Shown here piece after piece: positions 1 to 32,000 of a stretch of 32,000 nt of DNA (position 1 is the first letter of the stretch; every line of letters starts with the position of its first letter). The DNA comes from Candidatus Karelsulcia muelleri. GTDB taxonomy: Bacteria > Bacteroidota > Bacteroidia > Flavobacteriales > Blattabacteriaceae. The position numbers and the translations under genes are program-made. The stretch spans positions 110,702-142,701 of the forward strand of contig NZ_CP069423.1 of NCBI RefSeq assembly GCF_016888765.1, in the 5' to 3' direction. The notes beneath the pieces are model-generated. The model had not been told where the DNA came from, did not search any database, and saw nothing but the letters and a program-made list of their open reading frames with translations.

Positions 1-10
1 TGGTTTAATA

Positions 11-2098
11 TCATTTTAAGGCTTTATTTGAGAATATCATTTTCCCATTTTTATTATCTACTCCCAAATATTTGACTAAGATTATATCTCCAATTTTTAA
101 AAAATATTCTAATCTATCAAATTGCTTAAAATTAATTTCAGAAATCTGTAAGAGGCTTTCTACACCTTTATAAATTTCAATAAATACTCCGAATTCTGTT
201 ATAGATTTAACTCTTGCCTTATAGATATTTCCAATTTTAGGAATAAGAGATTTTATTACTCTTACTGCTTTTTTAATTTCCTCATTTTTTTTTCCAATTA
301 CTTCAATACGTCCTAAATTATTTTTTTCCTCGATCAAAATACTTGTATTAGTTTCATGTTGAATGTCATTAATTTTTTTTCCACCATAACCTATCACCGC
401 CCCGATAAAGGATTTAGGTATAGTGAAAGCATAAATTTTTGGAGCATGAGGTTTAAGAAATATTCTAGGTTTTGGTATAGTTTTTAACATTTTGCTTAAA
501 ATAAATAATCTCCCAATTTTAGCCTTTAAAAGTATTTTTGCTAAAATTTCATTATTCAAACATTCAACTTTCACATCCATTTGACATGCAGTAATTCCTA
601 GTTTAGTCCCTGCTATTTTAAAATCCATATCTCCCCATGAATCTTCTTCTCCTAAGATATCTGATAGTACTATTTTTTCTCCAGTTGATTGATTGATAAT
701 TAAGCCCATCGCAATTCCTGCTACTGGTCTAATAATAGGTATTCCAGCATCCATCAAGGCTAAAGTACTTGCACATACGGTTGCCATAGAAGAGGACCCA
801 TTAGATTCTAAGACATCTGCTACTATTCTTACAGTATATGGATTATTACTTGGCAGTATATTCTTTAAAGCTCTTTGAGCTAAATTACCATGTCCTATTT
901 CACGACGTGAAATACCTCTAATAATTCTTATTTCTCCGGTAGAAAAAGGTGGAAAATTATAGTGTAAATAAAATTTTTGTTGAGCTGGTTCAGTTGGCTC
1001 AATTACAGCCTCGACTTTCTTAACGTCTGAAGAGGACCCTAAAGTAATGGTAGCTAAAGCTTGTGTTTCACCTCTTGTAAATAAGGCGGAACCATGAACT
1101 CCTGGTAAAAAATCCACTTGACACCAAATATCTCTTATTTTATTAAAATTACGTCCATCTATCCTTTGTTTTGTTTTAAACATTAAATCAAGAATAATTT
1201 TCTGTTTTAATTCGTTAAAATAATATTTTATTTCAGTTTCACTTGGCTGCATTTTTTGTTTTACTTTTTTTAATAAAGTTTCTAATTTGTCATTTCTTTT
1301 TTGTTTATTATAAAATTTATTATAAATTTTTGTTATATTGTATTTTATTAATTTGATTATTTTATCATTAAAAAAAAAATTAGCTGCTGTTTTATTGATT
1401 AGAGGTTTAAGTTGAATTTTTTTTCTTAATCGTTTTTGAGCTGATATTTGAGATTTAATATGTTTGTGAGCATATTTTATAGCTTTTAGAAGTTCCAATT
1501 CAGAGATTTCTTTCATTTCACCTTCTATCATAAGAATTGAACTGTTAGACCCACCTATAATTAACTCAAAACTTGAGTTTTTAAGTTGTTCTATTCCAGG
1601 ATTTAATACAAAAGAATTATTGACTCTAATTATTCTTACCATTGAAACCGGTTCTTTAAAAGGGATTTCAGAAATATATAATGCAGCAGAAGCTGCTAGG
1701 CAGGCTAAAACATCTGGTAATATATTTTTATCATAAGATAAAAGAGAAATCATAATTTGAATATCTTTATAGAAGTTTTTGGGAAAAATGGGTCGTAATA
1801 CACGATCTATAAGTCTCATCGTCATTATCTCTTCTTCTGTCGGTCGGCCTTCTCTTTTAAGATATCCACCCGGAATTTTACCTATCGCTGAATATTTTTC
1901 TCTATAATCTATAGTAAGTGGTAGAAAATTTCCACCTTCTTTTTCTTCTTTTGAAATTACTACTGTAGCCAGTAAAATTGTATTTCCCATTCTGATTAGA
2001 ACTGAACCATCGGCTTGCTTTGCTAATTGGCCCGTTTCAATATTTAGATATTTTCCATCCTTTAAAAATATTTTTTCTTTTATTAATTTTGGCAGCAT
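11..2098 (-). CDS. pnp: polyribonucleotide nucleotidyltransferase (PNPase)
   Basis: 695-aa ORF with a duplicated RNase PH-like core (e.g. RREIGHGNLAQRAL), a KH segment (VIGYGGKKINDI) and a C-terminal S1 segment (GNIYKARVKSITEFGVFIEI). TGA stop at 11-13. Sits 2 nt downstream of rpsO, the usual bacterial pairing. Confidence 0.95.
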   Translation of the reverse strand: MLPKLIKEKIFLKDGKYLNIETGQLAKQADGSVLIRMGNTILLATVVISKEEKEGGNFLPLTIDYREKYSAIGKIPGGYLKREGRPTEEEIMTMRLIDRVLRPIFPKNFYKDIQIMISLLSYDKNILPDVLACLAASAALYISEIPFKEPVSMVRIIRVNNSFVLNPGIEQLKNSSFELIIGGSNSSILMIEGEMKEISELELLKAIKYAHKHIKSQISAQKRLRKKIQLKPLINKTAANFFFNDKIIKLIKYNITKIYNKFYNKQKRNDKLETLLKKVKQKMQPSETEIKYYFNELKQKIILDLMFKTKQRIDGRNFNKIRDIWCQVDFLPGVHGSALFTRGETQALATITLGSSSDVKKVEAVIEPTEPAQQKFYLHYNFPPFSTGEIRIIRGISRREIGHGNLAQRALKNILPSNNPYTVRIVADVLESNGSSSMATVCASTLALMDAGIPIIRPVAGIAMGLIINQSTGEKIVLSDILGEEDSWGDMDFKIAGTKLGITACQMDVKVECLNNEILAKILLKAKIGRLFILSKMLKTIPKPRIFLKPHAPKIYAFTIPKSFIGAVIGYGGKKINDIQHETNTSILIEEKNNLGRIEVIGKKNEEIKKAVRVIKSLIPKIGNIYKARVKSITEFGVFIEIYKGVESLLQISEINFKQFDRLEYFLKIGDIILVKYLGVDNKNGKMIFSNKALK

Positions 2099-2100
2099 AG

Positions 2101-2271
2101 TTATTTTAGCAATGATTTAATTATTTGTTTTTTTTTAGTAAGTTTTTTAATTAAAATTCTATAAGTATTATAATCGTGTTGATTTTGTTTTAAATGATTA
2201 GTAATTATTTTTATCTTTTTATTTAAGTATAATAGTTGTGCTAGATTGGAACCAGTATCTAATTTTTTCAT
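2101..2271 (-). CDS. rpsO: 30S ribosomal protein S15, severely truncated (56 aa)
   Basis: The track ORF 2101..2406 has a non-homologous hydrophobic N-extension. S15-like sequence starts at the internal ATG at 2271. MKKLDTGSNLAQLL...HLKQNQHDYNTYRILIKKLTKKKQIIKSLLK aligns with E. coli S15 residues ~21-72 (DTGSTEVQVALL...[31 protein letters not shown]). Confidence 0.75.
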   Translation of the reverse strand: MKKLDTGSNLAQLLYLNKKIKIITNHLKQNQHDYNTYRILIKKLTKKKQIIKSLLK

Positions 2272-2290
2272 TTCTAATATTTGATTATAT

Positions 2291-2322
2291 AATAATATAA
2301 TAATATAATAATATAATAATAT
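2291..2322. repeat. 8-bp tandem repeat (aataatat) x4 plus degenerate flanking copies
   Basis: Read directly: aataatat at 2291, 2299, 2307 and 2315, followed by aatataat. Lies in the 72-nt divergent spacer between rpsO (-) and rpmE (+). Confidence 0.8.
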
Positions 2323-2343
2323 AATATAATAAATAAATATAAA

Positions 2344-2598
2344 ATGAAAAAAGGAATACATCCAAAAAATTATAGAATTGTAGTATTTCAAGATATAGCC
2401 AGCCAAAATAAAATATTTTGTAAATCAACAGTAGAAACTAAAAATGTTATAAAAATTAAAAATAAAGTTTATCCTTTATATAAAATGGAAGTTTCTAGCT
2501 TCTCGCATCCTACTTATATTGGGAAACTAAAATATATTAATAAAGCTGGTAGAATAGAAAAGTTTAATGCTAAATATAGCTCATATCAAAAAAGATAA
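2344..2598 (+). CDS. rpmE: 50S ribosomal protein L31 (type B, no CxxC pairs)
   Basis: 84-aa ORF beginning MKKGIHPKNY, the L31 N-terminal signature. Lacks the zinc-binding Cys pairs. Confidence 0.9.
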   Translation: MKKGIHPKNYRIVVFQDIASQNKIFCKSTVETKNVIKIKNKVYPLYKMEVSSFSHPTYIGKLKYINKAGRIEKFNAKYSSYQKR

Positions 2599-2602
2599 TA
2601 TG

Positions 2603-3604
2603 CTAAGGTTTGATCGAAAATTTATCGAATAAATTTCGTTCATATTTTAATTTACCAACTAGAGCAATCATAGCTGCATTATCATTTGAAAATTGTTGTG
2701 GAAAAAAAGTTTTCCAGTTATTTTCTAGAGATTTTTTGCTAAAAAATTTTTTTAATCCAAGATTTGATGAAATTCCTCCAGAAAAAACTATATTTTTTAT
2801 TCCAGTTTTTTTAACAGTTTTATTTAATTTATCAAATAATATCTCAAAAACAGTCTCTTGAAAAGAAGCACAGATATCATTAATATTTTGGGAAATAAAT
2901 TTCCTATTTGTTTTAATTTTAGTTTTCAATAAATCTAAACAATTAGTTTGTAACCCACTAAAACTAAAATTTAATTTTTTTACTTTAGGTTTCTTAAAAC
3001 CAAAGGTTTTCGAATTCCCTAATTGAGCATATTTATCTATAATTCTCCCCCCTGGATATTTAAATCCAAGTCTTTTAGCCATATTATCAAAGAGATTTCC
3101 TAAAGAAATATCGTTCGAACTCCCTAAAATTTTAAATTCTAAAAAATCTTTTACTTTTATTATATTAGTATGTCCTCCACTAATAGATAAAGAAATAAAT
3201 GGAAAATTAGGGGGAGTAGAATGTACTCCTTTAATAAAATGAGCTAGAATATGAGCTTGAATATGATTGACAGAAATTAATGGAATTTGCCAGCACAGAG
3301 CTAATGATTTTGCAAAAGCACTGCCAACTAATAAAGAACCGATTAACCCTGGGGAATTAGTAAATGCAATAGCATTAATAGTATTATTTTTAATTTTTGC
3401 CTTAAAAATAGCATTATTAACTACAGAAACTATATGCTGAAGATGCAAACTGGCAGCTAGTTCAGGGACCACTCCACCAAATTTTTGATGAATTGTTTGA
3501 GTTCTTACAATATTTGATAAAACTGTGTGGTTATTTAGAATGGCTGCACAAGTATCATCACAAGAGGTATCTATACCTAAAATAATTAAATTCTTTTTTT
3601 TCAT
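2603..3604 (-). CDS. tsaD: tRNA N6-adenosine threonylcarbamoyltransferase TsaD (Kae1/Gcp family)
   Basis: ILGIDTSCDDTCAAI, GGVVPELAA, SPGLIGSLLVG, NHIQAH (metal-binding His pair), SISGGHT and FSFSGL are collinear with E. coli TsaD. Start placed at ATG 3604 (MKKKNLIILGID) rather than the track start 3667. Confidence 0.9.
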   Translation of the reverse strand: MKKKNLIILGIDTSCDDTCAAILNNHTVLSNIVRTQTIHQKFGGVVPELAASLHLQHIVSVVNNAIFKAKIKNNTINAIAFTNSPGLIGSLLVGSAFAKSLALCWQIPLISVNHIQAHILAHFIKGVHSTPPNFPFISLSISGGHTNIIKVKDFLEFKILGSSNDISLGNLFDNMAKRLGFKYPGGRIIDKYAQLGNSKTFGFKKPKVKKLNFSFSGLQTNCLDLLKTKIKTNRKFISQNINDICASFQETVFEILFDKLNKTVKKTGIKNIVFSGGISSNLGLKKFFSKKSLENNWKTFFPQQFSNDNAAMIALVGKLKYERNLFDKFSIKP

Positions 3605-3649
3605 GGTTAAAAAAAAATGATTACTTTTGTACTTAAAGACAGTTCTATA

Positions 3650-4024
3650 ATGCCTACAATTCAACAATTAATAAAAAAAGGTAGAAAAAAAAGAAAAAAT
3701 CCAAGTAAATCTTTAGCCTTAAATCACTGTCCTCAATGTAGAGGAGTATGTCTTCGAGTATATACAACTACACCCAAAAAACCGAATTCTGCTATGAGAA
3801 AAGTTGCAAGAGTTCGTCTAAGCAATGGAAAAGAAGTAAACGCTTATATACCTGGGGAAGGACATAATCTTCAAGAACATTCAATAGTTTTGATAAGGGG
3901 AGGGCGTGTGAAGGATTTACCAGGAGTACGTTATCATATCATTAGAGGAGCTTTGGATACTTTAGGAGTTAAAGATAGAAAGAAATCCCGTTCCAAATAT
4001 GGAACCAAACAGAAAAGTAAATAA
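3650..4024 (+). CDS. rpsL: 30S ribosomal protein S12
   Basis: [13 protein letters not shown]...[20 protein letters not shown]...[17 protein letters not shown]. Start at ATG 3650; the track start 3617 is an upstream extension. Confidence 0.95.
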
Positions 4025-4503
4025 TGAGAAAATTAAAAAAAACAAACAGAATATACGAACCAGATCCAAAATTTAAAGAACCATTAGTTACAAGATTTGT
4101 GAATCATTTAATGAAACATGGGAAAAAAAAATTAGCATATAGAATATTTTATAATTTTCTAGATGAATTAGAAAAGATCAATAATAAGAAAAATAAGAAA
4201 AAAGGAATAAAAATTTGGAAAAAAGCTTTAAAAAATGTTACTCCACAAGTCTATATAAGAAGCAAACGAATAGGGGGGACAAAAATAAATATACCAATTA
4301 TTATACCAAAAAACTTACAATTAACTAAAGCTATTAAATTACTTATTAATAGTTCTAAAGAAAGAAAAGAAAAAGCAATGTATAAGAAATTAGCAGGAGA
4401 AACCTTAGCAGCTTACAAAAAAGAGGGAAGAGCAATAAAAAAAAAAGATAATATGCATAAAATAGCTGAATCCAATAAAGCCTTTTCACATCTAAAATTT
4501 TAA
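4024..4503 (+). CDS. rpsG: 30S ribosomal protein S7
   Basis: 159-aa ORF in the canonical str-operon position, with a PDPKF..PLVTRFVN start and C-terminal MHKIAESNKAFSHLKF. Its ATG overlaps the rpsL TAA by 1 nt. Confidence 0.93.
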   Translation: MRKLKKTNRIYEPDPKFKEPLVTRFVNHLMKHGKKKLAYRIFYNFLDELEKINNKKNKKKGIKIWKKALKNVTPQVYIRSKRIGGTKINIPIIIPKNLQLTKAIKLLINSSKERKEKAMYKKLAGETLAAYKKEGRAIKKKDNMHKIAESNKAFSHLKF

Positions 4504-4515
4504 AAACCAAACCAA

Positions 4516-6609
4516 ATGGGAACAAAGTTAAAATATACAAGAAATATTGGATTCGCAGCTCATATAGATGCGGGGAAAACTACACTAACAGAAAGAATAT
4601 TATTCTATACTGGAATAAATCATAAACTTGGAGAAGTTCATGATGGTACGGCTACTATGGATTGGATGGCACAAGAACAAGAGAGAGGAATTACTATAAC
4701 TGCTGCCGCTACACGGTGTGAATGGAAAAATAAAGATAAGCTATATAAAATTAACATTATAGATACACCAGGTCATGTGGATTTTACTGTGGAAGTTGAA
4801 AGATCGTTAAGAATATTAGATGGTTTGGTGATTTTATTTAGTGCAGTGGATGGGGTTGAACCCCAATCAGAAAATATTTGGTTACAAGCTGACAAATATA
4901 AAGTACCAAGAATTTGTTTTATTAATAAGATGGATAGGCAAGGTGCGAGTTTTTTTGAAGTTTGTGATCAAATAGAAAAAGTACTAGATACTAATTGTTT
5001 GATCTTACAAATCCCTATAGGGAATGAGGACAGTTTTCAAGGGATCGTAGATCTAATTTATAAGAAAGCATTCATATGGAATGAAATTGACTTTGGCAGA
5101 ACCTTAAAAGAAATCCCAATTCCTTCGAATTTAAGCCAATTGACGGAAGAATATCGAAACAAAATGATAGAAAGGTTAGCTGAGTATGATAGTAAACTTT
5201 TTGAGAAATACTTTGATTCAAAAAACCAAATCACTGAAGAGGAGATAATAACTACTATAAAAAAACAGACCTTAAAACTGGAAATAACTCCTGTTATTTG
5301 TGGTTCAGCTTTCAAAAATAAAGGAGTCCAATATATTTTGGATGCAATCTGCAGATTTCTACCATCACCACTAGAATGTAAAAAGATATACGGTTATAGT
5401 GTGCAGGAAAAAAAAAAACAACCGATTATTCCAAAGATTAATAAACCTTTTTCAGCTTTAGCTTTTAAAATTTCTTCTGATCCTTTTGTTGGAAAATTGA
5501 CTTTTTTTAGAGTCTATTCAGGAAAAATAAAATCTGGATCTTATGTTTTAAACAGTAGAACAAATAAGAAAGAAAGGATTTCAAGAATTTATCAAATGCA
5601 TGCTAATAAACAAAATCCTATTAATTTAATTAAAACTGGTGATATTGGAGCCGCAGTAGGGATTAAAAATATTAAAACTGGAGATACTCTCTGTGATATT
5701 AAGAATCCAATTTTTTTAGAACAGATCTTTTTCCCAGCCCCCGTGATTGGATTAGCTATTGAACCTAAATACAAATCAGATATAGATAAAATGAGTATGG
5801 CGCTATCCAAATTAATAGTAGAAGATCCATCATTCCAAATTCGGAATGATCAAACCACTGGACAAACCATAATTTCAGGAATGGGAGAGTTACATTTAGA
5901 GATTATTCTTGATAGAATTAAAAGAGAATTTAACGTTGAAGTTAATAAAGGCAAGCCACAAGTAGAATATAAAGAAATATTAACTAAAACAGTTCTTCAC
6001 AGAGAAATCTATAAAAAACAAACTGGTGGAAAAGGGAAATATGCTGATATTCTATTTCAGATTGAACCAATAAAAAAAGATTTCCAAGGGTTAAAATTTG
6101 TAAATCAAGTAAAAGGAGGAAATATTCCAACAGAATTTATTCCTTCAATAGAAAAGGGCTTTAAAGAAGCTTTAAGAAATGGGCCTTTAGCAGGATACGA
6201 AATAGAAAAAGCTAAAATTATTTTACTTGATGGATCATATCATACAGTAGATTCAGATCAACTATCTTTCGAATTAGTTAGTAAAATAGGGTTTAAAAAT
6301 GCAGCTAAAAAAGCTAAGCCATATCTTTTAGAACCTTTTATGAAGTTGGAAGTTTTTACTCATCCAAAATATATGGGTCTTATTGTTGGGGATCTGAATC
6401 GTAGGAGAGGTGTAATTCAAGGAATGGAAGATAAGCGAAAAAATGTAAAACTTATTAAAGCAGTAGTTCCACTCTCTGAAATGTTTGGGTATGTCACGGC
6501 TTTAAGGACTTTATCTTCTGGAAGAGCCACCTCAATAATGATGTTTTCTCATTATCAGAAAGCTCCTGAAAGGATTTGGAATAAAATAATATATAAAGAA
6601 ATATGTTAA
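4516..6609 (+). CDS. fusA: translation elongation factor G
   Basis: 697 aa with GTPase motifs AHIDAGKTT, DTPGHVDF and NKMD. EF-G domains II-V are collinear with the family. Confidence 0.97.
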   Translation: MGTKLKYTRNIGFAAHIDAGKTTLTERILFYTGINHKLGEVHDGTATMDWMAQEQERGITITAAATRCEWKNKDKLYKINIIDTPGHVDFTVEVERSLRILDGLVILFSAVDGVEPQSENIWLQADKYKVPRICFINKMDRQGASFFEVCDQIEKVLDTNCLILQIPIGNEDSFQGIVDLIYKKAFIWNEIDFGRTLKEIPIPSNLSQLTEEYRNKMIERLAEYDSKLFEKYFDSKNQITEEEIITTIKKQTLKLEITPVICGSAFKNKGVQYILDAICRFLPSPLECKKIYGYSVQEKKKQPIIPKINKPFSALAFKISSDPFVGKLTFFRVYSGKIKSGSYVLNSRTNKKERISRIYQMHANKQNPINLIKTGDIGAAVGIKNIKTGDTLCDIKNPIFLEQIFFPAPVIGLAIEPKYKSDIDKMSMALSKLIVEDPSFQIRNDQTTGQTIISGMGELHLEIILDRIKREFNVEVNKGKPQVEYKEILTKTVLHREIYKKQTGGKGKYADILFQIEPIKKDFQGLKFVNQVKGGNIPTEFIPSIEKGFKEALRNGPLAGYEIEKAKIILLDGSYHTVDSDQLSFELVSKIGFKNAAKKAKPYLLEPFMKLEVFTHPKYMGLIVGDLNRRRGVIQGMEDKRKNVKLIKAVVPLSEMFGYVTALRTLSSGRATSIMMFSHYQKAPERIWNKIIYKEIC

Positions 6610-6899
6610 ATTATAAAATTAAAATAAAAGCATTTGACGGATATATATTAAACCTATCAGTAATAAAAATTATGAATTACATTTCAAAGCAGAATATAAA
6701 AGTTAATGGACCAATTACCTTACCAACTAAAAAAAAAATATATACCATATTAAGATCACCACATGTGCATAAAAAATCAAGAGAACAATTTAAATGGTTC
6801 ATCCATAAAAGAGTTTTAATGGTATATAATGTAAAATCAAATTGTTTCAAACAAATTGATCTCCCTAGTGGAGTAAAATTAGAACCAAAAAAATGTTAG
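6603..6899 (+). CDS. rpsJ: 30S ribosomal protein S10
   Basis: 98 aa. KIKAFD...[28 protein letters not shown] matches the S10 core. First gene of the S10 block. Confidence 0.92.
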
Positions 6900-7507
6900 G
6901 GCTAATTGGAAAGAAGATAGGTATGACTAGTTATTTTAATGAGTTAGGTTACTGTATACCCTGTACAGTAATAAAAGCTGGACCCTGTACAGTATTACAA
7001 AAAAAAACTCTAAAAAAAGATGGCTATTATTCTCTTCAACTAGGGTTTGAAGAGAAAAAAAAAACTAATAAACCTTTATTAGGCCATTTTAATAAATTTA
7101 ACTCCTCTCCGAAAAAAATAATATTTGAATTTGCAGGTAATTTTTTAAATTCTCCAGGAGATATAATAAAAGTAGATTTCTTTAAAGAAAATGAGAAAGT
7201 AGACATAGTAGGAAAATCGAAAGGTAAAGGCTTTCAAGGTGTTGTCAAACGTCATGGCTTTTCCGGAGTGGGCGAAAAAACACATGGTCAACATAACCGT
7301 GCTCGTGCTCCTGGAGCTATTGGAGCTGGTTCAGATCCATCCAGAGTGTTTAAGGGAACACGAATGGCAGGGAGAATGGGTGGAAAAAGAAGCACGATAA
7401 AAAATTTAAATATTTTAAAAATAGATTTTAAAAGAAATTTATTAATAGTAAAAGGTTCAGTCCCAGGTCCCAAAAATTCTTATTTATTAATAAATAAAAT
7501 TGGATAA
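6893..7507 (+). CDS. rplC: 50S ribosomal protein L3
   Basis: [12 protein letters not shown]..., [17 protein letters not shown] and [10 protein letters not shown] signatures. Confidence 0.95.
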
Positions 7508-7509
7508 AA

Positions 7510-8157
7510 ATGGTAATAGAAATTTTAAATAAAAATGGTTTAAAAACTGGTAGAAAAATAAAATTTAATTATAATTTTATTTCCAATAATATTAATATAA
7601 AAACTAAAAACCATCTAATTTATTTAGAAATTAAAAGATTTTTAGCTGCAAAAAGACAAGGAAGTCATCAAACTAAAAGCAGGAGTCAGATTCAAGGAAG
7701 TAATAAAAAAATTCAGAAACAAAAAGGAAGTGGTAATGCTAGAAAAGGAGATATAAAAAATCCTTTATTTGTTGGCGGGGGGAGAATTTTTGGTCCAGTT
7801 AAAAGAAAGTATAATTTAAAATTAAATAAAAAGATAAAAAAAATTGCTATAAAAACTTTATTTTATTACAAACTTATAAATAAACAAATTAAAATTATTG
7901 AACCTTTTATGTTAAAACAAATTTCAAGCAAAACAATAAAGAAACTATTAAATAAATTAAATATATTTAAAAAAAAAATATTAATTATTACTAATAAGAG
8001 AGATAAAAATCTCTATTTTTCTTCTAGAAATTTTCAAAATGTAAAAATTATAAATATAAGAAATGGAATAAACAGTTATGATATAGCAAAAGCTTATTAC
8101 TTGATAATTAAAGAAAATTCAATAAAATATTTAGAAAATATGTTAAATAAGAGATAA
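7510..8157 (+). CDS. rplD: 50S ribosomal protein L4
   Basis: 215 aa. QKGSGNARKGDIKNPLFVGGGRIFGP is the L4 core. Canonical position after rplC. Confidence 0.88.
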   Translation: MVIEILNKNGLKTGRKIKFNYNFISNNINIKTKNHLIYLEIKRFLAAKRQGSHQTKSRSQIQGSNKKIQKQKGSGNARKGDIKNPLFVGGGRIFGPVKRKYNLKLNKKIKKIAIKTLFYYKLINKQIKIIEPFMLKQISSKTIKKLLNKLNIFKKKILIITNKRDKNLYFSSRNFQNVKIINIRNGINSYDIAKAYYLIIKENSIKYLENMLNKR

Positions 8158-8163
8158 AAAAAG

Positions 8164-8478
8164 GTGAGTGAAAAGAGAAGAAAATTCCTGTTTTATAAGA
8201 AGTATATAAATAAAAACTTAAGTAAAAAAATAAAACCAATTATAACTGAAAAAGCTCTATTTACCAATATATCAAATAATTATTATACTTTTATTTTTCC
8301 TATTTATTTTAATAAAAATGAAATTTCCAAATATCTACAGAGAGTTTATAGAATTAAGATAACCAAGTTACATACTAATATTTCTTCTAAAAAAAAGAGT
8401 AATAAAAGAATATTGAAAAAAACTTTTTCAGGAATAAAATTTCAACAGTTTAAAAAGGCTGTTTTTAAAGTAAAGTAA
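8164..8478 (+). CDS. rplW: 50S ribosomal protein L23
   Basis: IKPIITEKA...[26 protein letters not shown] matches the L23 core. The only canonical start is GTG at 8164, which gives a ~20-aa Lys-rich N-extension. Confidence 0.8.
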
Positions 8479-8479
8479 A

Positions 8480-9307
8480 ATGCCACTTAAGATAAAGAAA
8501 CCCATTACGCCAAGTCAAAGGTTTCAGATATTAAATAAATTTTCTGAAATAACTAAAACCAAACCAGAGAAATCTCTGGTTTTTGGGCTTTCGAAAAAAG
8601 GAGGAAGAAATAATACTGGAAAAATTACGATGAAATATATCGGAGGAGGACATAAAAAAAAATATAGAATAATAGATTTTAAAAGAAAAAAAAGGGGAAT
8701 TCCTGCTATAGTTAAATCTATAGAATATGATCCCAATAGATCTTGTTTTATTTCACTGCTACATTATATAGATGGTGAAAAAAAGTATATTTTATCTATT
8801 AAAGGACTTACAGTTGGACAAAAAATATTATCTGATGAAATTACGGAACCCAAAATAGGAAATGCGATGTTATTAAAAAATATCCCTTTAGGAAGTATTA
8901 TTTGCTGTATTGAATTATGCCCTAATGGGGGCGCTGCCTTAGCTCGTAGTGCTGGAACAGCTGTACAATTAATTGCGAAAACAGAAAAATATTGTACTTT
9001 GAAATTACCATCAGGTGAAACCCGAATGGTATTATCTAATTGTCTGGCAACTCTTGGTTCAGTCTCAAATCAAGATCATAAATTAGTAATTTCAGGAAAA
9101 GCTGGAAGAAATCGTAGATTAGGAAAAAGACCAAGAACAAGAGGAGTAGCTATGAATCCTGTGGATCATCCAATGGGTGGCGGAGAAGGCAAGGCCTCAG
9201 GTGGCCATCCAAGAAATCGAAATGGAATTCCTGCCCATGGTTTTAAAACACGTAAGAAAAAAAAACAATCAAATAAATATATTATAATAAAAAAAAAAAA
9301 GAAGTAA
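8480..9307 (+). CDS. rplB: 50S ribosomal protein L2
   Basis: 275 aa. [37 protein letters not shown] and GHPRNRNG. Poly-Lys tail encoded by an A12 run (9289-9300). Confidence 0.96.
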
Positions 9308-9315
9308 TAATAATT

Positions 9316-9606
9316 ATGCCACGTTCTTTGAAAAAAGGGCCATTTATTAATTACAAATTGATTAAAAAAATAGTAATTAATAATAGATTAAAGACAAGGA
9401 AAATAATAAAAACTTGGTCAAGAGCTTCAACAATAACTCCAGAATTTATAGGCAATTCAATTGCAGTTCATAATGGGAACAAATTCCTGACAATTTATAT
9501 TTCAGAAAATATGGTAGGACATAAATTAGGAGAATTTTCTCCTACTCGAAATTTTCGTAGTCATTCTGGAGCTAAAAAAATAACACCTACTCGAAATAAA
9601 AAGTAA
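9316..9606 (+). CDS. rpsS: 30S ribosomal protein S19
   Basis: [11 protein letters not shown]...[23 protein letters not shown]. Confidence 0.95.
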
Positions 9607-9965
9607 TGTTTCAAAACAACAAATTATATTTCTATTATAAATCTAATAATATTAATTATTCAAAAATTAAACTGATAAAATTACTTAATATTATTAAGTC
9701 GAAAAATATTGAATATATAATGAATTTATTGGGAAATTTTAAAACCAAAGGAGCCCTCATTTTAAAAGAGATAATTTTGAATGCTTCTAAGCATTTTAGT
9801 AGACAGATAGAATCCCAAACACAAAATGTATATATAAAAAATATTCTAATTAACAAAAGCATAAGTTTTAAAAAACTGAGGGCAGCGCCACAAGGCAGAG
9901 CCAATCAAATAAAAAAACAATTTTTTAAAATTATTTTGATACTTAAAAAATGGGACAAAAGGTAA
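9606..9965 (+). CDS. rplV: 50S ribosomal protein L22 (divergent)
   Basis: Canonical position. The C-terminal [22 protein letters not shown] matches L22 MPRAKGRA..I.K...HI.V. The N-terminus is weakly conserved. Confidence 0.8.
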
Positions 9966-10612
9966 ATCCGATAGCCAATAGGCTAGGAATCTCAACTTGC
10001 TGGAAATCAATATGGTATAGTGAAAAGTTTAATCAGCTGAAAGAAGATTTAGAAATACGAAAATATCTAAATATAAGATTAGCAAAATCTTCTTTATCAT
10101 ATATATATATAGAACGAAAAAAGTATAAAATTTTTCTTACAATTTCCTCTTCAAGACCTGCAATAATCATTGGAAAAGGCGGCAGTGAAATAGAAAAATT
10201 AAAAACAGAACTTAAGAAAATTACTAAGAAAAAAATAAATATTAATATACTAGAAGTAAAGATCCCAGAATTAGATGCTCTTTTAATTGCAAAAAACCTT
10301 GCCAATCAAATTGAAAATCGTCTCCCTTACAAAAAAGCTATAAAATTCGCTATTTATTCTGCCTTACGTCAAAAGGTAGAAGGGATCAAAATTAAAATTT
10401 CTGGTCGTTTAAATGGAACTGAAATGGCACGTACTGAATTTTATAAAGAAGGCAGAATTCCTTTTTCGACTTTTAGAGCTAACATAGATTATGCCACTTC
10501 TGAAGCTCAGACTCCTTATGGAAAAATAGGTATAAAAGTATGGATTATGAAAGGAGTAGTATATAATAAAAAAGACTTATATCTCTTAAGACCTAAACAG
10601 AACAAACTGTAA
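9950..10612 (+). CDS. rpsC: 30S ribosomal protein S3
   Basis: [14 protein letters not shown]..., a KH segment ([14 protein letters not shown]) and [19 protein letters not shown]. Confidence 0.95.
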
Positions 10613-10615
10613 GTC

Positions 10616-11020
10616 ATGTTAAAGCCAAAAAGAAATAAATTTGAGAAACTCCATAAAGGCAGAATAAAAGGATATGCTAAAAAAGGTACAAAACTTCACT
10701 TTGGGATATTTGGACTGAAGACTTTAGATACAGCTTGGCTTTCAGATAGACAAATCGAAGCGGCTCGCATTGCGGCGACACGACATATGAAAAGACAAGG
10801 AAAATTATGGCTCAATATTTTTCCTAATAAGCCTATTACAAAAAAACCTCAAGAAGTTAGAATGGGAAAAGGAAAAGGGGCTATAGACCATTGGGTTTCT
10901 GTGGTAAAACCTGGGAGAATCTTAATAGAAATCGATGGAGTAAATTTGGAAATAGGAAAAGAAGCTTTAAGATTAGCTGCTAATAAATTACCAATAAGAA
11001 CAAAATTAATTTTAAAATGA
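10616..11020 (+). CDS. rplP: 50S ribosomal protein L16
   Basis: MLKPKRNKFEKLHKGRIKG...QIEAARIAATRHMKR.GK.W...FP.KP.TKKP.EVRMGKGKG. TGA stop overlaps the rpsQ ATG (ATGA). Confidence 0.95.
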   Translation: MLKPKRNKFEKLHKGRIKGYAKKGTKLHFGIFGLKTLDTAWLSDRQIEAARIAATRHMKRQGKLWLNIFPNKPITKKPQEVRMGKGKGAIDHWVSVVKPGRILIEIDGVNLEIGKEALRLAANKLPIRTKLILK

Positions 11021-11259
11021 TGAGGAAAAAAAAAAGACTTGGTATAATATTAAGTGATAAAATGAATAAAACAAGAGTAGTAGGTGAAGTAGTAAAAAGG
11101 AAACATAAGATTTATAAAAAGAATATTTATTATACCAGAAAATATTTTGTTCACGATGAAAACAATCAATCAAATAAAGGGGATACAGTAGAAATAATTT
11201 TTACACGACCATTAAGTAAGAAGAAACGTTGGAATTTATTTCAAATAATAAAATGTTAA
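11017..11259 (+). CDS. rpsQ: 30S ribosomal protein S17
   Basis: GIILSDKMNKTRVV...YFVHDENNQSNKGDTVEIIFTRPLSKKKRW matches the S17 core (VVSDKM...HVHDENN..GD.V.I...RPLSK.K.W). Confidence 0.9.
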   Translation: MMRKKKRLGIILSDKMNKTRVVGEVVKRKHKIYKKNIYYTRKYFVHDENNQSNKGDTVEIIFTRPLSKKKRWNLFQIIKC

Positions 11260-11274
11260 TGTTAAGAATAAAAT

Positions 11275-11643
11275 ATGTTACAACAAGAATCATTTCTTAA
11301 TGTTGCTGATAATTCGGGAGCGAAAAAAGTTTTATTAATTCGTGTTTTAGGAGGCACTAAAAAAAAATATGCTTCTCTTGGGGATACTATTGTAGTAACA
11401 GTTAAAAATTCAATTGCTGGATCTAGCCTTAAAAAAGGACAAGTCACAAAAGCAGTAGTAGTTCGAACAAAATATAAAGTTAAACGCAAGGATGGATCTT
11501 ATATAAGTTTCGATGATAATGCCTGTGTTTTATTATCAAAAACTTGCGAAATGAGAGGTACTAGAATCTTTGGGCCAGTTGCAAGAGAATTAAGAGAAAA
11601 AGAATATATGAAAATAATTTCATTAGCTGTAGAAGTTTTATAA
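11275..11643 (+). CDS. rplN: 50S ribosomal protein L14
   Basis: [18 protein letters not shown]...[22 protein letters not shown]. Confidence 0.96.
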
Positions 11644-11650
11644 TATAAAA

Positions 11651-11980
11651 ATGAAACTTAAAACTCAAGATAATATCTTAATTAAGAGTGGTAATTATAA
11701 AGGCAAGCAAGGGAAACTTCTAAATATTATAAAAAATAAAACCAGAGCTTTAGTAAAACTTTTAAACCAGAAATTAATTGAAATTGATTTATCGAATTTA
11801 CTTTTAATATATAGACCCTCTTATCAGAAGACTTTTGACAAAGTACAAAAATTTTTAAGTAAAATGAGAAAAATAAATAAAAAATTAAAATATTTCTTTT
11901 CGATAGAAGACTTAAAGAATTTATTAAAGCTTAGAGATTTAGAAAATCTTAAACTTAGAAAGAATGAATTATTCCCCTAG
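11651..11980 (+). CDS. rplX: 50S ribosomal protein L24 (divergent C-terminal half)
   Basis: Canonical position with an N-terminal KOW-like segment (ILIKSGNYKGKQGKLLNI). The remainder is poorly conserved and Lys/Leu-rich. Confidence 0.72.
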   Translation: MKLKTQDNILIKSGNYKGKQGKLLNIIKNKTRALVKLLNQKLIEIDLSNLLLIYRPSYQKTFDKVQKFLSKMRKINKKLKYFFSIEDLKNLLKLRDLENLKLRKNELFP

Positions 11981-12509
11981 ATTTAAAACAAAATACAATG
12001 AAGAGATTAAATTAAAATTAAACCAAAAATTTCTATATGAATGTATAATGCAAATTCCCAAATTAACTAAAATAGTAATAAATCAAGGTATTAACAGATC
12101 TATATCTGATAACAAGACATTAAATAATGCAATTGAAAATATGTCTTTAATATCTGGACAGAAAGCAATTTTTTGCCAATCAAAACGTGATGAATCAGGC
12201 TTTAAACTAAGAAAAGGAACACCTATCAGTATAAAAGTCACACTACGCCGAAATAGAATGTATGAATTTTTAGATAGATTAATAAATATTGCCTTACCTA
12301 GAGTTCGGGATTTCCATGGAGTAAATCAAAATAGTTTTGATGGAAAAGGAAATTATAATTTAGGCATTCGGGAACAAATTATATTTCCAGAAATAAAACA
12401 AGCTTTAAAACAAAATCTAGGCCTGAATATTACTTTTGTGACTACTGCTAAAACAGATAAAGAAGCTAAATATTTATTATATTTATTTGGTCTGCCTTTT
12501 AAAAAGTAA
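11964..12509 (+). CDS. rplE: 50S ribosomal protein L5
   Basis: 181 aa. [10 protein letters not shown]..., [38 protein letters not shown] and [14 protein letters not shown]. Confidence 0.93.
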
Positions 12510-12513
12510 AATT

Positions 12514-12783
12514 ATGTCTAAAGAAGCTATAAAAGCTAGACAAAAAAAACGTAGAATTTTAGTTGAGAAATATGCTAAAAAAAGAGCTTATTATAAGAAA
12601 ATAGGAGATAATATCAATTTACAAAAATTGCCTAAAAATGCTTCTCCAGTTCGTTTACATAATATTTGTCAGCTCACTGGGAGAACTAAAGGTTATATTC
12701 GCAAATTTGGGGTCTCACGATTAGAATTTAGACGATTAGCCTCTCAAGGCTTAATTCCAGGAGTAAGAAAAGCTAGTTGGTAA
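12514..12783 (+). CDS. rpsN: 30S ribosomal protein S14
   Basis: [13 protein letters not shown]...[28 protein letters not shown]. Start at ATG 12514; the track start 12487 is a TTG-initiated extension overlapping rplE. Confidence 0.9.
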
Positions 12784-12795
12784 AAAAAGAAAAGA

Positions 12796-13185
12796 ATGAT
12801 TACAGATCCAATTGCTGATTGTTTAACAAGAATTAGAAATGGGTGTCTAGCTAAGAAAGATATTATTTATATCCAATATTCGAAACTTAAAAAAAATATT
12901 CTTAAAATTTTACTGGAACAAGGTTTTATAGTAAATTATAAATTAAAAACAAATAAAATAATAAAGGTATATTTAAAATATATTTATCCTAACAAAAACT
13001 CGGTAATTAAATATATTAAAAGAATAAGTAAACCAAGTTTAAGAAAATATTCAAGTAGTAAAAATTTACCGAGAGTTCTTAATGGGTTAGGAATAGCTAT
13101 TATCTCAACTTCAAAAGGAATAATTACTGATAAATTAGCTCGAAAAAAAAAACTAGGTGGTGAAATAATTTGTTATGTATATTAA
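12796..13185 (+). CDS. rpsH: 30S ribosomal protein S8
   Basis: [16 protein letters not shown]... and C-terminal [31 protein letters not shown]. Confidence 0.93.
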
Positions 13186-13201
13186 ATAATATAAAAGCTT
13201 C

Positions 13202-13759
13202 ATGTCTAGAATTGGAAAAAGAAATATTATTATACCCAAGAATATTATAATTAATATGAAAAATAATGTAATGTCTGTAACTGGTCCTCTTGGAAAACTT
13301 TCTCTTAAAATAAGAGGGGACCTAAAAATAGAAAGGGAAGAAAATAAAATAACAATAAAAAGAATAGAGAATAATAAATATAATAAATCTCTACATGGAT
13401 TATACAGAATGCTAATTAATAATATGATTATTGGGGTATTAGATGGTTTTAAAACCGAATTAGAATTGAAAGGAGTAGGTTATAAAGTGGCTTTAGATAA
13501 TGAAAACAAAGTCTTAGAATTTAACTTAGGCTACTCTCATAATATAGTAATGAATTTCCCCAAAGCTTTAAAAGTAGAAATAAAAAATGAAACTAACCAA
13601 AAGACTCGGATTATTTTAATGTCATATGATAAACAATTATTGGGGATATTTGCGGCTCAAATAAGATCTTTAAGAAAACCGGATCCTTATAAAGGAAAAG
13701 GAATTCGTTATATTAATGAATATATTATAAAAAAAGCAGGCAAGACGACTGTCAAATAA
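13202..13759 (+). CDS. rplF: 50S ribosomal protein L6
   Basis: MSRIGKRNIIIP..., GVGYKV, LGYSH and PDPYKGKGIRY. Confidence 0.93.
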   Translation: MSRIGKRNIIIPKNIIINMKNNVMSVTGPLGKLSLKIRGDLKIEREENKITIKRIENNKYNKSLHGLYRMLINNMIIGVLDGFKTELELKGVGYKVALDNENKVLEFNLGYSHNIVMNFPKALKVEIKNETNQKTRIILMSYDKQLLGIFAAQIRSLRKPDPYKGKGIRYINEYIIKKAGKTTVK

Positions 13760-13772
13760 ATGAATTCCTTAT

Positions 13773-14060
13773 ATGAAAAAAACCAGACCTAGAATTTCAG
13801 TCTTTAGAAGTAATAAGCATATTTATGTTCAAATAATAGATGATGTTAATCATCAGACTTTACTATCATATTCTTCGAAAAACAACTCTAATTTAAAAAT
13901 TACTAAAACTAAAATTGCAAGTAAAATAGGGATGATTTTAGGAGAAAAAGCCAAAAAAATAGGTATTTATAAGTTAGTTTTTGATAGAAATGGATATTTG
14001 TATCATGGGAGAGTGCAAGCTTTGGCCGAGGGCTTAAGAAAAACTGGTTTAAAATTTTAA
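13773..14060 (+). CDS. rplR: 50S ribosomal protein L18 (N-terminally short)
   Basis: PRISVFRSNKHIYVQIIDD... and FDRNGYLYHGRVQALAEGLR..GLKF. Confidence 0.88.
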   Translation: MKKTRPRISVFRSNKHIYVQIIDDVNHQTLLSYSSKNNSNLKITKTKIASKIGMILGEKAKKIGIYKLVFDRNGYLYHGRVQALAEGLRKTGLKF

Positions 14061-14063
14061 ACT

Positions 14064-14552
14064 ATGAAAGTACAAGGAAAAAAATTAAAAGAGAAATTAG
14101 TAACTTTAAAAAGAGTATGTAAAGTTACAAAAGGAAGAAGATATTTCAGTTTTACAGCTTTAGTAGTTAAAGGAAACAAAAAGGGGTTAGTAGGCTTTGG
14201 GGTTGGAAAAGCTAAAGAAACACAAAACGCTGTTAGAAAGGCTGGAGAGAAAGCAGAAAAAAGATTGTTTAAAATTTCATTAAAAGGAGGAACTATTCCT
14301 CATGAACAAAAAGCTAAGCATGGCAGTACTTATATATTTCTTTATCCAGCTTCAAAAGGAACTGGAATAATTGCAGGTGGTGTGGTTAGAATAGTTTTAG
14401 AATTAGTAGGTGTAAAAAATATTTTCTCTAAATTGAATGGTTCGTCTAATTCTAATAACTGTATTAGGGCAGTAATATTAGCTTTAACAAAAATTAGAAA
14501 TGCAGATACTATATCAAAGGAAAGAGGGATATCTATTAAAAAGATGTTTTAA
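14064..14552 (+). CDS. rpsE: 30S ribosomal protein S5
   Basis: V.LKRVCKVTKGRRYFSFTALVVKGN.KGLVGFGVGKAKE...A..KA and GTGIIAGG.VR.VLEL.GVKNI.SK. Confidence 0.93.
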   Translation: MKVQGKKLKEKLVTLKRVCKVTKGRRYFSFTALVVKGNKKGLVGFGVGKAKETQNAVRKAGEKAEKRLFKISLKGGTIPHEQKAKHGSTYIFLYPASKGTGIIAGGVVRIVLELVGVKNIFSKLNGSSNSNNCIRAVILALTKIRNADTISKERGISIKKMF

Positions 14553-14566
14553 GTAAGTAAGTTCCC

Positions 14567-15040
14567 ATGATTCTGAATCATTTAACTCCTATTAAAGGCT
14601 CAAATAAGAAAGGCAAACGATTAGGCAGAGGAAAAGGTTCTGGAAAAGGAAAAACCTCTACTAGAGGTAATAAAGGTGCTAAATCCCGTTCTGGAAATTC
14701 TGTTAAATTAGGATTTGAAGGTGGACAAATGCCGTTCCATAAACGTATTCCCAAATTTGGATTTAAAAATCTAAATAAAAAAAAATATAAAATCTTTAAT
14801 TTAGAAACGATAGAAGATCTAATAAATATTGGAAAAGTAAAAAGAAATTTAATAAATAATAATGTATTGAGAAAAATTGGTTTATTAAAAAAAACCGAGT
14901 TTTTTAAAATCTTAGGAAGAGGTGAATTAACTCATAAAATAAAAATTTTTGCTCATAAGTTTAGTAAAACCGCCTCTTTAAAGATTAAAACCCTTGGAGG
15001 AAATCCTATAATAACAAATGACGAAAGAAAAATATCTTAA
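14567..15040 (+). CDS. rplO: 50S ribosomal protein L15
   Basis: L.P..GSNKKGKRLGRGKGSGKGKTSTRG.KG..SRSG....GFEGGQMPFHKR.PK.GF. Confidence 0.9.
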   Translation: MILNHLTPIKGSNKKGKRLGRGKGSGKGKTSTRGNKGAKSRSGNSVKLGFEGGQMPFHKRIPKFGFKNLNKKKYKIFNLETIEDLINIGKVKRNLINNNVLRKIGLLKKTEFFKILGRGELTHKIKIFAHKFSKTASLKIKTLGGNPIITNDERKIS

Positions 15041-15209
15041 GACAAGGGGATAGTAAAACAAAGTCCAATTAAAATCCAACAGGATAGTAACTGGATATAT
15101 AAAAGGTAAAATGAGAATGAATTATATTCAAATTTTCCAAGGCGATAAAGTAAAATTGCCTATTTAATATTATGATTTAACTAAAGCAAGAATAATATAT
15201 AGATACTAA
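15018..15209 (+). pseudogene. infA: translation initiation factor IF-1 pseudogene (three in-frame stops and a ~8-codon internal deletion)
   Basis: A single frame reads MTKEKYLKTRG**NKVQLKSNRIVTGYIKGKMRMNYIQIFQGDKVKLPI*YYDLTKARIIYRY*. The last 49 codons are collinear with the IF-1 OB fold (E. coli [51 protein letters not shown]). Stops at 15051-15056 (TAG TAA) and 15165-15167 (TAA). Canonical position before rpmJ. Confidence 0.8.
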
Positions 15210-15234
15210 ACAATATAAAGTTAAAGGTAAAGGG

Positions 15235-15351
15235 ATGAAAAAAGTTACCTCTTTAAAAAGAAGAAGCCAAAATTGCCAAATTGTTAAAAGAAAAGGAAAA
15301 TTAAGAATTATAAATAAAGTTAACCCGAAATATAAACAAAAACAAAGATAA
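15235..15351 (+). CDS. rpmJ: 50S ribosomal protein L36 (YkgO-like, non-zinc form)
   Basis: Not in the ORF track because it is under 60 aa. Hand translation gives MKKVTSLKRRSQNCQIVKRKGKLRIINKVNPKYKQKQR* (38 aa), which matches L36 ..C.IVKR.G...VI....PK.KQ.Q. Three of the four zinc ligands are replaced. Lies immediately upstream of rpsM. Confidence 0.9.
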   Translation: MKKVTSLKRRSQNCQIVKRKGKLRIINKVNPKYKQKQR

Positions 15352-15354
15352 GAT

Positions 15355-15738
15355 ATGGCTCTGATATCTGGAATAAATATACCAGAAAAGAAAAGAGGAA
15401 TTATAGCTCTAACTTATATTTTTGGTATTGGAAAAAATATTTCTAAAAAAATATTTGAAATTATAAAAATTAATCCAAATACAAAAGTAAATAATTGGTC
15501 AGATTTAGAATTAAATAAAATTAGAAACTTTATAAATAAGAATATAAAAATTGAAGGGGAGTTGAAAACTGAGATTAAATTAGATATTAAGAGATTACTT
15601 GATATAAAATGTTATAGAGGGATCAGACATAAAATTGGTCTTCCTGTTAGAGGACAGAAGACTAAAAATAATTGTCGGACCAGAAAAGGTAAAAGAAAAA
15701 CAATAGCTAATAAAAAAAAACTTATTAAAAAGTCATAA
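15355..15738 (+). CDS. rpsM: 30S ribosomal protein S13
   Basis: [11 protein letters not shown]....ALTYIFGIG and [26 protein letters not shown]. Confidence 0.93.
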
Positions 15739-16091
15739 TGAAAAATAAAGAGATATCTTGTTGCCAGATACACATCAAGTCTACATTTAACAATATTATT
15801 ATAACTTTGTCTAACTTAAAAGGAGACGTGCTGGCCTGGTCTTCAGCAGGACAAAAAGGTTTTAAAGGAGCCAAAAAAAATACACCTTATGCTGCTAGTA
15901 AAACAGCTCAAGATATAGTAGAAAAAGGTAAAAAACTGGGGATTAAAAAAATTAAGATTATTGTTAAAGGTCCAGGAGCTGGTCGTGAAGCAGCACTTAG
16001 AACTTTAAGTAATCTAAATGTACTTAGAATAAAAGATATTACTCCTATTCCCCATAATGGTTGTAGACCCCCAAAAAAAAGAAGAATATAG
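15738..16091 (+). CDS. rpsK: 30S ribosomal protein S11
   Basis: [41 protein letters not shown] and [17 protein letters not shown]. Confidence 0.93.
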
Positions 16092-16119
16092 TATATTATA
16101 TATAAAATATAGAAACAAA

Positions 16120-16716
16120 ATGGCTAGATATATTGGTCCTAAAAATAAAATCTCTAGAAAATTTGGTTGTCTTATTTATGGAATTAAAAAAAAAAGTTTT
16201 GAAAAAAAAAAATATCCACCTGGTCAACACGGGCCCAAAAAAAAAACCAGAAATTTTAATCAATCAAATTATTCTATTCAATTATTAGAAAAACAAAAGA
16301 TAAAATATCTTTATGGAATTCTAGAAAAACAATTTAGAAAAATATTTGAAAAAGCTTCAAAAAAAAAGGGTATAACTGGAGAAATACTTTTACAACTCTG
16401 TGAATCCAGGTTAGATAATGTCGTCTATAGATTAAATTTTGCGCCGACACGAGCTGGAGCCAGACAGTTAGTTACTCATCGGCATATATTAGTAAATGGA
16501 AAAATTGTTAATATTCCATCTTTTACATTAAAACCTGGGGATATAATTTCGGTTAAAGACAATTTAAAACTCTCTGAAAATTCTAAATTACTAAAAACAA
16601 TTTCCAATTGGTTGCTGTTAAAAAACAGGAAAGGAATTTTTCAAGCTATGCCTAGGAGAGCACAAATTCCCGAAAAGATTAAGGAACGTTTAGTGGTAGA
16701 ATTGTATTCTAAATAA
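16120..16716 (+). CDS. rpsD: 30S ribosomal protein S4
   Basis: [16 protein letters not shown]..., [33 protein letters not shown]. Start at ATG 16120; the track start 16057 overlaps rpsK. Contains A10, A11 and A10 runs. Confidence 0.93.
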
Positions 16717-16726
16717 TAAGAGTATT

Positions 16727-17716
16727 ATGATTTCACCAGCCCAGATAAAAATATTAAAACATTCTAAAAATAGAGGTAAATTTTTAATAAAACCATTAAG
16801 TCCTGGCTTTGGAATTACTCTAGGGAATTCTTTAAGAAGAGTTTTAATTTCAGATTTAGAAGGTTATGCCATATATTATATAATGATTAATGGTGTCAAA
16901 CATGAATTCTCTTATATAGATGGAGTAATAGAAAATCTAACTGAAATAATATTAAATTTAAAACAAATACGGTTTAAATTAAAAAGTAAAATGTATAACA
17001 AAATACCAGAACATTTTACAATATTTTTAACAAAAAAACAGTCTAAAATTACTGCTGGAGATTTATGTGGATCTATTACTTGTTTGGAAGTATTGAATCC
17101 AAATTTATTAATTTTGAATAAAGAGTTAGATGCTAATTTAAAGATTACTCTCGGCATTAAAAAAGGAGTTGGATATGTTCCAGTAGAAAAACCACAGACT
17201 AAAATAGGGAAAATACCAATTGATACTATTTTTAGTCCCATAATAAACGTAAGATTCAAAGTAGAAACTTGTGAAGTTAATAATTTCTATTCATCCGATA
17301 GTTTGATTATAGATATTCGTACTGATGGTTCAATTACTCCAAACAAGGCTTTAAAAACAGCTTCTAGTATACTAGTACAACATTTTACTTTATTTTTTAA
17401 TGGGAAAAAAACAGAATTAAAGCTCCCAATAAAATATACTGCTTATAAAGCAAGAATAAAATATTTCTATATGCAAAAACTTTTAAAGTGTTTAAAATTT
17501 GCTAAAATTAAAACTTGGGCTGACTTAGTCAAAATGAAACCTTCTGATTCTGATTATAATTATGGAGGAGGTCTTGATTTATCAAAATATAAAATGAAAA
17601 TTTCTAATAAAAAAAAAAGAATAAAAAATTTTCGTGAAAAAATGAGAAAAATAGTAAAGCTAAGAAATCTTATTAAAAGAAGAAAACTGACCAAAAGAAA
17701 TGAGACACCAAAATAA
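16727..17716 (+). CDS. rpoA: DNA-directed RNA polymerase alpha subunit (N-terminal domain intact, C-terminal domain eroded)
   Basis: 329 aa. The N-terminal domain is collinear with the family (GFGITLGNSLRRVLIS.LEG, IDTIFSPI..V.F.VE). C-terminal domain: only LLKCLKFAKIKTWADLV is recognisable, followed by a Lys/Arg-rich tail. Confidence 0.92.
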   Translation: MISPAQIKILKHSKNRGKFLIKPLSPGFGITLGNSLRRVLISDLEGYAIYYIMINGVKHEFSYIDGVIENLTEIILNLKQIRFKLKSKMYNKIPEHFTIFLTKKQSKITAGDLCGSITCLEVLNPNLLILNKELDANLKITLGIKKGVGYVPVEKPQTKIGKIPIDTIFSPIINVRFKVETCEVNNFYSSDSLIIDIRTDGSITPNKALKTASSILVQHFTLFFNGKKTELKLPIKYTAYKARIKYFYMQKLLKCLKFAKIKTWADLVKMKPSDSDYNYGGGLDLSKYKMKISNKKKRIKNFREKMRKIVKLRNLIKRRKLTKRNETPK

Positions 17717-18050
17717 AAATAATAATTTAGGGCGAAATAAGTCTCATAGAAAAGCCCTTTTAACTAATCTGGCTATTTCCCTAATAAAATATAAAAGAAT
17801 TAAAACAACTTTTGCTAAAGCAAAAGCTTTAAAAAAATTCATTGAACCAATAATAACTAGAGGTAAAAAACAAGATACTCATTCTATGCGAATAGTATTT
17901 AAAAAATTAAATAATAAAACTGCTGTTTTGGAACTTTTCAAAAAGATATCAAAACATAATTTAAAACGTAAGGGAGGATATACAAGAATTATTAAACTTG
18001 GCAAGAGGTTAGGAGATTTTTCAGAAATGGCAATAATGGAGCTAGTTTAA
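17700..18050 (+). CDS. rplQ: 50S ribosomal protein L17
   Basis: MRHQNKNNNLGRNKSHRKALLTNLA..L......I.TT..KAK and GGYTRI.KLG.R.GD.SEMAI.ELV. Confidence 0.9.
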   Translation: MRHQNKNNNLGRNKSHRKALLTNLAISLIKYKRIKTTFAKAKALKKFIEPIITRGKKQDTHSMRIVFKKLNNKTAVLELFKKISKHNLKRKGGYTRIIKLGKRLGDFSEMAIMELV

Positions 18051-18952
18051 TGAAATATTTTCATATACCAGTTTTCTTAACGGAAGTTCTAGAAAACATT
18101 ATTAATGATATTAATGGGATCTATCTAGATACTACTTTTGGTAGCGGTGGACATTCTTTTGGGATATTAAAGCAAATAAGTAATCAAGGGAAATTATTTG
18201 CTTTTGATCAAGATCAATTTGCAATTATTAAAAATAAAATTTGTGATAAAAGAATCAGATTTTTTAACGATAACTTTAGAAATATACAAAAAATATTAAA
18301 AGCTTATAAAAACAACATTCTAAAGAATGTATCAGGAATAATAGCTGATTTAGGAGTTTCCTCTTATCAGATAGATAACCCTCAGCGAGGGTTTTCAATA
18401 AGATTTAATCAAATTTTGGATATGAGAATGGATTTATCGAAACAAAAGTCGGCTTTAAATATAATAAAAAATTATTCTTTTGAAAAATTAAATAAGATTT
18501 TTTCTAAATATGGGGAGTTTAAAAATCCGCAAAGAATATCTAGAAAAATTGTTTTAAACAGTAAATTTCTTAACACTACTTTGGATTTAGTAAATCTATT
18601 CAAAAGAAATAATAACAGGAAATTTTTCTCTAGATTATTCCAAGCTTTAAGAATAGAGGTAAATGATGAAATCAATGCATTAAAGCAATTACTGAAACAA
18701 TCAATAAATATTTTAAAACCGGGAGGTAAATTAGCTATTATTTCATATAATTCATTAGAAGATAGGTTAGTTAAAAACTTCTTTCAAAGTGGAAATATAC
18801 AGGGAATTATTAGATATGATAAGAAAGGGAATAATTTATCTCCATTTAATAAAAAATATACTAAAAGAATTTTTCCAACTAAAGAAGAAATCTCTAAAAA
18901 TAAGAGAGCTAGAAGTGCTATATTAAGAATTACACAAAAAACAGTATGTTGA
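18050..18952 (+). CDS. rsmH: 16S rRNA (cytosine1402-N4)-methyltransferase RsmH (MraW)
   Basis: HIPV...E......GIYLDTTFGSGGHS, ADLGVSSYQID.P.RGFS, LRIEVNDE and SYNSLEDR.VKNFF. TGA stop at 18950-18952, inside the rnpB 5' stem. Confidence 0.9.
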   Translation: MKYFHIPVFLTEVLENIINDINGIYLDTTFGSGGHSFGILKQISNQGKLFAFDQDQFAIIKNKICDKRIRFFNDNFRNIQKILKAYKNNILKNVSGIIADLGVSSYQIDNPQRGFSIRFNQILDMRMDLSKQKSALNIIKNYSFEKLNKIFSKYGEFKNPQRISRKIVLNSKFLNTTLDLVNLFKRNNNRKFFSRLFQALRIEVNDEINALKQLLKQSINILKPGGKLAIISYNSLEDRLVKNFFQSGNIQGIIRYDKKGNNLSPFNKKYTKRIFPTKEEISKNKRARSAILRITQKTVC

Positions 18953-19238
18953 TTTATCGCATGTTTTAAACAATGAGGAAAGTCTGGACACATAAGGGAT
19001 AACACAACGGGTAACACCCGTACATCGTGAGATGAGGACTAGTGCAACAGAAAGTATGTACAGTTGAGCTGTAGTGAAATCATGTAAACTCTGTGTTGTG
19101 AAATGCCAAATATACCAGCAGTATAGTAGTATAGTTCATCCCGGAACTATTTTGGGGGGTAGGCAGATCGAGATAAAAGGTAACTTTTATCCTAGATAAA
19201 TGATAAATTATCCTGAATCCGGCTTAGAAACATACTGT
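18941..19238 (+). ncRNA. rnpB: RNase P RNA (bacterial type A, size-reduced)
   Basis: Conserved blocks read directly: GAGGAAAGTCTGGAC (18975-18989, the conserved 5' block carrying the P4 5' strand with a bulged U), GGGTAACACCCG, AGTGCAACAGAAAG (19041-19054), CCTAGATAAATGA (19191-19203) and GAATCCGGCTTA (19215-19226, P4 3' strand). AAG-U-CUGGA pairs with UCCGGCUU. The terminal P1 stem is acagtatgtt (18941-18950) paired with aacatactgt (19229-19238), extendable to 14 bp. Ends are +/-5 nt. Confidence 0.88.
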
Positions 19239-20849
19239 TTTTAACAAATTTTTCTCTAGATTATTTAGATCTAAGAAGAACAATATTTTTGATTTTAAAT
19301 TTACTAAATTAGAAACTTTTAAGATTTTTTTTATTAGGTTACTTATTTCTAACGAAGCCAGCTTTGGTTTCGTTTCTAATTTGTAAAACTTGTATATATT
19401 TTTAGAGATTAATTTTTCAATTATTTTATCATTTTGGTAAAGATAAATATCATATAATAACCTATATACATATATTTTTTTTAAAAACTTAGGAGAAGAA
19501 GTAATTGAAATAGAATTTTCAAAACAGTTTATTTTAAACCCAAAATTATTTAAAATTTCTAGAATGTGTTTTTTAGTGGTTGAAGTCAAGAATTTATTCA
19601 ATTTAATATTTATCGGTGGGTATAATTTATAGCTTTGGTTAAGTTCTTTTTTAAAATTATACTCTAAAATTATTTTATAGACTCTATCTTTATGAAGAAT
19701 TAAAAGACCAAAATCTAAAAGACAGAATATATATTTTTTATAGATCTTATAAGGAAATTGGTTATCCAGAACTATCTTCTTAAGAACTTCTTGACAATTA
19801 TTATTTTGTTCCCGTTTTTTTTCTTCTTTATCTTTAGAGTAAAACTTAAAAATATTCTGTATGCCTAAATATTCTTTAATTATTAGATTTATATTTTTAC
19901 AAATTTCTGACTCTGATTTAATGAGTATTTTTTTTTTGGATTGACAAATATTAATTTCAATTTGTTTTGTTGGAATAGTAAGAAATAAAAAATAATTTGG
20001 TTTATTAGTTTTGCTTATTAGACCGTTATATGCTCTAATAATAGACTGGTGAATTCTTTTGTTTACTACGTATCTATTATTAACAAACAAATAATAATTC
20101 TTAAATTGAGTATTAAAAAAACTGGTAGAAGTGATATATCCTTTTATAAGAAATAATTTGTCTTTTTTAAAAACTTGGATTAAGACATTTTTATAAGCTT
20201 CGCCAAAAATTTGAAGAATTCTATATTTTAGATATGAGGTTTTAAAACTGGTAATTATCTTATTATTATGCATCATAACAAAATTAATATCAGGGTGTGA
20301 AAGAACTATCTTATTAAATTCTGAGATGATATATCTTAATTCTATATGGGCAGATTTTAAAAAGTTTTTTCTATTGGTGAAATTGTAAAATAAGTTTTTC
20401 ACATATATACTAGTACCATTTAATAAATTATTTAATAATACAGGGGGATATTTAAGCTTTTGATTTTCTAATGTTAAGAAGGCTCCAAATTCGGAGTTGT
20501 GTTTTTTAGTGTATATTTCTACCTGGCTAACTAAAGAAATATAGTATAAAGCTTCCCCTCGAAAGCCTTTAGTATTTAGTGATTTTATATCTTTAAGAGA
20601 AGATAGTTTTGAAGTATAAAATCTCCTAATACTATTTTTCGCTTCTAAATGATTCATGCCATCACCATCATCTATAACATTAATTAAATCTTTCCCACCA
20701 TTCAATAAGATTAATTTAATATTTTTTGCATGTGCATCAATTGAGTTTTCTAATAATTCTTTTACTACTGAAGCCGGTCTTTTAATTACATATCCTGCTG
20801 AAATTTTATTTGAATCTTGTGTGGGGATAATTTTAATGGTATTTTTCAT
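19224..20849 (-). CDS. mutL: DNA mismatch repair protein MutL (ATPase domain conserved, C-terminal endonuclease motifs degenerate)
   Basis: 541 aa with GHKL ATPase motifs ELLENSIDA, VIDDGDGM and KGFRGEAL. At the position of DQHA(X)2E(X)4E the C-terminal region reads HKDRVYKIILEY. No CPHGRP-like motif. Confidence 0.88.
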   Translation of the reverse strand: MKNTIKIIPTQDSNKISAGYVIKRPASVVKELLENSIDAHAKNIKLILLNGGKDLINVIDDGDGMNHLEAKNSIRRFYTSKLSSLKDIKSLNTKGFRGEALYYISLVSQVEIYTKKHNSEFGAFLTLENQKLKYPPVLLNNLLNGTSIYVKNLFYNFTNRKNFLKSAHIELRYIISEFNKIVLSHPDINFVMMHNNKIITSFKTSYLKYRILQIFGEAYKNVLIQVFKKDKLFLIKGYITSTSFFNTQFKNYYLFVNNRYVVNKRIHQSIIRAYNGLISKTNKPNYFLFLTIPTKQIEINICQSKKKILIKSESEICKNINLIIKEYLGIQNIFKFYSKDKEEKKREQNNNCQEVLKKIVLDNQFPYKIYKKYIFCLLDFGLLILHKDRVYKIILEYNFKKELNQSYKLYPPINIKLNKFLTSTTKKHILEILNNFGFKINCFENSISITSSPKFLKKIYVYRLLYDIYLYQNDKIIEKLISKNIYKFYKLETKPKLASLEISNLIKKILKVSNLVNLKSKILFFLDLNNLEKNLLKTVCF

Positions 20850-20852
20850 AAG

Positions 20853-20868
20853 AACTAACTAACTAACT
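20853..20868. repeat. (AACT)x4 microsatellite giving stop codons in all three frames on both strands
   Basis: Read directly: aact aact aact aact in the 31-nt lysS-mutL spacer. This gives TAA in three frames on + and TAG in three frames on -. Confidence 0.7.
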
Positions 20869-20880
20869 CTATAAACCAAA

Positions 20881-22347
20881 CTAAGATTTTAAACGCATTT
20901 GTGGAAAAAATAAGACCTCCTGAATATTTATTTGTTTAGTAAATAACATGATTAAACGATCAATCCCAAAGCCTATTCCAGTACAAGGAGGCATACCATA
21001 TTCTAATGACAGAATAAAGTCTTTATCTATTAACATATTTTCAGATTCAACTTTATTATATAATTTAATTTGTCTTTTAAATCTCTTTAATTGATCAATT
21101 GGATCATTTAATTCTGAATAAGAATTCGCTATTTCAACCCCATGAATTATTAATTCATATCTTTCAGATAAACCATTTTTAAAGCGATGTTTTTTAGCTA
21201 ATGGACTCATCTCAATGGGAAAATCAATTATAAAAGTTGGTTGAATAATTTTTTTTTCACATTTTTGACTGAAGATTTGATCGAGAAGTTGTCCTTTTTT
21301 CATCTTATTATCAATCTTCACATTTATTTCATTACATATTTTTCTAATTTCAGTTTCAATAAGATTCCTTAGGTCAAATCCAGTATAAATTTTAAGAGCT
21401 TCAAAAAAAGTAATTTGTTGAAATTGTAAAATAAGAGATGGTTTCCCTACTTTGGAAAATTTTAAACAAAGTTTTTTGAAAAACTTTTCAGTAAATTTCA
21501 TCATCCAATAATAATCTTTATATGCTACGTATAATTCTAGAATTGTAAATTCTGGATTATGAGTTTTATCTATTCCCTCATTTCTAAAATTTCTAGAAAA
21601 CTCATAAACTTTTTCTAAACCTCCAACTAGTAATTTTTTTAAATATAATTCATTTGAAATTCTTAAATAGAATGTACTTTTTAAGGTGTTATGATATGTA
21701 ATAAATGGTCTTGCTATAGCACCACCCGGAATAGCTTGTAAAATAGGAGTTTCAACTTCTAAATAATTTCTTTTATTTAAATAATTTCTTATAAAACTTA
21801 TAATTTTAATACGTGTTAAAAATACAGTTTTAATTTCGTCATTAACGATCAAATCAACATATTTCATTCTATGTCGTTTTTCATTATTAGAAAAAGAATC
21901 AAAAGTATTTCCCGATTTATCTGTTTTTACGTTTGGTAAAGTATGTAGACATTTAGATAATAAATTGAGTTTTTTTGCATATACAGAAATTTTGTGTTTT
22001 TTAGTTTTGAATAAATAACCTTTCACCCATATTATATCTCCGATATCTAAAAGTTTTTTGAAAAAAAAATTGTATATATTTTTTTCAGTATAAAAATTAT
22101 TTATGGATATATAAATTTGTATCAAACCTTCTTTATCTTTTATTTCAATAAAAGAAGCTTTTCCCATTATTCTAATTCTAATAATTCTACCAGCAACAAG
22201 AACCTTTTTATTTTTGTTGTAATTATTAATTATTTGTTTTGAATTTGAAGTGATTGGATATTCTTCAGAAGGATAAGGATTAATATTTATTTGGTTTAAT
22301 TTTTTAAGCTTTTTTATTCTAATCAAATTTTGTTCAGAATTTCTCAT
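20881..22347 (-). CDS. lysS: lysyl-tRNA synthetase (class II)
   Basis: 488 aa with an N-terminal OB anticodon-binding domain and class II motifs (FRNEGID, YELIIHGVEIANSYSELNDP, GIGFGIDRLIML). Confidence 0.95.
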   Translation of the reverse strand: MRNSEQNLIRIKKLKKLNQININPYPSEEYPITSNSKQIINNYNKNKKVLVAGRIIRIRIMGKASFIEIKDKEGLIQIYISINNFYTEKNIYNFFFKKLLDIGDIIWVKGYLFKTKKHKISVYAKKLNLLSKCLHTLPNVKTDKSGNTFDSFSNNEKRHRMKYVDLIVNDEIKTVFLTRIKIISFIRNYLNKRNYLEVETPILQAIPGGAIARPFITYHNTLKSTFYLRISNELYLKKLLVGGLEKVYEFSRNFRNEGIDKTHNPEFTILELYVAYKDYYWMMKFTEKFFKKLCLKFSKVGKPSLILQFQQITFFEALKIYTGFDLRNLIETEIRKICNEINVKIDNKMKKGQLLDQIFSQKCEKKIIQPTFIIDFPIEMSPLAKKHRFKNGLSERYELIIHGVEIANSYSELNDPIDQLKRFKRQIKLYNKVESENMLIDKDFILSLEYGMPPCTGIGFGIDRLIMLFTKQINIQEVLFFPQMRLKS

Positions 22348-22360
22348 TCAAATAATATTA

Positions 22361-22434
22361 AGACCTTGAAGGGAGTTGAACCCTTACTCTTCTGATCCGT
22401 AGTCAGATGCTTTATCCAATTAAGCTACAAGGCC
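22361..22434 (-). tRNA. tRNA-Arg (anticodon ACG)
   Basis: The reverse complement folds as a cloverleaf: acceptor GGCCTTG/CAAGGTC (one G-U pair), D arm GCTT-AATTGGATA-AAGC, anticodon arm TCTGA-CTACGGA-TCAGA (ACG), variable AGAGT, T arm AAGGG-TTCAACT-CCCTT. CCA is not encoded. Confidence 0.9.
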
Positions 22435-22556
22435 AAGTATAGCAAGGTAAAATGTTTCTAATATAGACTTTCATAAAAAAGAAAAAGTTAAAATACTACT
22501 TAGTAGTTAATTAGAAGGCTAGAATTAGATTTAGATATTAAGAAAGAAAGAACCCA

Positions 22557-23552
22557 ATGAAACCAATTACTAATGAGATATATTTGAAATGGTATAAAGA
22601 TATGTCGTTTTGGAGAAAATTTGAAGAAAAATGCAGATCATTATATTTAAAACAAAAAATAAGTGGTTTTCTCCATTTATATAGTGGTCAAGAAGCTATA
22701 CCTGCCGGTATTACTTATGTAATGGATCTAAAAAAAGATAATCTGATTACAGGGTATAGATGTCATATTCTTGCTTTAGCAATGGGAATAGACCCAAAAA
22801 AGGTAATGGCAGAATTATTTGGAAAAAAAACTGGAACTTCTTGTGGTTTAGGTGGATCTATGCATATATTTAGTAAAAAATCTCGATTTTATGGTGGCTA
22901 TGGAATTGTAGGTGGACAAATCCCATTAGGAGCAGGAATTGCCTTTGCTGATAAATACTTTAATAGAGAAGCAGTAACGGTGACATTTATGGGAGATGGT
23001 GCGATTTGGCAAGGTGCTTTACATGAAACCTTCAATATGTCCATGCTTTTAAAATTACCAGTAGTTTATATCTGCGAAAACAATAAATATGCAATGGGAA
23101 CTTCATTTCAAAAAAGTTCTTGTATTAAAAATATTTTCCAACTTGGATTAGCATACAATATGCCATCTCAATCAGTAGACGGCAGTAGCCCATTTAAAAT
23201 TGCTAAAGCAGTAGACAAAGCTATTAAGAGAGCGAAAAATGGAAAAGGACCTACTTTTTTAGAAATATTAACTTATAGGTATAGGGGACATTCAATGTCT
23301 GATCCTGAAAGTTATAGAACAAGAGATGAAGTAATAGCACAGAAAAAAAAGGATCCAATTTTAAAAATTAAAAACAAAATATTAGAAAGAAAACTTCTGA
23401 ATAAAAAGTTATTAAAAGCGTTGGATTTAGAATTAATAAAAAAAATAGATGAATGTGTTGTATTTGCAGAAAATTCTGATTATCCACCCCAAAAAACTAT
23501 GTATAATGTGGTTTATTCTCAAAAAAAATATCCTTTTTTAAAAGAAAAGTAA
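22557..23552 (+). CDS. pdhA: pyruvate dehydrogenase E1 component, alpha subunit
   Basis: 331 aa with the TPP-binding GDGA..QG...E..N.. region and the YRYRGHSMSDP loop typical of heterotetrameric E1 alpha. Confidence 0.9.
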   Translation: MKPITNEIYLKWYKDMSFWRKFEEKCRSLYLKQKISGFLHLYSGQEAIPAGITYVMDLKKDNLITGYRCHILALAMGIDPKKVMAELFGKKTGTSCGLGGSMHIFSKKSRFYGGYGIVGGQIPLGAGIAFADKYFNREAVTVTFMGDGAIWQGALHETFNMSMLLKLPVVYICENNKYAMGTSFQKSSCIKNIFQLGLAYNMPSQSVDGSSPFKIAKAVDKAIKRAKNGKGPTFLEILTYRYRGHSMSDPESYRTRDEVIAQKKKDPILKIKNKILERKLLNKKLLKALDLELIKKIDECVVFAENSDYPPQKTMYNVVYSQKKYPFLKEK

Positions 23553-23561
23553 CTTAAAAAA

Positions 23562-24656
23562 ATGGCAGAGATAATTTACATGCCACGTTTAAGTGATACT
23601 ATGAAAGCAGGTACAATAGTCAAATGGTATAAAAAAGTAGGAGAAAAAGTATTAAATGGAGACCTGTTAGCAGAAATAGAAACAGATAAAGCGATTCAAG
23701 AATTTGAATCCGAATATAATGCTACTTTACTTTATATCGGAGTTAAAGAAGGAGAAAAAGCAAAAGTAAATGATATATTGGCTATTATGGGTGAAAGAAA
23801 TGAAAATATAGATTATTTAATAAAGAAGAAGAAGAAGAAAAAAATTTTAGTATCCCCATTAGCAAAAAAAATAGCTTTAGAAGAAGGTATCCAATTAAAA
23901 ACTTTAAAAGGAAGTGGACCAAAAAACAGAATTGTTAAAAAAGACCTAATAAAACTTCTCAAAACAAAACAAAATAAAAAATATAATATTAAAAATATTT
24001 CTAATATAAGGAAAATCATTACTGAACGCTTATTAAAATCAAAAAAGATTTCTCCACATTATTATTTATTTCTCGAAGTTACTGCAGAGAATTTAATAAA
24101 ATTTAAAAAGTATATTAATAAAAAATATACTAGTAAAATTTCTTTTAATGATTTAATAGTGAAAGCTACTGCTTTATCACTTAAAAAAAATAAAACCATA
24201 AATTCTTCATTGAAGAAAGAAAGGATTATATATCACCAAGATATTAATATAGGTATTGCCGTTTCCTTACCAGAAGGACTAATTGTACCGGTAATAAATA
24301 ACGTTGAAAAAAAATCTTTCATAAAAATTTCAAAAGAAATAAAAGAAAAAATAGAAAGATATAGAAATAGAAAAATTACTAAAACAGACCTCGAAGGAAG
24401 TACTTTTACAATTTCTAATTTAGGGATGTTTGGGATAGATTGTTTTACTTCTATAATAAATCAACCTAATTCGAGTATTTTATCAGTAGGAAGTATTCAA
24501 AGAAAACCTATAATTGATAAAAACAAAATAAAAATAGGAAATACTATAAAATTTACTTTAGCTTGTGATCATAGAATTATAGATGGTGCAGTAGGTAGTA
24601 CCTTTTTACTTACTTTAAAAGAATACTTGTTAGAACCAATAACTATGTTAATTTAG
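23562..24656 (+). CDS. pdhC: dihydrolipoamide acetyltransferase (E2) of the pyruvate dehydrogenase complex
   Basis: Single lipoyl domain (LAEIETDKA), poly-Lys linker, E3/E1-binding domain (VSPLAKKIALEEGI.L..LKGSGP..RI.K.D) and catalytic domain (GSTFTISNLGMFG, DHRIIDGA). Confidence 0.9.
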   Translation: MAEIIYMPRLSDTMKAGTIVKWYKKVGEKVLNGDLLAEIETDKAIQEFESEYNATLLYIGVKEGEKAKVNDILAIMGERNENIDYLIKKKKKKKILVSPLAKKIALEEGIQLKTLKGSGPKNRIVKKDLIKLLKTKQNKKYNIKNISNIRKIITERLLKSKKISPHYYLFLEVTAENLIKFKKYINKKYTSKISFNDLIVKATALSLKKNKTINSSLKKERIIYHQDINIGIAVSLPEGLIVPVINNVEKKSFIKISKEIKEKIERYRNRKITKTDLEGSTFTISNLGMFGIDCFTSIINQPNSSILSVGSIQRKPIIDKNKIKIGNTIKFTLACDHRIIDGAVGSTFLLTLKEYLLEPITMLI

Positions 24657-25078
24657 AAGTTTTTAGGAATCTGTTTTAAGAACTCTATGCCATCATTTTT
24701 AAATTCGAAAATAATTGTTTTAATTCCATTTGTAAGAACGAGATATTGGCTTTTGAATCTCAAATAATATTTCATTATTTGATCAAAAGATTTAGATGAA
24801 ATCTTTACTTCAGGAGATTTACATTCAACTATCAGAAATGGTCTGTTTTTTTTAATAACTAGAATATCTAGCCGATTTTTAATATTATAAAAAGTTGAAT
24901 TGAATTCGACATATATTTCCTGAACCTTATAGCCTCTATTTTTTATTAGATAATAAATTATCTTTTGTCTCACTAATTCTTCTTTAGTTAAAAGATAATA
25001 TTTTTTTCTAATTAAGCAAAAAACGTACCTTTTCCCATTAAATGTTTTTAGCTTATTTTTTAGCTTAAATTTATTCAA
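24653..25078 (-). CDS. HsdR_N-like (type I restriction enzyme R N-terminal / PD-(D/E)xK-like) domain protein
   Basis: The core LTKEELVRQKIIYYLIKNRGY....I.VE......NRLDILVI.KNRPFLIVECKSPEVKIS...FDQI.KY......YLVLTNG resembles the small conserved protein found next to holA in Flavobacteriia (family recalled from memory). The track ORF (to 25288) has no internal ATG before this homologous core and overlaps holA antisense. I place the start at TTG 25078 (MNKFKLKNK...). Confidence 0.6.
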   Translation of the reverse strand: MNKFKLKNKLKTFNGKRYVFCLIRKKYYLLTKEELVRQKIIYYLIKNRGYKVQEIYVEFNSTFYNIKNRLDILVIKKNRPFLIVECKSPEVKISSKSFDQIMKYYLRFKSQYLVLTNGIKTIIFEFKNDGIEFLKQIPKNF

Positions 25079-25109
25079 TATATTGTAATTTGTAATTTCT
25101 TGTTTTATT

Positions 25110-25961
25110 ATGATTACAAATCTTAAAATTAAAGAAATTAAACCAATTTCTATTTTTATAGGTGAAGAAGAATATCTTATAAAAGAATATATAGAAGAGA
25201 TAGAGAAGCTTTTAAAGCACAGGAGAAAAAAATATTCTAAAGCTATTATAGAAATAAAAGAAAAAATAGAAAGATATAGAATAACCAATATTTTAGAACA
25301 ACTTTACACTCTTACTCTTATTAAAGAATATAAGTTAATTATTATTAAAAATTCGCAATATCTAAGCTTAGATAACTTAGAAAAATTACTAAAACAGACC
25401 TCGAAAAGAAATATTTTAATTTTTTGTATTAATTTCGTAATTCCCTCACGTAATTTAGAATTTTATAATTGTCTTAAACAAAAAACAAATAACAACATAG
25501 AAATTCTAAATAATAAAAAATTAACTTTTGGGGAAATTTTTTATTTAGTAAAAAGAAAAATAAAAAAAATAGGATTAAAGATAAATGAAATAACAGTAAA
25601 AAAACTGATACAATCTGTTGATTGTAACTTATTTATGCTCGAAAATGAGTTAAACAAATTCCAAATAAGATTTAATACTGCTACTGCTAATAAGAAGAAT
25701 ACTGAATGGAAAATGATTTTAAATCTGCTTGAAAGACACCCCCTAACTTTAATATTAAATAAAATATATAAACTATACTTAGACAAATTTATGAATTATA
25801 ATAATAATGAAGAAAAATTTAAGAAAATAGCTAATTTAGTTTTTCTACTAAAAGAAGCCGATAAAAAAAATAAAAGCTATTTTTTAAAAAAGGAAGAAAT
25901 AATGAAAGAACTAATTTATAAAATATGTCAAATAGAGAAAGAGAAAGCTTTGATTGTATAA
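25110..25961 (+). CDS. holA: DNA polymerase III delta subunit
   Basis: 283 aa. IKPISIFIGEEEYLIKEYIEEI and KLIIIKNSQYL......L...L......ILIF are collinear with HolA N-terminal domain patterns. Weak overall conservation, so the call rests on these patterns and on length. Confidence 0.72.
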   Translation: MITNLKIKEIKPISIFIGEEEYLIKEYIEEIEKLLKHRRKKYSKAIIEIKEKIERYRITNILEQLYTLTLIKEYKLIIIKNSQYLSLDNLEKLLKQTSKRNILIFCINFVIPSRNLEFYNCLKQKTNNNIEILNNKKLTFGEIFYLVKRKIKKIGLKINEITVKKLIQSVDCNLFMLENELNKFQIRFNTATANKKNTEWKMILNLLERHPLTLILNKIYKLYLDKFMNYNNNEEKFKKIANLVFLLKEADKKNKSYFLKKEEIMKELIYKICQIEKEKALIV

Positions 25962-26869
25962 TTATAGGCAGTGGTCCGGCAGGATATACAGCAGCAATTT
26001 ATTTAGCTCGTGCAGAAAGAAAACACATTCTTTTTACGGGCTTTAAACCAGGTGGACAATTGATATCAACTAATAAAGTAGAAAATTATCCTGGTTTTCC
26101 TAATGGAGTATCTGGTTACAAATTAATGGAAGCTTTTAAAGCACAAAGCGAAAGATTCGGCACTAAAGTAAAAGATAATAGTGTAGTAAAAATTAATTTT
26201 AATATAATAAAAAATTTGCATGAAGTTATCTTAGATAATTATTTAAAAATAAAAACCAAAGCGCTAATTATAGCAACTGGAGCTTCTCCTAGATATTTAA
26301 ATATTGAGAATGAAAATCAATTAATAGGAAAGGGTATTTCTACCTGTGCCAATTGTGATGGCTTTTTTTTTAAAGGGAAAAAAGTAGCAGTAATTGGTGG
26401 CGGTGACAAAGCAGCAGAAGAATCTATTTATTTATCTAATCTTTGTAAAAAAGTATATCTAATAATAAGAGATAAAAAAATGAAAGCTTCAAAAATAATG
26501 CAAAAAAAAGTTTTAAACATTAAAAATGTTGAAATATTTTATGCTCATAAAGTTATAAAACTAATTGGAGTAAAAAAACTAAAAGCTATTGTTTGTAAAA
26601 ACAGAAAACATAATAATAATTCCTTATTTAAGGTGGCAGCTATGTTTTTAGCTATTGGGCAAATTCCAAATAGTCTTATTTGTAAACCAACTCTAAAATT
26701 AGATAAATCTGGATATATAATTACAAAATATACAATTACTAATATTCCTGGAATATTTGCAGCAGGAGATGTACAAGACTCAAGATATCGACAGGCTATC
26801 ACCTCGGCTGGATCAGGTTGTATGTCTGCAATAGAGGTAGAAAAATACCTTCAAGAAAAAGCAGATTAG
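25925..26869 (+). CDS. trxB: thioredoxin-disulfide reductase
   Basis: FDCIIIGSGPAGYTAAIY (FAD-binding), redox-active CANCDG, GGGDKAAEE (NADPH-binding) and GIFAAGDVQD..YRQAITSAGSGCMSA. Confidence 0.94.
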   Translation: MSNRERESFDCIIIGSGPAGYTAAIYLARAERKHILFTGFKPGGQLISTNKVENYPGFPNGVSGYKLMEAFKAQSERFGTKVKDNSVVKINFNIIKNLHEVILDNYLKIKTKALIIATGASPRYLNIENENQLIGKGISTCANCDGFFFKGKKVAVIGGGDKAAEESIYLSNLCKKVYLIIRDKKMKASKIMQKKVLNIKNVEIFYAHKVIKLIGVKKLKAIVCKNRKHNNNSLFKVAAMFLAIGQIPNSLICKPTLKLDKSGYIITKYTITNIPGIFAAGDVQDSRYRQAITSAGSGCMSAIEVEKYLQEKAD

Positions 26870-26886
26870 ATACTTTGATCAGCCGT

Positions 26887-26917
26887 CTTTGGACTTATTT
26901 CCAGTCTGAAGTATTTT
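26887..26917 (+). terminator. candidate intrinsic terminator of trxB
   Basis: Starts 18 nt after the trxB TAG. A 9-bp stem CTTTGGACT / AGTCTGAAG (two G-U pairs that work only in the + strand RNA), loop TATTTCC, then TATTTT. Function unproven. Confidence 0.35.
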
Positions 26918-27140
26918 CCAAATAGCTAATTAAAGTAGCAGTTTTAATTAAGAAGTATTTCTTAAAACAGATTTCTTTATTTCAGGGGTTGAACTAGAAG
27001 GTTCGAGGAATTATATCCTAATTATTAAAATATTATTTTTTAATTATTATTTATATAAGAATATAAAATATATAGAAATAATTCTGAGAATAATATAAAA
27101 TATCAAGAAACAATTGTAAATAACCTTTTTTTCTTTCATT

Positions 27141-28202
27141 CTAAGCTTTTTTTGTTTTAGTTTCATATTCTGGTCTTAATTTTCGTATTAATTCTCCAAC
27201 TTGCCATAATTCACTATTTTTTAATTCCTTTAATTCTTTATTTAAAAGCTCTCTATAATTCCTTTTACTATTTAATGATATAGTTCGTTCGGCTTCTTTT
27301 CCAGAAGACACTTCTTTATAAAGTTCTCTAAATAAAGAAATATTAGTGTCTCGAAATTTTTTCCACCAATCTAAAGCCCCTCTTTGAGCAGTAGTCGAAC
27401 AATTTTCATACATCCAATCCATGCCTTTTTCTGCTATTAAGGGCATAAGACTTTGAGTCAGCTCTTCTACTGTTTCATTAAATGCTTCAGAAGGTGAGTG
27501 ACCATTCTCTCTTAAAACTTGGTATTGAGCTGAAAATAACCCTTGAATAGCCCCCATTAGAGTTCCTCTTTCTCCTGTTAAATCTGAAAACACTTCTTTT
27601 TTAAAAGTTGTTTTAAATAAAAAAGCAGAACCTATACCTATACCAATTGCTAAAGCTCTTTCTTCAGCTTTCCCAGTATAATTTTGAGCTATAGCATAAC
27701 TAGAATTTAGTCCTTTTCCTTCTTTAAATAATCTTCTCAAAGAAGTTCCTGAACCTTTAGGTGCAACAAGCAAAATATCAATTTCCTTTGGTGGAAAGAT
27801 TTTCGTTTTTTTATTGAAAGTTAATCCAAACCCATGAGAAAAATATAAAGCTTTTCCTGGGCTAAGAAATTTTTTAATTTTTGGCCAAACCTCAATCTGA
27901 CCAGCATCAGATAATAAAAACATAATGATACTTCCTTTATCGGCTGCTTGTTCTATTTCGAATAGAGTTTCATTAGCTATCCAGCCGTCTTTTAAAGCTT
28001 TTTCCCACGATTTGGAATTTTTTCTTTGGCCGATTATTACATTAAACCCATTATCTCTTAAATTTAAGGCTTGGCCAGGTCCTTGGACACCATATCCTAT
28101 CACTGATATTATTTCATTTGATAATATTTTTCTTGCTTTACTTAAACTAAAATCAGTTTTAGTTATAATTTCTTCTTCTATTTCTCCAATTTTAAATTTC
28201 AT
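27141..28202 (-). CDS. ilvC: ketol-acid reductoisomerase
   Basis: 353 aa with the Rossmann motif IGYGVQGPGQALNLRDNG and the class I KARI C-terminal knotted domain (GERG.L.GA..G, NCSTTAQRGA). Confidence 0.95.
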   Translation of the reverse strand: MKFKIGEIEEEIITKTDFSLSKARKILSNEIISVIGYGVQGPGQALNLRDNGFNVIIGQRKNSKSWEKALKDGWIANETLFEIEQAADKGSIIMFLLSDAGQIEVWPKIKKFLSPGKALYFSHGFGLTFNKKTKIFPPKEIDILLVAPKGSGTSLRRLFKEGKGLNSSYAIAQNYTGKAEERALAIGIGIGSAFLFKTTFKKEVFSDLTGERGTLMGAIQGLFSAQYQVLRENGHSPSEAFNETVEELTQSLMPLIAEKGMDWMYENCSTTAQRGALDWWKKFRDTNISLFRELYKEVSSGKEAERTISLNSKRNYRELLNKELKELKNSELWQVGELIRKLRPEYETKTKKA

Positions 28203-28304
28203 TGCTGATATTTAGTGAAACATAACATAAACTAATATAAGCTCAGATCAGCTCATCTAATCAAATATCAGCCGCATCACAAAAATATATAGGATATATT
28301 ATTA

Positions 28305-28538
28305 TTAAATACAATAATAAATAGCATTTATTCCGATAATTTTAAATAATCGTATAATTATTTTTAAGATGTTTTCTACTACACATTCAATCTCTAGTAT
28401 ACAGAAAACTTTCTCGTCTTTTTTAAAAGATATATTTTTTTTTATTTCTAAATTAATTTTATTAAAGCTCATAACTATTCTCTGATTAAAATCAGAAGTA
28501 TTTTCTGAAAAAATATATAAACTTATTTTTTTTTTCAT
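28305..28538 (-). CDS. ilvN: acetolactate synthase small (regulatory) subunit, ACT domain only (77 aa)
   Basis: Lies immediately downstream of ilvB. ISLYIFSENTSDFNQRIVMSFNKINLEIKKNISFKKDEKVFCILEIEC follows the ACT pattern of IlvH/IlvN (LS.LVEN.PG.L.R....F.RRG.NI.SL.V......SR.T). Very divergent. Confidence 0.62.
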   Translation of the reverse strand: MKKKISLYIFSENTSDFNQRIVMSFNKINLEIKKNISFKKDEKVFCILEIECVVENILKIIIRLFKIIGINAIYYCI

Positions 28539-28544
28539 TTTTTC

Positions 28545-30224
28545 TTAAAAACATATTTTTGATACTGATTTATCAGTAGGTATCATTGGTAGGGTATTAT
28601 ACTCTTTTTCGACTAAAATTTCTAGTAAAACCGCCTCTTTAGAGTTTAACATCTTTTTTATATCTTTTTTTAAGTTGTCTTTAATAAAGACTTTTTTACT
28701 TTTTATGTTATATGCTTTGGAAATGTTAGTAAAATTTGGATTATATATTTTAGTATTAGAAAATCTTCTATTGAAGAATAAATCTTGCCATTGTTTTACC
28801 ATTCCTAAAAAATTATTATTAAGAATTATAATTTTGATAGGTATTTCATACTGCATTATTGTCCCAAGCTCTTGAATAGTCATTTGAAACCCCCCATCAC
28901 CTACTATACAGATTACTTGTCGTCTTTTAGCTCCTATCTTGGCGCCTATTGCTGCTGGTAAAGCGAAGCCCATAGTACCTAAACCTCCTGATGTAATTTG
29001 ACTTTTAAGAGTAGTAAAATTAAAATATCTTGAGGCAGCCATTTGATGTTGACCAACATCAGTTACTAATATACAATTATTTTGTTTATATAAATTTATA
29101 TAATTTATTACTTCGGGCATAGTAATACCTATTTTATTTTTTCTAATATCTTTTTCTTTTATATATTTCTTTTCTACTTTTTTTAATAACTTAAAGTTTT
29201 TAACCCAGGTAGCTGTGTGCTTGATTTTAAGATGTTTAATTAAAAACTTTAAATTATGTTTTAAATTTCCTAGTAAATAAAGATGAGTTTTGAGTCTTTT
29301 GTTAATTTCGTAATTATCTATATCTATATGTATGATTAGAGTTTTTGGGGAAATTTTGTTTATATTTCCTATAACTCTATCATCAAAACGTAAACCTATT
29401 GCTATTATTAAATCAGATTTTAAAATTAAAATATTATTTTGGTAATTCCCATGCATTCCCAACATACCATAATTCAAATTATGGTTGGTCTTTAAAATTC
29501 CCATACCTAATAAAGTACTAGCTACTGGTAGGTTCGTATTTTCTGCAAATTGTTTTAATTGATTTTCTGCATTTGCTAGTTTTACTCCTTGTCCAATTAT
29601 TATTATTGGTTTACGTGCTGTTTTAATTGTTTTAATTACCTTTTGTAAGTCTTTTTTATTAAGTTTATTTTTTGTTTTTATCTGTTGGTTGTTTTTGGGT
29701 GGGAATATTATTCCTTTGTTTAGTTGTTGCAGTTGGGCATTTTTGGTTATATCTATTAATATTGGACCTGGTCTCCCAGTTGTGGCTAGGTTTAAGCCTT
29801 TAGATATTACTTCGAAGATTTGATCTGGTTTAGTTATTTGAAAATTCCATTTTGTTACTGGGATTGAGATGTCTATTATATCTATTTCTTGAAAGGCATC
29901 TGTTCCTAATAACTTTGAAGCAACTTGACCAGTTAGACATAATAATGGAGTACTATCAATTAGAGCATCGGCTAAACCAGTAATTAGATTACTAGATCCG
30001 GGACCTGATGTAGCTAAACAAATCCCCGGTTTTCCAATTACTCTAGCATATCCTTGTGCTGCATGAATTGCTCCTTGTTCATGACGAGTTAATATGTGTT
30101 TTATTTGTTTTTTGTAAGTGAACAAGGAATCATATATTGGCATTACAGCTCCACCAGGATAACCAAAAAGAAATTTTACCTTATTATAAATTAAAGTTTG
30201 AACTATAATTTCAGCCCCTGTCAT
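28545..30224 (-). CDS. ilvB: acetolactate synthase large (catalytic) subunit
   Basis: 559 aa. MTGAEIIVQTL....V...FGYPGGA..PIYD.L, RHEQGA.HAA.GYAR..GKPG.C.ATSGPG..N and TPP motif GDGGFQMTIQELGT....IP.KI.ILNN. Confidence 0.95.
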   Translation of the reverse strand: MTGAEIIVQTLIYNKVKFLFGYPGGAVMPIYDSLFTYKKQIKHILTRHEQGAIHAAQGYARVIGKPGICLATSGPGSSNLITGLADALIDSTPLLCLTGQVASKLLGTDAFQEIDIIDISIPVTKWNFQITKPDQIFEVISKGLNLATTGRPGPILIDITKNAQLQQLNKGIIFPPKNNQQIKTKNKLNKKDLQKVIKTIKTARKPIIIIGQGVKLANAENQLKQFAENTNLPVASTLLGMGILKTNHNLNYGMLGMHGNYQNNILILKSDLIIAIGLRFDDRVIGNINKISPKTLIIHIDIDNYEINKRLKTHLYLLGNLKHNLKFLIKHLKIKHTATWVKNFKLLKKVEKKYIKEKDIRKNKIGITMPEVINYINLYKQNNCILVTDVGQHQMAASRYFNFTTLKSQITSGGLGTMGFALPAAIGAKIGAKRRQVICIVGDGGFQMTIQELGTIMQYEIPIKIIILNNNFLGMVKQWQDLFFNRRFSNTKIYNPNFTNISKAYNIKSKKVFIKDNLKKDIKKMLNSKEAVLLEILVEKEYNTLPMIPTDKSVSKICF

Positions 30225-31930
30225 TTGTTTCTATTCTCTGTAATACACCCTTCTGAAGCTGAGGATACTAATTTGGAATATTTAGATAAATAGCCTGTTT
30301 TAGTCTTTGGTCTGTTTTTTTTATATTCTTTTTTTCTATTTAGTAAATCTTTTTTGGATATTTTTAATGTTATTCGATTTTTTATAGCATCTATCTTTAT
30401 TATATCTTTTTCTTGTATTAGTGCGATTACTCCACCCATTTGGGCTTCTGGGGTTATATGACCAACTACAAAACCATGAGTCCCTCCTGAGAATCTGCCA
30501 TCGGTTATTAAAGCCACTTTATTTCCTAATCCGGCTCCCATAATATATGAAGTTGGTTTTAACATTTCAGGCATTCCGGGACTCCCTTTGGGTCCAACAT
30601 ATCTGATTACTATAACATCTCCAGATTTAATCTTATTATTTAATATGGCATTATTGGCTTCTATTTCGGAATCAAATACTTTAGCTCTCCCAGAAAAGCA
30701 ATGTCCTTCTTTTCCTGAAATTTTAGCTACTGCTCCTTTAGGTGCAATATTACCGTATAATATACGAATCTGTCCTTTATTTTGGATTGGTTTGTATAAT
30801 GTTGAAATTACTTTTTGATTCGAAAAAGATATATTGGGTATACCTTCTAAATTTTCTTTTAGTTTTTTTCCTGTCACTGTTAAGCACTCACCATTTAGTA
30901 AGCCTTCATTTAGCAAGTATTTCATGATAATAGGAGTCCCTCCAATTTTTTCTATATCTTCCATTAAATACTTACCACTCGGTTTTAGATTCCCTATCAT
31001 TGGAACCTTTTCAGTCAGCTCTTTTATATTCTCAATATTAAACTTGAGTTTGGCGGTTTGACATATTGCTAATATATGTAATACTAAGTTAGTTGAACCG
31101 CCTAAAGCAATGGCAACTGTAATGGCATTTTGGATGGAATTTTTAGTAATTATTTTTTTAGGAGTTATATTTTGTTTTAATAATTCTTTAATATAAGAAC
31201 CTATTTTATTACATTCATATTTTTTATTTATATTATTAGCTAAACAAGAAGAAGAAAAAGGTAATGTCATTCCTAAGGCTTCTAAGCCTGTTGCTAGTGT
31301 ATTGGCTGTATACATGCCACCACAAGCTCCAGGACCTGGACAAGCCTGTTTTATTATGTTTTGGTATTCTGAATTTGAGATTTGGCCTATATTTTTTTGG
31401 CCTAATGCCTCAAAGGCTGAGACAATATTTAATTTTTTTCCTTGGTATTTTCCTGATTCTATGCTCCCACCATAAATTATTATTGCTGGCCTTTCTGTTC
31501 TTATTATACCCATCAATACTCCTGGTATATTCTTATCGCATCCTGGGATTCCAATTATCCCATCATAATGTTGAGCTTTTACTACACTTTCTATACTATC
31601 TGCTATTATCTCTCTAGATGGCAAAGAATATTTCATACCTTCTGTACCCATTGTCATGCCATCACTTATTCCGATAGTAGTAAACTGAAATCCAATCATA
31701 TTATTTTTATTTATTGATTGTTTTGCTGCTTGAGATAAACTATTAAGATGCATATTACATGGGTTCCCCTCATACCAATTGCTTACTATTCCTATTTGTG
31801 GTTTATATAAATCTGTTTCTTGGATGCCGGTGGCATATAACATAGCTCTGTAAGCTGGTAATTCCTCACTCTTGATTAAAGTAGAACTATATGCAGGATT
31901 ATATTGTTTTAATTTTCTGATAGACTCCAT
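30221..31930 (-). CDS. ilvD: dihydroxy-acid dehydratase
   Basis: 569 aa. ISDGMTMGTEGMKYSLPSRE.IADS.E, PGCDKNIPG and ALITDGRFSGGTHGFVVGHI.PEA..GG. Its stop overlaps the ilvB start by 4 nt. Confidence 0.96.
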   Translation of the reverse strand: MESIRKLKQYNPAYSSTLIKSEELPAYRAMLYATGIQETDLYKPQIGIVSNWYEGNPCNMHLNSLSQAAKQSINKNNMIGFQFTTIGISDGMTMGTEGMKYSLPSREIIADSIESVVKAQHYDGIIGIPGCDKNIPGVLMGIIRTERPAIIIYGGSIESGKYQGKKLNIVSAFEALGQKNIGQISNSEYQNIIKQACPGPGACGGMYTANTLATGLEALGMTLPFSSSCLANNINKKYECNKIGSYIKELLKQNITPKKIITKNSIQNAITVAIALGGSTNLVLHILAICQTAKLKFNIENIKELTEKVPMIGNLKPSGKYLMEDIEKIGGTPIIMKYLLNEGLLNGECLTVTGKKLKENLEGIPNISFSNQKVISTLYKPIQNKGQIRILYGNIAPKGAVAKISGKEGHCFSGRAKVFDSEIEANNAILNNKIKSGDVIVIRYVGPKGSPGMPEMLKPTSYIMGAGLGNKVALITDGRFSGGTHGFVVGHITPEAQMGGVIALIQEKDIIKIDAIKNRITLKISKKDLLNRKKEYKKNRPKTKTGYLSKYSKLVSSASEGCITENRNK

Positions 31931-31931
31931 A

Positions 31932-32000
31932 TTATCTTATATACTCCATTAGGAGTTTGGATTTCTTTATATTCTTTTCTTCTTTTTTTTTCATGGACTT
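31932..32000 (-). CDS. 3' end of an unidentified upstream CDS running off the window (or a 20-codon ORF from ATG 31994)
   Basis: An open minus-strand frame enters from the window edge: ...KSMKKKEEKNIKKSKLLMEYIR*, with TAA at 31934-31932, 1 nt before the ilvD ATG. Too short to identify. Confidence 0.3.
   Translation of the reverse strand, partial: KSMKKKEEKNIKKSKLLMEYIR

Follow-up and report, generated by a model that had tools for sequence, protein, structure and literature searches.

A decayed infA locus in the ribosomal-protein cluster of a planthopper Sulcia and its counterparts in related genomes

Organization of the locus

The window, the whole 32-kb stretch of DNA analysed here, derives from Candidatus Karelsulcia muelleri (Sulcia), a symbiont of planthoppers, and corresponds to positions 110649-142648 of CM132401.1 (GCA_053760665.1; 142,648 bp). 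On the forward strand rplO, encoding ribosomal protein L15 (14567-15040; assigned from Pfam PF00828 and gene tables), is followed by a relic of infA, the gene for translation initiation factor IF-1 (15018-15209), then by an intact rpmJ encoding L36 (15235-15351; PF00444 at 51.9 bits) and by rpsM. The str-S10-spc-alpha cluster is otherwise intact and the relic occupies the position directly upstream of rpmJ that is expected in spc/alpha clusters. The same gene order, with an intact infA, is observed in two other Sulcia genomes (L083 and L085) and, with secY added, in the cicadomorph Sulcia ENCA. The latter, with an RpsM identity of 69%, served as the secY-containing outgroup; its genes run rplO, secY (431 aa), infA in that order (L003 2395-3690). 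No secY is present between rplO and infA in the window or at any of the eight planthopper Sulcia loci examined.

The relic is 192 nt in length compared to 216 nt in intact orthologues, and was delineated by translation, Pfam, tblastn and orthologue alignments. The frame 15018-15209 reads MTKEKYLKTRG, two consecutive stops, NKVQLKSNRIVTGYIKGKMRMNYIQIFQGDKVKLPI, a further stop, YYDLTKARIIYRY and the terminal stop. The stops correspond to TAG TAA at 15051-15056, TAA at 15165-15167 and the native stop at 15207-15209, all on the forward strand, and the translation quoted in the first-pass annotation is exact, stop positions included. With the stops masked, the relic matches PF01176 (eIF-1a/IF-1, an S1-like OB fold) with E=5.9e-12 and 45.5 bits against a gathering score of 30.2 bits, relic residues 15-62 aligning with profile positions 17-64. 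In tblastn searches of the 32-kb window an intact Sulcia IF-1 (P0001) finds the locus with E=2e-26. An E. coli IF-1 sequence (74 residues) does so with 5e-14. The orthologue from Sulcia-RANSCY (WP_204086352.1) shares 73% identity with the relic over a 71-residue alignment. Profile score, tblastn match and the order rplO-relic-rpmJ thus bear out the original assignment of an infA relic in its canonical place.

The public gene calls for CM132401.1 have no entry at the position of the relic. An uninterrupted open reading frame of about 71 codons with a complete OB fold is not present, the frame being broken by two deletions and by stops. Judged from the nucleotide sequence, the locus 15018-15209 cannot encode a functional IF-1. 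The original reading was the same on this point, and it stands in view of a frameshift, 24 missing nucleotides and the premature stops.

The relatives compared include CALKRU (CP069645; Callodictya krueperi, Dictyopharidae), RANSCY (CP069424) and PYRCLA (CP094963), with hosts taken from the supplement of PMC10333215. As had been pointed out, the ATG of the relic (15018) lies inside the 3′ end of rplO. The first 23 nt (15018-15040, forward strand) are at the same time the last eight codons of the rplO ORF (14567-15040), the product of which ends TNDERKIS. The intact infA of RANSCY (216 nt, 71 aa) overlaps rplO by the identical 23 nt and the overlap is therefore ancestral rather than a product of decay. 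Since they specify the C-terminus of RplO, these nucleotides are retained, and the start of the relic is still under selection as part of that gene. The extent of rplO varies among strains. It reaches eight codons into infA in the window, CALKRU, RANSCY and some other strains; in L085, PYRCLA (L086) and L094 it ends before the infA ATG. An rplO stop codon has evidently been lost in part of the group, with the result that the first 23 nt of the relic are now constrained.

Several other features of the window were noted. Two ribosomal protein genes were not seen in the gene order, rpmC (L29; expected between rplP and rpsQ, 10616-11259) and rpmD (L30; expected between rpsE and rplO, 14064-15040), and no Pfam match is on record for the rplX product (109 aa). 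The alpha C-terminal domain (PF03118) was not detected in RpoA of the window (16727-17716; 329 aa), nor in most of the RpoA clusters of planthopper Sulcia, and the longer RpoA proteins of P0022, P0023 and P0027 (370-402 aa) still match it. RNase P RNA (18941-19242; Rfam RF00010, 172 bits) shares sequence with two genes, at the 3′ end of rsmH (18050-18952) and, on the other strand, at that of mutL (19224-20849), which illustrates the tight packing of the genome. A 283-aa ORF without a Pfam match (25110-25961) overlaps a minus-strand ORF (24653-25288), the shorter called version of which matches HSDR_N-type domains.

Lesions and their origin

The orthologous locus was aligned at the DNA level across seven planthopper Sulcia genomes, with L094 as an eighth. 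Relative to intact infA, one nucleotide is deleted near codon 8/9 of the relic (15039-15044, forward strand; placed after 15041 in the alignment, the exact base being ambiguous) and the frame is shifted. This deletion converts ...GGN ATA GTA AAA CAA... (G-I-V-K-Q) into ...GGA TAG TAA AAC AA..., and the tandem TAG-TAA (15051-15056) arises when the ancestral GGN ATA GTA AAA (G-I-V-K) is read out of frame. A second deletion, of 23 nt, has its junction at 15057-15062 with a boundary that is ambiguous by 3 nt; it has removed the ancestral AAGCTTTCCCAAATGCTACCTTC, codons 15-22 or thereabouts. Together the two deletions restore the frame with a net loss of 24 nt, and the alignment confirms the loss of about eight codons that was evident from the relic itself. 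The remaining lesion is a nonsense codon at 15165-15167, where TCA, specifying Ser58 of the intact protein, has become TAA. Codon 58 is TCA or TCC in the intact orthologues and in PYRCLA; TAA is found here also in CALKRU and in L092.

The first-pass annotation described three nonsense hits with no frameshift, a scheme that amounts to a single in-frame deletion of 24 nt plus substitutions. We rejected this, because about 10 mismatches over 21 nt, counted by eye, are required by the in-frame alignment as opposed to 3 when the 1-nt indel is admitted. The earlier description is therefore mistaken in mechanism. The TAG-TAA pair is the consequence of the 1-nt deletion, the frame is recovered by the 23-nt deletion, and only the TAA at 15165 is a substitution. 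A similar adjustment applies to the N-terminus, where a resemblance to IF-1 had been noted over 11 codons. Codons 1-8 (MTKEKYLK) are indeed homologous in frame, but codons 9-13 (T, R, G and the two stops) are out of frame, and the genuine IF-1 residues, DKGIVKQS, are preserved at the deletion in the +2 frame of the window.

Is the damage real? The relic region is AT-rich and homopolymer-rich, and base-call or assembly errors in such a low-complexity stretch might have introduced stops and deletions into an infA that is truly intact. The Logan assembly of run SRR13267227 (contig L088) is however identical to the window over 14960-15100, a span that covers both deletions, the junction and the TAG-TAA pair. 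Of the two Logan contigs on either side of the relic, one stops at 15100 and the other begins at 15203. Coverage, repeated k-mers or polymorphism may be responsible for this break inside the relic, and the second assembly of the sample misses the TAA at 15165. That codon is present, together with the same 1-nt and the same 23-nt deletion, in CALKRU, which derives from a different insect, sequenced and published separately. Six other relatives carry lesions of their own at the infA locus. Sequencing or assembly error is essentially refuted as an explanation and we give it a vanishingly small probability.

Age of the inactivation

The closest IF-1 and RpoA proteins all belong to Candidatus Karelsulcia muelleri and are encoded on chromosomes of 138-160 kb. 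The nearest relative of the window strain is CALKRU (CP069645), with an RpoA that is 96% identical and a difference of 2.0% at the 4-fold sites of flanking genes. The two share the 1-nt deletion with its frameshift and TAG, the 23-nt deletion with the same boundaries, the TCA to TAA change and a CCA to CAA change. Lesions that belong to CALKRU are a GAA to TAA change at codon 4 and a 6-nt deletion. A neighbour-joining tree based on six flanking genes (899 codons) groups the window with CALKRU, and then these two with L091 (CM132419, 145,114 bp), each at 100% bootstrap; the placement of RANSCY, L092, PYRCLA and L087 is not settled by the 2.7 kb compared. The infA of L091 is broken too, having lost 19 nt from the corresponding region and 6 nt across codon 58, and a GTA to GTC change is common to all three strains. 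The overlapping deletions are compatible with the loss of 13 nt in the common ancestor, followed by 10 nt more in the window/CALKRU lineage and by 6 nt in L091.

The relic has diverged from its counterparts at much the rate of the flanking 4-fold sites. Between the window and CALKRU the values are 0.031 for the relic and 0.020 for the 4-fold sites, rising to 0.078 and 0.070 with respect to L091 and to 0.125 and 0.143 with respect to L092. For RANSCY and L085, which both have an intact gene, infA divergence is 0.083 against 0.312 at the 4-fold sites. The ratio is about 1 within the window clade as opposed to 0.27 for the intact pair, and purifying selection on the coding sequence is not apparent in the relic. 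Twelve sites differ between the window and L091, where 2.9 would be expected under the constraint seen on intact copies (P=5e-5, Poisson) and 10.7 if the locus were neutral. The 3′ half is somewhat more conserved than the 4-fold sites, with 1/120, 5/114 and 11/106 differences; these small counts may reflect a weak residual constraint on that half, for example as a leader of rpmJ. We also considered that the relic might be strongly constrained in the role of an RNA or a leader, and rejected this since the divergence counts fit neutrality.

The gene is long dead, because lesions are shared with CALKRU, L091 is broken as well and divergence is approximately neutral, and the inactivation would date from about the base of the window/CALKRU/L091 clade. 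The first impression had been of a fairly recent inactivation, to be dated against the orthologous loci of sister strains. That comparison gives the opposite answer: the stops are old and were inherited together with CALKRU, L091 is also disrupted, and the divergence of the relic equals that of the 4-fold sites. The relic looks well preserved because Sulcia mutates very slowly. We hold with high confidence that the feature is a non-functional infA pseudogene, dead since the common ancestor with CALKRU and CM132419 at the latest and drifting more or less neutrally.

Recurrence among planthopper Sulcia

Other lesions disrupt infA in at least four further planthopper Sulcia lineages, three Pyrops strains included. 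In PYRCLA, from Pyrops clavatus (Fulgoridae; L086, CP094963 2910-3135), the gene is frameshifted and annotated as a 43-aa 'IF-1', a form also seen in the other two Pyrops strains. L087 (CM132423) combines a TGA at Leu26 with a two-codon deletion. In L092 (CM132422) the start codon is lost, 26, 10 and 4 nt are deleted and TAA occupies codon 58. L094 (CM132441) has deletions of 27 and 17 nt and its 3′ end is deleted into rpmJ. Within the window clade, CALKRU (L089, CP069645 1290-1510) carries three stops in addition to its deletions. At least five different sets of infA lesions are seen among planthopper Sulcia. An intact 71-aa IF-1 is encoded by at least 15 other planthopper Sulcia chromosomes. 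The relic is a candidate unitary pseudogene of a reduced endosymbiont genome, the orthologue being intact in relatives and the lesions inherited by sisters.

One further genome, L093 (CP138191), is rearranged just upstream of rpsK and is uninformative with respect to infA. In this sequence (CP138191.1, 117,708 bp; 1-2340) grpE and dnaJ lie, in opposite orientation, ahead of rpsK, rpsD and rpoA, so that the ribosomal-protein cluster is interrupted between rpsM and rpsK. The genome is probably one of the rearranged kind with two chromosomes, as in TRYOCC or Brixia.

Two of the hosts are dictyopharids, with infA intact in RANSCY and broken in CALKRU, and Pyrops is a fulgorid. Strict co-diversification of Sulcia with its hosts is reported in PMC12992758. 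We take the losses in the CALKRU clade and in Pyrops to be independent because the lesions differ and because host taxonomy and co-diversification place RANSCY, with an intact gene, between them. On this argument several other lineages of planthopper Sulcia would have lost a functional infA in separate events, a count that depends on differing lesions and host taxonomy. The text of PMC11264691 lists infA as present in CALKRU and PYRCLA, and Fig. 5B or Table S2 of that paper may mark pseudogenes. Contrary to that text, both sequences are disrupted.

Residual function and possible translation without IF-1

Two questions bear on whether IF-1 is really missing. Does the genome carry another infA? 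Could the relic, broken as it is, still give a working product?

An intact infA elsewhere in the same Sulcia genome would make the relic redundant, and our direct reading covered 32 kb, leaving 110 kb of the chromosome. Within that 32-kb window of the 142.6-kb chromosome no second IF-1-like locus was found, the next tblastn match being no better than E=0.03. Neither was an IF-1-like protein from CM132401.1 found among the hits or cluster members in a protein collection that holds the gene calls of this genome, though the same search recovered even fragments of 39-43 aa from sister genomes, as well as IF-1 of free-living Bacteroidota. The gene is single-copy at the rplO-rpmJ position in Sulcia genomes, and PMC12992758 records zero gene gains in 63 Sulcia genomes that are largely collinear. 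A second copy is in our view very unlikely.

With respect to a working product, readthrough, programmed frameshifting, an altered code or a C-terminal mini-protein might be envisaged. Formally the frame is back in register, 192 nt being divisible by 3, the C-terminal 39-45 codons are open to the native stop in PYRCLA, L087 and L091, and the 3′ half of the relic is well conserved. Against this, three stops of two kinds would have to be suppressed, and neighbouring genes normally end in TAA or TAG. Eight codons of the first β-strand region are gone. The TAA at codon 58 removes the conserved C-terminal YDLTKARIIYRY in the window, which is why the longest ATG-initiated ORF within the relic is just 18 codons. 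The lesions in sister genomes are not equivalent, including as they do a lost start codon and out-of-frame deletions, and divergence is close to neutral. Rescue by recoding is accordingly highly unlikely. Stop usage in 32 genes of the window is TAA 25, TAG 5 and TGA 2; the standard code applies because all three terminate normal genes here, and an alternative genetic code was rejected on the same grounds.

The pseudogene reading leaves these Sulcia, so it would seem and as the first-pass annotation had concluded, either to initiate without IF-1 or to use a factor supplied from outside. After its first 23 nt the relic probably persists as a transcribed spacer between rplO and rpmJ, and this remainder would be read through as part of the operon. 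Since infA has repeatedly been inactivated independently, the symbiont-encoded factor appears to be dispensable in the planthopper symbiosis.

Planthopper Sulcia are without 7-11 aminoacyl-tRNA synthetase genes, and supply of translation components by the host has been proposed (PMC11264691, PMC12992758). An external substitute for IF-1 fits both these losses and the proposed host-supplied components. The plastid offers a model of such functional transfer, whereby IF-1 activity would come from the host nucleus, through a transferred infA or a retargeted factor, or from the co-symbiont Vidania. This would explain repeated decay, given repeated independent losses of infA within one host clade in which 7-11 synthetase genes are already absent and for which the authors propose host-supplied translation components. 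Two points argue the other way. Protein import into Sulcia is not reported in the papers cited. In mitochondria an insertion in IF2 replaces IF-1, such that a bacterial-type ribosome can work without it. We view functional transfer as a possibility, and a somewhat doubtful one.

A broader proposal, which we put forward tentatively, is that planthopper Sulcia as a group no longer need an IF-1 of their own following a change in their common ancestor. Such a change could be a host or co-symbiont factor, or an alteration of IF-2 or the ribosome similar to the mitochondrial IF2 insertion. The pattern of losses does suggest that the requirement for an IF-1 encoded by the symbiont has been relaxed across the lineage, which agrees with the proposed takeover of translation functions by the host. 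If the proposal is true, these symbionts would provide a natural series in which to follow how bacterial-type translation comes to do without a 'universal' initiation factor as organelle status is approached.

Comparison with known systems

IF-1 is essential in E. coli and, to our knowledge, is retained in nearly all tiny symbiont genomes; for this reason every loss on record contributes to defining a minimal translation apparatus. The initial remark that even very small symbiont genomes normally keep the factor is largely correct, though exceptions have been published, Sulcia among them (PMC11264691; bioRxiv 10.1101/2024.10.23.619753; 10.1101/2025.10.31.685726). A single case therefore adds little. 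One Sulcia strain already has a published infA loss, IF-1 loss or decay is on record for Walczuchella, and the genome studied here is one of the published 63-genome set. That set, of planthopper Sulcia genomes ranging from 137,729 to 180,379 bp, is described by Michalik et al. 2026 (Nat Commun, PMC12992758), and the main text of that paper makes no mention of infA. What the present comparison adds is that the loss is old, that it recurs with different lesions, and that the CALKRU and PYRCLA copies are broken despite the text of 2024.

Against the intact Sulcia IF-1 (WP_204086352.1) the window has an orthologous locus, but one that is frameshifted, is 24 nt short and contains three premature stops. 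In plastids, infA pseudogenes and transfer of the gene to the nucleus are reported to have been described by Millen et al. in 2001, with a nuclear copy carrying a transit peptide said to be demonstrated. In both cases infA has decayed more than once and independently, at the one operon site beside rpl36, within a genome that is reduced and derives from bacteria. The difference is that the nuclear copy is demonstrated there, whereas no external copy is known for the window strain.

Among insect symbionts, infA is missing or pseudogenised in some Walczuchella and in other Bacteroidota symbionts of scale insects (bioRxiv 10.1101/2024.10.23.619753; 10.1101/2025.10.31.685726). The authors call the loss of IF-1 striking since the factor is usually retained. 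These are likewise flavobacterial endosymbionts of insects with tiny genomes, but they represent another symbiont genus in other hosts, and the available passages on IF-1 contain no lesion-level or dating analysis. Recurrent loss of an initiation factor within one Sulcia radiation has a parallel in the leafhopper genus Nesophrosyne, where infC (IF-3) was lost at least six times independently (Vasquez and Bennett 2022, PMC9379567). The factor is a different one and those Sulcia keep infA and infB (PMC9379567).

Loss of infA in Sulcia itself was reported for TRYOCC, from Trypetimorpha occidentalis (Tropiduchidae), by Michalik et al. 2024 (mSystems, PMC11264691); the supplement consulted has no entry for infA. 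The two cases agree in symbiont genus, in having planthopper hosts, in the gene that is lost and in the aminoacyl-tRNA synthetases that are missing. They differ in that TRYOCC has a rearranged two-chromosome genome (117,224 + 36,330 bp, 23.9% GC) and the loss is there presented as exceptional (PMC11264691), whereas the window strain has a single 142,648-bp chromosome on which the relic is still recognisable. Set beside these systems the relic is an ordinary pseudogene, older and more widespread than first thought, and a new instance of a published phenomenon.
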